IMG/VR virus record: IMGVR_UViG_648276647_000015
Coordinates: 1-13,303 of that record
DNA: 13,303 nucleotides
DNA from: a virus
Taxonomy: Duplodnaviria > Heunggongvirae > Uroviricota > Caudoviricetes
Direction: 5' to 3' (one strand)
In this document: one piece after another, positions 1 through 13,303 of the stretch
Layout: each line of letters starts with the position of its first letter
Position numbering within the stretch: the stretch's first letter is position 1
Made by a program: the position numbers and the translations under genes
The notes under the pieces: generated by a model
Database searches by the model: none
Told to the model about the DNA's origin: nothing
What the model saw: the letters and a program-made list of their open reading frames with translations, nothing else

Positions 1-246
1 AATGTTCTTGTTTTCGTTAAACGGTAACACCTCATTCAGCCCGGCATTTCTGAAATCAATGTGCAACTGCTCCAGTGCTGCTTCTTTATCAGCACCCGTT
101 AATTCGAGATAATCCCAGAGGCTGGCGCATAAACCACAGTTTCGCGAAAATATTCCGCCTGGATTTGCTCCGTTTTTCAGCCACAAATCATAAGTAATAT
201 AAAACCCGCAAAGCTGTTGTCTGATATTTTCTTTGATTTCTTGCAT
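1..246 (-). CDS. Hypothetical phage protein, 3-prime truncated by window edge (at least 82 aa; N-term MQEIKENIRQQLCGFYITYDLW...)
   Basis: ATG at 246..244 on minus strand, open frame of 82 codons running to position 1 with no stop; same orientation as the upstream operon. Not in the ORF track because it lacks a stop in the window. Function not recognised. Confidence 0.45.
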   Translation of the reverse strand, partial: MQEIKENIRQQLCGFYITYDLWLKNGANPGGIFSRNCGLCASLWDYLELTGADKEAALEQLHIDFRNAGLNEVLPFNENKNI

Positions 247-343
247 TATTTATTACCGCCCTTTCGGGCGGCCTCCTGATTATTTGAGGGTGCAGAAATC
301 CCTCCGGTTAAGGATTAATTTTTATGTTCTGTGCCAAATTTAA

Positions 344-763
344 TTATTCAGTTCGGGCTTTTGTCGCCCTGCGTATCCGCGCTTTCACGTTGCGCTCAAT
401 CTGAATTAGCTTTTCTATATTTTTTCGCCTTTCCCGTTCCTCCTGGCGCAATTGTTTTACATCATCTGCCAGCCAGGTTTCTCTTTTCGCCACAGAGAGC
501 ATCCAGTCAAATGGTTCCACAACCGCACCGCAGATTTTACAGCGGACCTGACGCTCTTTTTCGTCAACCCGGACAGAGGCGTGATGGCAATATGGTCTTT
601 CCGATGGCTCATAAAGAAAATTAACCTGATTACGTGGGTCATCCTCTTTTACCGGAAATAAAACAATATTACTTAACTCATCTTCTGGTTTTATTTCCAC
701 ATTACCCCCCCCTTTGATGTAAATGCCAGCAACACGCAGTACCTGATAGTCAATCCCGCTCAC
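344..763 (-). CDS. Hypothetical phage protein with Cys/His zinc-ribbon-like motif (C-H-H ... CxxC), 139 aa
   Basis: ORF 344..763; GTG start at 763..761 preceded by AAGAGG Shine-Dalgarno about 7 nt upstream; overlaps the 3-prime end of the upstream methyltransferase ORF by 14 nt (coupled). Motif PYCHHASVRVDEKERQVRCKICG. Confidence 0.55.
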   Translation of the reverse strand: MSGIDYQVLRVAGIYIKGGGNVEIKPEDELSNIVLFPVKEDDPRNQVNFLYEPSERPYCHHASVRVDEKERQVRCKICGAVVEPFDWMLSVAKRETWLADDVKQLRQEERERRKNIEKLIQIERNVKARIRRATKARTE

Positions 764-1244
764 TGGTTGCCTCTTTCACAAAAATAATCCAATGTGTTTT
801 ATCGTTCTTGCCGGTACGCTGGCTGATGATTGGTTTCGCGTCGGTTAGTGCCAATATCTGGCGAACAGGTATTTGCGTTTCATTCCATTTAAAAATCAGA
901 ACGCCGTGTGGCCACAACACACGAAAGGCTTCTTTAAATCCCTGCCGCAAATCATCACGCCAGGTATCTTTATTCAGCCGTCCATATTTCTTTCCCATCC
1001 AGGCATTATCACCAATACGCTCAAGATGCGGAGGGTCGAATACAACAACCGGAAACGATGCGTCTGCAAATGGTAATGCACGAAAATCTGCTATCAGGTC
1101 AGGGCTAATAATCAGGCGTCGTCCATCACACAATGTGTGCTCTTCCTTTCTGATATCGCTAAATATCGCCCGGTCGTCATTCTTATCGAACCAGAACATG
1201 CGACTACCACAGCACATATCAAGAATGGTTGCCGGTGCACTCAC
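750..1244 (-). CDS. Small SAM-dependent methyltransferase, amino-methyltransferase type (DPPH motif), 164 aa
   Basis: Rossmann-type motifs in canonical order: motif I ILDMCCGSRMF (aa 7-17), acidic motif II AIFSDI (about aa 26-31), motif IV VVVFDPPH (aa 66-73). GTG start at 1244..1242 with AGGAGG 7 nt upstream; start overlaps upstream stop as GTGA. Confidence 0.65.
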   Translation of the reverse strand: MSAPATILDMCCGSRMFWFDKNDDRAIFSDIRKEEHTLCDGRRLIISPDLIADFRALPFADASFPVVVFDPPHLERIGDNAWMGKKYGRLNKDTWRDDLRQGFKEAFRVLWPHGVLIFKWNETQIPVRQILALTDAKPIISQRTGKNDKTHWIIFVKEATSERD

Positions 1245-1663
1245 TGCGCTACCTCCTGAAAATTACCCTGATAGAAAGCCAGTACACGCTGCATAGCTTC
1301 GCTCTTCCGGCACTCGCGACAGATTATATTCAGGCGCCTGTCGTAGCGGCGTATTTCTCCGTCTGGTAATGACCAGATAAGGTCAGGATCAACCACAGAT
1401 GGTTTCTTCAGATTTGCCCTTGAGAGTTTTTTACGGGCGTTTTGCCAGTCCTTGCGCGCCTGTTCAGAGGGGAATAACCCGTAACCAGAGTTGTATACAT
1501 CGCCACTGGCAACCAGCTCTCTGGCAAGAACGCTCATCAGATATCTTGTCGCACCTGTCTTGGCTTCCAGTTGCCGTAACGTCTCGCGACCGCTCAGACG
1601 TACAAGTTCAACAACCTGCCCTTTAATTTTTTCCCGCTCTTCTGGTGTAAATACTTTTGCCAT
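1241..1663 (-). CDS. Hypothetical phage protein, 141 aa (MAKVFTPEEREKIKGQVVELVRL...)
   Basis: ORF track extends to 1777, but the ATG at 1663..1661 is preceded by GGAGG about 5 nt upstream and lies 14 nt after the stop of the preceding gene; N-terminal extension lacks an RBS. Function not recognised. Confidence 0.55.
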   Translation of the reverse strand: MAKVFTPEEREKIKGQVVELVRLSGRETLRQLEAKTGATRYLMSVLARELVASGDVYNSGYGLFPSEQARKDWQNARKKLSRANLKKPSVVDPDLIWSLPDGEIRRYDRRLNIICRECRKSEAMQRVLAFYQGNFQEVAQ

Positions 1664-1677
1664 AGCGCCTCCGGCAA

Positions 1678-2439
1678 TCACTTTTCCGACACAATACGAC
1701 TGGAGGAATCGACAATCAGTCGAACAATATCCCGGTGCTTGTTCAGCTCCCGCAGCGCGGCGCAGACACGCTCCCACTTCTGGACATGATTTTTCGCCCG
1801 ACGCAGTTCGCGGTTTGCCAGATGCAGCGATGGCAAAATCAAATCATCAGCTCGCGTTGCAGTAAACGATGGCAGCGACTGCACAATGTCCGCCACAGTT
1901 TCTGTTTTAATATCTTCCTGTGTTGCTGCTTCCTGTACTGGTAACGCAACACCTGCTGGCTGAGGAAAGGCTTTACCATCATTTTCCGTTACCGATGCAG
2001 CTTTCGGCTCTACTGGTAAATTATCGCCCGGTATGCAGTAACGAAATTTACCGCCCTGATTTACGCGAATCAGACGACCTTTGCTGATTGCCATTGCCAG
2101 CGTTGAAGCCACTTTGCGTGATGTGGTACCGAACAATGTAGCCAGTTCATCCGCCGTTTGTGGTCCGCGTTGTTCAATCGTCGCGGTTAAATCGCACTCT
2201 GAGATTTTCGCTACTGTTGCCGTGGTGGTTTCTTCCGGCAGTTCTGCCTGCGCTGGCTGTTCCTGCTGAACGTTGTTATCAGCCACACGCCAGGTGTACG
2301 CGCTTTTATCAACGAAACCAGCCTTTTTCAGTTCCCATAGTTCGTTCAGCACTTCTTCACGACTGATATCAAGTCGCGCAGCAAGTTCTATGGATGTGGC
2401 CTTTCCCATTGCTTTCAGTGCGTCAAAAACAGTCTCCAT
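1678..2439 (-). CDS. Hypothetical phage protein with two predicted winged-helix-like segments separated by acidic/Q-rich linkers (DUF1627-like), 254 aa
   Basis: ORF track gives 1678..2490; the ATG at 2439..2437 has a strong RBS (GGAGGA, 8-nt spacer) and does not overlap the upstream DnaC-like gene. HTH-like segments [28 protein letters not shown] and [31 protein letters not shown] assignment from memory. Confidence 0.6.
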
Positions 2440-2461
2440 TAAAATTTCCTCCCGGTAAAAA

Positions 2462-3208
2462 TCACTTCGCAATTCCTGGCTGGACGACATTCGGACGCCA
2501 GCTCTCCCAGTTAAAATTCACCCATCGCCCGCCGTTCATGGTCATGCGATCCATAATCCTCTCGCCGAGCAATGTTTTCATGGCCTCATAGTTCAGGTTT
2601 GTCAGCATCCCCACGCTGCGCATCGACGCTGTCCGGCGATCAACAATCTGGTGCAGCACCACCTGCTCGTTTTTTGTCTCGCGCTGAATGCCAATTTCAT
2701 CAAGAACCAGCAGATCCACTTCGCACAGCTCCCGCAAAAATTTTTCGCCTGACTGCCCGTCGTCATAGCTGGCGTGCAGGGCGCTCATAACATCAGCCAC
2801 GGTAACCACAATCACTGTCTGACCGTCTTTCAGCAGGCGATTCCCGATAGCTGCCGCTAAGTGATTCTTCCCGGTACCAGGTTTTCCGCTGAACGCAAAA
2901 TTTGTACACCCGGTCATCAGTTCATCGGTGATGGATTTCGCCTGGCTTAACGCGTATCGCTGGCCGTCGTTCTGCACCTGGTAATTCGCAAACGAGCATT
3001 TACGGTGCAACGGCTGGATGCCAGAGCGATTCAGAATTTTTTCCACCCGCAACTGACGATTCAGGCGGTTGATCTCCTCGCAACGTTTCTGGCCTTCAGC
3101 AAGTTGCCACTCACGCCACTCCGCAACCGTTCTGAATGGGGCGGTTACATGTGGTGGGGTCAGTCTGCGGATACGCTCCAGAACGCCGCCTGTCGCAATA
3201 TTTTTCAT
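2462..3208 (-). CDS. ydaV: DnaC-like replicative helicase loader (AAA+ ATPase), 248 aa
   Basis: Walker A-like [17 protein letters not shown] and Walker B LLVLDEIG; length and position immediately downstream of the initiator gene match Rac YdaV / phage P-type loader. ATG at 3208 with RBS; stop of upstream gene 7 nt away. Confidence 0.8.
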
Positions 3209-3214
3209 GGTCTG

Positions 3215-4003
3215 TTACCCCCTGAAGCCTGGCGGGATCGCACTGTCCGGCAACGAGACGGTGTTAACCTGTCGGAGCAACGTCTCAGGCCGAACACCTT
3301 TCGGCGCGAACAGGCCCTGGTATTCATTGGCGATACTGTGTCGAATCACCTGCTCAGGTGTAAAACCCTGCTGGCGGAATTTTTCCAGCTCCCGTATCGC
3401 CCCGTTAGCGCCCTGCTCCGTTCGAATCGGTTTTCGCAATGCCTGCCTGAACCGGACCCACTCATGCCAGAGTGTTTCCGGCAACCAATCGGGCAGCTCA
3501 ATAGCCTCCGGCTCAAATTTTTTAGACGCTCGTTTTTGGCGAGGGGGATTTAGGGGGAGATCAGTATTTATATCTTCCTCTTCCTCTTCCTCTGGTAACG
3601 CTTTTTGATCCGTTTGTGTAACGCTGCCAGCGTTACCTTTTCGTTTCAGTTCGCGTATTTTTGTAACTCGCTCGTTTGTAACCGCCCGTTTTTTAGAGCT
3701 TTTCCCGTTATGACGTTCAAAGTTAGGTAGAGAAAGCCCACCGTCATTTTCGACCAGCCATCCAACCTGAATTAACGCATCAGCAAAACCAGCCATAAAA
3801 GTGATGCGATCTATTGCACTTTTTGTAACGCCGCGAGCGTTACAATCTGCATTACCGTCTATCATTTGTTGATCCGCCCATGCCCAGAAGCGAATAACCT
3901 TCCCTAATGCGGCATCTGGATCAATATTCAGAATCTCAGCAAGCCTGAATATTTCCGGCTTATCCGGCGTAATAACCTCGAGCTTTATCCAGTTTGAAGC
4001 CAT
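3215..4003 (-). CDS. ydaU: Putative phage replication initiation protein (YdaU / DUF1376-like), 262 aa, acidic EEEEEED linker
   Basis: Position upstream of the DnaC-like loader and downstream of the cro/cII-like genes; contains repeated palindromic DNA motifs (listed separately) as origins within lambdoid initiator genes do. ATG at 4003 with AAGGTG RBS. Family assignment from memory. Confidence 0.65.
   Translation of the reverse strand: MASNWIKLEVITPDKPEIFRLAEILNIDPDAALGKVIRFWAWADQQMIDGNADCNARGVTKSAIDRITFMAGFADALIQVGWLVENDGGLSLPNFERHNGKSSKKRAVTNERVTKIRELKRKGNAGSVTQTDQKALPEEEEEEDINTDLPLNPPRQKRASKKFEPEAIELPDWLPETLWHEWVRFRQALRKPIRTEQGANGAIRELEKFRQQGFTPEQVIRHSIANEYQGLFAPKGVRPETLLRQVNTVSLPDSAIPPGFRG
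3617..3637. repeat. 21-bp palindrome TGTAACGC-TGCCA-GCGTTACc (copy 1 of 3), inside the initiator gene
   Basis: Read directly; half-site-like TGTAAC also at 3662-3667 and 3677-3682 in the same orientation. Confidence 0.8.
3824..3844. repeat. 21-bp perfect palindrome TGTAACGC-CGCGA-GCGTTACA (copy 2 of 3), inside the initiator gene
   Basis: Read directly from sequence. Confidence 0.8.
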
Positions 4004-4015
4004 TTGTTTTCACCT

Positions 4016-4036
4016 TGTAACGCTCGCAGCGTTACA
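4016..4036. repeat. 21-bp perfect palindrome TGTAACGC-TCGCA-GCGTTACA (copy 3 of 3), in the ydaT-ydaU intergenic region directly upstream of the initiator RBS
   Basis: Read directly from sequence; sits 13 bp upstream of the initiator start codon. Confidence 0.8.
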
Positions 4037-4080
4037 TTTAACTGATACCGAACAAAACAATCCGGCACGATCAATTTCAA

Positions 4081-4503
4081 TCAATGCACTACGACAGAAT
4101 CGCCGGGCGACCCACCACCGCTGAAATGTGCTTTCCGGTAAACGGCCTGGACTGCATCATCATGCGCATCAATTGCCGTACTCAACGCTTCCTGCGCCGC
4201 CAGTAATGCACGGCGCTCCAGGGTATCGAAGATGCAGAGTCGGTGACGCAGCTCGCGCGGAAGAATTGCCAGAACCGCAGGGATGAGTTTCTGAATTTTT
4301 TCCCTTTGCGCTTTCGTTTCACCTTTCAACCAACGGTGATAGATATTCTGCTGATTGTTCCAGTCCTTGCCTGGTACAAGGGGCAATTCGCCGCCCCCCT
4401 GGCGCAGATATTCTTCAGTAATTGCGTTAGCGACCCACGCCTGCCCTTTTTCGGCTGCCAGGGCTAACAACACTGATTCGATATGCTCATGCCTGATTTT
4501 CAT
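4081..4503 (-). CDS. ydaT: CII-like regulator YdaT-like protein, 140 aa
   Basis: Sequence (MKIRHEHIESVLLALAAEKGQAWVANAITEEYLRQGGGELPLVPGKDW...) and 140-aa length match my recollection of Rac YdaT; ATG overlaps the stop of the upstream Cro-like gene as ATGA; AGGAG RBS 9 nt upstream. Confidence 0.8.
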   Translation of the reverse strand: MKIRHEHIESVLLALAAEKGQAWVANAITEEYLRQGGGELPLVPGKDWNNQQNIYHRWLKGETKAQREKIQKLIPAVLAILPRELRHRLCIFDTLERRALLAAQEALSTAIDAHDDAVQAVYRKAHFSGGGSPGDSVVVH

Positions 4504-4742
4504 GAATCAACCGCTCCTATGCTGTTTTCGCTATGCTTACCGTCTGGGGGGAATACATCGTCAAGTCCACAATGAGCGCCAAGCCGATTAAGGGTAGAAA
4601 CAATTTTTCTGCACTCCTCTAGTCCAGGGGTACGAAAATTTGCTTCGTAATTTGCCAGTCGGCTTTGTATCCACCCTAACTGAACAGCAAGTTGTCTTTG
4701 AGACAGCCCAAGCTGTTTTCGATATGTTGAAATTTTGTTCAT
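4500..4742 (-). CDS. ydaS: Cro-like HTH (XRE-family) regulator, YdaS-like, 80 aa
   Basis: HTH signature QRQLAVQLGWIQSRLANYE; divergent from the repressor gene across an operator region; GGAGG RBS with 6-nt spacer; first gene of the minus-strand operon. Confidence 0.8.
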   Translation of the reverse strand: MNKISTYRKQLGLSQRQLAVQLGWIQSRLANYEANFRTPGLEECRKIVSTLNRLGAHCGLDDVFPPDGKHSENSIGAVDS

Positions 4743-4838
4743 TGAAAACCTCCGATGACAATTTTAAACACATCTTGTGTTATATGGTCAAGCTGTTTTG
4801 TGTTTTATGTAAATCACGATTCGTGATACAAGGATGCA
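4743..4838. promoter_or_regulatory. Divergent immunity control region (oR/pR-pRM-like) with two 15-bp palindromes: AACAC-ATCTT-GTGTT (4767-4781) and ATCAC-GATTC-GTGAT (4813-4827)
   Basis: Leftward promoter candidate: -35 TTGACC (plus-strand 4786-4791) and -10 TTTAAA/TAAAAT (about 4761-4766), with the first palindrome in the spacer. Second palindrome lies 12 bp upstream of the repressor ATG. Confidence 0.6.
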
Positions 4839-5258
4839 ATGGAAAAAGAAAACGAAAAAATTGCCGCTAGTAGGCTCAATGACAAAATTGCAATGCGTCT
4901 TAAAGAGCGCAGGCAGAAGCTTGGTTTATCTCAAGGAAAACTTGCTGAAATCTGCGGATGGACGCAATCGCGTATAGGTAACTATGAGGCGGGCAGCAGA
5001 AATGTTGGAGTGCATGACGCTGTCGTATTGGGAAAGGCACTTGGCATATCTCCTCCTGAGCTCCTCTTTGGAGAACAGGAATCTTCTGAATTGTGGTTAA
5101 ATGAATCCCAACGAAAACTTCTTGAGTTGTTTAACCAGCTACCGGGCTCAGAACAACAACGAATGATTGAGCTATTTGAAGTCCGGCTAAAAGAAATCGA
5201 TGAGTATGTAGAAAAATATTTGAGAGGCAGGCTTAAAGATAATCCCTCACCGGAGTAA
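4839..5258 (+). CDS. racR: Prophage repressor, RacR-like (XRE-family HTH, no S24 peptidase domain), 139 aa
   Basis: HTH signature QGKLAEICGWTQSRIGNYE in the N-terminal half; divergent to the cro-like gene; 139 aa is too short to include a LexA-type autocleavage domain. Symbol assigned by context with the YdaS/YdaT-like pair. Confidence 0.7.
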   Translation: MEKENEKIAASRLNDKIAMRLKERRQKLGLSQGKLAEICGWTQSRIGNYEAGSRNVGVHDAVVLGKALGISPPELLFGEQESSELWLNESQRKLLELFNQLPGSEQQRMIELFEVRLKEIDEYVEKYLRGRLKDNPSPE

Positions 5259-5288
5259 TGAGCTTGCTATCACAGTAATATGCCAATC

Positions 5289-5312
5289 AGCCCGCTATCA
5301 GCGGGCTTTTTT
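5289..5312 (+). terminator. Rho-independent terminator after the repressor gene
   Basis: Stem AGCCCGCT (5289-5296) / AGCGGGCT (5300-5307), 3-nt loop, followed by TTTTTT. Confidence 0.75.
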
Positions 5313-5341
5313 GTACCATCATCATATGACACTCACCACAA

Positions 5342-5384
5342 AACACATTTCGTGTTGACATAAGAAAACGCATTGTGTTTAATA
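5342..5384 (+). promoter_or_regulatory. pL-like early-left promoter with operator: AACAC-ATTTC-GTGTT (5342-5356) abutting -35 TTGACA (5355-5360), 17-bp spacer, -10 TTTAAT (5378-5383)
   Basis: Consensus -35 hexamer and 5/6 -10; the palindrome has the same 5+5+5 architecture as the one in the cro promoter spacer; an imperfect third copy AACGC-ATT-GTGTT at 5367-5379. Confidence 0.55.
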
Positions 5385-5564
5385 AGCATATCCAAACAAC
5401 GCCCCCACCAGAGAACGGCAGGACAATACCTCGAGTTATCCAGCCACTGAACAGGGCTAAGTAGCCAGCCTGAGGCATACGAACATGACGGCAGTTGTTG
5501 ATTGATACAAAGCGCAGTAGATAAAACGTTCCGCCACCCGGCGTTAAGGGGAAATGAGGTCAAC

Positions 5565-5717
5565 ATGGATACTATCGATCTTGGCAACAACGAATCTCTG
5601 GTATGTGGCGTGTTTCCCAACCAGGATGGAACGTTCACCGCCATGACTTATACCAAAAGCAAGACATTCAAAACTGAAACGGGCGCACGTCGCTGGCTTG
5701 CCAGAAATACTTGCTAA
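5565..5717 (+). CDS. Small conserved prophage protein, 50 aa (MDTIDLGNNESLVCGVFPNQDGTFTAMTYTKSKTFKTETGARRWLARNTC); possibly YdaF/YdaG-family
   Basis: ORF track entry 5502..5717 starts at a TTG; the internal ATG at 5565 has a GAGG RBS 4 nt upstream. Position between repressor and kilR matches small Rac ORFs; identity uncertain. Confidence 0.4.
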   Translation: MDTIDLGNNESLVCGVFPNQDGTFTAMTYTKSKTFKTETGARRWLARNTC

Positions 5718-5915
5718 TCCATTATTTGGATTAATTCAATATTCTCGCTGTAGGGGTATAGCAGAAACCACCAAAGCCCGGAGGTGGTGAAATAAAACCG
5801 GGCACAACACGAAGGCGCATTTCCGATATCCATAAAGAGTCGGTTTTGTCTGTTAAATTTAAATGGTGGGAGTGCGCCTCCGGTTGTAAATAACGACATT
5901 GCTGTGTGTAGTCTT

Positions 5916-5963
5916 GGCGGCATCAGTTTTTTCTTGAAGTTCGGCTGATGTCCGCCCCTTTTT
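5916..5963 (+). terminator. Terminator-like structure upstream of kilR: imperfect stem GGCGGCATCAG / CTGATGTCCGCC with 18-nt loop, followed by TTTTT
   Basis: Read from sequence; long loop and one bulge make it a weak call. Confidence 0.3.
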
Positions 5964-6128
5964 AAAGTGAATTTTGTGATGCGGTGAATGCGGCTAAGCG
6001 CACGCGGAACAGTTAAAAGCATCAGTGTTATGGGTGGATTATCCGGCGTTAATTGTTAACTGGTTAACGTCACCTGGAGGCACCAGGCACCGCATCAACA
6101 AAGTTCATTTGTAAAAATGGAGATAATT

Positions 6129-6350
6129 ATGATTGCACATCACTTCGGAACTGATGAAATACCACGTCAGTGTGTGACTCCTGGCGATTATGTTCTTCAT
6201 GAAGGCCGGACATATATTGCCTCGGCAAACAATATTAAAAAGCGAAAACTTTATATTCGTAACCTGACCACAAAAACATGCATTACTGACTGCATGATTA
6301 AAGTCTTCCTCGGTCGTGATGGTTTACCTGTAAAGGCGGAGTCATGGTGA
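6129..6350 (+). CDS. kilR: KilR-type FtsZ/cell-division inhibitor, 73 aa
   Basis: Sequence [46 protein letters not shown]... recalled as Rac KilR; ORF track starts at 6117 but ATG 6129 has GGAG 6 nt upstream and gives the expected 73 aa. Confidence 0.75.
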
Positions 6351-6520
6351 TGACTAAGAAAATAAAATGTGCTTACCACCTTTGCAATAAAGAAATTGAA
6401 GAAAGCAAAAGTATTAAAAGACCACTTCATTTCATGCGTGGAGTTATCCCAACGACGGAAATGAAAAAATATTGTAGTGAAAGTTGTGTCGAAAAAGACC
6501 AGATGGCACACGAACTTTAA
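6350..6520 (+). CDS. ydaE: YdaE-like small Cys/His-rich (zinc-binding) protein, 56 aa; absent from the ORF track
   Basis: ATG at 6350 overlaps the kilR stop (TGATG); translation [56 protein letters not shown]; position between kilR and racC as in Rac. Confidence 0.65.
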   Translation: MTKKIKCAYHLCNKEIEESKSIKRPLHFMRGVIPTTEMKKYCSESCVEKDQMAHEL

Positions 6521-6594
6521 TTAACTGACTATGCGAAACTGAATTTATGCCAGCAATGGCAGGGATTCGCTCAACCTTAATTAAGGAGAAAAAC

Positions 6595-6870
6595 ATGATT
6601 ACCAGTTATGAAGCCACTGTTGTAACTACTGATGACATTGTTCACGAGGTTAATCTGGAAGGAAAGCGTATTGGCTACGTGATTAAAACAGAAAATAAAG
6701 AAACCCCATTCACTGTGGTTGATATCGACGGTCCATCAGGCAACGTTAAAACACTTCACGAAGGTGTCAAAAAAATGTGCCTGGTGCATACCGGAAAGAA
6801 TCTGCCCGCAGAAAAAAAAGCCGAATTTCTGGCAACTCTAATTGCAATGAAATTAAAAGGTGAAATCTGA
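6595..6870 (+). CDS. racC: RacC-like protein, 91 aa
   Basis: MITSYEATVVTTDDIVHEVNLEGKRIGYVIKTENKETPF... recalled as Rac RacC; ATG 6595 has AAGGAG 7 nt upstream, whereas the ORF-track start 6547 has no RBS. Confidence 0.75.
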   Translation: MITSYEATVVTTDDIVHEVNLEGKRIGYVIKTENKETPFTVVDIDGPSGNVKTLHEGVKKMCLVHTGKNLPAEKKAEFLATLIAMKLKGEI

Positions 6871-6970
6871 AAGAAATAGCCTGCGTATGGCGCAGGCTAT
6901 GAACAGTGTGTATCCGGCAAGATCATTCACTGAACAAACGAATTTTAATCTGAGTTGAGGTTAAAAAACA

Positions 6971-8989
6971 ATGAGCACCGATAAACAAGTTTACCCACTG
7001 TATTACGAAGCAAAAAATGACAAAGTAAGAAAACGTCTCGGTATTAAGGGCGGTTTTTACTGGGCTGAAGCGAAAAAATTATCCATTGCCATCTCCCGTG
7101 GTGCTGTTGCGATTGACGATGCTGGCTACGATGAAGATGACTTCAAAAAACCTGTTCGCGTCAATTTGCCCGTTGTTGATGACCTCCCGCCAGAAGGCGT
7201 ATTTGATACGGAATTCTGCAACCGTTACGAAAAAGGCGGGGAAGATGGCATCACAATGGTATTTATCGCGCCCTCACCCTCTGCGCAGGGCAAACCAGCC
7301 AGCACTGACAACACCAATGTTAATGGCGAAGACATGACGGAGATTGAGGAGAATATGCTACTCCCGATTTCTGGCCAGGAGCTACCCATTCGCTGGCTTG
7401 CTCAACACGGCAGCGAAAAACCGGTAACGCACGTTTCACGCAACGAACTCCAGGCATTACACATTGCACGGGCTGAGGAACTACCAGCTGTTACTTCCCT
7501 GGCTGTTTCCCACAAAACCAGCCTGCTCGATCCGCTGGAAATTCGCGATCTCCACAAACTGGTGCGTGATACTGACAGAGTTTTCCCTAATCCAGGCAAT
7601 TCAAGCCTGGGGCTGATGACTGCTTTTTTCGAAGCATACATGGACGCAGACTACACCGATCGCGGTCTGCTGACAAAAGAGTGGATGAAAGGAAATCGTG
7701 TTTCACGCATCACGCGCACGGCTTCCGGCGCTAATGCTGGCGGCGGGAACCTCACCGATCGCGGCGAAGGTTTCGTTCACGATCTGACGTCACTGGCGCG
7801 CGACGTAGCCACTGGCGTACTGGCTCGTTCAATGGACGTGGACATTTATAACCTTCATCCGGCACACGCTAAACGTGTCGAGGAAATTATCGCTGAAAAT
7901 AAACCGCCCTTTTCTGTTTTCCGCGACAAATTCATCACCATGCCTGGCGGGCTGGATTATTCCCGCGCCATCGTGGTTGCGTCCGTAAAAGAAGCACCAA
8001 TTGGGATCGAGGTTATCCCCGCACACGTCACTGAATATCTGAACAAAGTACTGACTGAAACTGATCATGCCAACCCTGATCCGGAAATCGTGGATATTGC
8101 CTGCGGTCGTTCCTCTGCCCCGATGCCGCAGCGTGTAACAGAAGAAGAAAAACAGGATGATGAAGAAAAACTGCAACCATCTTGCGCAATGGCAGATGAA
8201 CAGGCAACGGCTGAAACAGTGGAACCGGATGCAACTGAACATCATCAGGACACGCAGCCGCTGGATGCTCAGTCACAGGTAAATTCGGTTGATGCGAAAT
8301 ATCTGAAACTGCGGGCAGAACTCCATGAAGCCCGGAAAAACATTCCGCCCAAAAATCCTGTCGATGCAGACAAATTACTGGCTGCCTCTCGCGGAGAATT
8401 TGTTGAAGGGATTAGCGACCCGAATGATCCGAAATGGGTTAAGGGGATCCAGACCCGCGACTCTGTGTACCAGAATCAGCCAGAAACGGAACATAACGAC
8501 CAGAAAGCGGAACAGAACGACCCAAATACGCAACAAAACGAGCCAGAAACGAAACAGCCTGAGCCAGTAGTGCAACAACAGGAAACGGAGAAAGTTTGCA
8601 CCGCCTGCGGTCAGTCTGGCGGGGATAACTGCCCTGACTGTGGTGCGGTGATGGGCGACGCAACATATCAGGAAACATTCGATGACGAGAATCAGGTTGA
8701 AGTTCGGGAAAATGAGCCGGAGAAAATGGAAGGCGCTGAACATCCACACAAGGAGAATGCTGGCAGCGATCCGCATCGCGATTGCAGTGATGAAACTGGC
8801 GAAGCAGCAGCTTCATCATTAGAAAAACTCGACTGGAAAAGACAAGTGGTGATTGCGGCGGTTTACGGTTTATGTGCGAATCCTGCAGGTATAGCCTCAG
8901 CGCCATTAATTCCGGGTATTGCAATGATGATCGCAAACAAACTTGAAAATTTTGGGGTAACAGATGATGAGCACATGCCCGATTTTTGA
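6971..8989 (+). CDS. Large protein resembling the N-terminal non-nuclease region of RecE (exonuclease VIII); no PD-(D/E)xK nuclease domain; C-terminal CxxC-x15-CxxC zinc ribbon and acidic/Q-rich segment; 672 aa
   Basis: Occupies the recE position downstream of racC; central region ([44 protein letters not shown]...) matches my recollection of RecE; ends 26 nt inside gam. Homology is recalled, not computed. Confidence 0.65.
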
Positions 8990-9263
8990 TCGCATTGAAG
9001 AGCTGGCATGGTCACGCCACTACCAGAAGATCGTTCGCGAAGAAAAAGAAACGGAACTGGCGGACGACCTGGAAAAAGGTCTGCCTCAGCACCTGTTTGA
9101 ATCGCTCTGCATCGACCATTTGCAACGCCACGGTGCCAGCAAACAGGCAATCAGTCGCGCATTTGATGACGATGTTGAATTTCAGGAACGTGTGGCGGAG
9201 CACATCCGGTACATGGTTGAAACCATTGCTCGTCACCAGGTTGATATTGATTCAGAGGTATAA
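8964..9263 (+). CDS. gam: Gam (RecBCD inhibitor), short-form length, 99 aa
   Basis: Residues from [14 protein letters not shown]...[22 protein letters not shown]...[32 protein letters not shown] are near-identical to lambda Gam as recalled; N-terminal 15 aa diverge. Confidence 0.9.
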
Positions 9264-9268
9264 AACGA

Positions 9269-10054
9269 ATGAGTACAGCACTTGCAACACTGGCCGGGAA
9301 GCTGGCTGAACGCGTCGGCATGGATTCTGTCGACCCGCAGGAACTGATCGCCACTCTTCGCCAGACGGCATTTAAAGGTAATGCCAGCGATGCGCAATTC
9401 ATCGCGCTGCTGATCGTCGCCAACCAGTACGGACTTAATCCGTGGACGAAAGAGATTTACGCCTTCCCTGATAAGCAGAACGGCATTGTTCCGGTGGTGG
9501 GCGTTGATGGCTGGTCCCGCATCATAAATGAAAACCAGCAGTTTGATGGCATGGACTTTGAGCAGGACGATGAATCATGTACATGCCGGATTTACCGCAA
9601 GGACCGTAATCATCCGATCTGCGTTACCGAGTGGATGGATGAGTGCCGTCGCGAACCATTCAAAACCCGAGAAGGCAAAGAAATCATCGGACCGTGGCAG
9701 TCGCATCCCAAACGGATGTTACGGCATAAAGCCATGATTCAGTGTGCCCGTCTGGCCTTCGGATTTGCTGGTATCTATGACAAGGATGAAGCCGAGCGCA
9801 TTGTCGAAAATACCGCACACACTGCAGAACATCAGCCGGAACGCGACATCACTCCGGTTAACGATGAAACCATGCAGGAGATTAACACTCTGCTGATCGC
9901 CCTGGATAAAACATGGGATGACGACTTATTGCCGCTCTGTTCCCAGATATTTCGCCGCGACATTCGTGCATTGTCAGAACTGAAACAGGACGAAGCAGTG
10001 AAAGCTCTTGGATTCCTGAAACAGAAAGCCGCAGAGCAGAAGGTGGCAATATGA
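9269..10054 (+). CDS. bet: Bet (Red-beta single-strand annealing protein), 261 aa
   Basis: [27 protein letters not shown]... essentially identical to lambda Bet over full length as recalled; same 261-aa length. Confidence 0.95.
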
Positions 10055-10731
10055 CATCGGACATTATCCTGCAGCGTACCGGGATCGACGTGAGAGCTAT
10101 CGTGCAGGGGGATGATGCGTGGCACAAATTACGGCTCGGCGTCATCACAGCTTCAGAAGTTCACAACGTGATAGCAAAACCCCGCTCTGGAAAGAAATGG
10201 CCTGACATGAAAATGTCCTACTTCCACACCCTGCTTGCCGAGGTTTGCACCGGTGTGGCTCCGGAAGTTAACGCTAAGGCGCTGGCCTGGGGAAAACAGT
10301 ACGAGAACGACGCCAGAACCCTGTTTGAGTTCACTTCCGGCGTGAATGTTACTGAATCCCCGATCATCTATCGCGACGAAAGTATGCGCACCGCCTGCTC
10401 TCCCGATGGTTTATGCAGTGATGGCAACGGCCTTGAGCTGAAATGCCCGTTTACCTCCCGGGATTTCATGAAGTTCCGGCTCGGTGGTTTCGAGGCCATA
10501 AAGTCGGCTTACATGGCCCAGGTGCAGTACAGCATGTGGGTGACGCGAAAAGATGCCTGGTATTTTGCCAACTATGACCCACGAATGAAGCGTGAAGGCC
10601 TGCATTATGTCGTGGTTGATCGGGATGAAAAGTACATGGCGAGTTTTGACGAGATGGTGCCAGAATTCATCGAAAAAATGGACGAGGCACTGGCTGAAAT
10701 TGGTTTTGTATTTGGGGAGCAATGGAAATGA
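10051..10731 (+). CDS. exo: Exo (Red-alpha 5-prime to 3-prime exonuclease), 226 aa
   Basis: [50 protein letters not shown]... near-identical to lambda Exo as recalled; ATG overlaps bet stop as ATGA, as in lambda. Confidence 0.95.
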
Positions 10732-10958
10732 GCGCAGCCACAAAGCTCACAGGAGAAAAACCAGTGCGATACACAAAAGTCAAACCATGCCCTTTTTGTG
10801 GTTGTCCATCAGTAACGGTGAAAGCCATTTCAGGATATTACCGCGCGAAGTGTAACGGATGCGAATCCCGAACCGGCTATGGTGGAAGTGAAAAAGAAGC
10901 ACTCGAACGATGGAATAAACGAACCACTGGAAATAATAATGGAGGTGTTCATGTATAA
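10728..10958 (+). CDS. Lar-like zinc-ribbon protein (putative restriction alleviation), 76 aa
   Basis: CPFCG ... CNGCE double CxxC motif and EALERWNKR segment resemble the Lar family; occupies the lar/ralR position after the recombinase genes. ATG 10728 overlaps the exo stop (ATGA) and has GGGGAG 8 nt upstream; ORF-track start 10722 is too close to the RBS. Confidence 0.5.
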
Positions 10959-11115
10959 AATTACCGCCACTATTGAAAAGGAAGGTGGCACTCCTACTAA
11001 CTGGACAAGGTACTCAAAAAACAAAGTTAACCAAATCGGAATGCGAAAAAATGCTCTCGGGGAAAAAAGAAGCAGGCGTTTCCAGAGAGCAGAAAGTAAA
11101 ACTGATAAATTTTAA
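10951..11115 (+). CDS. Small phage protein, 54 aa ([44 protein letters not shown]...), possibly YdaC/DUF1187-like
   Basis: ATG 10951 with GGAGG 5 nt upstream; ORF-track entry 10879..11115 is an N-terminal extension without an RBS. Identity uncertain. Confidence 0.4.
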   Translation: MYKITATIEKEGGTPTNWTRYSKNKVNQIGMRKNALGEKRSRRFQRAESKTDKF

Positions 11116-11246
11116 TTGCGAGAAACTTCTGTCCTCGTGAGTTGCATTATATCCAAATTAGAACTTCATAGCTGATTATTAAAAATCAATCACGTCCGCC
11201 AGTATTCTGTATATTTACTGGCGGTCATATCGTAAGAGGTATGGCA

Positions 11247-11528
11247 ATGAATCTTGTGACACTCAAAACGTGGGGGAAACTCAGATATCCGGATAATCCA
11301 CCATCAATATCAACGCTGAGACGATGGGCAAGGAATGGAAACATTTATCCTGCACCTGAACTACACGGGAGGAGTTACAGGGTGGTTCCGGAGGCTTTCT
11401 ATATCAACCCAAATAAGGTTGATACCGATATAACACACCATCAGCCTAATGGGCGACAAGGGAGAGACAGTCCGTTACTGGAGAAGTTAAAACATGCAGC
11501 GGAAAAAATACGATCCCAATTTGCCTAA
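11247..11528 (+). CDS. xis: Excisionase (Xis-like), about 93 aa
   Basis: Directly upstream of and overlapping int by 35 nt as in lambda; motif STLRRWARNGNIYPAPELHGRSYRVVPEA resembles excisionase/MerR-like winged helix. ATG 11247 has GAGG 7 nt upstream (ATG 11241 is 1 nt from the RBS). Confidence 0.6.
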   Translation: MNLVTLKTWGKLRYPDNPPSISTLRRWARNGNIYPAPELHGRSYRVVPEAFYINPNKVDTDITHHQPNGRQGRDSPLLEKLKHAAEKIRSQFA

Positions 11529-12570
11529 AAACTTAACATATCGAAGGAGGGACAAAGCATATTACTGGCGCAACCCTCTGACGAAAGAAGAATTTACACT
11601 AGGTAAAATTTCAAGAAGAGATGCAGTAGCGCAGGCAATTGAAGCAAATCATTATATATACAAAAACTACTCTCCTGCTGCCTTAATTGAAAAGCTTAAA
11701 GGGTTCGACTCATTTACTATGGCAGACTGGATTGAACGTTACAAAACGATTCTTATAAGGAGAAAAGTGTCCAGAAATACTTATAAAATTCGGGTAAATC
11801 AACTGGAGACAATAAAAGAAAAATTGGGAGGGATTTTACTGACAGAAATAACCACTCGCCATATTGCCGAGTTTCTTGATTTGTGGATTGAAGGAGGGAA
11901 AAACACAATGGCAGGATCAATGCGTTCTGTGTTGTCTGATATGTTTCGTGAGGCCATTGTTGAAGGACGTATATCTCAAAATCCAGTAACGCCAACAAGA
12001 GCACCGAAAATAGTAGTTACAAGAGAACGACTGAAACTAAAGACATACAACTGCATCAGGGAGGCAGCAGATCAACTTCCGGCATGGTTCCCATTAGCTA
12101 TGGATTTAGCCCTTGTAACAGGACAACGTCGCGAAGACATAACGAATATGCGGTTCAGTGATATTTATGATGATCGTCTCCACATCAGGCAAATTAAGAC
12201 AGGAATGATGATTGCTATCCCCCTGTCACTCAGCCTTCCTGTCGCTGGTCTACGGCTTGGTACAGTAGTTGAACAGTGCCGCCTGGTAAGCCGGGGAGAT
12301 TATCTAATCAGTGCCGGGATTAGAAAAAACAGCCCTGACGGCAGCATTCACCCGGATGGCCTGACAAAAAAATTTGTCGCAGCCAGAAAATTAACAGGTA
12401 TCCAGTTCAGTGAAAACCCACCAACTTTTCACGAGATCAGAAGTCTGGCTGGACGATTGTACAAAGAAACATGTGGAGAAGAATTTGCTCAGCGTCTACT
12501 TGGCCACACATCGGAGAAGACAACAAAAATGTATCTTGATGAGAGAGAAAAAACGTACTTACTGCTCTGA
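11494..12570 (+). CDS. int: Tyrosine site-specific integrase, lambda Int family, 358 aa
   Basis: Alignable to lambda Int as recalled, with conserved catalytic region ...[14 protein letters not shown]...[17 protein letters not shown] (R, H-x-x-R, H, Y); last phage gene before the host junction. Confidence 0.9.
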
Positions 12571-12617
12571 TTTTAACGTAAATGGATTGTTAAATGTATT
12601 TTGGTTGTGATATAACC

Positions 12618-12640
12618 AAAAAAGACCGGAATACAGAAAT
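12618..12640. repeat. Partial second copy of the sdsR 3-prime terminus (att-core-like): aaaaaagaccggaatacag vs aaaaaaagaccgaatacg at 12702-12719
   Basis: Direct repeat read from sequence; reverse complement GTATTCCGGTCTTTTTT matches the last 17 nt of sdsR with one inserted base. Confidence 0.6.
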
Positions 12641-12647
12641 TCGAGTA

Positions 12648-12667
12648 AATTTCGGGGAATTTCGGGG
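12648..12667. repeat. Perfect tandem direct repeat aatttcgggg x2
   Basis: Read directly; lies between the two sdsR 3-prime-end copies. Confidence 0.7.
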
Positions 12668-12701
12668 AGACGTTTGCAACTGATTGATTTTAAATACAAT
12701 T

Positions 12702-12804
12702 AAAAAAAGACCGAATACGATTCCTGTATTCGGTCCAGGGAAATGGCTCTTGGGAGAGAGCCGTGCGCTAAAAGTTGGCATTAATGCAGGCTTAGTTGCC
12801 TTGC
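12702..12804 (-). ncRNA. sdsR: SdsR (RyeB) small RNA, about 103 nt
   Basis: Reverse complement of 12702-12804 reads GCAAGGCAACTAAGCCTGCATTAATGCCAACTTTTAGCGCACGGCTCTCTCCCAAGAGCCATTTCCCTGGACCGAATACAGGAATCGTATTCGGTCTTTTTTT, matching my recollection of E. coli SdsR, including the terminator hairpin (10-bp arms, 7-nt loop) and U-run. A CTATTCT -10-like element sits just upstream. Confidence 0.7.
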
Positions 12805-12891
12805 TCTTTAAGAATAGATGACGACGCCAGGTTTTCCAGTTTGCGTGCAAAATGGTCAATAAAAAGCGTGGTGGTCATCAGCTTAAATATT

Positions 12892-12932
12892 AAAAACCGC
12901 CCGTTCTGGTGAAAGAACTGAGGCGGTTTTTT
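12892..12932. terminator. Bidirectional rho-independent terminator between the sRNA locus and yebY
   Basis: Arms AAAAACCGCC (12892-12901) / GGCGGTTTTT (12922-12931) with internal GTTCT/AGAAC pairing; U-runs on both strands. Confidence 0.7.
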
Positions 12933-12961
12933 ATTGGAAATCAAAAGGCTATTTTAGGTAA

Positions 12962-13303
12962 TTAACAGAGTTTTTCAGCTCGCTCTATAAACGGTGCCAG
13001 ACTCATTTTTTCGCCGGGATTGTTAGGATCATCAATCTGAATCACCGAAATGGGTTGGGTTTTAGTCTTCCCACTGGCAACTTCCTTTTGTGCGATATCG
13101 TTTAAAGGATACTGCACGAGGGTACTTGGGTTAATGACATACAAAGCATTACCCGGTCGGCAAGTCAGCATCACCTCTTCGCGATTAAACGCCCATTTGT
13201 CTTTACCCACTTCAAAACGGCTGACGGTAATCACCTGCGGTGCCGCCAGCGCAGCTGCAGAACTGGTGAGTAACAGAAACGCCAGAATACTTTTTTTCAT
13301 CAT
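12962..13303 (-). CDS. yebY: Small secreted protein YebY-like (DUF2511), 113 aa with N-terminal signal peptide
   Basis: Complete ORF ending at the window edge; [20 protein letters not shown] signal sequence; recalled as host YebY, which neighbours the sdsR/ryeA locus. Confidence 0.65.

Follow-up and report, generated by a model that had tools for sequence, protein, structure and literature searches.

How might a ribosome reach a start codon when the only Shine–Dalgarno (SD) sequence available to it stands 25 nt away, on the far side of a six-pair G/C hairpin? In the window, by which is meant the whole 13,303-nt stretch of viral DNA that was analysed, a partial gene on the minus strand is preceded by just this arrangement, and sequence comparison, folding predictions and analogy together tilt us, if only somewhat past even, towards regarding the site as a hairpin-bridged or 'split' SD of the kind found at genes 38 and 25 of phage T4, and as a recombination joint as well. 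What the preliminary description of this DNA did not contain is that the SD and the hairpin constitute a widespread portable cassette of 22–24 nt, located at such a joint.

The site and its start codon

Read along the minus strand, the SD, AGGAGG (277–272), directly abuts a hairpin, CCGCCC-GAAA-GGGCGG (271–256), with six G-C pairs and a GNRA tetraloop (5′ arm CCGCCC, 271–266; loop GAAA, 265–262; 3′ arm GGGCGG, 261–256). After it come a 9-nt A/U-rich spacer without an SD, UAAUAAAUA (255–247), and the ATG start codon of the partial gene (246–244). A seventh pair, G272-U255, is optional at the hairpin foot. It had been stated that the AGGAGG is about 25 nt upstream of the ATG at 246 with the hairpin between them, and this is confirmed, the gap being exactly 25 nt (271–247); with 25 nt between G272 and A246 the SD is thus at a linear distance of more than about 15 nt from the start. 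On the other side, 66 nt separate the AGGAGG from the TAA stop (346–344) of the upstream gene, and within them are an SD-like motif, CCGGAGGG (307–300), with no start codon after it, and an anti-SD-like pentamer, CCCUC (286–290), predicted to pair with GAGGG (304–300) or with the GAGG of the putatively functional SD.

Is the ATG at 246 the true start? A start upstream of it is impossible, because there are in-frame TAAs at 255–253 and 252–250, and no internal Met occurs within the 82 visible codons of the partial ORF. Residues 7–79 of the partial protein align to positions 5–80 of phrog_2510, so its N-terminus is in the expected place, and PGAP and RefSeq put the start of relatives at the equivalent ATG. 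The possibility that the partial gene starts at a different codon with a conventional ribosome binding site (RBS), which the preliminary description had recognised as fatal to its proposal, therefore finds no footing in the stops of 255–250, the phrog_2510 match or the Met-free 82 codons.

The downstream gene (1..246, minus strand) is represented by those first 82 codons, MQEIKENIRQQL..., and belongs to families phrog_2510 and phrog_6418. Its upstream neighbour (344..700, minus strand) encodes a 118-aa Zn-ribbon protein, phrog_1621, annotated in relatives as CDSs of 357 nt. Besides its Zn-ribbon, C(x)H...CxxC, that protein ends in a basic helix, EKLIQIERNAKARIRR, about half of whose positions are fixed or almost fixed all the way from Escherichia to Yersinia and Erwinia (alignment A1), and nucleic acid may be what it binds. 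On the minus strand, the left part of the window carries the rightward early operon of a Rac-like lambdoid prophage, a block that close relatives have behind ydaV-like, DUF1627 and DUF977 genes and Stx phages in their ead/Ea22-like accessory region. A scan of window positions 1–1200 against Rfam, with E up to 10, gave no match at the site.

Spread of the cassette

Of 5426 complete E. coli genomes, 1903 contain a match to the 121 nt surrounding the site, and most of those matches stop at window position 248, just before the ATG, as do the matches in phages. In 120 IMG/VR stretches retrieved with a seed upstream of the hairpin (the window's own contig is absent from the loci compared), about 94% conservation persists through GGGCGG-UA and is followed by complete divergence. 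When a second scan was built to exclude the common upstream sequence, the conserved core was only [A/G]GGAGG-CCGCCCGAAAGGGCGG; the cassette as a unit is [A/G]GGAGG-CCGCCCGAAAGGGCGG-UA. Homology, in short, ends at the 3′ edge of the hairpin.

The upstream side is also of more than one type. In a second upstream context an ORF of about 70 aa (MSNAQKVINAEKYNEW...SYHND) is present between CCGGAGG (window 307–301) and the cassette. In many relatives (L146, L014, L257 1354–1566) its ATG is 7 nt after the motif equivalent to CCGGAGGG, which is its RBS, and its TAA stop is 4 nt before the cassette SD. The window is the variant without this ORF, and the CCGGAGGG at 307–300 is therefore left there as an orphan SD.

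At least five gene families are found downstream, starting 6–11 nt after the stem, with SD-to-start distances of 22–27 nt in relatives. The start is 7 nt after the stem for MRKFKI... (60 aa), 6 nt for M[VT]TLFR... (72 aa), 8–9 nt for the Ea22-like M[TA]ELTK... (135–234 aa), 9 nt for MQ[ED]IKE... (158–196 aa), which is the family of the window's gene, and 11 nt for MEITKE... (171–174 aa). Each of the four main downstream families is found with either upstream context. Two copies of the cassette, 1.06–1.7 kb apart and ahead of different genes, are present in 18 of 256 loci, and at the six two-copy loci that were printed the gene order is one way in five and reversed in one. As the flanks reassort and two-copy loci exist with both orders, recombination has taken place within the unit of about 24 nt or at its edge.

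At a few loci what begins exactly at the 3′ end of the hairpin is unrelated DNA: in Shigella flexneri CP182556.1 (L126), just after stop_end 1857, and in L078, L155 and L199. The junctions there read GGGCGG followed by GGAGCAGTCAC..., by CTGTTCCGCTG... and by CAATTGTTTG..., which suggests that the edge of the hairpin may also be a hot spot for illegitimate joints or insertions.

Conservation outside Escherichia was followed with 21 loci found by a profile of the upstream protein. Among them, the homologues of Kluyvera, Erwinia, Yersinia, Photorhabdus and others are without the element, and because the more distant homologues of the upstream protein are without it, the element is specific to the Escherichia/Shigella prophage pool. 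Scanning about 2.5 Mb of related loci for any layout of SD, hairpin and start yielded essentially this cassette only, plus two singletons. One copy has quite different surroundings. At L148 11452–11476 the identical 22 nt, AGGAGGCCGCCCGAAAGGGCGG, are inside a P2-type terminase small-subunit (gpM-like) ORF, where they are read QEAARKGG; that ORF adjoins a P2-type capsid gene, and an in-frame ATG comes 10 nt beyond the stem, so that the copy may reflect common descent, a transferred unit or an internal start. Copies of the gene plus intergenic element with 94% protein identity (tblastn) also came from a MAG labelled Collinsella (L124) and from a 233-nt contig of Ursidibacter maritimus (L135). 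Being on short contigs of unrelated taxa, they are probably assembly or binning contamination.

The predicted fold and its variants

By itself the hairpin is predicted to fold at −12.4 kcal/mol and a 42-nt context at −15.5 kcal/mol (z = −3.3). In a 140-nt context the predicted pair probabilities of the stem are about 1.0, and the spacer, 255–247, is predicted to be unpaired with P about 0.99. Besides the hairpin at 256–271, the 13.3-kb window has no other stem of 6 bp, all G/C, with a loop of 4 nt, and since dinucleotide shuffles have a mean of 0.04 such hairpins per window, its presence is beyond chance.

How accessible would the SD be? In the context of the window the prediction is that the upstream CCUC masks part of it, leaving a mean probability of about 0.25 that its bases are unpaired, and in the context with the extra ORF of about 70 aa the corresponding predicted value is 0.7–0.8. 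No covariation was found for the pairing of CCCUC (286–290), which is a prediction only. Upstream of the SD on the minus strand, GAUUUCUGCA (291–300) is complementary to UGCAAGAAAUC (235–245, minus strand), which spans the UG of the start codon and codons 2–4. Their duplex has −11.0 kcal/mol, equalled by 2% of shuffles, and together with the CCUC-GAGG pairing it leads to a predicted closed three-way fold; this fold is limited to the MQEIKE gene family and therefore may be chance.

Comparison of sequences about 94% identical is a low-power test of covariation, and its outcome is not significant: 95% of cells pair and shuffles equal this. RNAalifold adds no structural support, and there is one compensatory change only, CCACCC/GGGTGG (GGGUGG in RNA). 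The commonest substitutions are C-to-U, with G-U pairing kept in the sense RNA (CCGCCU in 14+2 contigs, CCGUCC in 13), and pair-breaking G-to-A changes are also present among the variants. In about 8 of 97 distinct variants the stem is broken, with a predicted stem probability of 0.02–0.4, and these have no new proximal SD. After the cassette no long ORF was detected in about 10 of the 97, in about 5 of which unrelated DNA follows the hairpin; as some cassettes have no following gene, a role independent of the downstream gene, or mere persistence, is possible.

Does the distant SD work?

The spacer is without an SD in 51 of the 53 distinct cassette contexts, its best duplex with the anti-SD being about 0 kcal/mol. 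Both exceptions are MEITKE genes, whose own GGAG was brought by the junction. Is this lack of a proximal SD simply a habit of the genes concerned? When members of the M[TA]ELTK and M[VT]TLFR families occur without the cassette, a proximal SD is there in all 21 distinct contexts (GGAG, AGGA or GAGG, 6–8 nt from the start, −5.7 to −9.1 kcal/mol), from which it follows that these genes are normally SD-dependent. With 51 of 53 spacers devoid of an SD, the AGGAGG on the far side is then the only one available behind the cassette. Its GGAG core is invariant in 39 distinct haplotypes, fetched with a seed that did not include GGAG, and the neighbouring columns vary.

Looping out of the hairpin would leave a predicted effective spacing of 9 nt in the window and of 6–11 nt across the 97 variants. 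A stem of −12 kcal/mol that ends 6–11 nt before the AUG falls within the footprint of the 30S subunit and is too costly to melt there. Because melting at acceptable cost is impossible within that footprint, the hairpin must be accommodated in folded form. The earlier surmise that the distant AGGAGG can work only if the hairpin loops out accordingly appears, from sequence and modelling, to be the best-supported reading: prediction has the hairpin folded virtually all of the time, 9 nt are left after its excision, the spacer has no SD, cassette-free relatives have a proximal one, and the layout is that of T4 genes 38 and 25.

A further candidate, a small upstream ORF read through the hairpin (...QEAARKGGNK*) and coupled translationally to the gene by TAATG or ATGA overlaps, was rejected, both because its frame is open only from 314, with no start codon in the window, and because the overlapping stop is lost in the common 'tagtgaaATG' variants.

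Other ways to read the site

Might the hairpin belong chiefly to the mRNA of the upstream cistron? It would then be a barrier to 3′-to-5′ exonucleases after cleavage in the A/U spacer, or a weak, leaky terminator, and the downstream gene would be translated independently of an SD by way of an unstructured A/U-rich leader. We consider this unlikely, but not to the point of neglect. A stable G/C stem with a GNRA loop, followed by A/U-rich single strand, would suit it, as would the retention of the cassette at a few loci with no co-oriented gene after it and the tolerance of some stem-breaking variants. Termination is the less comfortable half of the proposal, and the preliminary description's remark that the hairpin may 'equally' be a weak terminator for the gene ending at 344 finds no support: the tail, UAAUAAAU, is without a U tract (3 U among the first 8 nt past the stem), the hairpin on the minus (sense) strand is unlisted by the terminator scan, a co-oriented gene starts 9 nt downstream in the window and 6–11 nt on in nearly all variants, and the unit is present twice within single operons. 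For an intrinsic terminator in the strict sense, which was rejected, there is the G/C-rich stem-loop but no U run, no variant with a U tract and no position at the end of a transcription unit. An element serving the upstream cistron also leaves unexplained why the AGGAGG, with its invariant GGAG core, always abuts the stem and why genes otherwise carrying an SD lack one of their own here. A 3′ barrier that acts once the A/U spacer has been cleaved could nevertheless coexist with an RBS.

A little less probable still is that there is no RNA function at all, the sequence being a conserved linker, possibly a coding relic, in which short homology or hairpin DNA acts as a recombination hot spot and the SD with its spacing is incidental. 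The exactness with which homology breaks at the 3′ end of the hairpin while the flanks reassort is just what such a linker would display, the stem is directly followed by unrelated DNA in Shigella flexneri and at other loci, the same 22 nt recur in the P2-type gpM-like ORF (QEAARKGG), and covariation is not significant. Incidental spacing is nonetheless hard to square with four families having arrived by independent junctions and all starting 6–9 nt after the stem without an SD of their own, when their relatives elsewhere always have one; the most frequent substitutions, C-to-U, preserve G-U pairing in the sense RNA, initiation cannot be indifferent to a stem of −12 kcal/mol that lies 9 nt ahead of an AUG, and a mere linker would leave the invariant GGAG unexplained. 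In having a GNRA loop on top of a GCCC/GGGC stem the hairpin is reminiscent of lambda boxB, and with the invariant basic helix EKLIQIERNAKARIRR of the upstream protein and the repetition of the cassette ahead of several genes this brings to mind an operator for an RNA-binding protein: either a site of the boxB type, recognised by an arginine-rich regulator such as, perhaps, the basic helix at the C-terminus of the upstream Zn-ribbon protein, or the target of a translational repressor of several cassette genes. We hold this to be very improbable. The cassette also occurs behind other upstream genes, Rfam has no match, and a hairpin of this kind is absent within 1.5 kb of divergent homologues that retain the basic helix, the 15 divergent loci yielding only three 5-bp GNRA-type stems, none of which resembles the cassette. 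As an antitermination (boxB/nut) site proper the hairpin was rejected, for despite its GAAA loop there is no boxA-like sequence near it, and the site is repeated and is placed behind the replication genes instead of following an early promoter.

A candidate mechanism and what it would mean

If the hairpin-bridged SD is the correct reading, initiation could proceed as follows. Within the early-operon mRNA of the prophage, the G/C stem and the GAAA loop that caps it would be folded essentially always. On binding of the 30S subunit the AGGAGG would pair with the anti-SD of 16S rRNA, and the folded hairpin would be held on the 30S platform as a looped-out side branch. The AUG would then be an effective 9 nt (6–11 nt in relatives) from the SD, within the working range. 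We infer that the hairpin forms in vivo, that ribosomes use the AGGAGG across it and that the cassette raises translation of the downstream gene. As the hairpin is self-contained, it would insulate the RBS from adjoining sequence; and since the cassette stands ahead of several unrelated accessory genes, sometimes twice per operon, it would be a patch of shared homology for the swapping of downstream genes. To go further, and to see in the cassette a portable 'standard part', i.e., a self-insulated RBS with which accessory genes need no SD of their own and whose repeats are a crossover point that leaves genes translatable, is tempting but rather doubtful. Less likely is an added layer, in which a single RNA-binding protein has the GAAA hairpin as its operator and so controls all the cassette-bearing genes together.

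What would be gained? The mechanism is already known, and the reuse of the cassette and the link to mosaicism add some value to it. Working as proposed, the site would be a second, independent lineage of the split-SD device, and one that about one complete E. coli genome in three possesses, as do Stx-converting phages, before several gene families. A translation signal would be tied to phage mosaicism, the RBS being the shared homology for the exchange of accessory genes. For gene finders and RBS predictors there is a caution, in that a start with apparently 'no SD' behind a stable hairpin may be strongly SD-driven.

Comparison with known systems

As far as we know, only a couple of T-even phage genes have a split SD site that experiment has established. 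A literature search with the hairpin sequence string returned no papers and a keyword search for prophage examples nothing relevant; as far as the searchable literature shows, a hairpin-bridged SD has not been described for lambdoid prophages. What these phages are well known for is their modular mosaicism, with conserved intergenic linker or boundary sequences at the junctions of modules. The cassette has in common with such linkers that a short sequence is shared by unrelated gene sets, homology breaking at its edge and flanks reassorting. It differs in being only about 24 nt and in coinciding with a complete SD-plus-hairpin unit, which suggests that it has been kept for translation and not only for recombination.

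That a ribosome can accommodate a folded hairpin without melting it has a precedent in the 'split ribosome binding site' of E. coli thrS (PMC3936740). The geometry there is different: the thrS hairpin is upstream of the SD, between two single-stranded binding segments (PMC3936740), whereas that of the cassette is between the SD and the start.

Much nearer are the two sites of T4. As the review PMC3014915 relates, structure cuts the SD spacing of gene 38 from 22 nt to 5 nt (experiments of Nivinskas and Malys), and that of gene 25, at the gene 26-25 junction, from 27 nt to 11 nt (Nivinskas 1999; Malys and Nivinskas 2009; PMC3014915). According to the same review, destabilising the stem at the T4 sites lowers translation initiation, and examination of 38 T4-related phages found conservation of the gene 25 site to be confined to the close T-even phages (PMC3014915). 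In NC_000866 the gene 25 site reads AAGAGG-c-CUCAAAG-AGUU-CUUUGAG-uuacuaua-AUG, that is, an SD, 1 nt, a 7-bp stem with a 4-nt loop, 8 nt and the AUG. The looped-out hairpin is of similar size, 16–18 nt there and 16 nt in the window. The gene 25 stem, though, is A/U-rich and weak (about −7 kcal/mol) in contrast to the all-G/C stem of the window (−12.4 kcal/mol), and its site overlaps the end of gene 26, where that of the window is intergenic.

The layout of the window is closest to T4 gene 38, whose site in NC_000866 is UAAGGAG-AGGGGC-UUCG-GCCCUU-CUAAAU-AUG. In both, the SD abuts a G/C stem with an extra-stable tetraloop (UUCG in gene 38, GAAA in the window), a short A/U spacer leads to the AUG, and the last SD base or bases can extend the foot of the stem. 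In both, too, a linear spacing that is too long is reduced by the fold, from 22 to 5 nt in gene 38 and from 25 to 9 nt in the window, and the predicted energies of contexts of about 41 nt are −16.7 and −15.5 kcal/mol, respectively. The gene 38 site serves one gene of a lytic phage and is experimentally proven, in contrast to the putative site of the window, which is shared by temperate lambdoid prophages and stands before several gene families.

Follow-up and report, generated by a model that had tools for sequence, protein, structure and literature searches.

The locus considered here raises two questions, namely whether four closely packed genes of a prophage act together as a functional cassette, and on which substrate the minimal methyltransferase core encoded by one of them might act. 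The window, that is the whole stretch of 13,303 nucleotides that was analysed, carries the four ORFs on the minus strand, as do all features located below. Directly upstream of the block lies the gene for a DnaC/YdaV-like helicase loader (2462-3208; PF01695 IstB_IS21, E = 1.6e-19), which is annotated as ydaV in homologous loci. Gene 1 (1678-2439, 253 aa, ATG start) encodes a DUF1627/YdaW protein, gene 2 (1241-1663, 140 aa, ATG start) a DUF977/LygF protein, gene 3 (750-1244, 164 aa, GTG start) an orphan class I SAM-dependent methyltransferase, and gene 4 (344-763, 139 aa, GTG start at 763) a zinc-ribbon protein. Between the end of the DnaC-like gene at 2462 and gene 1 lie 22 nt; a gap of 14 nt follows between the DUF1627 and DUF977 genes, the methyltransferase start and the DUF977 stop share the tetranucleotide GTGA (1241-1244), and the methyltransferase stop overlaps the start of the longest zinc-ribbon ORF by 14 nt (750-763). 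Each gene has its own Shine-Dalgarno sequence: GGGAGG for DUF1627 (2448-2453), GGAGG for DUF977 (1668-1672), GGAGG for the methyltransferase (1252-1256), and AAGAGG for the zinc-ribbon ORF (770-775). A preliminary description of the locus had given these coordinates, both overlaps, a ribosome binding site per gene and a tight packing downstream of replication genes, all of which can be read in the sequence. The 4-nt overlap between the DUF977 and methyltransferase genes is identical in the PGAP annotation of E. coli A19 and 08-00022.

All four genes are under purifying selection, with dN/dS values of 0.09-0.50 in comparison with two homologous E. coli loci (0.40-0.50 for the DUF1627 gene, about 0.1 for the DUF977 gene, and 0.15-0.18 over the core of the zinc-ribbon gene). 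Membership of each in a large protein family likewise marks the ORFs as genuine genes and not as chance reading frames. A scan of positions 1-3300 for promoters and terminators gave no signal above chance, including the interior of the block, and Rfam identified no small RNA or regulatory element within it.

The genes had been described as four unknown genes, a designation that does not hold: all are members of catalogued families (PF07789, PF06163/phrog_142, phrog_954 and phrog_1621, respectively), and the DUF1627 and DUF977 proteins are identical to the RefSeq entries WP_000450669.1 and WP_001151115.1. The 253-aa protein matches the entire 155-position model of PF07789 (DUF1627; E = 1.2e-96, 321 bits; cut-off 28.1) as well as phrog_630 (E = 2.7e-129). 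Together with sub-threshold winged helix-turn-helix matches at residues 4-46 and 84-130, its predicted organization is that of two N-terminal winged-helix regions followed by a C-terminal DUF1627 domain. The 140-aa protein matches PF06163 (DUF977; E = 5.6e-28, 98.1 bits; cut-off 22.1) and, over its full length, phrog_142, annotated as 'Ren-like exclusion protein' (E = 1.7e-47). Searches of PDB sequences returned no meaningful match for the DUF1627, DUF977 or zinc-ribbon proteins.

The relationship of the DUF977 protein to lambda Ren extends beyond the common phrog_142 assignment. A C-terminal motif, CRECRxSxAMxRVLAxY, is found in both proteins, and BLASTP aligns it with residues 73-92 of Ren at 12 of 20 identical positions (E = 4e-7); outside this motif the likeness is detected by profile methods only. 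Both genes lie downstream of replication genes, although lambda ren directly follows P, whereas here the DUF1627 gene intervenes, and Ren is shorter (96 aa versus 140 aa). Its homology with Ren suggests that the DUF977 protein may likewise allow escape from Rex-type exclusion.

The 139-aa ORF matches phrog_1621 over residues 23-138 (E = 1.2e-54). An alignment of 20 homologues places the start of the family core at residue 22 of the ORF, corresponding to a core of 118 aa (344-700) that begins with a GTG at 698-700, preceded by a G-rich, Shine-Dalgarno-like run; PGAP likewise annotates homologues with a length of 118 aa. The first 21 codons (701-763) form a non-conserved extension that aligns as an Ea22-like N-terminal remnant. 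The 14-nt overlap with the methyltransferase gene is therefore real, but reflects a lineage-specific fused or remnant start. Four residues are putative zinc ligands (530-589): C75 and C78 are invariant among the 20 homologues, and conservation reaches 90% or more for C59 and H61. With 21 bits (E = 2e-4), a match to the TFIIB zinc-ribbon model stays below its cut-off of 29. Judged by sequence, the product is a small zinc-ribbon protein of the CxH/CxxC type, its C-terminal helix being basic.

An AlphaFold2 prediction of the methyltransferase with 30 close homologues reached a pLDDT of 55.8 and was replaced by one based on an alignment of 90 diverse homologues (39-80% identity), which gave a pLDDT of 95.1 and a pTM of 0.89. 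The resulting model has the seven-stranded beta sheet that characterizes class I methyltransferases; a Rossmann methyltransferase fold, whose absence from a predicted structure would have spoken against the earlier assignment, is present. Motif I comprises strand 1 (residues 7-9) and the glycine loop, together ILDMCCGS (residues 7-14; 1203-1226), with D9 invariant and L8, C12 and G13 at least 90% conserved in the 90 homologues. Strand 2 (residues 26-30) terminates in the invariant acidic residue D30, and the D/F pair that follows strand 3, D53 and F54, shows a conservation of 90% or more. Motif IV, DPPH (residues 70-73; codons GAC CCT CCG CAT, 1026-1037), directly follows strand 4 (residues 64-69), and all four of its residues are invariant. 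These motifs had been noted from the sequence, as had the lack of a target-recognition domain, and the model concurs with both points: it consists of the core only, with just 15 residues between motifs III and IV, just 8 residues after strand 7, and, according to DSSP, without helices A-C. The predicted structure is that of a stripped-down class I methyltransferase with SAM-binding motifs and DPPH complete. Some homologues are longer, and their N- or C-terminal extensions were considered as a source of specificity; the candidate was discarded, as these extensions are heterogeneous and resemble gene fusions or mis-called starts.

A core of this kind invites the assumption that specificity is contributed by a partner encoded next to it, either the zinc-ribbon protein, in analogy to Trm112, or one of the winged-helix proteins DUF977 and DUF1627, such that the four genes would constitute a functional cassette. 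Several observations are consistent with such an arrangement. The methyltransferase gene overlaps its neighbours at start and stop, the missing helices A-C would expose one face of the sheet, all four Trm112-dependent methyltransferase families are among the Foldseek matches of the model, and in Listeria phage LP-101 the methyltransferase gene likewise has its stop within a zinc-binding ORF, one of another kind. The comparative context argues otherwise. Part of the region is matched in 4641 of 5426 E. coli genomes, but at least 80% of it is found in one place in just 19 of them. We compared 82 methyltransferase loci, 80 from genomes of other species and two from E. coli that were identified by a search at the DNA level: DUF977 or DUF1627 lies beside the methyltransferase gene in 4 of the 82 loci, the zinc-ribbon gene in 3, being absent in the other 79. 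The 155 ORFs that flank the methyltransferase fall into 118 clusters, and even the nearest prophage has other genes downstream of it. Conversely, the zinc-ribbon gene was found in ten other contexts and adjoins the methyltransferase gene in none of them, and zinc-ribbon-like patterns are not enriched among the neighbours of the methyltransferase (2 of 57 downstream, 3 of 57 upstream). The zinc-ribbon family itself counts 107 enterobacterial members, against 7815 methyltransferase homologues across phyla; its product has no match to Trm112 (PF03966) at E <= 0.1 and is unrelated to the zinc protein of LP-101 (hhalign 1%), and the overlap of the two genes stems from the Ea22-like remnant start. 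The Trm112-like partner, a candidate suggested by the Trm112-dependent enzymes at the top of the Foldseek list, is therefore rejected on the grounds of gene context, and we regard a specificity-conferring cassette of any of these compositions as highly improbable. Across genomes, co-occurrence and order of the four genes are not those of a conserved operon or cassette. What stands of the term cassette, as used in the preliminary description, is the tight packing; the functional unit it implies is not supported, given the independent assortment of the genes. The block is a set of independently assorting modules, an ordinary accessory mosaic such as lambdoid prophages of E. coli carry, and every gene in it is already catalogued.

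The substrate of the methyltransferase, left open in the preliminary description, is less open than it seemed, as profile comparison points to the beta-class N6/N4 DNA methyltransferases. The protein is assigned to phrog_954 and labelled MTase_II/oMTase by PADLOC, both labels being annotation. In Pfam no DNA-methylase model exceeds its threshold for the 164-aa protein, PF01555 is not reported at E <= 0.1, and one homologue matches PF01555 below threshold (E = 0.003). When the family profile is compared by hhalign, two prophage DNA methyltransferases of the PF01555 type score 95.3% and 91.7%, and E. coli YhdJ, of the same type, 91.5%, in each case over the catalytic half only. Far lower are the values of the E. 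coli RNA and protein amino-methyltransferases compared, with 66.8 for RlmL, 15.6 for RsmC, 14.2 for PrmA, 4.4 for RsmD, 1.2 for YfiC and 0.7 for PrmC; the remaining values are 0.7 for a C5 methyltransferase, 0.5 for Dam and 0.1 for HsdM. The homologous catalytic half corresponds approximately to residues 40-130 and includes a common pattern, [GP]D...LP..S.DL(I/V)..DPP(Y/H), after which come a conserved W and the strand E(C/A)xRVLkpxG. As with the 164-aa enzyme, many PF01555 members are orphan and phage-borne. The architecture differs: PF01555 enzymes have the order IV-VIII, recognition domain, X, I-III, whereas motif I is N-terminal in the 164-aa protein, which is about half the size and has no recognition domain separating motif VIII from motif X.

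Genomic context is compatible with this assignment. The family occurs in 254 phage records from Firmicutes, Actinobacteria, Bacteroidota and Proteobacteria, and its core of about 155 residues is about 45-60% identical among temperate phages of these four phyla. In both phages examined the gene is located in the early/replication region. The gene found next to it most frequently encodes a large C5 DNA methyltransferase (8 loci), and a second DNA methyltransferase adjoins it in E. coli A19 and in Listeria phage LP-101; a nuclease partner is absent from the window. Phages are known to encode orphan DNA methyltransferases for self-protection, examples being T4 Dam and the non-specific prophage enzyme M.EcoGII. 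The 164-aa gene resembles these in that it stands alone, maps to the early part of a temperate phage genome and is widespread in phages, but its product is far smaller and belongs to another sequence family, as the hhalign value for E. coli Dam illustrates. Most likely, the 164-aa protein is a putative orphan phage DNA amino-methyltransferase.

Structural similarity would suggest a different substrate. In the Foldseek ranking Bud23 leads and Trm11 comes fifth, with Trm9 and N6AMT1 among the other entries; a profile search of PDB sequences finds weak matches to Trm11 (E = 0.2) and RsmD (E = 0.62) and none to a DNA methyltransferase, single-sequence and shallow-profile searches of the same sequences having yielded nothing useful. 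Enzymes of the Trm11/TrmN/RsmC type and the Trm112-dependent enzymes are among the solved structures nearest to the 164-aa protein and have in common with it the class I fold and a (D/N)PP(Y/F/H)-type motif after strand 4. One homologue is named 'TRM11 family methyltransferase' by PGAP, and an identity of about 50% between bacterial phyla would fit a universal substrate. The enzyme might on these grounds be an RNA amino-methyltransferase that forms m2G or m6A in tRNA or rRNA and reprograms or protects host translation. We consider this unlikely: the Trm11-family THUMP domain has no match in the protein, and the core-only model contains neither THUMP, PUA nor any other RNA-binding domain; the profile similarity to RsmD, RsmC and YfiC is weak compared with the values of 91-95 for the three PF01555 enzymes; and other DNA methyltransferases often adjoin the gene. 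The Trm112-dependent enzymes differ further from the 164-aa protein, whose gene has no Trm112-like neighbour that is conserved. With a median of 8.4 (range 5.3-9.7), the isoelectric point of the core says nothing about the substrate. A search of BFVD gave a single close homologue, which carries no name.

The only Pfam matches of the protein, the sub-threshold models Methyltransf_11 and Methyltransf_25, would rather suggest methylation of a small molecule or a protein, or an enzyme that acts mainly as a SAM sink and carries DPPH by coincidence. This is very unlikely, as DPPH is invariant and occupies the canonical position of motif IV, the catalytic half specifically resembles N6/N4 DNA methyltransferases, and the gene lies in phage early/replication regions (in the two phages examined), often beside DNA methyltransferases. 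Quite unlikely, too, is a new architectural class in which the bare core methylates DNA with little or no sequence specificity, or acts on a universal RNA or nucleotide second messenger. The former would provide protection against restriction of every kind; a universally conserved RNA or second-messenger target would mean that the widespread annotation as DNA methyltransferase is wrong.

On balance, we somewhat favour the reading that the region is an accessory-segment mosaic of catalogued genes that includes a lone DNA exocyclic-amine methyltransferase blunting restriction. The region corresponds to the lambdoid accessory segment between the replication genes and nin/Q in a Rac/lambda-hybrid prophage of E. 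coli, situated beside yebY, in which the beginning of an Ea22-like gene is apparently joined to the 5' end of the zinc-ribbon gene. After induction, the four genes would be read in the early rightward transcript, and their short gaps and overlaps would allow translational coupling, as is usual in such operons. The methyltransferase, made in lytic growth, would act alone on an exocyclic amine of DNA, yielding m6A or m4C, and would mark replicating phage DNA, such that host restriction is blunted. Two conserved loops, residues 34-46 and 74-94, would account for any sequence preference of the enzyme, and its specificity is therefore probably short or weak. The wider interest of the locus lies in this minimal methyltransferase family, which counts thousands of members in the phages of four or more bacterial phyla and as a rule carries the label DNA methyltransferase; a settled target would confirm or correct many annotations and could yield a very small tool enzyme. 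In the parts of the literature accessible to a full-text search, no functional study of DUF1627, DUF977/LygF or the 164-aa methyltransferase family was found.

A closely related known arrangement is the ydaV-ydaW region of the Rac prophage of E. coli K-12, in which a DnaC-like YdaV is likewise followed by DUF1627/YdaW; LygF is next in many phage records. The prophage described here differs from Rac in that ydaW is intact, with methyltransferase and zinc-ribbon genes to follow, and in that its recombination module is a hybrid of a RecE fragment and lambda gam-bet-exo. The closest E. coli prophage is 96% identical. Elsewhere in the window, Gam (PF06064) and Lar (PF14354) were identified, in line with the Gam and Lar-like genes of the preliminary description, together with RecT, a YqaJ exonuclease, an N-terminal fragment of RecE, the DnaC-like protein and YdaT. 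The prophage context also includes, according to Rfam, the small RNAs RalA and RyeA/RyeB.

Four ORFs follow directly downstream of the gene for a DnaC/YdaV-like helicase loader on the minus strand, namely gene 1 (1678-2439, 253 aa), gene 2 (1241-1663, 140 aa), gene 3 (750-1244, 164 aa, GTG start) and gene 4 (344-763, 139 aa, GTG start). The loader stop is separated from gene 1 by 22 nt, and gene 1 from gene 2 by 14 nt; genes 2 and 3 meet in a start/stop overlap (GTGA, 1241-1244), genes 3 and 4 share 14 nt (750-763), and a Shine-Dalgarno sequence precedes every start (GGGAGG at 2448-2453, GGAGG at 1668-1672, GGAGG at 1252-1256 and AAGAGG at 770-775, respectively). These coordinates and junctions, read from the sequence, are those of the preliminary description. 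Judged by sequence, the ORFs are real genes, since each matches a large family and dN/dS, computed against two homologous E. coli loci, is low (0.40-0.50 for gene 1, about 0.10 for gene 2, 0.12-0.14 for gene 3 and 0.15-0.18 for gene 4). Promoter-like and terminator-like matches in positions 1-3300 are no more numerous than in shuffled sequence, and an Rfam scan gave no match inside the four-gene block, consistent with one continuous transcription unit after the replication genes. By analogy with lambdoid gene order, we infer that the block may be linked to the early rightward promoter. The 97-nt gap between gene 4 and the next minus-strand gene (start 246) contains a perfect GC-rich stem-loop, CCGCCC TTTC GGGCGG (252-270), which lacks a T-run on either strand and is therefore not a canonical intrinsic terminator.

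As a whole, the block is an ordinary accessory segment, mosaic and already catalogued. Its description as four unknown genes was overstated, as all fall in catalogued families and two are exact RefSeq proteins. Gene 1 is DUF1627/YdaW (PF07789, E 1e-96) with two winged-helix-like stretches (residues 4-46 and 84-130). Gene 2 is DUF977/LygF (PF06163), which PHROGs groups with lambda Ren (phrog_142, E 2e-47, full length) and which has a C-terminal motif in common with Ren (12 of 20 residues identical, BLASTP). The sequences of both are exact RefSeq proteins; for genes 3 and 4, RefSeq annotations are found on homologues. Gene 4, a zinc-ribbon protein, belongs to phrog_1621, a family label without function. 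PDB sequence searches returned no solved relative for DUF1627, DUF977 or the zinc-ribbon protein, and a literature search found no functional study of the three.

The term cassette likewise went too far, and comparison of gene contexts argues that the four genes are not a functional cassette. Of 5426 complete E. coli genomes, 4641 match some part of the region, yet only 19 have 80% or more of it together at a single locus. In the closest E. coli prophage, other genes follow the methyltransferase gene (gene 3), one an ORF of 88 aa and the other Ea22-like; in E. coli A19, the methyltransferase and zinc-ribbon genes are separated by two genes, one for a second DNA methyltransferase and one Ea22-like. 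Among 82 methyltransferase loci (80 in genomes of other species and two E. coli loci from a DNA search), DUF977 or DUF1627 occurs nearby in four and the zinc-ribbon gene in three, and the 155 flanking ORFs form 118 clusters. In phage records, DUF1627 and DUF977 are found as a pair more frequently. The zinc-ribbon gene is beside the gene 3-type methyltransferase in none of ten other contexts: in E. coli it is preceded by Ea22-like or unnamed ORFs, whereas Klebsiella prophages carry it elsewhere, in the nin region (locus position 3001-3345), where it is flanked by YbcO and YlcG shortly before the Q antiterminator. Given this mosaic context, the tight packing reflects the usual style of lambdoid early operons and is no evidence of joint function. 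That gene 3 encodes a partner-dependent enzyme of a true cassette is contradicted by the same context and seems very improbable.

In PHROGs, gene 3 falls in phrog_954 'DNA methyltransferase' (E 4e-87), and among PADLOC models it hits MTase_II and oMTase; Pfam yields only sub-threshold matches to Methyltransf_11/25. The family is widespread, with 7815 matches in a set of 5.8 billion proteins (2023 clusters at 50% identity) and members in 254 phage records at about 45-60% identity (Streptococcus, Vibrio, Acinetobacter, Porphyromonas, Listeria, Gordonia, Enterococcus, Lactobacillus and others). The conserved core comprises ~155 residues, and the heterogeneous N- and C-terminal extensions of longer homologues look like fusions or mis-called starts. 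The GTG at 1244 is supported because homologues begin at the same position. An AlphaFold2 model based on a diverse 90-sequence alignment (pLDDT 95.1) places strand 1 (residues 7-9) before a CCGS loop, strand 2 (26-30) ending in the invariant D30, a hairpin (34-46), D53-F54, strand 4 (64-69) before the invariant DPPH, and a conserved KYGxL...W loop followed by helix D and strands 5-7. Helices A-C are missing between strands 1 and 4 of this high-confidence model (DSSP), which would leave one face of the sheet more exposed than is usual among class I methyltransferases. The hairpin stands where helix B would be. Only eight residues follow strand 7, and hence there is no recognition domain; model and alignment thus bear out the fold, the motifs and the missing domain noticed earlier.

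With regard to the substrate, hhalign was used to compare the family profile with individual E. coli enzymes whose substrates are known. The best matches are beta-class N6/N4 DNA methyltransferases, namely two prophage PF01555-type enzymes of 328 aa (95.3%) and 348 aa (91.7%) and YhdJ (91.5%), spanning residues about 40-130 (E 2e-8 to 9e-7). This ties the catalytic half specifically to that class. An RNA amino-methyltransferase appears unlikely: the C-terminal domain of the rRNA enzyme RlmL reaches 66.8%, and RsmC (rRNA, 15.6%), RsmD (rRNA, 4.4%) and YfiC (tRNA, 1.2%) remain far below. Less likely still is a small-molecule or protein methyltransferase, with the protein enzymes PrmA and PrmC at 14.2% and 0.7%; the N-terminal SAM-binding half resembles Methyltransf_11/25. 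Other DNA enzymes score low as well (C5 methyltransferase 0.7%, alpha-class Dam 0.5%, gamma-class HsdM 0.1%). Gene context agrees with the DNA methyltransferase matches. A large C5 DNA methyltransferase is the commonest neighbour (8 loci), other DNA methyltransferases adjoin the homologues in E. coli A19 and Listeria phage LP-101, and in Enterococcus phage EFC-1 the homologue lies inside the replication module. On balance, gene 3 probably encodes an orphan DNA exocyclic-amine methyltransferase produced in lytic growth. Its product would methylate replicating phage DNA and thereby lessen restriction; any sequence preference would come from two conserved loops, so that specificity would probably be short or weak. 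A literature search found no experiment on any family member, and some general interest attaches solely to the substrate of this widespread minimal family. In Listeria phage LP-101 (locus 2974-4372) the homologue is preceded by a small 176-aa DNA methyltransferase and followed, with a 4-nt overlap, by a 132-aa zinc-binding ORF, a layout like that of the window, although this ORF is not homologous to the zinc-ribbon protein (hhalign 1%).

The zinc-ribbon family is small (107 proteins, enterobacterial), with conserved residues C59, H61, C75 and C78 and a nearly invariant basic C-terminal helix. This helix, RRKNIEKLIQIERNAKARIRR (344-430), is retained although homologues from Erwinia, Pantoea and Pluralibacter are only about 50% identical overall. 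The conserved core begins at residue 22 of gene 4, and the commonest E. coli versions have 118 or 132 aa with differing N-termini, the 118-aa homologues being annotated by PGAP. The 21 extra codons of gene 4 (within 698-763; MSGIDYQVLR...) resemble the start of an Ea22-like gene (MSKIDYQALR...), and the 14-nt overlap would therefore be a coupling signal inherited from a gene whose body was deleted. SD-like sequence lies upstream of both candidate starts, GTG 763 and GTG 700, and the sequence gives no choice between them. In E. coli A19, a gene for a DNA methyltransferase likewise opens with an Ea22-like N-terminus, a pattern suggesting that recombination in this region has joined sequences at the starts of genes more than once.

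The window represents an E. coli prophage and, among complete E. coli genomes, is matched best by a sequence of 96% identity over 95% of its length; the prophage adjoins yebY and the RyeA/RyeB sRNA locus. In the host flank, the overlapping genes for SraC/RyeA (plus strand) and SdsR/RyeB (minus strand) occupy 12698-12842, abutted by the integrase end of the prophage, and yebY lies at 12962-13303 (minus). Integrase, excisionase and cI/Cro-like repressors were assigned solely from reading the ORF list; Pfam identifies a YdaT-like gene, the DnaC/IstB-like loader, a lambda-type Gam, a RecT-family recombinase, a YqaJ-type exonuclease and a RecE N-terminal fragment. The recombination module (6971-10731) has a mosaic make-up. 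Of RecE, a 672-aa ORF contains the N-terminal region (PF06630) alone; this ORF runs into gam (8964-9263), and the RecT-family and exonuclease genes come next. PGAP annotates the homologous recE as a truncated pseudogene. Gam and the Lar-like ORF, proposed as anti-restriction functions, are both present, but the annotation makes Gam an inhibitor of host nucleases, not a restriction antagonist. After the Lar-like ORF (10722-10958, plus strand, PF14354) comes, on the opposite strand, a full-length RalA antitoxin sRNA (10957-11136, RF02694, 212 bits), which identifies the ORF as RalR, the toxin of a type I toxin-antitoxin pair, the same pairing as in the Rac prophage.

Follow-up and report, generated by a model that had tools for sequence, protein, structure and literature searches.

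Three 21-bp palindromes in and just upstream of a prophage replication gene are probably bound by dimers of the initiator that the prophage encodes, through its winged-helix-like N-domain, and would mark a lambda-like origin within the initiator gene itself. (From sequence evidence, the probability of this reading is put at roughly 0.7.) The window, meaning the whole 13,303-nucleotide stretch of DNA analysed, contains exactly three matches to TGTAACGC-N5-GCGTTACA when up to three mismatches are allowed. Shuffled sequences are expected to yield 0.04 matches, and none of 200 shuffles reaches three. Each dyad spans 21 bp, with arms of 7-8 nt and a spacer of 5 nt:

Dyad II, 3617-3637: TGTAACGCTGCCAGCGTTACC, that is TGTAACGC-TGCCA-GCGTTACC, with one mismatch.
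Dyad I, 3824-3844: TGTAACGC-CGCGA-GCGTTACA, perfect.
Dyad 0, 4016-4036: TGTAACGC-TCGCA-GCGTTACA, perfect.

A preliminary description of the window had noticed these palindromes, two perfect and one nearly so, and the scan confirms them. It had also reported five TGTAAC hexamers in one orientation, more than chance would supply, and a spacing wider than that of the clustered sites in lambda; both observations hold. The + strand copies begin at 3617, 3662, 3677, 3824, and 4016, and two further copies are on the - strand at 3839 and 4031; the seven copies in 420 bp compare with 4.9 expected in the whole window, both strands counted. From one full dyad to the next, the distance is 192 or 207 bp. 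Two of the hexamers stand alone, and provide weaker evidence in that both lack the CG of the conserved TAACG core:

Isolated TGTAAC half-site, 3677-3682: GTTACA on the gene strand, codons V-T.
Isolated TGTAAC half-site, 3662-3667: 15 bp from the copy at 3677.

(GTAACG hexamers also are clustered at 1941-2043 and 10812-10857, where they are isolated and form no dyads.) The preliminary description did not include a half-site at 3594-3601, a degenerate half-site at 3849-3856, a purine run at 3573-3593, or the in-frame position of the two internal dyads.

Conservation was evaluated across 80 non-redundant homologous loci from several phyla. (The initiator family comprises at least about 2,400 proteins in a profile search at E<=1e-5.) The sequence GTAACGC-N5-GCGTTAC recurs at two places within the gene: at about +148 in 72 of the 80 loci, the position homologous to dyad I (+148/+160); and at +337 to +393 in 74 of the 80, corresponding to dyad II. 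Loci with the motif come from Enterobacterales, Pseudomonas, Burkholderiales, Planctomycetota, Verrucomicrobiota, and phages. The dyad arms are fixed and the spacer is mostly free, and the TAACG/CGTTA core is invariant at every site (72/72 and 74/74). Half-site hexamers occur at 9.5 per kb between -60 and +430, versus 0.24 per kb in the flanks, and half-site arrays with a 12-bp period are found in relatives throughout the family. The distance between dyads I and II ranges from 189 to 243 bp in relatives, with no consistent helical phasing by inspection.

The check that the preliminary description had put forward, palindrome conservation at synonymous positions among homologues, gave a strongly positive result. 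Third positions in the dyad I codons carry 1.0-1.6 bits of information, versus 0.08-0.33 at other invariant Gly, Pro, and Arg codons. Dyad-encoded glycine is GGT in 73/80 cases (p = 6e-28) and dyad-encoded valine is GTT in 70/74 (p = 4e-23). Leucine in the half-site at 3594-3601 is TTA in 68/70, versus 112/837 elsewhere (p = 2e-50).

These codon choices bear on whether the repeats have no role in DNA binding, and either simply follow from a peptide that occurs more than once (G-N-A-x-S-V-T) or mark a conserved joint at which gene modules recombine. Here both internal dyads are indeed in frame and encode similar heptapeptides: CNARGVT (aa 54-60) for dyad I, within the region encoding the N-domain; and GNAGSVT (aa 123-129) for dyad II, where the N-domain ends and the linker begins. 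Moreover, a mosaic junction with the YdaU protein of E. coli K-12 falls just past the polypurine tract that follows dyad II. However, synonymous positions are frozen, and dyad II encodes VTLAAL in another reading frame elsewhere (loci L001-L003; Klebsiella phage ST11-OXA245phi3.2, phage TL-2011b, and Enterobacter phage BUCT554). Dyad 0 is outside any coding sequence; the dyad I peptide forms a low-confidence loop between helices (pLDDT about 50-65); and the conservation extends across phyla whose genomes could hardly recombine. This explanation is hardly credible, and the peptide-repeat version was rejected on account of the synonymous freezing and the alternative frame of dyad II.

Nor do the dyads behave as elements that act through structure. 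Each could form a stem of 7-8 bp with a loop of 3-5 nt, either as an mRNA hairpin or as an extruded cruciform, and so affect priming, RNA stability, or translation. Dyad 0 is found immediately 5' of a ribosome-binding site, and the sole terminator-like match in a scan of 3200-5300 is dyad II, at 3618-3636 on the + strand, antisense to the gene. But it is the sequence that is kept rather than the pairing: outer or inner pairs are broken in 27/72 and 36/74 sites, with only 1-2 compensatory changes at either site, and the core never varies. Copies within one genome share their sequence and change in concert, as a structural role would not require; the isolated half-sites of the 12-bp arrays cannot pair; and no Rfam match was found. 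A role as hairpins or cruciforms is very improbable, and the RNA hairpin was rejected because of the few compensatory changes, the invariant core, and the absence of an Rfam match. Since the arms are fixed, synonymous positions are frozen, broken pairs go uncompensated, and dyad II is read in different frames, the constraint points to DNA and not to the encoded peptide.

The genes concerned are arranged as follows:

Initiator gene, 3215-4003, - strand: 262 aa.
DnaC-like helicase loader gene of the YdaV type, 2462-3208, - strand: matches NF009043 at 5e-153, DnaC NF005931 at 2e-90, and the IstB/DnaA ATPase families of Pfam.
ydaT-like gene, 4081-4503: separated from the initiator gene by a 77-bp gap.

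The initiator gene resides in a Rac-like E. coli prophage. Its product starts with a winged-helix-like N-domain (aa 1 to about 120), which a disordered linker (aa 121-170) connects to a C-domain of DnaT type (aa 170-262). The protein matches a replication initiator PHROG, and aa 77-236 match an 'O-like' PHROG. The C-terminal 90 residues align to the C-domain of DnaT, terminal IPPGFRG included, and relatives carry Pfam PF17948; an NCBIfam scan of the initiator returned only a sub-threshold match to the DnaT tail. For the N-domain, no Pfam match was obtained even at E<=10, the lambda O N-terminal family included. The loader encoded directly downstream presumably is the partner that the initiator recruits.

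The preliminary description called the gene ydaU. This name holds for the C-domain: aa 144-262 are 84% identical to K-12 YdaU by BLASTP, and the rest of the protein is unaligned. It does not hold for the N-domain: K-12 YdaU matches DUF1376 at 9e-27, whereas the N-domain of the window initiator gives no DUF1376 match. The K-12 gene also lacks the GTAACGC dyads, and contains AGATGTTCAAACA repeats in the equivalent linker region. Gene order in the two Rac-type elements nevertheless is alike: repressor, Cro-like protein, YdaT, initiator, and DnaC-like loader. With its different N-domain and different repeats, the origin-specificity module in the window is distinct from that of K-12 Rac.

The same relationship is seen more widely: sites co-vary with the type of initiator N-domain, an association that is confounded by phylogeny. 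Diverged clades keep the layout and switch all of their sites in concert, to GTCCGC in the epsilon15 group and to GTAGACG in Raharianne; further concerted changes yield GTTGCGC (locus L061), GTCACG (loci L059, L087, and L010), and CTAACG (locus L095). When the same C-domain is joined to another N-domain, different repeats occupy the equivalent spot: the initiator gene of SPN3UB contains ATCCCCGAAAACGGGGAT six times, and that of a Morganella phage contains GTCTCTAA..TAGAGAC. These control initiators carry their iterons at the same place as the dyad II core. Such co-variation is expected for initiator sites in a gene-embedded origin of the lambda type, and so supports the origin reading offered in the preliminary description. 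Together with the conservation at synonymous positions, it also strengthens the broader suggestion made there, that the palindromes are candidate origin or operator sites for an encoded protein.

Which encoded protein? Three HTH regulators (YdaT/CII-like, Cro-like, and a DicA-like repressor) are encoded directly upstream, at 4081-5258, and dyad symmetry would fit HTH dimers, so that the dyads might be operators for one of these. Yet dozens of phages and prophages contain the dyads although the genes upstream bear no relation to these regulators, and the dyads are missing from K-12 Rac, where ydaS, ydaT, and racR accompany an initiator with a different N-domain. The published box for YdaT of prophage CP-933P is TTGATT-N6-AATCAA (PMC9986795). 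The dyads do not resemble it, and the best box of this type in the window, with one mismatch, is at 4493-4510, away from the dyads. YdaT is an unlikely binder in view of this box and of the dyads in other phages without YdaT, and recognition by any of the three regulators has very little to recommend it. Dimers of the initiator itself are the probable ligand.

The three dyads are not equivalent. Dyad II probably belongs to the origin core, dyad I is distal, and dyad 0 is specific to a subclade. The elements that accompany dyad II are:

Terminal half-site, 3594-3601: GGTAACGC, or GCGTTACC on the gene strand; codons A-L-P, in a frame different from that of the dyads.
Polypurine tract, 3573-3593, - strand: 21 nt, (GAGGAA)3-like on the gene strand, encoding an EEEEEE linker.
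AT-rich patch, 3559-3572: GATATAAATACTGATC on the gene strand; short and modestly AT-rich, past the polypurine tract.

The terminal half-site begins 23 bp downstream of the start of the dyad II right arm (gene offsets 402 and 379, respectively), and its GCG TTA codons are retained in 74/80 loci. The polypurine tract adjoins the last half-site in all family loci examined, and is the sole homopurine/homopyrimidine run of at least 15 nt in the window. Across the family, the purine fraction in the 30 nt past the last half-site is 0.83, versus 0.54 +/- 0.08 elsewhere. Arginine within the tract is encoded by AGA in 112/115 cases, versus 75/1145 elsewhere (p = 1e-70, Fisher test, AGA+AGG versus CGN). 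This codon usage shows that the tract too is constrained at the level of DNA, and the tract is proposed as a candidate unwinding or single-strand-binding element. No marked AT-rich unwinding element is present, the best 30-mer in 3200-4120 being 0.73 AT. Dyad II, the half-site, and the polypurine tract together specify aa 123-143, with the folded N-domain on one side and the disordered linker and C-domain on the other. The origin core likely consists of these three elements (3573-3637), plus the AT-rich patch (3559-3572), and falls precisely where the coding parts for the N-domain and C-domain meet.

Dyad I is absent from about 8 of the 80 loci, and so cannot be essential for every member of the family. 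Beside it is another partial site:

Degenerate half-site, 3849-3856: GCATTACC, or GGTAATGC on the gene strand; 12 bp before dyad I.

This half-site is inside a segment of 12 nt (four codons) that most relatives lack, seen in the protein as a four-residue insertion (DGNADCNARGVT versus DGNAGSVT). The segment may have arisen through duplication of a half-site unit.

Dyad 0 ends 12 nt from the initiator ATG, in the non-coding 77-bp gap after the ydaT-like gene, and its right flank merges into the Shine-Dalgarno sequence AAGGTG. Copies are found at -32 to -44 in loci from Shigella, Erwinia, Mixta, Winslowiella, Serratia, and Pantoea, where the upstream genes and flanks are unrelated. Dyad 0 is restricted to this one enterobacterial subclade; most family members lack it, and their initiator genes abut or overlap the upstream gene. 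A promoter scan of 3200-5300 found no sigma-70 consensus promoter between ydaT and the initiator gene (4004-4080), and the initiator gene may be transcribed by read-through from upstream.

The position of dyad 0 raises the question of whether sites bound by the initiator serve mainly for control. Dyads 0 and I could be autoregulatory operators, roadblocks, or titration (handcuffing) sites that limit either expression of the initiator and loader or the frequency of replication, with the strands perhaps opened elsewhere. Plasmid Rep proteins offer an established precedent: inverted repeats that contain an iteron half-site serve as their autorepression operators. Dyad 0 likewise contains the half-site beside the ribosome-binding site, and travels with the initiator module whatever the upstream gene; some 200 bp separate dyad I from the polypurine core. 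Overlap with a promoter, however, is not evident in the consensus scan of 4004-4080, where no sigma-70-like sequence was found, and most family members lack dyad 0, their initiator gene adjoining or overlapping its upstream neighbour. Dyad II, moreover, always is found beside the half-site and polypurine core, at the position of the iterons in control initiators. A primarily regulatory function is rather unlikely for the sites as a set. The narrower idea in the preliminary description, that the upstream copy is an operator, gains no support from the promoter scan but may hold.

The reading of the dyads as initiator sites at an origin suggests the following model. Transcription from the early promoter on the Cro side would yield initiator, whose dimers would bind at dyad II, at the half-site beside it, and at the two distal dyads (I and 0), with spacings of about 200 bp. 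The complex could then destabilise the adjoining polypurine tract. The DnaT-like C-domain would engage the resulting single-stranded DNA, bring in host DnaB via the DnaC-like loader, or both. The distal dyads probably would help in complex assembly or regulation, through looping or through roadblock autoregulation of the initiator and loader genes.

In the lambda origin, 19-bp inverted-repeat iterons bound by O dimers, along with an AT-rich tract, are located in the middle of gene O (PMC7466680). The locus described here resembles ori-lambda and the origins of lambdoid and Stx phages such as P27 and 933W in several respects: the origin (here a candidate) is inside the initiator gene, at the junction between N- and C-domains (PMC7466680); the sites are imperfect inverted repeats suited to initiator dimers, about 19 bp there and 21 bp here; a strand-asymmetric tract, here a candidate for easy opening, adjoins the last site; and site sequence tracks the initiator N-domain, whereas the C-domain is exchangeable and works with the loader encoded next door. 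There are also differences. The window N-domain has no detectable similarity to Pfam families, that of the lambda O N-terminus included, and homology to lambda O was not found. The lambda and lambdoid origins contain 4-6 tandem sites, and lambda-type origins, those of the control phages included, have tight arrays with a period of about 20-24 bp, whereas here the full dyads are dispersed; dyad II is followed, 23 bp on, by one half-site alone, and relatives have 12-bp arrays of half-sites, not of dyads. The adjoining tract is polypurine (GAGAA or GAGGAA repeats) rather than clearly AT-rich, and a DnaC-like loader takes the place of lambda P as partner. Finally, lambdoid origins differ between close relatives, whereas the GTAACGC motif is common to several phyla. 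(Phage origins do not usually keep one specificity motif nearly invariant across phyla, and this constancy counts against the origin reading, as do the wide spacing of the dyads, the lack of a strongly AT-rich region, the phylogenetic confounding of the co-variation, and the loci without dyad I.)

Other comparisons are more limited. Iteron plasmids with winged-helix Rep proteins (F RepE, pPS10 RepA, and R6K pi, as well as staphylococcal RepA_N) share no sequence homology with the system considered here, in which the sites are inside coding sequence and the C-domain is DnaT-like. DnaT, primosomal protein I of PriA-dependent restart, aligns with the C-terminal 90 residues as noted, but lacks both sequence specificity and an origin; in the window initiator, the DnaT-like module is joined to an N-domain predicted to be sequence-specific. 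The Rac prophage of E. coli K-12 has a genetically defined origin, oriJ. No sequence-level definition of oriJ was found in the open-access literature searched, and keyword searches of open-access full text (YdaU, oriJ, the motif, and DnaT-like phage initiators with iterons) found no description of the motif as an origin.

A bolder proposal, possible but tentative, is that these loci represent a distinct origin design in a family that spans phyla. Its core would combine one dyad with phased half-sites and with a (GAGAA)n polypurine tract that replaces the AT-rich element, assisted by one or two looping distal dyads some 200 bp away; once single-stranded, the purine strand would be captured by the DnaT-like domain. 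The location of the sites within the initiator's own coding sequence might then have kept GTAACGC recognition nearly frozen, from Enterobacteria to Planctomycetota and Verrucomicrobiota.

Together, these results provide a candidate origin and recognition sequence for a family of at least about 2,400 proteins, mostly annotated as 'hypothetical' or 'primosomal protein I', whose N-domain has no Pfam model. The departures from the lambda paradigm are threefold: dispersed dyads; a polypurine tract; and constancy of the motif across phyla. The locus also is a natural case of dual coding, in which putative DNA-binding sites and a polypurine tract dictate the sequences of a protein loop and linker. 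In practice, the motif and tract together could help to find origins in prophages and in metagenomic phage contigs. Moreover, the 'ydaU' genes of Rac-like prophages comprise at least two origin-specificity types, a distinction that matters when phenotypes of Rac replication and excision are interpreted in non-K-12 strains of E. coli.

The sites belong to a Rac-like E. coli prophage and fall within its early-right operon, a region 99% identical to many E. coli chromosomes:

4839-5258, plus strand: DicA-like repressor
4500-4742, minus strand: Cro-like HTH protein
4081-4503, minus strand: YdaT/CII-like protein
3215-4003, minus strand: initiator
2462-3208, minus strand: DnaC-like helicase loader, adjacent to the initiator gene

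With up to three mismatches allowed, TGTAACGC-N5-GCGTTACA has exactly three matches in the window (0.04 expected by shuffling; three reached in 0 of 200 shuffles). TGTAAC occurs seven times within 3617-4036, both strands counted, against 4.9 expected over the entire 13.3 kb. Motif matching and hexamer counting thus bear out the preliminary description, which had placed three palindromes and a TGTAAC excess here as candidate origin or operator sites. The last three elements below were not on its list:

4016-4036: dyad 0, perfect TGTAACGC-N5-GCGTTACA
3824-3844: dyad I, perfect TGTAACGC-N5-GCGTTACA
3617-3637: dyad II, one mismatch to TGTAACGC-N5-GCGTTACA
3849-3856: degenerate half-site GCATTACC, 12 bp from dyad I
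3594-3601: half-site GGTAACGC
3573-3593: polypyrimidine run on the plus strand, polypurine on the gene strand

The run at 3573-3593 is the sole one of at least 15 nt in the window, and adjoins the half-site at 3594-3601 directly. GTAACG totals 19 in the window (about 4 expected; maximum 10 among 200 shuffles). Twelve copies lie outside the origin region (1576, 1941, 1987, 2038, 7223, 7424, 9622, 10812, 10852, 11473, 11737, and 11986); these are isolated and without dyads. The DUF1627 gene contains a loose trio of them.

Homologous loci were gathered by tblastn (14 phage loci) and with an N-domain profile (80 genomic loci). GTAACGC-N5-GCGTTAC stands at about +148 of the gene in 72 of 80 non-redundant loci, and at +337 to +393 in 74 of 80. 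Hosts include Enterobacterales, Pseudomonas, Burkholderiales, and Xanthomonas and Ralstonia phages, as well as Planctomycetota, Verrucomicrobiota (including Akkermansia), and one Ignavibacteria MAG. The palindromes proved conserved at synonymous positions: third-codon positions in dyad I carry 1.0-1.6 bits, against 0.08-0.33 at the codons of other invariant Gly, Pro, and Arg residues in that domain. Codon choice is extreme: site Gly is GGT in 73/80 (p = 6e-28), site Val is GTT in 70/74 (p = 4e-23), and the terminal half-site Leu is TTA in 68/70, versus 112/837 elsewhere (p = 2e-50). Most members read dyad II as GNAxSVT; Klebsiella phage ST11-OXA245phi3.2, TL-2011b, and BUCT554 read it in another frame, as VTLAAL. 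Dyad 0 is non-coding. Taken together, the frozen third positions, codon choice, frame change, and non-coding copy show, by comparison of loci, that the constraint at the dyads acts on DNA, not protein.

Might the transcript fold instead? RNA pairing was considered and rejected. The core TAACG/CGTTA is invariant (72/72 and 74/74 sites), the outermost or innermost "pairs" are broken in 27/72 and 36/74 with compensation in one or two only, and Rfam gave no match. What is constrained is sequence, not pairing. Within the spacer three central bases vary; the two bordering the arms are usually T and A, and the palindrome may therefore have 8-nt arms around a 3-nt spacer.

Among PHROG families, the initiator hits those named "replication initiation protein" (phrog_2509, 1e-89); it matches no Pfam family. 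Residues 170-262 align with the DnaT C-terminal domain, including the terminal IPPGFRG. The C-terminal tail VNTVSLPDSAIPPGFRG (3215-3240) is nearly identical to the E. coli DnaT C-terminus VNTVSEPDSQIPPGFRG, so the two may share a peptide that docks onto a host replication protein. AlphaFold models of moderate confidence place two helices, a poorly defined loop (residues 49-60), two more helices plus a β-hairpin, and a basic helix (103-119) in the N-domain; the linker after it is disordered, and the C-domain has three helices. The protein is mosaic: resemblance to K-12 YdaU, whose N-domain is DUF1376, is limited to residues 144-262 (84% identity). Many 376-aa proteins of E. coli and Salmonella (P0011-P0058) match the initiator at 95-100% identity across only 57% of its length, and other related proteins carry DUF1627 (PF07789); both have the appearance of additional mosaics or fusions involving the initiator module.

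Diverged lineages keep the architecture with a different half-site, all copies in a locus being altered together. Initiators with the window's C-domain and another N-domain have quite different repeats at the same linker-coding position (last three lines):

epsilon15, SPN1S, BUCT711: GTCCGC-N7-GCGGAC at +65 and +344/353, plus terminal GCGGAC
Ralstonia phage Raharianne: GTAGACG arrays at both places
Planctomycetales MAG (L061): GTTGCGC-N5-GCGCAAC at both places, plus two GCGCAAC, 12-bp period
L059 and a Vibrio phage: GTCACG..CGTGAC at both places
L087: GTCACG..CGTGAC at the second place only
L095: CTAACG..CGTTAG at both places
Salmonella phage SPN3UB: six lambda-like ATCCCCGAAAACGGGGAT iterons, 22-bp period
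Morganella phage IME1369_01: GTCTCTAA..TAGAGAC, 24-bp period
K-12 Rac (L015) ydaU, 2972-3078: five direct repeats resembling AGATGTTCAAACA (33, 33, and 12 bp apart, with one copy lying distally)

Given these concerted changes and module-specific repeats, the sites move together with the N-domain module, as initiator sites of lambdoid origins do. The residues following K104-x-R106 are ALTAKRVA in GTAACG-type proteins and differ in clades with other half-sites, making helix 103-119 a candidate for the element that reads DNA; the association is confounded by phylogeny. The K-12 repeats, accompanied by an inverted copy TGTTTGAACAT in the linker-coding region of this DUF1376-type YdaU, stand as candidates for initiator sites at the origin (oriJ) of K-12 Rac.

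Aligned on dyad II, the family shares a plan: one to three direct GTAACG half-sites with a 12-bp period; the dyad; CGTTAC, 11-12 bp on in the family and 23 bp on in the window; and a polypurine tract, (C)AGAGAAGAGAAGAG, starting directly after the last CGTTAC. The window core spans 3559-3637. Half-site hexamers number 9.5 per kb in -60..+430 versus 0.24 per kb in flanks. Purines make up 83% of the 30 nt past the last half-site, versus 54 ± 8% in the rest of these genes. AGA accounts for 112/115 of the tract's Arg codons versus 75/1145 elsewhere (Fisher test of AGA+AGG against CGN, p = 1e-70); the DNA thus seems to dictate the E/K/R-rich linker peptide. Homology between window and K-12 YdaU begins at residue 144, just past the tract (3215-3575 versus L015 3100-3477), so the putative origin core coincides with the module-exchange point. 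Four Verrucomicrobiota loci (L029, L034, L036, L043) carry two full dyads at +346 and +369, 23 bp apart, plus the +148 dyad, a core nearer the tandem lambda arrangement than the window's. Separately, C-run/G-run palindromes (e.g., TCCCCCCTAACCCCCCAAGGGGGA, ATCCCCCCCGGGGGAAT) recur where the C-domain coding part starts (peptide PLNPP): window 3540-3562, as a direct repeat TCCCCCTAAATCCCCC; L001 1931-1954; L011 1953-1976; and K-12 YdaU (L015) 3142-3159. They may be peptide-driven or another DNA element.

Dyad I falls where the loop of the N-domain is encoded. Most of the family has it; L033, L045, L055, and L087 lack it, and their loop peptide is different. Dyad 0 is confined to an enterobacterial subclade, at -32 to -44 regardless of upstream gene or sequence; outside this subclade the preceding gene runs up to or into the initiator gene. 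No σ70 consensus promoter occurs between ydaT and the initiator gene, so dyad 0 is at most a possible operator; it could equally act as a transcriptional roadblock or as a looping partner. The published YdaT box of prophage CP-933P, TTGATT-N6-AATCAA (PMC9986795), is not found at the dyads. It occurs with one mismatch (CTGATTTTCATGAATCAA) at 4493-4510, where the Cro-like gene ends and the ydaT-like gene begins; the main CP-933P YdaT site likewise sits at the ydaS/ydaT junction (PMC9986795). Two direct TTGAT(T/C) repeats (4065-4080; minus strand TTGATTGAAATTGATC), straight after the ydaT stop and upstream of dyad 0, resemble YdaT half-sites or the CII-type TTGC-N6-TTGC arrangement, and could mark a YdaT-dependent promoter of the initiator gene.

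What is shown is an initiator with a winged-helix-like N-domain and DnaT-like C-domain beside a DnaC-like loader; and, by comparison, three classes of DNA element under selection at the domain junction (dyads, half-sites, and polypurine tract), linked to N-domain type. From these we infer a mechanism. N-domain dimers would bind the dyads (half-site centres 12 bp apart), and additional protomers would fill the phased half-sites. The initiator complex would open the polypurine tract; the DnaT-like domain would bind the exposed strand, DnaB would be recruited through the loader, or both. Distal dyads may help by looping or by restricting read-through transcription.

At lambdoid origins, O dimers occupy 19-bp imperfect inverted repeats beside an AT-rich tract, mid gene O (PMC7466680). 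On comparative and predictive grounds, the proposed origin would work like ori-lambda, but outside the lambda O family: the initiator's N-domain is unrelated to O by sequence, the full dyads are dispersed rather than tandem, and the proposed opening tract is polypurine, not clearly AT-rich. N-domain and repeats both differ from the K-12 Rac module. No description of the motif or origin was found in open-access full texts, which cover the older phage literature little. The principle is textbook knowledge, which does not extend to this family and its motif, nor to the dispersed layout, the polypurine element, or the constancy of the motif across phyla.

Follow-up and report, generated by a model that had tools for sequence, protein, structure and literature searches.

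The question raised by this locus is what binds a 15-base palindrome that recurs on both sides of a prophage repressor gene, and what kind of genetic switch the repeats would form. The stretch of DNA analysed (the window, 13,303 bp) is the immunity region of a lambdoid, Rac/Qin-like prophage that sits beside yebY/copD in E. coli. A divergent repressor/cro pair is followed by a cII analogue and replication genes, which is the layout of a lambdoid immunity region:

2462-3208, minus strand: DnaC/IstB-like ATPase gene
3215-4003, minus strand: O-like initiator gene
4081-4503, minus strand: YdaT (CII-like) gene (Pfam YdaT_toxin; PHROG 163, CII-like activator)
4493-4510: YdaT-box-like dyad CTGATTttcatgAATCAA on the junction of the cro stop and the ydaT start, with one mismatch to TTGATT-N6-AATCAA
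4500-4742, minus strand: Cro-like gene, 80 aa (Pfam HTH_3, E = 6.7e-10)
4839-5258, plus strand: repressor gene, 139 aa, ATG at 4839
5289-5313, plus strand: intrinsic terminator after the repressor gene (8-pair stem with 6 G-C pairs, then a T run)
5565-5717, plus strand: ydfA-like gene (DUF1391, Pfam E = 1.5e-29), first in the pL operon

The annotation of a 99.7% identical E. coli locus, the nearest relative, continues the pL operon after ydfA with kil, ydaE, recE, gam/bet/exo, ralR, xis and int; further left, that locus has an ORF6N-domain gene. The terminator is the boundary between the repressor transcript and the pL-like promoter, and equivalent hairpins are present in homologous loci. The immunity module is detected at a coverage of at least 80% in 153 of 5,426 complete E. 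coli genomes, and relatives of the module were found across Enterobacterales.

The original prediction placed AACAC-N5-GTGTT at both early promoters, and we confirm this: the exact pattern AACACNNNNNGTGTT has two matches in the window (4767-4781 and 5342-5356) where 0.01 are expected from shuffles, and none of 200 shuffles reached two. With up to 2 mismatches allowed, 17 matches are found in the window against 6.5 expected. A related dyad reported just before the repressor start, ATCAC-N5-GTGAT, is real as well (4813-4827). These three dyads stand, but the count of two cro-side sites and one downstream site does not, as 4790-4804 and 5365-5379 had been missed. The set comprises three oR-like and two oL-like sites:

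4767-4781: predicted oR1-like operator, perfect dyad AACACATCTTGTGTT / AACACatcttGTGTT, filling the spacer of the leftward (cro-side) promoter
4790-4804: predicted oR2-like operator, degenerate, AAGCTGTTTTGTGTT / AAGCTgttttGTGTT, with the right half alone intact
4813-4827: predicted oR3-like operator, perfect dyad ATCACGATTCGTGAT / ATCACgattcGTGAT
5342-5356: predicted oL1-like operator, perfect dyad and exact match, AACACATTTCGTGTT / AACACatttcGTGTT
5365-5379: predicted oL2-like operator, 1 mismatch, AAAACGCATTGTGTT / AAAACgcattGTGTT, in the spacer of the rightward promoter

The sites are centred at 4774, 4797 and 4820 on the cro side, where the middle one is a half-site, and at 5349 and 5372 on the pL side, so that neighbours are exactly 23 bp apart. 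They coincide with three candidate promoters:

4761-4791, minus strand: putative PR-like leftward promoter, -35 TTGACC (4791-4786)
4827-4832, plus strand: candidate -10 TACAAG of a PRM-like promoter of the repressor gene (4/6 consensus; low confidence)
5355-5385, plus strand: putative pL-like rightward promoter, -35 TTGACA (5355-5360)

A consensus promoter scan flagged neither early promoter, their -10 elements being imperfect or needing a 19-bp spacer, and both are therefore predicted from hexamers and conservation. On the left, the 4767-4781 dyad lies between the minus-strand TTGACC and TAAAAT (4766-4761, 19-bp spacer; the other -10 candidate is TTTAAA, 4768-4763, with a 17-bp spacer), and GGAGG (4753-4749) and the cro ATG (4742) follow downstream. 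In all homologues GTCAA is found 4-6 nt after this dyad. The half-site at 4790-4804 overlaps the leftward -35 by 2 bp. On the right, the 5342-5356 dyad shares 2 bp with TTGACA, and the -10 candidates are TTTAAT (5378-5383, 17-bp spacer) and TAATAA (5380-5385, 19-bp spacer). Both early promoters are laid out alike, with one operator on the -35 and one in the spacer, and the pL-like promoter is homologous in position to dicBp, the driver of ydfA.

The third cro-side dyad (4813-4827) ends 11 nt upstream of the repressor ATG and overlaps the predicted -10 of the repressor's own promoter; the centre of the middle site (4797) would lie around -41/-42 from the start of this transcript. Transcription from TACAAG would begin at or beside the ATG and, with low confidence, might be leaderless, as described for lambda cI and PaaR2 (PMC8630535). 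The homologues have TAAAAT, TAGAAT, TAATAT or TAAGAT directly after the dyad, 6-9 nt before the repressor ATG. In the window the -10 is poor and a Shine-Dalgarno-like AAGGA comes after it, which weakens the case for a leaderless transcript in this clade.

The repressor combines an N-terminal HTH with a C-terminal helical hairpin (DicA-type). That it has no autocleavage domain, as had been proposed, is borne out by its length of 139 aa, by Pfam, which identifies HTH families alone and no Peptidase_S24, and by an all-helical AF2 model (pLDDT 86.5) with a C-terminal helical hairpin; Foldseek searches with this model returned matches to the HTH domain only and nothing informative for the hairpin. 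Because the C-terminal half is a helical hairpin and not an S24 protease, induction via RecA-stimulated self-cleavage is not expected. The description of the protein as RacR-like is not upheld. BLASTP against K-12 RacR gives E = 2.0 without a meaningful alignment, whereas DicA is matched with E = 2e-15 (29% identity over residues 14-135, spanning both domains, with the motif LELF..LP.SEQ in common). Membership of the RacR family is rejected for this lack of detectable similarity, and what is Rac-like in the window is the gene neighbourhood alone (ydaT, kil, recE). The N-domain is 58% identical to that of mEp213 cI, and the QS of the recognition helix aligns with the Gln-Ser of helix 3 of lambda cI in the same register.

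We compared site positions in about 20 diverged loci of nine genera, including loci with 55-85% identical repressors from Salmonella, Citrobacter, Dryocola, Pectobacterium, Kosakonia, Enterobacter and an Aeromonas phage. Counted from the repressor ATG, dyads centred at -65/-66 and at -19 recur in most of the related loci; further dyads lie around -42 and, at the downstream promoter, over the -35 and within the spacer. Full middle sites occur at the position equivalent to 4790-4804 in loci L087 and L090 and in mEp213. Where the early-left promoter follows the repressor gene, most homologues, among them mEp213, have an equivalent of oL1. In the majority this dyad overlaps the TTGAC hexamer; in L091 it abuts the hexamer directly, and in L089 it is degenerate. 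The second dyad in the pL spacer is also present in Chris1, pAEv1818, L091 and L089.

Variation at shorter distances was read from 81 close-relative loci, many of them nearly identical. Across these, variation falls in the N5 centres and in the spacers between sites, and the half-sites stay invariant, although oL2 also varies in its left half. At 4767-4781 four of the five central bases vary (36 distinct variants) between invariant half-sites; 4796-4806 is invariant next to a variable 4792-4795; only the two central bases vary at 4813-4827; both half-sites of 5342-5356 are invariant around a variable centre; and at oL2 GTGTTTAAT is invariant, with variation in the centre and the left half. Near-identical sequences in which centres and spacers have changed repeatedly and half-sites have stayed fixed point to selection on the half-sites.

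The half-sites also follow the protein. Recognition helices of the form QSR[IV]G pair with AACAC half-sites, T[AG]SR[VI]G with GACAC/GCCAC, and SG[AS][SP]R[IV]A with TTCAC/CTCAC, each class being seen in several independent loci. Relatives that share the C-terminal domain alone have a different HTH and TAAAC-N5-GTTTA-type dyads at the same two places. Very probably, then, judging from sequence comparison, the repeated palindromes are the binding sites of the short non-cleavable repressor and its Cro-like partner at both early promoters.

Other origins for the dyads account for the observations less well. Chance palindromes in A/T-rich intergenic DNA come to mind because 2-mismatch matches are frequent (expectation for the window, 6.5), but the shuffles, the 23-bp register, the conservation of positions across genera and the variation in relatives refute this idea, whose probability we regard as negligible. 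Only marginally more credible is a role of the inverted repeats as hairpins in the nucleic acid, for instance as RNA attenuators or processing sites, instead of as sites for a protein. Paired changes in the two arms (AACAC/GTGTT, GACAC/GTGTC, TTCAC/GTGAA) would indeed be expected of a conserved hairpin; yet the sites are located within promoter spacers or over -35 hexamers and precede the starts that they would regulate, their stems would be A/T-rich and 5 bp long, conserved asymmetric sites (AACAC..GTGGT, AAAAC..GTGTT) break the pairing, and the arm sequence follows the class of the protein. That another regulator binds the dyads, be it the CII-like YdaT or a transcription factor of the host, is also improbable, if somewhat less so. 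Such binding has a precedent in Rac, where YdaT also binds in the racR-ydaS intergenic region and host OxyR acts there (PMC11879457). The published YdaT motif is different, however (TTGATT-N6-AATCAA, PMC9986795), and has a candidate of its own at 4493-4510, and on these grounds YdaT is rejected as the dyad binder. Moreover, the half-site flanks covary with the recognition helix of the repressor and not with the host, and mEp213 has the same operators with a different CII (annotated as a lambda-type CII-like activator with a TTGC-N6-TTGC site).

The most serious competitor, itself unlikely, is that the dyads are relics of a cryptic prophage, the switch being dead and the sites persisting through recent spread of the region. 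A frameshifted gene and a truncated recE are present in the 99.7% identical locus, which raises the possibility that the prophage is defective; and since the 81 close relatives include many near-identical sequences, part of the conservation is shared ancestry. Against this, the reading frames of repressor, cro and ydaT are intact in the window, and the repeated change of centres and spacers around constant half-sites in the 81 loci is mirrored by the same pattern across genera. Rac and Qin retain the equivalent repressors since toxic kil or dicB is released when these are lost (PMC5700373; PMC10448788), and the pL operon here likewise carries kil. A repressor/Cro switch on shared operators, with a non-cleavable repressor, is the explanation that we hold to be highly likely as a whole.

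A close precedent is the DicA/DicC/dicBp system of the Qin prophage of E. coli K-12 (Bejar et al. 1988; Yun et al. 2012, PMC3441716; Ragunathan et al. 2023, PMC10448788), in which DicA is a repressor of dicCp and dicBp and, from the operator Oc, an activator of its own gene (PMC3441716; PMC10448788). A Cro-like gene, a short repressor on the opposite strand, a promoter and ydfA (DUF1391) occur in the same order in both prophages, the short DicA is homologous to the repressor over both domains and has no cleavage domain, and predicted operators are intergenic and at the downstream promoter, K-12 dicBp consisting of an operator, TTGACC and a spacer operator. The operator sequences are nevertheless unrelated (Oc, TTGTTAGTCATAACTAACAA, against AACAC-N5-GTGTT in the window), and the N-domain of the repressor is much nearer to mEp213 cI than to DicA. 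Downstream, Qin has dicF and dicB where the window has Rac-type kil and rec genes, and K-12 dicBp is without a structured leader. One of three predicted intergenic operators was bound by DicA in vivo (PMC3441716), so predicted sites need not all be used.

A short non-cleavable repressor divergent from a Cro-like gene and then ydaT is also found in CP-933P and Rac (PMC8630535, PMC9986795, PMC5700373, PMC11879457), and in CP-933P footprinting and reporters showed that operators of the intergenic region recur at a PL-like promoter (PMC8630535). The pL of K-12 Rac has two dyads around TTGACA and the same long-form leader as the window (see below). The differences lie in RacR, which has no detectable similarity to the repressor of the window, in the operators (TTAGGCATAGCCTA in Rac, GTTTAGTAA-type repeats in CP-933P) and in the toxin-antitoxin pair that stands behind the CP-933P repressor. 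As this arrangement is already established for Qin, CP-933P and Rac, it is not unusual.

A close match in operator type is phage mEp213 (NC_019720). Its operators are A(A/T/C)CAC-N5-GTG(T/A/G)(T/A), three oR and three oL (two oL in the window), and one of the oL sites overlaps TTGACA in just the way that oL1 of the window does. In the window, too, the helix GW..QSRIGNYE goes with AnCAC-N5-GTGnT operators. Our literature search found no published operator study of mEp213, so its operators, too, are read from sequence. In contrast to the repressor of the window, mEp213 cI is 213 aa long, is annotated as LexA family (S24 self-cleavage domain) and is SOS-cleavable; mEp213 also differs in its N gene, in a lambda-like CII and in a leader sequence resembling lambda nutL.

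Lambda itself shares with the window the divergent repressor/cro pair, three OR sites spaced by about 23 bp, a repeat of these sites at PL, and a repressor gene between OR and PL. The core of the lambda operator half-site is ATCAC (TATCACCGCCAGTGGTA), which the half-site core of the window resembles, and the lambda recognition helix begins with Gln-Ser in the same register. The window differs in that its repressor has no S24 domain, its CII analogue is YdaT and it has no N gene. The proposal of a lambda-type oR/oL arrangement, with one repressor for both early operons, is supported by site position, variation in relatives, covariation, mEp213, the DicA precedent and the all-helical fold of the repressor. 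The locus is very probably an ordinary lambda/Qin-type switch with an operator sequence that is so far undescribed.

In such a switch, the 139-aa repressor would bind as a dimer, perhaps cooperatively, to 15-bp dyads of the form A(A/T)CAC-N5-GTG(T/A)T, three of which lie in the interval that separates the divergent repressor and cro genes, and two at the promoter that follows the repressor gene. With one site on the -35 and one filling the spacer at each early promoter, bound repressor is expected to exclude RNA polymerase. This would shut both the leftward operon (cro, ydaT and the replication genes) and the rightward operon (ydfA, kil, the recombination genes and int). Occupancy of the third cro-side site would cover the repressor's own promoter, and the degenerate middle site, some 42 bp upstream of the predicted repressor start, is in the position used by lambda cI and DicA for self-activation and might serve the same role.

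The Cro-like protein is 55% identical to mEp213 Cro and 45% identical to its partner repressor across the HTH, with the helix GWIQSRLANYE against GWTQSRIGNYE. Given this near-identical recognition helix, the 80-aa protein most likely competes for the same sites, which would make the switch bistable. Two loci (L157 and L200) have the same Cro recognition helix and yet a repressor of another class with TTCAC/CTCAC operators; in view of this mismatch, Cro may recognise chiefly the CAC core, or may use only some of the repressor's sites. Induction would probably proceed through an antirepressor or a Cro-driven flip, as for DicA; no antirepressor gene was found in the window.

The pL-like promoter is followed by a further conserved element:

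5397-5497, plus strand: structured pL leader, the diverged long form of an RNA motif that is widespread

The motif, a structured RNA with which pL transcripts begin, is supported by covariation; it starts about 15-20 nt after the -10. In the window the helix CAACGCC/GGC(A)GTTG closes the structure, 5409-5449 is a long hairpin, and the conserved strings are AAGTAGCC and GGCATACGAA. A covariance model built from the short form of the motif (R1) gave no match with default filters in the window, Rac, Qin, HK022, HK639 or mEp213, and with filters off it scored 10.8 bits in the window; this score is not significant, so that the long form of the window is tied to the short form by the common strings and by position. 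RNAalifold of nine long-form leaders yields a plausible long hairpin from sequences whose diversity is too low for a test. Rfam detects only RalA and SraC/SdsR in the whole window at gathering score, with nothing at pL, and permissive searches of the leader (window and Chris1) retrieved nothing relevant. The prophage sRNAs AgvB/AsxR and Pas are unrelated to the leader and lie elsewhere in prophages.

An N-type antiterminator is not annotated between the promoter and recE, where no ORF has a Pfam match except DUF1391. The leader is not an HK022-type put site by sequence: blastn of the leader finds no match in the HK022 region, a covariance model from the motif finds nothing in HK022 or HK639, and the put sequences of these two phages, read directly, are different from the motif apart from a common CAGGAUGA string. 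No second copy was found after PR (a putR equivalent), as the whole genome of Chris1 and bases 22000-40149 of ST64B (the immunity region and right arm) have one copy each, downstream of pL. The pL promoter may drive an undescribed, protein-independent antiterminator RNA.

The advance for the immunity module is modest: operators and promoters are assigned to it, together with a likely regulatory logic. The comparisons also show an exchange of DNA-binding domains between DicA-type short repressors and cleavable cI repressors, with the promoter-operator architecture kept, and the three helix classes with their three half-site flanks give a simple, testable rule for which prophages share immunity. 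With kil in the repressed operon, the choice between a prophage that is harmless and one that is toxic to its host probably falls to the switch, as it does to RacR and DicA. The leader motif may matter more than the operators, being well supported, widespread and located where HK022 has its antiterminator RNA. A more tentative reading, which we think possible and on balance doubtful, is that the repressor is a domain hybrid with mEp213-type specificity, conferring prophage immunity and a trans-dominant lock through a helix-operator code. If the repressor really binds mEp213-type operators, the prophage would be immune to mEp213-type phages, and a co-resident inducible prophage with the same operators could be held repressed after DNA damage. 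The correspondence of the first helix residue (Q, A/G or S) with the flanks (AA, GA/GC or TT/CT) would then be a usable immunity-group code for Enterobacterales prophages.

The 1.8-kb stretch around the dyads is 99.7% identical to a prophage of E. coli OkiPb01676 that adjoins yebY/copD, and the region as a whole is a lambdoid prophage immunity region with a Rac-type left arm.

Gene order around the dyads
Leftward, after the O-like initiator: DnaC/IstB-like ATPase gene
3215-4003, minus strand: O-like replication initiator, leftward of ydaT
4081-4503, minus strand: ydaT (Pfam YdaT_toxin; PHROG CII-like activator)
4500-4742, minus strand: Cro-like HTH gene, leftward from the dyads
4839-5258, plus strand: gene for a 139-aa HTH protein, the repressor
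5289-5307: terminator, rightward, after the repressor gene
5565-5717: ydfA (DUF1391), rightward, after the terminator
Rightward, after ydfA, in this order: kil, ydaE, recE, gam/bet/exo, ralR, xis, int

Rfam matches place the RalA antitoxin RNA opposite ralR (10957-11136, minus strand) and the SraC/RyeA and SdsR/RyeB pair just past the integrase, close to the window's right end (12698-12842, plus and minus strands).

The sequence AACACNNNNNGTGTT has two exact matches in the window, at 4767-4781 and 5342-5356, where 0.01 were expected (two were reached in 0 of 200 shuffles), which bears out the original prediction of one 15-bp dyad at both promoters. Once mismatches were allowed, ATCACgattcGTGAT at 4813-4827, the related dyad already predicted, was recovered together with AAAACgcattGTGTT at 5365-5379. 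The three dyads first listed are thus present, but that list lacked both the site at 5365-5379 and a half-site, AAGCTgttttGTGTT at 4790-4804, that was spotted by eye. The sites are centred at 4774, 4797, and 4820 on the cro side and at 5349 and 5372 on the pL side, always spaced by 23 bp. The minus strand of the cro side reads AACACaaaacAGCTT followed by GACC, atat, AACACaagatGTGTT and TAAAAT, and the rightward promoter region reads AACACatttcGTGTT followed by GACA, taag, AAAACgcattGTGTT and TAATAA. The two promoters are therefore built alike: at each, one operator overlaps the -35 by 2 bp and the other occupies the spacer and reaches into the -10. A consensus promoter scan called neither early promoter, because their -10 candidates are imperfect.

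Loci encoding relatives of the repressor were taken from phage records, IMG/VR, and one genome per species. All the named genus-level relatives have a CAC-N5-GTG dyad whose centre lies at -65/-66 relative to the repressor ATG; they comprise loci from Salmonella (encoding an 84% identical repressor), Citrobacter (phage Chris1 and two genomes), Dryocola, Pectobacterium, Kosakonia, Enterobacter, an Aeromonas phage, and a record titled Sphingomonas (L090). In these loci GTCAA, the leftward -35, follows 4-6 nt past this dyad, and another dyad has its centre at -19; a third, at about -42, is found in some loci only. Where the early-left promoter comes after the repressor gene, most loci carry a dyad at its TTGAC hexamer, overlapping it in most cases, directly abutting it in one locus (L091) and degenerate in another (L089), and in several the promoter spacer holds another dyad. 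The 81 close relatives compared, with 36 distinct sequences on the cro side and 50 on the pL side, have invariant half-sites at 4767-4781, 4813-4827, and 5342-5356; 4796-4806 and GTGTTTAAT (5375-5383) are also without variation, and the N5 centres and inter-site spacers vary at most positions. The central five bases of the second pL operator (5365-5379) differ among many isolates (L005-L068) whose sequences are otherwise 97-99% identical; counterparts have gcatt, gtatt, acatt, gaatt, atatt, aaatt, ccttt, and others. Such local diversity is unusually high for an operator centre.

The repressor matches only HTH families in Pfam. Its AlphaFold model (pLDDT 86.5, 16-sequence alignment) is all-helical, with five HTH helices and a C-terminal helical hairpin at residues 89-99 and 103-133, and Foldseek matched it in the PDB to HTH domains only (C.AhdI, P22 c2, 434, and lambda cI). 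The proposed absence of an autocleavage domain therefore stands. Homology to K-12 DicA extends across both domains of the protein (29% identity, E = 2e-15) and takes in the LELF..LP.SEQ motif. The protein has no similarity to RacR (E = 2.0), so the label "RacR-like" was wrong.

The recognition helix of the repressor covaries with the flanks of the operator, while the CAC core is constant. The helix GW(T/A)QSR(I/V)GNYE pairs with AACAC...GTGTT operators, GW(S/A)T(A/G)SR(V/I)GNYE with GACAC/GCCAC, and GWSG(A/S)(S/P)R(I/V)ANYE with TTCAC/CTCAC, each class being found in several independent loci. When aligned with the lambda cI N-domain, Gln-Ser of the window repressor falls on lambda Gln44-Ser45, which read outer half-site bases in lambda co-crystal work, consistent with this covariation. 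Within the HTH, the window's repressor and Cro have 45% identity and a common recognition-helix motif, GW.QSR(I/L)(G/A)NYE, which fits competition for the same predicted sites. Two IMG/VR loci (L157 and L200) encode a Cro with the window's helix, GWIQSRLANYE, beside a repressor of another class (GWSGSSRIANYE), and their operators are TTCAC/CTCAC. Cro may recognise chiefly the CAC core, or the cro module may be exchanged by recombination independently of the repressor module.

Relatives that match the repressor only in the C-terminal domain, and have another HTH, show dyads of the type TAAAC-N5-GTTTA at the two corresponding places. The dyads could in principle be chance palindromes, relics, or hairpins, but position, population variation, helix covariation, and these other-HTH relatives together make such readings unlikely. 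The same four comparative lines tie the dyads to the repressor as its predicted operators, and we regard the operator model as highly probable. Position, half-site invariance, and helix covariation likewise support the original idea of one repressor with shared operators at both early promoters.

Related loci have in common a strongly conserved ~65-nt leader past the pL-like promoter (for example L002, 3027-3107, and L228, 5864-5944, minus strand), which starts ~15-20 nt past the -10. It also occurs in numerous enterobacterial phages whose operators are unrelated, among them ST64B, SfV, SfII, SfIV, mEp237, SPN3UB, phiNP, Yersinia YeP1-3, and Providencia T5-like phages, and in >100 IMG/VR contigs. 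Rfam has no match to it. A structure made of a closing helix (6 bp), a hairpin (3 bp), and a further helix (5 bp) is 91.9% paired across 38 distinct sequences, versus 71% in shuffles (0 of 500 as high) and at most 42% in slid registers; covariation is strong, with changes on both sides in 9 of 14 pairs. Two unpaired strings, GGCAGGAcGCCCACGaAGUAGC and GGCAUA(C/U)GAA, hardly vary. A single copy, at pL, is present in Chris1 (whole genome) and in ST64B (bases 22000-40149 searched); mEp213, with an N gene and a lambda nutL-like leader sequence, lacks the motif. In the window the leader is a diverged long form (~5397-5497, plus strand) in which these strings recur in unchanged order and a ~40-nt hairpin takes the place of the 3-bp one; it scores only 10.8 bits against the short-form model. 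This form is found in 3549 of 5426 E. coli genomes, K-12 Rac included. The put RNAs of HK022 and HK639 occupy the same place but have no sequence similarity to the leader. An attractive guess is that the leader may be a protein-independent antiterminator. In the E. coli genomes L230-L235, the genes that precede the long form and ydfA differ widely: LexA-family (cleavable) repressors, HTH-only repressors, or a RelE/ParE toxin gene like that of CP-933P. The promoter-leader-ydfA unit thus moves irrespective of the repressor type.

Other palindromes lie to the left. The 20-bp TGTAACGC-N5-GCGTTACA has three copies ~200 bp apart (3617-3640, 3824-3847, and 4016-4039), two within the O-like initiator gene and one between it and ydaT, where 0.55 matches to its 10-base core are expected at one mismatch; these may be origin or initiator binding sites. 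At the junction of the cro stop and ydaT start, CTGATTttcatgAATCAA (4493-4510) departs at one position from the published YdaT box, TTGATT-N6-AATCAA (PMC9986795). In Rac and CP-933P, a YdaT box at the ydaT start activates a reverse PRE-like repressor promoter (PMC9986795; PMC11879457).

This operator arrangement is the textbook one in lambdoid and DicA-type immunity regions. Qin DicA/DicC/dicBp has predicted operators in the intergenic region and at the promoter past a short non-cleavable repressor, CP-933P PaaR2/YdaS has operators at both such places, shown by footprints and reporters, and intergenic operators are described for RacR of Rac. K-12 dicBp and Rac pL share the window's layout of operator, -35, and spacer operator, but with their own dyads. 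We found no paper describing an AACAC-N5-GTGTT operator. Coliphage mEp213 carries the same predicted operators as the window, at oR (AACACatattGTGAT, AACACaaatcGTGTA, and ACCACggaatGTGAT) and oL (AACACgtgttGTGAT, ATCACatttcGTGTT followed by GACA, and AACACaatttGTGAT). The N-domain of its 213-aa LexA-family cI is 58% identical to residues 12-80 of the window repressor, and the Cro proteins are 55% identical. What is specific to the window is this operator sequence and an mEp213-type DNA-binding domain joined to a DicA-type C-terminal domain.

Bound repressor would occlude the -35 and spacer at both early promoters, and the site at 4813-4827 would overlap the repressor's own promoter. In homologues the -19 dyad is directly followed by TAAAAT, TAGAAT, TAATAT, or TAAGAT, 6-9 nt before the ATG, a position that suggests a leaderless repressor mRNA, as in lambda cI and PaaR2 (PMC8630535). 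This is uncertain for the window, where the corresponding hexamer, TACAAG (4827-4832), is weak. The half-site at 4790-4804 would sit at about -42 from the repressor's transcription start. Lambda cI activates PRM from about this position, and DicA is proposed to activate dicA from it (PMC3441716). Induction would not proceed via RecA-stimulated cleavage; that of DicA involves the antirepressor Rem and also spontaneous or stress-driven, DicC-dependent flips (PMC10448788). A lambda/Qin-type switch, whose binding, activation, and induction steps we infer, is the best-supported reading of this region.

Follow-up and report, generated by a model that had tools for sequence, protein, structure and literature searches.

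The interval ahead of kilR in a Rac-like Escherichia coli prophage very probably begins a Rac/Qin-type early-left operon

KilR and DicB block cell division. Leaky expression of the two explains both the importance of Rho/NusG function in K-12 and the growth arrest caused by OxyS; the signals ahead of kilR are therefore worth knowing. In K-12, repression of nusG by OxyS permits read-through into kilR (PMC5793797). A comparable arrangement has been described for the Qin prophage, whose dicBF operon comprises dicBp, ydfABC, dicF and dicB. There, DicA represses the PL-like promoter dicBp, which lies downstream of the repressor gene and is co-directional with it, and RNase III together with RNase E processes the small RNA DicF (PMC10448788). 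Terminated ydfABC-dicF transcripts and read-through transcripts coexist, both species having been detected at dicF (PMC10448788), and a 72-nt form of DicF carries an RNase III 3′ end (PMC5069750). K-12 Rac encodes the small RNA KilS (b4833; Bar et al. 2021, PMC8175672), which is northern-verified and Hfq-associated (RIL-seq), with a transcription start site at its 5′ end (1418502 in the supplement) and an internal RNase E site (PMC8175672). Because no Rfam family covers KilS, about one in three complete E. coli genomes carries it without annotation (it is found in 1676 of 5426). A dicF-related sequence beside kil in Rac was reportedly noted by Faubladier & Bouché in 1994 and by Conter et al. 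in 1996.

The window analysed here, a stretch of 13,303 nucleotides, is a Rac-like E. coli prophage. By blastn it is 93.5% identical at the nucleotide level to K-12 Rac across positions 5743-6978 (kilS through recE), kilR included. Phage Rac-SA53 matches 5866-6128 at 100% identity, and the Qin segment from dicF to just 5′ of dicB is 84% identical to 5914-6109 (196 nt). One relative genome is 99.4% identical over 5259-6128, and RefSeq labels its kilR ‘kil’. The noncoding interval is bounded by the repressor stop at 5258 and the kilR ATG at 6129. These ~800 bp very probably make up the promoter-proximal end of the early-left operon in a lambdoid prophage of Rac/Qin type. With equal confidence, the interval can be read as a promoter under repressor control, a small gene of the DUF1391 family, KilS together with its terminator, and an RNA leader that is folded (Table 1). 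Every part is assignable to described families and nearly all of what was observed is already known; the signals before kilR are of described kinds only, involving neither a hidden gene nor a new class of switch.

Table 1. Features of the window between the repressor gene and kilR, with the two flanking genes
Feature	Position	Strand	Details
DicA-like repressor gene	4839-5258		
Repressor-gene intrinsic terminator	5289-5313	+	Stem-loop 5289-5307, then T-run
Two operator-like palindromes	5342-5379		AACACATTTCGTGTT 5342-5356; AAAACGCATTGTGTT 5365-5379
Early-left (PL/dicBp-type) promoter	5355-5383	+	TTGACA-17-TTTAAT
5′ UTR of DUF1391 gene, ~180 nt	5384-5564	+	Small conserved hairpin CGCC-ACCC-GGCG 5532-5543; Shine-Dalgarno GAGG 5557-5560
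DUF1391 gene, ydaF/ydfA family	5565-5717	+	50 aa; Pfam PF07151
Empty sieB site	5697-5742		46 bp, versus 555 bp with opposite-strand sieB in K-12 Rac
Likely KilS promoter	5851-5866	+	Extended -10 TGtTAAATT 5851-5859; start-site equivalent G5866
KilS small RNA, 98 nt	5866-5963	+	5′ domain, single-stranded UUGCUGUGUGUAGUC, terminator hairpin
KilS intrinsic terminator	5916-5963	+	Stem 5916-5956, CC, then U5 5959-5963
Structured kilR leader	5959-6117	+	Predicted closing helix 5959-5986 with 6088-6117; 28 bp, two irregularities
STnc100-type core	5987-6087	+	Predicted; inside closing helix
Leader core elements			P2 5990-6005; variable hairpin near 6032-6044; P4 6046-6052 with 6064-6070; P5 6073-6087
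Leader pseudoknot	6010-6016 with 6056-6062	+	Strand after P2 with P4 loop
kilR	6119-6350	+	Shine-Dalgarno GGAG 6119-6122; ATG 6129; 73 aa

The repressor gene is followed by an intrinsic terminator in which, according to the terminator scan, eight pairs (six of them G-C) precede TTTTTT, with a fold of -14.2 kcal/mol. Downstream of it, the near-consensus promoter proposed earlier is present. It carries one mismatch and is the sole site within two mismatches of the 17-nt-spaced consensus in the 13.3-kb window; with 1.15 such sites expected from chance alone, it is the context rather than the match that makes it credible. The promoter lies 3′ of the repressor gene and runs in the same direction, like dicBp, and its positional homologue in K-12 Rac reads TTGACA-17-TATAGT. 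The -10 hexamer here lacks the conserved, usually essential A at position 2, and a consensus scanner passed over the site because of the T found there. Given the missing A and the rejection by the scanner criteria, the strength of the promoter is uncertain.

The two palindromes overlap the promoter at its -35 and -10 elements and in the spacer between them. Exact copies of AACAC-N5-GTGTT occur only at 5342-5356 and at 4767-4781, in the cro/repressor intergenic region, and near-exact copies are found at 5365-5379 (one mismatch) and, as ATCACGATTCGTGAT, at 4813-4827 (two mismatches); exact and near-exact copies alike are thus confined to the immunity intergenic region and the promoter. The promoter is thus overlapped by operators repeated from the repressor/cro intergenic region, an arrangement that the earlier note had not mentioned. 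K-12 Rac has the same operator layout with a palindrome of its own, TAGGC-N3-GCCTA, and its immunity differs in that the repressor here is DicA-like (29% identity) and not RacR. PL/OL of lambda likewise places a co-directional promoter 3′ of the repressor gene and overlaps it with operators repeated from the OR-like region. Unlike in lambda, there are two operator copies rather than three, neither an N gene nor nutL is present, and the repressor is a short HTH protein with no obvious LexA-like cleavage domain (Pfam reports HTH_3 only).

The 5′ UTR beyond the promoter is 76% identical to K-12 Rac upstream of ydaG and, from 5524 on, 87% identical to Qin; positions 5384-5564 contain no Rfam match. 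The small ORF that follows had been pointed out before, and it is real, belonging to the known ydaF/ydfA family, which the earlier note had missed. It matches PF07151 over profile positions 1-47 of 48 (E = 1.5e-29; 101.8 bits against a cut-off of 27.3), its product is 90% identical to YdaF and 92% to YdfA, and near-identical genomes carry this ORF in their RefSeq annotation. The DUF1391 gene is also the first gene in Qin dicBF. The description of the region between the repressor and kilR as low in coding density holds, this being the single ORF with family support; the minus-strand ORFs of 102 aa and 103 aa in the interval give zero Pfam matches.

In K-12 Rac, sieB (on the opposite strand) and ydaG stand between the promoter and KilS. 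Neither is present here, so that early-left transcription goes directly from the DUF1391 gene to KilS. The absence of a sieB-sized ORF, remarked on earlier, is borne out: K-12 SieB leaves no tblastn trace in the interval, no blastn block extends over K-12 sieB, and the block structure against K-12 Rac shows its 555 bp swapped for 46 bp. The same nucleotide alignment, which had been suggested as a way of detecting a sieB pseudogene, reveals none, only a clean replacement.

K-12 kilS maps onto the window on the kilR strand and directly 5′ of kilR, and the two sequences are 97% identical over 98 nt (MG1655). They share position, strand, terminator and a -10-like element; the published northern probes match the window, one with a single mismatch, and the fold has a z-score of -2.4. 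By analogy with K-12, where this was demonstrated, KilS would be a discrete Hfq-bound RNA here too. The candidate KilS promoter has the same sequence as in K-12, and because its -35 element is poor we infer its assignment. KilS probably has this weak extended -10 promoter of its own and hence could be produced in a lysogen.

KilS is the positional homologue of DicF, although it falls under the Rfam DicF threshold. The DicF model (RF00039) gives 41.1 bits here (E = 2.4e-7; gathering score of 48 not reached) and 39.1 bits for K-12 KilS, versus 76.7 bits for true DicF. At gathering thresholds Rfam reports nothing in the interval, and the DicF and STnc100 matches appear only in a permissive search. 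Both loci place a small RNA with a GGCGG...CCGCC terminator and U-run ahead of a conserved spacer (AAAGTGAATTTTGTGATG; 84% identical over 196 nt) leading to a small division-inhibitor gene. They differ in that ydfB and ydfC are missing here and the downstream inhibitor is KilR rather than DicB. Moreover, the DicF 5′ seed UUUCUGGUGAC and the ftsZ-pairing loop are both replaced in KilS, and KilS appears to have a start site of its own, while DicF arises solely by processing of the operon transcript.

The terminator-like hairpin reported previously at 5916-5963 proved genuine and is the KilS terminator, at -19.0 kcal/mol with U5; the DicF terminator folded in the same way reaches -15.9 kcal/mol. 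The terminator scan missed it because its loop is longer than 8. A G+C-rich hairpin with a U-run, as an attenuator would have, therefore lies between the promoter and kilR on the transcribed strand, and the Qin precedent suggests partial read-through at this site. It had gone unrecognized that this hairpin is part of KilS, a DicF-related small RNA already described. Another hairpin, claimed at 5788-5815, is unsupported: the fold of 5718-5865 is no better than those of shuffled sequences (z = -0.82), with the best local hairpin falling at 5776-5803.

The leader beyond the terminator stops a single nucleotide short of the kilR Shine-Dalgarno sequence and 11 nt short of the start codon. The Rfam model STnc100 (RF02076) scores 43.8 bits on it (E = 5.4e-8), short of its gathering score (47), and 34.4 bits on the Qin leader. 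The fold has z-scores of -3.7 and -4.5. In an alignment of 37 diverse relatives, pairing holds in 94.6% of cells, and double-sided changes are seen in 109 cells versus 35.7 in shuffles (0/500), with covariation supporting the closing helix, P2 and P5. Since the MAFFT alignment is out of structural register for P4 and the pseudoknot, both were analysed per sequence by script, which gives a mean of 7.2 matched pseudoknot nucleotides versus 5.3 when permuted (0/5000). Several junction and loop nucleotides of the core are invariant.

With the STnc100/PasD prophage small RNAs the leader shares the closing helix, P2 with a bulged A, the invariant UCACCNGGAGGCACCNGGCAC hairpin and a variable hairpin whose loop forms the pseudoknot. 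Here, however, P2 is GCGGC/GCaCGC and not CCCCC/GGaGGG, the closing helix has 28 bp and not ~9 bp, and the domain is followed by an ORF and not by a seed and terminator. The larger STnc100 subfamily consists of free-standing small RNAs with their own terminator, whereas none follows the leader here. In the dicB/kilR-linked subfamily the closing helix measures 17-32 bp, with compensated variants, versus 9 bp (median) among free-standing members, and an ORF (dicB, kilR or others) invariably follows the core at a distance of 26-45 nt. An STnc100-type domain is also found 5′ of terB in phage P7, and such domains are usually preceded by an intrinsic terminator. ORFs reading from an ATG in the closing helix in the large subfamily were rejected as translations of the following terminator, not conserved proteins. 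A tRNA-like leader was likewise discarded, as an ARAGORN search of the window gives neither a tRNA nor a tmRNA. The GTTAAC repeats listed in the earlier note are present (GTTAAT 6048-6053, GTTAAC 6055-6060 and GTTAAC 6063-6068) and correspond to one hairpin plus the pseudoknot strand of this domain; that they are part of a known RNA family, STnc100, had been overlooked.

By analogy with Qin dicBF, three steps probably gate kilR: control by the repressor, incomplete termination at KilS, and processing of the leader helix by RNase III. Transcription of the repressor gene would stop at its own terminator. In a lysogen, the repressor should hold the PL-type promoter shut, because the palindromes shared with the immunity region overlap it. 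Upon derepression, transcription would cross the DUF1391 gene and enter the KilS gene. The KilS terminator would stop transcription from KilS's own weak promoter and may also halt part of PL transcription before kilR, thus acting as a fixed attenuator. In read-through RNA, the terminator U-tract and the next 23 nt are predicted to pair with the 30 nt ending just before the kilR Shine-Dalgarno sequence, and the resulting 28-bp duplex would close the pseudoknotted STnc100-type domain. RNase III could cut this duplex as in Qin dicBF, from which the putative site is carried over at 84% sequence identity; the Qin RNase III 3′ end lies 19 nt beyond DicF, at the homologous position, assuming the annotated 53-nt DicF coordinates. 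Such a cut would part KilS from a kilR mRNA whose leader is short and open. Rho/NusG-dependent silencing of kilR, as in K-12, would add a further layer. It cannot be placed here, because no C-rich, G-poor stretch of the Rho-loading type (C>G bubble) occurs in 5800-6085; only 5384-5461 is C-rich.

The earlier note had offered an attenuator, an antitermination site, a cis-regulatory RNA and a decayed gene as readings of the interval. RNA features 5′ of kilR do exist, in the form of the small-RNA terminator and the structured leader, but the decayed gene and the antitermination site did not hold up. A decayed sieB or a ydfB/ydfC/dicB-type gene might be suspected, given that K-12 Rac carries sieB and ydaG at this place and Qin carries ydfB and ydfC, and that in one genome the homologous leader is annotated by PGAP as a ‘partial DicB’ pseudogene. 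However, tblastn searches of 5259-6128 with SieB, YdaG, YdfB, YdfC and DicB yield no hit up to E = 10, the sieB cassette was cleanly exchanged, the long minus-strand ORFs lack Pfam matches and the covariation is of the RNA type, leaving this reading next to no probability. A nut-like or put-like site for processive antitermination of early-left transcription is scarcely more credible. The interval does lie just 3′ of a PL-type promoter, where nutL of lambda and putL of HK022 sit, but the ORFs after the promoter are DUF1391, kilR, ydaE and racC, with no N-like gene among them, and no boxA/boxB-like element was seen by eye in 5384-5564. Furthermore, the structured domain lies 3′ of the terminator that would need to be overridden, and free-standing STnc100 copies end in their own terminators.

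Two other alternatives concern the function of the RNAs. As the positional homologue of DicF, KilS could be an antisense antidote to kilR, in the manner of a type I toxin-antitoxin system, or an inhibitor of ftsZ translation, and in a full-length fold its UGUGUGUAGU pairs with the kilR start region. Yet seed duplexes with the kilR start (z = -0.55) and the ftsZ start (z = -0.44) are at the level of shuffled targets, in a comparison of low power whose DicF-ftsZ control is itself marginal (z = -1.8). The replacement of the DicF seed and ftsZ-pairing loop also argues against such a role, as does the K-12 RIL-seq partner, which is yncL and neither kilR nor ftsZ; we consider it very improbable. A switch acting in cis, by which the STnc100-type core would respond to a ligand, a protein, temperature or Hfq and control kilR translation, decay or termination, is less remote but still unlikely; the core would then do more than serve passively as a site of RNase III processing. 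The strongly constrained core with its invariant nucleotides and covarying pseudoknot would suit a switch, as would its constant placement ahead of ORFs in the dicB/kilR-linked subfamily, its occurrence 5′ of P7 terB and its common position after a terminator. On the other hand, the structure does not include the kilR Shine-Dalgarno sequence or start codon, neither of which is sequestered by the predicted folding, and the larger, free-standing subfamily argues for a trans-acting or scaffold role. The domain matches no Rfam riboswitch or ribozyme family, and neither PMC12370729 nor bioRxiv 10.64898/2026.05.13.724894 reports a function for the core.

Together, DicF and KilS might constitute one modular family of prophage small RNAs and the STnc100-type domain a dedicated cis-acting gate, a joint reading that we regard as doubtful and that may go beyond published statements in both its parts. 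If the family is modular, the part upstream of a fixed junction is reshuffled by recombination among two 5′ seed types and several terminator-loop types, and prophages would thereby swap small-RNA target specificity with the processing signals retained. If the domain is a gate, its 17-32-bp helix, of RNase III length, would decide expression of kilR, dicB and other accessory genes after read-through. KilS and DicF do look like seed-swapped forms of one scaffold: mosaic DicF/KilS variants exist, and 24 distinct upstream variants have one junction in common.

The ~870 bp that separate the repressor stop from kilR do not form a new regulatory device, and they are not a pseudogene either. The low coding density that the earlier note saw there is real, supported protein-coding sequence amounting to 153 bp, and the parts of the interval are already described elements of Rac/Qin-type prophages. 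What remains of interest is the relationship between KilS, an Hfq-bound sRNA of K-12 Rac, and its positional homologue DicF in Qin, together with their modular seed variants and the STnc100-type leader that stands before division inhibitors.

The window is a Rac-like prophage whose orientation is the reverse of that in K-12, and its genes come in the order listed below. K-12 Rac is 93.5% identical to window 5743-6978 from the kilS region through recE, and phage Rac-SA53 is 100% identical across 5866-6128. Among complete E. coli genomes, four carry the entire 870-bp interval at ≥99% identity and 215 have at least 80% of it covered. The repressor is DicA-like (29% identity), not RacR-like, and the recombination module (6971-10731) is unlike K-12 recE-recT. 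A RalA antitoxin sRNA (10957-11136, minus strand; Rfam 212 bits) adjoins a Lar/RalR-like ORF (10722-10958, plus strand), so the Rac type I toxin-antitoxin pair is present in the window. Directly after the integrase (11494-12570) lies a core-genome sRNA pair, SraC/RyeA (12698-12842, plus) and SdsR/RyeB (12702-12801, minus). The prophage thus appears to occupy a site next to ryeA/ryeB, different from that of Rac in K-12.

Table. Features of the window, in window positions
Feature	Position	Strand	Remarks
YdaT-like gene	4081-4503	minus	from sequence and ORF reading
Cro-like HTH gene	4500-4742	minus	from sequence and ORF reading
Exact palindrome copy	4767-4781		between cro-like and repressor genes
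Two-mismatch palindrome copy	4813-4827
HTH repressor	4839-5258	plus	from sequence and ORF reading
Exact palindrome copy	5342-5356		abuts -35 hexamer
One-mismatch palindrome copy	5365-5379		over spacer and start of -10 element
Leader closing helix	5959-5986 with 6088-6117		takes in KilS U-tract; stops one base before kilR GGAG
Leader pseudoknot strand (GTTAAC copy)	6056-6062 with 6010-6016
Leader hairpin arms (GTTAAC copies)	6046-6052 with 6064-6070
kilR	6129-6350		then ydaE, racC
Genes 3' of racC			in order: RecE-N-terminal-like gene, recT, YqaJ exonuclease, lar/ralR, excisionase, integrase
672-aa protein, Exonuc_VIII N-terminal domain only			first in recombination module
RecT	9269-10054
Separate YqaJ-type exonuclease	10051-10731		after RecT

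Allowing two mismatches to consensus, the window has a single promoter site, the one proposed in the earlier note (TTGACA-17-TTTAAT, 5355-5383); a consensus scanner passed over it because position 2 of the -10 hexamer is T, not A. The exact palindrome AACAC-N5-GTGTT occurs at only two places in the 13.3 kb. In K-12 Rac, the positional homologue of the promoter is TTGACA-17-TATAGT, whereas the flanking palindrome is a different one, TAGGC-N3-GCCTA, with three to four further copies in the racR-ydaS intergenic region. The same architecture with immunity-specific operators is as expected of a PL/OL analogue, and 5355-5383 would be an operator-controlled early-left promoter. The equivalent promoter in Qin, dicBp, is PL-like and repressed by DicA (PMC10448788). 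The 50-aa ORF at 5565-5717 proves to be a DUF1391 protein (Pfam, E = 1.5e-29) with 90% identity to YdaF of Rac and 92% to YdfA of Qin. Just 5' of its Shine-Dalgarno sequence, within a block common to the window, K-12 Rac and Qin, is a hairpin (CGCC-ACCC-GGCG, 5532-5543) that could affect translation of this first gene.

Two hairpins had been singled out further downstream. That at 5788-5815 is not above chance (fold z = -0.82 for 5718-5865), and the second (5916-5963; -19 kcal/mol, then U5) makes a good intrinsic terminator. The latter belongs to KilS, since the ncRNA annotated between sieB and kilR in K-12 (kilS, b4833) maps onto window 5866-5963. KilS was predicted from RIL-seq and confirmed by northern blot (Bar et al. 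2021, PMC8175672). The supplement of that study lists transcription as starting at the KilS 5' end, and RNase E as cutting internally 31 nt further on. The published probes match the window, and the start equivalent, G5866, is preceded by an extended -10-like element (TGtTAAATT, 5851-5859) that is the same in K-12.

The Rfam DicF model scores 41.1 bits against 5903-5957 (E = 2.4e-7), 39.1 against K-12 KilS and 76.7 against DicF itself; the first two lie below its gathering score (48). The homology is nevertheless clear from synteny with Qin, whose dicF-dicB spacer is 84% identical over the GGCGG...CCGCC terminator and the next 150 nt of the window. Viral contigs hold intermediates in which a KilS-type 5' seed is joined to a DicF-type loop (L017, L066) or a DicF-type seed to a KilS-like hairpin (L030), as well as further loop variants (L046, L058, L074), and these point to DicF and KilS as a single modular sRNA family. 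KilS-type sequence is found in 1676 of 5426 complete E. coli genomes (31%). Eight rows sampled across the ranking of these genomes have no annotated feature under the KilS match, and no Rfam family covers KilS.

The GTTAAC direct repeats reported near kilR are present (6048-6068) and are parts of an STnc100-type structured leader. Rfam STnc100 scores 43.8 bits against 5947-6136 (E = 5.4e-8; gathering score 47), and folding of the leader region gives z-values of -3.7 and -4.5 against shuffles. More than 120 loci carrying the invariant hairpin motif turned up in a scan of viral contigs; from these, 37 representatives with mutual identity <88% formed the covariation sample. In this sample, pairing reaches 94.6% across the closing helix, P2 and P5, with 109 double-sided changes versus 35.7 in shuffles (0/500), a signal that collapses once the partners are slid. 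P2 alternates between CCCCC/GGaGGG and GCGGC/GCaCGC, and the variable pair of P5, left free in the search pattern, keeps its complementarity in all 91 unique sequences. The strand 3' of P2 and the loop of the hairpin that follows it pair via many different sequences; the matches average 7.2 nt versus 5.3 nt when permuted (0/5000), indicating a pseudoknot.

The larger leader subfamily is Rfam's STnc100 proper, with a median closing-helix length of 9 bp; a short stretch leads on to its own terminator, making it a free-standing sRNA. The leaders of the window and Qin belong to a subfamily with closing helices of 17-32 bp, among them compensated variants like CCUUGCAAUGCAGUG/CACUGCAUUGCAAGG, and with an ORF (dicB, kilR or others) 26-45 nt downstream.

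In Qin, some dicBp transcripts stop at the dicF terminator and others continue into dicB. The DicF 5' end is released by RNase E and its 3' end by the terminator or RNase III, the RNase III product being 72 nt, 19 nt beyond the annotated 53-nt form (PMC10448788; PMC5069750). The equivalent point in the window, 19 nt past the terminator stem, falls between 5977 and 5978, within a duplex sufficient in length for an RNase III substrate. From this processing and the long duplex at the homologous place, we infer a model of repression, read-through and RNase III cleavage for kilR. The 5355 promoter would be held off by the repressor, while KilS could be made from its own start site, with its terminator shielding kilR from that transcription. 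On derepression, a fraction of transcripts would read through and form the long helix, which RNase III would cut to give a kilR mRNA with a ~30-nt open leader. K-12 kilR has a further layer of Rho/NusG-dependent silencing (PMC5793797); the C-rich, G-poor stretch that would place it in the window was sought in the leader and not found.

Other readings of the interval fare less well. The earlier note had allowed for a decayed gene, and sieB is indeed missing, 46 bp standing in place of the 555 bp that bear it in K-12. However, tblastn of SieB, YdaG, YdfB, YdfC and DicB found no remnant in the interval and its two ~100-aa minus-strand ORFs have no Pfam match; with the K-12 Rac comparison also against it, this option is ruled out to the extent that sequence evidence allows. 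A reading of 5384-5564 gave no support for a nut/put-type antitermination site in the interval, and duplex energies, a weak test, gave none for antisense control of kilR or ftsZ by KilS. The conserved pseudoknotted STnc100-type core might have a role beyond that of offering an RNase III site; published work reports no function for it (PMC12370729; bioRxiv 10.64898/2026.05.13.724894).

A 9-codon ORF inside the leader (ATG GGT GGA ... TGT TAA, 6030-6059) stays in frame across a 6-nt insertion in Qin and has TTG as its start in K-12 Rac; as it lacks a Shine-Dalgarno sequence, this conservation is probably coincidental. At leader locus L002 (NZ_AP045174), PGAP places a 'partial DicB' pseudogene (4767-4847) on non-coding leader equivalent to window ~6025-6105. 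As K-12 DicB has no tblastn match to the window leader, this call appears to be an artefact of annotating the conserved dicB/kilR leader. Several viral contigs carry two to three tandem STnc100-type domains, 253 or 484 bp apart (L014, 2331-3273; also L024, L026, L042, L050 and L081). P1-like phages, namely P7 (72453-72568; L005, 2501-2616) and D6, have a counterpart of the kilR/dicB-type leader core (86% identity to window 5980-6094) in the ban operon, flanked by tRNA genes and by terB, which lies 38 nt downstream.

Follow-up and report, generated by a model that had tools for sequence, protein, structure and literature searches.

A nuclease-free RecE-family gene at a Rac-type locus

The window, by which we mean the whole 13,303-nucleotide stretch of DNA analysed here, carries a plus-strand ORF of 672 amino acids (6971–8989) set between genes of the Rac type and a lambda-type gam-bet-exo cassette. 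Upstream lie kilR (6129–6350; Pfam KilR), the zinc-finger gene ydaE (6344–6520; Pfam YdaE) and a racC-like gene (6547–6870), all on the plus strand. The segment that holds them (6117–6870) has 93.5–97.7% nucleotide identity to Rac, in agreement with the Rac-type gene order recognized in a preliminary description of this DNA. Beyond the cassette, positions 10764–11136 are again Rac-like (92–97% nucleotide identity) and contain the toxin gene ralR (10764–10958, plus strand; Pfam Lar_restr_allev) and, on the minus strand, the RalA antitoxin sRNA (10957–11136; Rfam RF02694, 212 bits). K-12 Rac and Rac-SA53 served as references for the flank identities.

The 672-aa ORF has a GAGG ribosome-binding site approximately 10 nt 5′ of its ATG, and its product can be divided into a folded N-module (residues 1–400; 6971–8170), an acidic linker that is mostly disordered according to AlphaFold2 (AF2; residues 401–619; 8171–8827) and a C-terminal tail domain (residues 620–662; 8828–8956), a helix-loop-helix with an invariant AAxxGxCANP motif. 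That this protein resembles the N-terminal region of RecE, as first suggested, was borne out by BLASTP: residues 48–613 align with residues 40–587 of K-12 RecE (866 aa) at 81% identity, and no alignment was returned past RecE residue 587. Identity to full RecE proteins of 892 aa is 98% across residues 1–612. The homology ends exactly at RecE 587/588, the border of the minimal nuclease. PF06630 (Exonuc_VIII N-terminal, non-catalytic; E = 4.9e-36, residues 52–189) is the sole Pfam family in the ORF, and the PD-(D/E)xK/DUF3799 domain (PF12684; K-12 RecE residues 588–866) was absent in a Pfam scan that found both in full-length RecE as a positive control; the earlier statement that the nuclease domain is missing is therefore correct. 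The match to the NCBIfam equivalog NF007259 spans profile positions 1–600 only, out of 877, and at 1187 bits falls below the 1269-bit cut-off. The 672-aa protein cannot be exonuclease VIII; it is an intact, nuclease-free member of the RecE family that is under selection. An identical protein is recorded in GCA_000176555.2. The gene shares with Rac recE the slot after kilR-ydaE-racC, and the protein shares the linker motifs and zinc ribbon of RecE; it differs in having a 43-aa helical hairpin in place of the PD-(D/E)xK domain (RecE 588–866), and gam-bet-exo rather than recT is the adjacent gene set.

Core motifs of the N-module (SGAxAGGGNxTDR, PGxLDYSRA and DIACGR in alignments, the second read as PGGLDYSRA in the folded part) are present in the ORF, as is a conserved Gly-rich loop (residues 252–264; 7724–7762), and phrog_26058 matches residues 246–403 (E = 6.7e-32). 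The folded N-module (residues 1–400) gave no structural relative and no fold likeness to any solved structure, RecBCD inhibitors included, to which sequence likeness was also lacking; no PDB sequence matched the ORF and PADLOC assigned it to none of its defence families. The linker contains a conserved helix (residues 438–473), a short motif at residues 475–489 (8393–8437), found as GE[FY]VxGISDPxDPKW in 31/79 family representatives of all architectures, the motif LGGGVFS[VI][DE]xL, conserved across architectures in 21/79 representatives, a 4-Cys zinc ribbon (residues 543–557; 8597–8641) and a module boundary ending in DCSDETGE (residues 604–611). The net charge of the protein is −51, that of the folded part −19.

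Immediately downstream, gam (8964–9263, plus strand; PF06064, E = 5.5e-56) encodes a GamS-like protein of 99 aa, or 98 aa from the second ATG at 8967. With its ATG at 8964 and the large ORF ending at 8989, the two overlap by 26 nt, as had been reported. It is followed on the same strand by bet (9269–10054; lambda Beta annealase, 261 aa; PF03837, TIGR01913) and exo (10051–10731; lambda exonuclease, 226 aa; PF09588), in which the catalytic residues D119, E129 and K131 are all retained at the expected positions. A near-lambda gam with near-identical bet and exo had been described. Protein identity to lambda (NC_001416) is 96.2% for Bet and 96.5% for Exo, and Gam is 79.6% identical to lambda Gam residues 41–138. 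Positions 9009–10742 are 93.9% identical to lambda DNA (NC_001416), and the first 45 nt of gam are part of a non-lambda segment. The tail-gam part is a type of its own, not lambda DNA, with lambda-like DNA starting only at 9009. Gene order and overlaps are like those of lambda Red, but Gam is short (98/99 aa) with a divergent N-terminus, and a RecE-N/tail gene takes the position 5′ of gam that kil-cIII has in lambda.

Comparison of the region with Rac and lambda, as proposed at the outset, placed two recombination joints. At the left joint (8810–8813; RecE residues 587/588), Rac recE similarity ends by both blastn and DNA alignment; blastn matches to Rac-SA53, K-12 Rac and the sister prophage L104 all stop at 8810–8812, and this is the point from which all N-module architectures diverge. 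The right joint (10743–10778) runs from the end of exo to the 5′ part of ralR: lambda similarity stops at 10742, Rac resumes at 10753 and L104 at 10779. Prophage L104, of the same type and at the same yebY site, has a full RecE (892 aa) and recT and is colinear with the window, with the sole exception of window positions 8811–10778, a slot filled in L104 by recT and the nuclease domain of RecE. The replacement of the RecE nuclease and RecT by lambda Red, originally suspected from gene order, is therefore real: in this Rac-like E. coli prophage at yebY they were exchanged for a hairpin plus a lambda-type gam-bet-exo.

A portable N-module and a conserved C-terminal hairpin

The incoming segment does not simply cut off the ORF; it supplies, in frame, a conserved helical-hairpin domain of approximately 43 aa (AAxxGxCANP) that closes the protein. 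This tail is the best-conserved segment among some 22 clusters of tail forms that have only 23–45% overall identity, and A, A, G, N and P are the invariant columns of their alignment. Modelled alone in AF2, it forms two helices (pLDDT 77–90) in a helix-loop-helix of about 40 aa; overall, the pLDDT of the tail is moderate (60–90). A helix-loop-helix of this size normally requires a partner or self-association for stability, and the tail may serve in oligomerization or docking. The window tail is a divergent subtype, with a weak match to phrog_26058 (E = 0.1) compared with consensus tails (1e-13 to 1e-15). Aligned with DNA of the Stx-phage type, the window lacks 1 nt, and this deletion both created the final 10 residues of its tail-form protein (8957–8986) and moved the stop to a point 26 nt inside gam. 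The tail had no match in Pfam, and its sole match in PHROGs was phrog_26058, a family of unknown function. A profile search of 5.8 billion proteins with the tail alignment revealed no new architecture, only short fragments and cyanobacterial mini-proteins, in which the tail exists as a separate protein of 65 aa. Three ideas on the tail were abandoned. A membrane anchor was rejected, Kyte–Doolittle hydropathy being borderline in the window subtype only and near neutral in P0213, the one consensus-type member measured; an origin in lambda DNA 5′ of gam (kil or the GamL N-terminus) was rejected for want of similarity; and a role of the cyanobacterial mini-protein as a ParA partner was dropped, a ParA-like gene adjoining it at one locus (L021) but not at another (L020).

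The RecE N-module is a portable unit. Across approximately 75 sequence clusters it switches among five endings at one common linker: a PD-(D/E)xK exonuclease (5′-3′) followed by RecT; a DEDD exonuclease (3′-5′) with no annealase nearby; what is probably, from its sequence, a Rad52-like annealase; other helical ends; and the AAxxGxCANP hairpin. For the third ending, five of six members of the group gave sub-threshold matches to Pfam Rad52_Rad22, and a profile of this C-terminal domain had no significant match among PDB sequences. The classified representatives include about 21 PD-(D/E)xK, 13 DEDD and 22 tail forms. Proteins of 892, 814 and 657–672 aa have N-modules that are 95–98% identical with different ends. 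The 814-aa DEDD fusions (PF16473; for example in ompW prophages) have an N-module 95–96% identical to that of the window protein and the same boundary, but a C-terminal Rv2179c-like DEDD exonuclease, with xis-int directly after and neither annealase nor gam. RecT follows the PD-(D/E)xK forms at 34/34 loci, Gam(-Bet-Exo) follows the E. coli and Shigella tail forms at 25/25, and all fusion partners identified for the N-module are enzymes that act on DNA ends or in annealing.

Of 5426 complete E. coli genomes, 106 (~2%) have the tail-gam junction by which the window arrangement is recognized, among them that of the O104:H4 outbreak strain; several Stx phages have it too. The same architecture of N-module, linker and tail abutting gam-bet-exo is seen in Shigella phages 75/02 Stx and POCJ13, Escherichia phages phiSTEC1589-Stx1c and PhiR5_2, and a prophage of E. 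coli O104:H4 2011C-3493. The Stx-type homologues (682–690 aa) are approximately 60% identical to the window protein with the tail conserved; they differ in their Stx-phage rather than Rac-like backbone, in an ATGA overlap of stop and gam start in place of 26 nt, and in the subtype of N-module and tail (72–86% nucleotide identity where alignable). Outside E. coli and Shigella, hairpin forms stand alone without Red or RecET genes. These phrog_26058-type proteins, from prophages of Lelliottia, Citrobacter, Buttiauxella and Cedecea and from IMG/VR contigs, share the N-module core motifs, the hairpin and the early-left slot between a ydaE-like gene and xis-int, but are just 23–45% identical to the window protein and most are without the zinc ribbon. 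None of gam, bet, exo or recT was found near them in the four genera and 80 IMG/VR viral contigs, and theirs is the one large gene of the early-left operon. At 57/80 distant loci the gene directly 5′ of the N-module gene is ydaE-like.

The ORF evolves under purifying selection. Against the Stx-phage homologues, with dS saturating, dN/dS was 0.06–0.10 for residues 1–100, residues 226–400 and the tail (0.08–0.10 for the tail itself). It was 0.35–0.46 for the linker and 0.2–0.24 for the whole ORF. At least five C-terminal ends, purifying selection without the nuclease and occurrence alone uphold the proposal that selection acts on the N-terminal region as a unit in its own right.

Possible roles of the N-module

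The function of RecE residues 1–587 is given as unknown in recent reviews and primary papers, and we found no paper on nuclease-free RecE N-module proteins or naming PF06630. In published experiments the N-terminal part altered the outcome of RecE recombination, and it is on full-length RecE that direct cloning by RecET depends. We tentatively propose, as a reading that falls somewhat short of probable, that the 672-aa protein serves transactions at DNA ends as a multivalent adaptor with no catalytic activity, working in trans beside Gam, Bet and Exo. The N-module would bind proteins at linear DNA ends and would be needed in several copies. In canonical RecE these could be brought together by the nuclease, which is a toroidal tetramer (PMC11611040), and in the 672-aa protein by the helical hairpin, through self-association or partner docking. 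Acting next to the three Red proteins as a free-standing multivalent protein, it might give Red what full-length RecE adds to its bare nuclease domain, an accessory activity observed in experiments as enhanced linear-linear recombination. This activity would not be redundant with Gam, as purifying selection maintains the ORF alongside an intact gam. The charges (−51 and −19) and the conserved linker motifs favour partner binding over DNA binding. Against an adaptor, the DEDD forms likewise have no annealase, an acidic fold without relatives offers no direct hint of activity, the pLDDT of the tail is moderate, and lambda functions without such a protein. Where tail forms stand alone without a recombinase, they cannot be accessories of a phage recombinase and would have to act alone or on host factors.

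Another possibility, which we regard as rather unlikely, is that the N-module inhibits or decoys a host DNA-end nuclease or guard (RecBCD, or for example SbcCD or ExoI); the N-module alone would protect linear phage DNA, the recombination enzymes would be add-ons and the tail would stabilize or target the inhibitor. A Gam-like activity within recE has been proposed, Gam having no effect on RecET linear assembly and an approximately 10-fold effect with Red (bioRxiv 10.1101/2022.01.13.476211). The strong acidity is like that of DNA-mimic inhibitors, gam is missing from the Rac-type, DEDD-type and stand-alone forms alike, and in many prophages the stand-alone gene is the only large one of the early-left region, which fits a protein that acts on the host autonomously. 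However, the window clade always adjoins an intact gam and yet is under strong purifying selection, so simple redundancy with Gam is unlikely, and the N-module has no fold similarity to solved structures. In addition, Red-gamma is still added to full-length RecET in recombineering constructs.

A further reading, which we also hold to be rather doubtful, is that the N-terminal two-thirds of RecE is an autonomous phage protein of a previously unseen fold, independent of exonuclease VIII, that neutralizes or hijacks a host DNA-end factor, binding it through the acidic domain and linker peptides, with the hairpin as a portable docking or oligomerization domain. If this were true, lambda Red provided in trans with this natural nuclease-free protein would gain the capacity for linear-linear ‘direct cloning’ that now needs full-length RecET, and the stand-alone Enterobacteriaceae versions would represent a new class of phage proteins for early host takeover.

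It is unlikelier still that the N-module is not recombinational at all and is a host-takeover, replication, anti-defence or regulatory protein that merely shares an early-left hot spot prone to fusion with adjacent recombination genes. Stand-alone forms without any recombinase, the tight linkage to a ydaE-like zinc-finger gene and not to any recombinase, the unknown fold and the lack of a match in the defence library are all consistent with this. Position alone, however, explains poorly why in-frame fusion arose independently four or five times, always at one boundary and always with an enzyme of DNA ends or annealing; the published effect of the N-terminal part on recombination also speaks against it.

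Relic reading, annotation and natural alleles

That the ORF is leftover recE, spared when the Red cassette took the 3′ half and recT, with its frame and tail accidental, is highly improbable, and evidence from selection and conservation contradicts it: the folded parts and tail have a dN/dS of about 0.1, the frame is intact in the window, in M8 and in three translated Stx-phage homologues (phiSTEC1589, 75/02 Stx and POCJ13), nearly all tail-gam genomes among the matches listed have the equivalent annotated as an intact CDS, and the tail is kept down to approximately 25% overall identity and as the separate cyanobacterial protein; these outweigh the equivalog cut-off that is not reached, the last 10 residues that stem from the 1-nt deletion, and the PGAP call of the 13E0780 equivalent as a pseudogene (‘frameshifted; missing C-terminus’).

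The natural occurrence of the N-module with a 5′-3′ nuclease, a 3′-5′ nuclease, a probable annealase, a hairpin beside Red, or alone provides separation-of-function alleles, so its function is directly testable with ready-made constructs. Nuclease-free proteins are systematically misannotated as ‘exodeoxyribonuclease VIII’, ‘RecE family exodeoxyribonuclease’ or pseudogenes ‘missing C-terminus’, and this affects the tail-gam E. coli genomes and Stx-converting phages, the O104:H4 outbreak strain included.

Replacement of the RecE nuclease and RecT by lambda Red genes

The window corresponds to bases 1-13303 of scaffold GL883912.1 (E. coli assembly GCA_000176555.2) and contains the early region of a Rac-like lambdoid prophage, in which kilR (6129-6350), ydaE (6344-6520), a racC-like gene (6547-6870), an ORF of 672 amino acids (6971-8989), gam (8964-9263), bet (9269-10054), exo (10051-10731) and ralR (10764-10958) follow one another on the + strand, with xis and then int downstream. 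Rfam places the RalA antitoxin sRNA at 10957-11136 on the - strand, opposite the ralR/DUF1187 region, and the SraC/RyeA and SdsR/RyeB sRNA pair at 12698-12842, on both strands between int and yebY; the end of the prophage therefore adjoins the ryeA/ryeB locus, and the prophage is inserted beside this locus and yebY. An 8 bp GC-rich stem-loop without a T-run (AGCCTGCG-TATGG-CGCAGGCT, 6874-6900) lies directly 3' of the racC-like stop codon, in a part of the window that is 97-100% identical to Rac.

The preliminary description had proposed that the 672 amino acid protein is a RecE N-terminal region that lacks a nuclease and runs into a lambda Red cassette, and this was borne out. Residues 48-613 align with residues 40-587 of K-12 RecE at 81% identity, with no alignment to K-12 RecE beyond 587. 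Residue 588 is the start of the minimal RecE nuclease fragments used in recombineering. A RecE fragment 'E588' is named in PMC11257833. The only Pfam match is to the non-catalytic Exonuc_VIII N-terminal family, with no PD-(D/E)xK domain found, and the same scan returned both domains for the full-length RecE (1048 amino acids) of the Rac-type comparison sequence Rac-SA53. The ORF does end 26 nt inside gam. Protein identity to the lambda counterparts (NC_001416) is 79.6% for Gam, 96.2% for Bet and 96.5% for Exo, with 93.9% DNA identity over 9009-10742 and the catalytic residues of Exo present. Similarity within RecE residues 1-600, the lack of an intact nuclease domain and a close match to lambda Red were thus all found as predicted.

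Mosaicism is ordinary in lambdoid prophages, and here the joints could be mapped from a 100-nt identity profile and pairwise blastn. Positions 5743-6978 match Rac (93.5-97.7%); 6979-7308 encode an N-terminal variant that is also found in 892 amino acid RecE proteins, is 72-86% identical to the Stx-phage type and has no nucleotide match to K-12 Rac or Rac-SA53; 7309-8810 match Rac recE (90-98%); 8813-9008 match neither Rac nor lambda; 9009-10742 match lambda; and Rac resumes from 10753. The swap is directly visible in a comparison with L104, a sister prophage at the same yebY site that shares the repressor, YdaT, DnaC-type loader, kilR, ydaE, racC, ralR, xis and int genes and encodes an 892 amino acid RecE (P0013) 98% identical to the ORF over residues 1-612. 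The two are colinear over window positions 2186-5554 (97.7%), 5778-8810 (94.9%) and 10779-13303 (96.8%), and where L104 has the RecE nuclease domain and recT (6841-8551) the window has 8811-10778. A second, small mosaic patch, for which the otherwise colinear L104 gave no alignment, lies between the repressor and kilR in the ydaF/ydaG region (5555-5777).

A conserved hairpin at the C-terminus

The last ~55 residues of the ORF are absent from RecE. This end is conserved in 682-690 amino acid proteins, named "exodeoxyribonuclease VIII", that precede gam-bet-exo in Stx-type phages (Shigella phages 75/02 Stx and POCJ13; Escherichia phages phiSTEC1589-Stx1c and PhiR5_2). Across the family of proteins that carry the AAxxGxCANP tail (residues 620-662 of the ORF), overall identity is 23-45% and the tail is the best-conserved segment (LTYrQQLTIAALQGLCANPA-x5-DDLPxMAxxLA); an AlphaFold2 (AF2) model folds it as a helix-loop-helix with a core pLDDT of 77-90. 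Between the window and Stx-phage genes, dN/dS is 0.06-0.10 in residues 1-100, residues 226-400 and the tail, and 0.35-0.46 in the linker (residues 401-619). The ORF is not a stump. Loss of a single nucleotide relative to the Stx type (GGAGG became GGGG) produced the final 10 residues and carried the reading frame on to a stop codon 26 nt inside gam.

With an alignment of 94 sequences, AF2 gave a pLDDT above 90 for most of residues 1-400 (the N-module), disorder at 401-437 and 492-617 and a helix at 438-473. The folded part resembled no structure among solved or predicted viral structures, and the ORF had no match among PDB sequences. The protein is very acidic, with a net charge of -51, of which residues 1-400 contribute -19. 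Within the linker, GE[FY]VxGISDPxDPKW (residues 475-489, window 8393-8437) occurs in 31 of 79 representatives and LGGGVFS[VI][DE]xL, found in members other than the window ORF, in 21 of 79, both being conserved in all architectures; there is also a four-cysteine ribbon. The two peptide motifs look like docking peptides for a partner.

Tail-like domains also stand alone, as ~65 amino acid proteins (...FRQQLIIAAVQGLCANPTQDG...) in cyanobacterial MAGs (Spirulina and relatives; L019 115-399, L020 1525-1731, L021 4583-4780). The context of these genes is chromosomal and does not look phage-derived, with a ParA-like neighbour in one locus only.

One N-terminal module with several C-terminal ends

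When 1.84 billion cluster representatives were scanned in full with HMMER, only 237 relatives emerged. C-terminal ends were classified for the ~80 representatives of at least 450 amino acids: ~21 have a PD-(D/E)xK nuclease, ~13 a DEDD 3'-5' exonuclease (PF16473), ~22 the tail motif and the remainder other helical C-termini. N-modules that are 95-98% identical carry a K-12-type nuclease (892 amino acids), a DEDD exonuclease (814) or the tail (657-672), and the more distant N-module of Rac-SA53 (67% identical over residues 48-622) carries a divergent nuclease; in all of these architectures the sequences part directly after ...DCSDETGE. The proposal that the N-terminal region is an independently selected unit is therefore supported, both by purifying selection and by this portability.

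In P0118 (814 amino acids) an N-module 95-96% identical to that of the window is fused to the DEDD exonuclease, which is Rv2179c-like; genes of this type lie in prophages at ompW (L006-L008, 5001-7445), with xis-int directly after and neither annealase nor gam, and the architecture recurs in nineteen further IMG/VR loci. Six representatives (P0132, P0154, P0185, P0194, P0205 and P0225) share a ~270 amino acid C-terminal domain with the motif KKSLTDAxKKALSxLGFSADIxLGLYD. Sub-threshold Rad52_Rad22 Pfam matches fall on the signature helix in five of the six (best E 0.0025), a profile search of the PDB gave nothing significant, and the domain also exists separately as a 242 amino acid PHROG (phrog_7838) whose 'exonuclease' label is probably an annotation transfer. 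The domain is probably an annealase, fused to the N-module. P0123 (703 amino acids; one 50%-identity cluster) joins the N-module directly to a RecT domain (PF03837, residues 528-678); a deletion may have created this fusion, or it may be an artefact of assembly.

Gene neighbourhood tracks C-terminal architecture, and pairing with DNA-end and annealing enzymes is recurrent. RecT follows the PD-(D/E)xK form at 34/34 loci, and Gam(-Bet-Exo) follows the tail form of the E. coli/Shigella clade at 25/25; xis-int is next after the DEDD form, with no annealase detected in a seed-protein search of the loci. For tail forms of other clades (eight genome loci from Lelliottia, Citrobacter, Buttiauxella and Cedecea, 80 IMG/VR contigs, chosen as most similar to one reference protein, and two P0159-like), Gam, Bet, Exo and RecT were not found nearby using E. 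coli seed proteins, and clustering of all neighbouring ORFs produced no other candidate enzyme; the tail-form gene is the sole large gene from repressor to xis-int. At 57 of 80 loci (L022-L101) the tail-form gene directly follows a ydaE-like zinc-finger gene (RPAP2_Rtr1-like; median gap 12 nt), which suggests that the two genes form a functional pair. The same adjacency is seen in Rac-type prophages (6344-6520 in the window) and in very distant tail-form prophages.

Possible functions and database naming

Published accounts assign no function to the RecE N-terminal part and describe enhanced linear-linear recombination with the full-length protein (PMC11611040; PMC11610958); the RecE nuclease is a tetramer (PMC11611040). 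A literature search found no paper describing nuclease-free N-module proteins; the new element here is the evidence for the N-terminal region of RecE as a module in its own right, widely recombined and equipped with its own C-terminal mini-domain. We tentatively propose, as the leading candidate although short of an even chance, that the N-module may be a non-catalytic, partner-binding adaptor at linear DNA ends. An oligomeric C-terminal domain would normally display it in several copies; in the ORF the hairpin would instead provide self-association or docking, allowing the protein to act in trans beside Red. As the ORF is kept under purifying selection next to an intact gam, it would be expected to do something that Gam does not.

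Another explanation, which we consider rather unlikely, is an autonomous anti-nuclease function resembling that of Gam. Gam-like activity within recE is an old proposal, and the finding that RecET linear assembly is unaffected by Gam is consistent with it (bioRxiv 10.1101/2022.01.13.476211). Somewhat less probable again is an early function unrelated to recombination. The stand-alone tail forms would suit it; for every model in which a phage recombinase partner is required, they are the chief problem. The recurrent enzyme pairing argues for the adaptor. That the ORF is a dead relic, as the PGAP pseudogene call for the equivalent gene of E. coli 13E0780 would imply (L106 2161-3991; 'frameshifted; incomplete; missing C-terminus'), is very improbable given its dN/dS, and that call may be partly due to the expectation of a nuclease domain.

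The arrangement is already present in public genomes under the wrong name: databases call the gene exodeoxyribonuclease VIII or RecE family exodeoxyribonuclease, and the ORF scores below the NCBIfam equivalog cut-off. The tail-gam junction occurs in 106 of 5426 complete E. coli genomes, including O104:H4 2011C-3493, and the whole Rac-like version in fourteen, the best match being strain M8 (97.5% identical, same integration site).

Follow-up and report, generated by a model that had tools for sequence, protein, structure and literature searches.

Where does a prophage end when the DNA beside its integrase carries the 3′ end of a host small RNA twice? The question is raised by a 13,303-nucleotide (nt) stretch of viral DNA (IMG/VR record IMGVR_UViG_648276647_000015; hereafter the window), in which an integrase gene is followed by a partial copy of the terminus of the SdsR/RyeB sRNA and then by the sRNA gene itself. 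The original prediction, made from the letters alone, placed the integration at the 3′ end of the SdsR/RyeA locus and offered three readings of the additional copy: the true junction, an element of an attP arm, or the remnant of an earlier integration. The evidence assembled below makes it highly probable that the window holds the int-proximal junction of a lambdoid prophage within the sdsR terminator, that the sRNA end has been rebuilt by attP, and that the second copy is a conserved attP module. The features that define the junction are as follows.

11241–11528, plus strand: xis (excisionase), overlapping the start of int; Pfam PF07825 Exc, E = 6.5e-14, lambda family
11494–12570, plus strand: int, a 358-aa ORF reading toward the junction (ORF list and Pfam)
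12571–12701, no strand assigned: attP arm, the topological counterpart of lambda P′; phage DNA contiguous with int in circular pPE4
12698–12935, plus strand: ryeA (sraC) body, with its terminator, an inverted repeat, at 12889–12934
12702–12731, no strand assigned: region shared by attP and attB, 28/31 identical (alignment of attB, attP and both junctions)
12702–12804, minus strand: sdsR (ryeB), intact, its last 15–26 nt from phage DNA
12811–12816, minus strand: sdsR −10 (TATTCT on the minus strand), untouched host DNA whose sequence is present in the window
12962–13303, minus strand: yebY, the host flank (ORF; Pfam DUF2511; yebY annotation in all matching genomes)

The prophage and its junction in the sdsR terminator

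The integrase ORF ends at 12570 as first described, and its domains are those of a lambda-type tyrosine integrase: Arm-DNA-bind_1, Phage_int_M and Phage_integrase (Pfam PF09003, at 28 bits against a cut-off of 22, PF22022 and PF00589), that is, an arm-binding N-domain followed by core-binding and catalytic domains. Identity to the integrase of vB_Apl-pPE4, a circular phage, is 98%, and to HK022 Int about 41%. The xis counterpart in strain C25 carries an excisionase annotation, and the early region is matched at ~93–94% to Rac-type phages (recE, recT, ralR/RalA, kilR and ydaT/U/V-like genes). The prophage is lambdoid with a Rac-like early region, its relatives being about 42 kb long.

On the host side, Rfam model RF00111 (SdsR_RyeB) matches 12702–12801 on the minus strand at 118.1 bits against a gathering threshold of 38, covering model positions 1–100 of 100. 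The sRNA extent of 12702–12804 originally proposed agrees with the published 5′ end, ~3 nt upstream of the Rfam model start. Its distance from the integrase, given as 130 bp, comes to 131 bp when measured between the int stop and the 3′ end of the sRNA; the terminator is indeed aimed into the prophage, as an SdsR stem at 12708–12736 followed by a U-run.

The boundary was located by a three-way comparison of the empty site (E. coli W/K-12), the circular genome of vB_Apl-pPE4 and the far prophage end in strain C25. The empty site, identical in E. coli W and K-12 DH5alpha, reads …acagATAAAAAGAGACCGAACACGATTCCTGTATTCGGTCC, and the phage attP in circular pPE4 reads …caattAAAAAAAGACCGAATACGATTCCTGTTTTCGTCAAC, with …AAAAAAAGACCGAATACGATTCCTGTTTTCGTC contained in pPE4-type attP. 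Because pPE4 is a circularly permuted phage genome, its order of int, arm, core and tail fibre represents a true attP. Three positions distinguish attP from E. coli attB, so that the crossover can be placed within 11 bp. Read at these positions, the window has the phage allele at 12707 and 12716 and that of the host at 12728, confining the exchange to 12717–12727 (ACGATTCCTGT), an interval that spans the 7-nt loop of the SdsR terminator and that rests on relatives (C25 and IMG/VR) together with an assumed common C allele at 12716 in the host. The window covers the int-proximal junction only, its own far junction lying outside; the other prophage end, read in the related lysogen C25, has the reciprocal arrangement, host alleles giving way to phage alleles from left to right. 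The same pattern recurs in IMG/VR, where 50 distinct int-side junctions change from phage alleles to the host allele when read from left to right, and five far-side junctions have the reversed order with the same crossover interval. The comparison of attB, attP and far junction supports the proposal that integration occurred at the sRNA 3′ end and that the gene was reconstituted by the att core.

In each of the 5426 complete E. coli genomes, matching host sequence begins at 12701 and runs rightward only; the sequence left of 12701 is entirely phage DNA. Instead of an uninterrupted host sequence that already held both copies, prophage-free strains were found to lack 12571–12700 altogether. A contiguous empty pphA–sdsR–yebY site is present in 5191 of the 5426 genomes, and this type of integrase is found at the sdsR site in 228, about 4%, these being the genomes that match the int side too. 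A scan with the single Int protein gave only two near-identical loci, and diversity was instead drawn from an exact-core scan of IMG/VR, in which the same core adjoins integrases 40–98% identical to that of the window, plus at least one unrelated integrase.

These comparisons suggest that the phage entered the chromosome by site-specific recombination between attP and the sdsR (ryeB) terminator hairpin. The loop, GATTCCT (12719–12725), lies between 10-bp perfect inverted repeats at 12709–12718 and 12726–12735. The stem arms, GACCGAATAC / GTATTCGGTC, with the 7-nt loop would then act as two inverted core-type sites around an overlap that we infer to be 7 bp. Since attP holds a near-copy of the last ~30 bp of the sRNA, SdsR is rebuilt with only two base changes relative to the empty-site allele, one in the stem and one that gives a U7 tail in place of UCUUUUU. 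A stronger SdsR terminator stem in the lysogen was considered and rejected: both alleles adopt one fold, the hairpin has an energy of −15.8 kcal/mol in each, and the U-tract alone differs. With the junction placed to 11 bp in the terminator loop, the locus would offer a clean case in which the terminator hairpin of an RNA also serves a recombinase as its core.

The int-proximal arm and the second copy

Between the int stop and the core, the arm is composed of short conserved elements separated by divergent spacers, as measured by pairwise identity over 21 non-redundant, diverged int-proximal arms.

12586–12593 and 12606–12616, plus strand: two conserved arm blocks, ATTGTTAA and TGTGATATAAC, with identities of 0.74 and 0.92 against 0.44–0.47 in neighbouring spacers
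12618–12634, plus strand: the second copy, AAAAAAGACCGGAATAC, a core-like half-site on the distal side of the arm repeats
12635–12667, plus strand: three tandem arm-type repeats (labelled by sequence), AGAAATTCGAGT, AAATTTCGGGG and AATTTCGGGG, with a period of 10–11
12673–12700, plus strand: sigma-70-like TTTGCA-16-TACAAT directed toward ryeA, with 9/12 matches; a weak candidate promoter
12677–12689, minus strand: candidate IHF site, AATCAATCAGTTG, an exact match to the consensus WATCAANNNNTTR, between the arm repeats and the core

Outward from the core, the order would be an IHF-consensus site, three repeats, the second copy, two further blocks and the int stop. The IHF-like block has an identity of 0.69 over the 21 arms with TAA....TTGA near-invariant, and spacer blocks in the same set fall to 0.31–0.47. 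The (A/T)ATTTCG repeats are conserved across all arm lineages, and similar repeats occur on the other arm (pPE4, C25). They come in several flavours (CGGGG, CGAG, CGGAC, CGTG), for which no covariation with the Int N-domain was found: N-domains are 0.66 identical when the flavour is shared and 0.61 when it differs, a ratio equal to that in the rest of the protein. As flavour does not covary with the N-domain, the designation "arm-type site" is based on the TTTCG core that the repeats share and on analogy with lambda. TTCG is common to arm repeats and core half-sites. Which proteins bind which modules is suggested here by sequence pattern.

The arm also contains promoter-like sequences. The two blocks within 12586–12616 resemble a −35-like TTGTTA and an extended −10-like TGaTATAAC, 18 nt apart and directed toward the core; a simple promoter scan did not flag TTGTTA-18-TGaTATAAC, because its −10 ends in C. 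Closer to the core, TTTGCA-16-TACAAT was tried as a replacement ryeA promoter and is retained as a weak candidate only: with two such sites found against 1.2 ± 1.3 expected, it does not exceed chance for so A/T-rich a stretch, and its position is not conserved across arms.

The second copy matches the last 17 nt of the sRNA (12702–12718) at 16/17 positions, with one inserted G (12629). The duplicate was first drawn at 12618–12640, of which the part at 12618–12634 matches, and 12635–12640 has no same-strand similarity. Its stated distance of 83 bp is approximately right, the start-to-start spacing being 84–85 bp. In many diverged arms the copy is found at −85 to −89 relative to the core, and its block has an identity of 0.72 over the 21 arms with C.G.AATA near-invariant, comparable to the arm repeats. 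A scan with arm motifs recovered 84 distinct arms, 78 with the exact core and six with single-base core variants, so that every arm found adjoins essentially one core. The element is present in three attP-form phage records, including circular pPE4. Of the three readings first offered, that of an attP arm element is the right one. By its motifs the arm resembles lambda P′, and the second copy is therefore taken to be a conserved attP module. It would most likely be protein-bound, either by Int, as an extra core-like or inverted arm-like site, or by an accessory factor. An inverted arm-type site and a core-type half-site are inseparable in this case, because both classes share (A/T)ATTCG. The one-base insertion in the copy of the window's lineage might impair its recognition as a core-type site.

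The other readings of the copy fare differently against the same observations. Its resemblance to a duplicated att core is real, for it reproduces the A-run and left stem arm of the sRNA terminus, and one could suppose that it marks the real phage/host junction or a host scar of an earlier integration, with 12641–12701 belonging to the host or to an older element. However, the copy and all of 12571–12700 lie between int and core in circular pPE4, the stretch recurs inside two other attP-form records, the 5191 empty-site E. coli genomes lack it (as read directly in E. coli W/K-12), and host homology begins at 12701 in 5426 of 5426 genomes. A true junction is excluded by the copy's place inside packaged or circular phage genomes and its absence from empty sites; the same evidence excludes a remnant of earlier integration in host DNA, and we regard this whole class of explanation as very improbable. 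Even less credible is a chance match: the region is A/T-rich, where two-copy short repeats are common, but the window has exactly two instances of the pattern AAAAAGACCG[N]AATAC (12619–12634 and 12704–12718) against none in 200 dinucleotide-preserving shuffles, and the same element stands at the same position in dozens of independent arms.

Two further readings deserve more weight, though both seem unlikely. The copy may derive from an ancient integration remnant within the phage lineage, and could be a non-functional fossil, a piece of the sdsR 3′ end gained by an ancestral phage through aberrant excision or tandem integration. In keeping with this idea, the similarity takes in the A-run, which is superfluous for a core-type half-site, the copy of the window's lineage has a 1-nt insertion, and the integrase subfamily ending GAEYVMV* has a degenerate CCG part, TAGAAAGAATAT. 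A fossil would not be expected to keep a fixed distance to the core and 0.72 identity while spacers diverge to 0.31–0.47, nor to be kept beside integrases only about 50% identical to the window's, such as that of Tbat2_3; we hold this reading to be unlikely. Somewhat more doubtful is a role at the RNA level, in which the conserved TGaTATAAC block of the phage would drive a RyeA-like transcript that starts near 12622–12624 and has the copy at its 5′ end; the 3′ end of SdsR would thereby gain a second site at which to pair, or 12726–12735 an alternative partner. Consistent with this, TGTGATATAAC is the most conserved arm block (0.92) and, with TTGTTA at 18 nt, resembles an extended −10 promoter; the validated K-12 ryeA −10 (TGtTATGGT) sits at an analogous place in an integrase 3′-end relic; and PhiW104 lysogens, in the summary description of that system, still produce a 5′-modified RyeA (PMC7380047). 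Against it, the −10 ends in C rather than the highly conserved T, the promoter scan is silent, and the minus strand at the copy yields weak hairpins, of −2 to −7 kcal/mol, that are not consistently formed. A back-up terminator or RNA hairpin on the SdsR strand was rejected, since these weak structures differ between lineages and are unformed in that of the window.

Relation to known integration systems

RyeB has been catalogued as an island target, and the Salmonella hot spot named in the original prediction is real: in the summary of their work, Balbontin, Figueroa-Bossi, Casadesus & Bossi (J Bacteriol 2008; PMC7380047) describe the ryeA/ryeB locus as an insertion hot spot in Salmonella enterica, where PhiW104 of Salmonella DT104 integrates at the terminal 23 bp of ryeB and changes the expression of both ryeA and ryeB, lysogeny at the site lowering RyeA and raising SdsR. 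The integration event is ordinary, insertion at the ryeB/sdsR 3′ end with sRNA regeneration having been known from Salmonella since 2008. As summarized for PhiW104 and related elements, the phage in the window targets the ~23 bp that end ryeB/sdsR and lie within ryeA; integration restores the sRNA and puts phage DNA in place of the ryeA 5′ portion, and different elements reuse the site. The hallmarks of this site are present here: a shared sdsR 3′ end, a junction in the terminator, an intact sRNA and a replaced 5′ portion of ryeA. The present element differs in its host, E. coli/Shigella, and in a Rac-like phage early region (recET, ralR/RalA, kilR); the three attB/attP differences in E. coli are a further distinction from PhiW104, as far as the latter's summary description goes.

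In lambda and HK022, attP has a C–O–C′ core with a 7-bp overlap, and the P′ arm, with H′ and P′1–P′3, adjoins the int 3′ end. The window matches this plan in its Int arm-binding, central and catalytic domains, in its lambda-family Xis, in a core built as an inverted repeat around 7 nt with exchange confined to 11 bp spanning that spacer, and, as its motifs suggest, in an int-adjacent arm with an IHF-consensus site followed by three tandem direct repeats. Unlike lambda, which inserts in the gal–bio spacer, the phage here has an RNA terminator hairpin as its core; its arm continues past the third repeat for about 65 bp of additional conserved DNA before the int stop is reached; and arm and core sites share TTCG, whereas the two classes are unrelated in lambda. 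We know of no counterpart of the core-like half-site in the lambda P′ arm.

Integration at the 3′ end of RNA genes is familiar elsewhere, at tRNA and tmRNA genes, with P4, P22 and ssrA-targeting phages as examples. In elements that target tRNA, tmRNA or sRNA genes, the 3′ end of the structured RNA is carried on attP, so that integration regenerates the gene, and as in other RNA-gene-targeting elements a symmetric stem-loop here serves as the recombination core. Unlike the tRNA and tmRNA cases, however, this locus is bidirectional: an insertion that regenerates SdsR necessarily truncates and re-promotes the antisense RyeA and uncouples downstream pphA. The Rac prophage of E. coli K-12 shares the early region but not the int–xis–att module, which targets sdsR here; Rac is located elsewhere, at ttcA. 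Yet another RNA gene, ffs, is targeted in Enterococcus (PMC12540744).

Predicted consequences for RyeA, SdsR and pphA

E. coli RyeA is about 261–272 nt long. Rfam model RF00101 (SraC_RyeA) matches 12698–12842 on the plus strand at 180 bits against 37, the 145-nt model being matched in full, and the native ryeA promoter and the first 55–65 nt of the K-12 RNA are not in the window, phage arm standing in their place. The ryeA −10, TATGGT, lies at 1451–1456 of the empty-site locus record (L001), to the left of the crossover, and in lysogen C25 the native −10 and start-site DNA sits at the far prophage junction. Insertion would accordingly have moved the native promoter and about 55–65 nt of 5′ sequence by about 42 kb, to the far prophage end, and severed the sdsR–pphA read-through unit. 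Choi (2019) inactivated the ryeA −10 TATGGT (primers) and described sdsR–pphA read-through. Primer PM_SdsRF replaces AGAATA, that is, the sdsR −10 (PMC6610125), the element left in host DNA in the window.

The effects on RyeA, SdsR and pphA expression are predictions from the DNA. Porins, mutS and tolC are regulated by SdsR, an RNA that has been described as a toxin antagonized by RyeA. Given the regulatory role of SdsR, strains with and without the prophage should differ in RyeA promoter and leader and in sdsR–pphA coupling, and presence of the prophage may be a concealed cause of differences between strains in a stress regulon.

The E. coli "empty" site itself retains the relic of the 3′ end of an integrase gene, within which falls the validated ryeA −10. 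A tentative proposal, possible rather than probable, is that RyeA/SraC lacks a stable host-encoded 5′ end: its −10, TGtTATGGT, would be the fossil of the final codons of an integrase ending ..YVMV*, and the arm of the present phage would supply a replacement promoter and leader for this antisense "antitoxin" RNA. Because pphA, a homologue of the lambdoid NinI phosphatase, adjoins the fossil, the reference "empty" site would then be a decayed prophage. If so, the ryeA promoter and leader would be those of whichever phage arm currently abuts sdsR, and TTGTTA-18-TGaTATAAC, with the second copy at the predicted start, would shift the balance between SdsR and RyeA and detach sdsR from pphA. The core-like arm element and the integrase fossil beneath the K-12 ryeA promoter would be small additions to what is known of how this hot spot works and evolves.

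Crossover within the SdsR terminator

The window ends in a lambda-type integrase gene followed by the sdsR locus, with the following features at the junction:

11241-11528, lambda-family excisionase (Pfam), in an ORF overlapping the integrase ORF
11494-12570, plus strand, integrase ORF of 358 aa with lambda-integrase arm-DNA-binding, phage-integrase central and catalytic domains (Pfam)
12698-12842, plus strand, SraC_RyeA (Rfam, 180 bits against a gathering score of 37)
12702-12801, minus strand, SdsR_RyeB (Rfam, 118 bits against a gathering score of 38, full model covered)
12962-13303, minus strand, YebY/DUF2511 ORF (Pfam)

A simple scan found one minus-strand intrinsic terminator, composed of an 11-pair stem (12736-12708), a 7-nt loop and a terminal UUUUUUU, which therefore places the end of SdsR at 12702, facing the integrase gene from 131 bp away. 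Between ryeA and yebY, a 13-bp inverted repeat (12889-12934) with A-run and T-run flanks on either side looks like a bidirectional terminator for both convergent transcripts.

Queried with 1 kb across the junction, all 5426 of 5426 complete E. coli genomes match from 12701 rightwards, and the integrase side matches too in only 228. The pphA-sdsR-yebY stretch of E. coli W, which K-12 DH5alpha shares unchanged, is unbroken in 5191 of these 5426 genomes and split in 235. Since host matches start at 12701 and the empty site is uninterrupted in 5191 genomes, 12571-12700 is not host DNA. The crossover itself was fixed by four sequences: the empty site (...ggcttttaacagATAAAAAGAGACCGAACACGATTCCTGTATTCGGTCCAGG), the attP in PP818812 (vB_Apl-pPE4), the far junction of the closely related lysogen C25, and the window. 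The phage genome in PP818812 is circularly permuted (window 248-11493 corresponds to record positions 11420-1, and window 11494-12732 to 47508-46270), and in it int and the same arm run through ...caattAAAAAAAGACCGAATACGATTCCTGTTTTCGTCAACAAAC and on into tail-fibre genes. The C25 prophage spans ~42 kb, and its far junction beside pphA reads ...ggcttttaacagATAAAAAGAGAACCGAACACGATTCCTGTTTTCGTCAACAAAC. In the window, 12707 (A rather than G) and 12716 (T rather than C) match the phage, and 12728 (A rather than T) matches the host, which confines the exchange to 12717-12727, ACGATTCCTGT. Fifty distinct integrase-side junctions of the same arm type in IMG/VR likewise show phage alleles to the left and sdsR to the right, and the five far-side junctions with an E. 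coli left flank have the reverse pattern.

This 11-bp interval spans the 7-nt loop of the terminator, GATTCCT (12719-12725), whose flanking stem arms are a perfect 10 bp (12709-12718 and 12726-12735), the arrangement that two inverted core-type sites with a 7-bp overlap between them would have. By analogy with lambda-family integrases, we infer that the stems would act as the core-type sites and the loop as the overlap. In the C25 far junction (L004 ~21795-21815, minus strand), the host-side half of the core bears an extra A, GAGAACCGAACAC versus GAGACCGAACAC in E. coli W, which may reflect strain variation, an error in sequencing or a footprint of recombination.

Compared with the empty-site allele, SdsR is changed at just two positions, which convert a G.U in the stem to A-U and the tail UCUCUUUUU to UCUUUUUUU. 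Both alleles have the same predicted fold and hairpin energy (-15.8 kcal/mol), and the gene is therefore regenerated. The original prediction of an integrase ending beside an intact SdsR-like sRNA, with the terminator pointing towards the prophage, is thus borne out by ORF, Pfam, Rfam and terminator analyses; its further claims, of integration at the SdsR 3' end and of restoration of the gene, hold as well, the former now narrowed to 11 bp. The event is of an already known kind, and its novelty is low. It fits the general pattern of phages that hit the 3' ends of structured RNA genes and bring a replacement copy, and, in E. coli, the window corresponds to the Salmonella ryeA/ryeB insertion hot spot of Balbontin et al. 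(2008, as summarised in PMC7380047); every defining feature of that class testable in sequence is present. Indeed, "RyeB" already names the target of a Citrobacter prophage, Cfr111.52.RyeB, in island catalogues.

RyeA, pphA and an integrase relic at the empty site

RyeA, the 261-272-nt antisense partner of SdsR, is abolished when its -10 element is replaced by CTCGAG (Choi et al., PMC6610125). The primers used, TGTGTGT-CTCGAG-TGACTATAAAG, identify this element as TATGGT, at 1451-1456 of the empty site (L001). Both the ryeA promoter and the initial 55-65 nt of the RNA are to the left of the crossover and, in a lysogen, at the far prophage end, as in C25. Transcription also reads through from sdsR to pphA and is modulated by ryeA transcription (PMC6610125), and the prophage splits this unit too. 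Consequences for expression of these RNAs are inferred; in Salmonella, PhiW104 lysogeny is reported to modify the 5' part of ryeA, lower ryeA and raise ryeB (PMC7380047).

The 135-bp pphA-sdsR spacer of the "empty" E. coli site can be aligned to the final ~20 codons of an integrase subfamily ending in ...KKYLDARGAEYVMV and a stop, intact members of which adjoin the same core in IMG/VR. When 38 kb of E. coli host sequence was searched with an nhmmer profile of 20 such integrase 3' ends, the best match was at L001 1391-1457 (E=0.0016), on the same strand and ending at the expected stop-codon position relative to the core; pairwise blastn gave E=1.8e-4. The relic is of the ..YLDARGAEYVMV-stop type, and its DNA, host spacer shifted away by the prophage, is outside the window. 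Next to it, PphA (L001 711-1367, minus strand) is 48-50% identical to lambdoid NinI Ser/Thr phosphatases, e.g., those of 434 and HK225, and its gene is oriented as expected for the pR operon of a prophage with int pointing at the core and sdsR. The relic and the NinI-like pphA thus suggest that the reference "attB" is what remains of an older lambdoid prophage. SraC (RyeA) is poorly conserved compared with SdsR (PMC3333887), and both this and the 2008 claim of "repeated use" fit with such a remnant. The best-conserved piece of the relic, TGTTATGGTT (V-M-V codons), includes the experimentally validated ryeA -10 TATGGT (PMC6610125), preceded by an extended-10 TG, and the ryeA promoter looks to lie within an integrase fossil.

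The second copy of the SdsR terminus

Matches to AAAAAGACCG[N]AATAC are found at 12619-12634 and 12704-12718, nowhere else in the window and in 0 of 200 shuffles; the partial duplicate proposed near the sRNA is real. One inserted G (12629) distinguishes the two copies, which are spaced 84-85 bp from each other. The second is also found in the attP of vB_Apl-pPE4 and in two more attP-form records, Salmonella phage ZC-S1_prp and Flyfo siphovirus Tbat2_3. Its location inside the phage arm of these genomes rejects the proposal that it is the true junction; of the other options raised, that of an attP arm element stands.

Scanning IMG/VR for the exact core gave at least 120 contigs, in which integrases adjoining the core are, among the matches listed, 40-98% identical to that of the window, with at least one unrelated integrase. 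Twenty-one non-redundant integrase-proximal arms align into one shared plan.

Mean pairwise identity of blocks across the 21 arms
ATTGTTAA: 0.74
TGTGATATAAC: 0.92
Second copy, (A)nGACCG(G)AATAC: 0.72, C.G.AATA near-invariant
Three tandem (A/T)ATTTCG repeats: 0.64-0.74
IHF-consensus block (consensus match), window 12689-12677, AATCAATCAGTTG: 0.69
Spacers between blocks: 0.31-0.47

The distance from second copy to core is fixed at 85-89 bp, and the second copy remains core-like while the arm repeats vary in flavour by lineage (CGGGG, CGAG, CGGAC, CGTG). In Tbat2_3 (OL617042, circular genome; L213 1765-1880), whose integrase is just 50% identical to that of the window, it abuts the int stop codon, atgattTAGACCGAATAT. 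The Tbat2_3 attP keeps the left half-site unchanged (AAAGACCGAATAC), with a variant overlap, CAATCCT versus GATTCCT, and a different right half; this overlap may reflect a host with a different sdsR loop or a shifted specificity.

The lambda P' arm has an IHF site and then three tandem arm-type repeats beside the int 3' end. The window's recombination module resembles lambda's in its proteins and arm layout, with an IHF-consensus match and three tandem candidate arm-type repeats near the int 3' end, but we know of no lambda counterpart for the ~65 bp past the third repeat, core-like element included. The extra copy resolves into a conserved attP-arm element, and we conclude that it is probably a selectively maintained module of attP. 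As to its role, the preferred reading, with about an even chance of being right, is a protein-binding site, either an extra one for Int or one for an accessory factor. It is also conceivable, if on balance doubtful, that successive phage arms have supplied the RyeA promoter and leader, and that the conserved arm blocks, second copy included, would be such a replacement in the window's phage. Minus-strand hairpins at the second copy are weak. The Int N-domain showed no covariation with arm-repeat flavour, and the arm family of the second copy was not found beside a different core, which precluded scoring its covariation with the core.

At four IMG/VR loci (L038, L047, L048 and L065), another left-flank family (...ggcggcacagagtccagcagagtagaac... 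aaccaaaaaaaGACCG...) adjoins the same core, and the L047 ORF beside it has no blastp match to the window's Int (E <= 1e-3); the core may thus serve one or more additional recombinase lineages.

The early region of the window resembles that of Rac (recET, ralR/RalA, kilR), but its int/att module differs from that of Rac. Opposite a ralR-like toxin ORF (ORFs around 10879-11115, plus strand) lies a RalA antitoxin sRNA, matched over its full length (10957-11136, minus strand; Rfam RF02694, 212 bits), so immediately upstream of xis-int the prophage carries a RalR/RalA type I toxin-antitoxin pair of the Rac type. PP818812.1 (47.5 kb) is labelled an Actinobacillus pleuropneumoniae phage; its int and early region are 93-98% identical to the E. 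coli prophage in the window, and its attP corresponds to the sdsR terminator of enterobacteria. The stated host seems questionable, and the record may represent an induced E. coli prophage.
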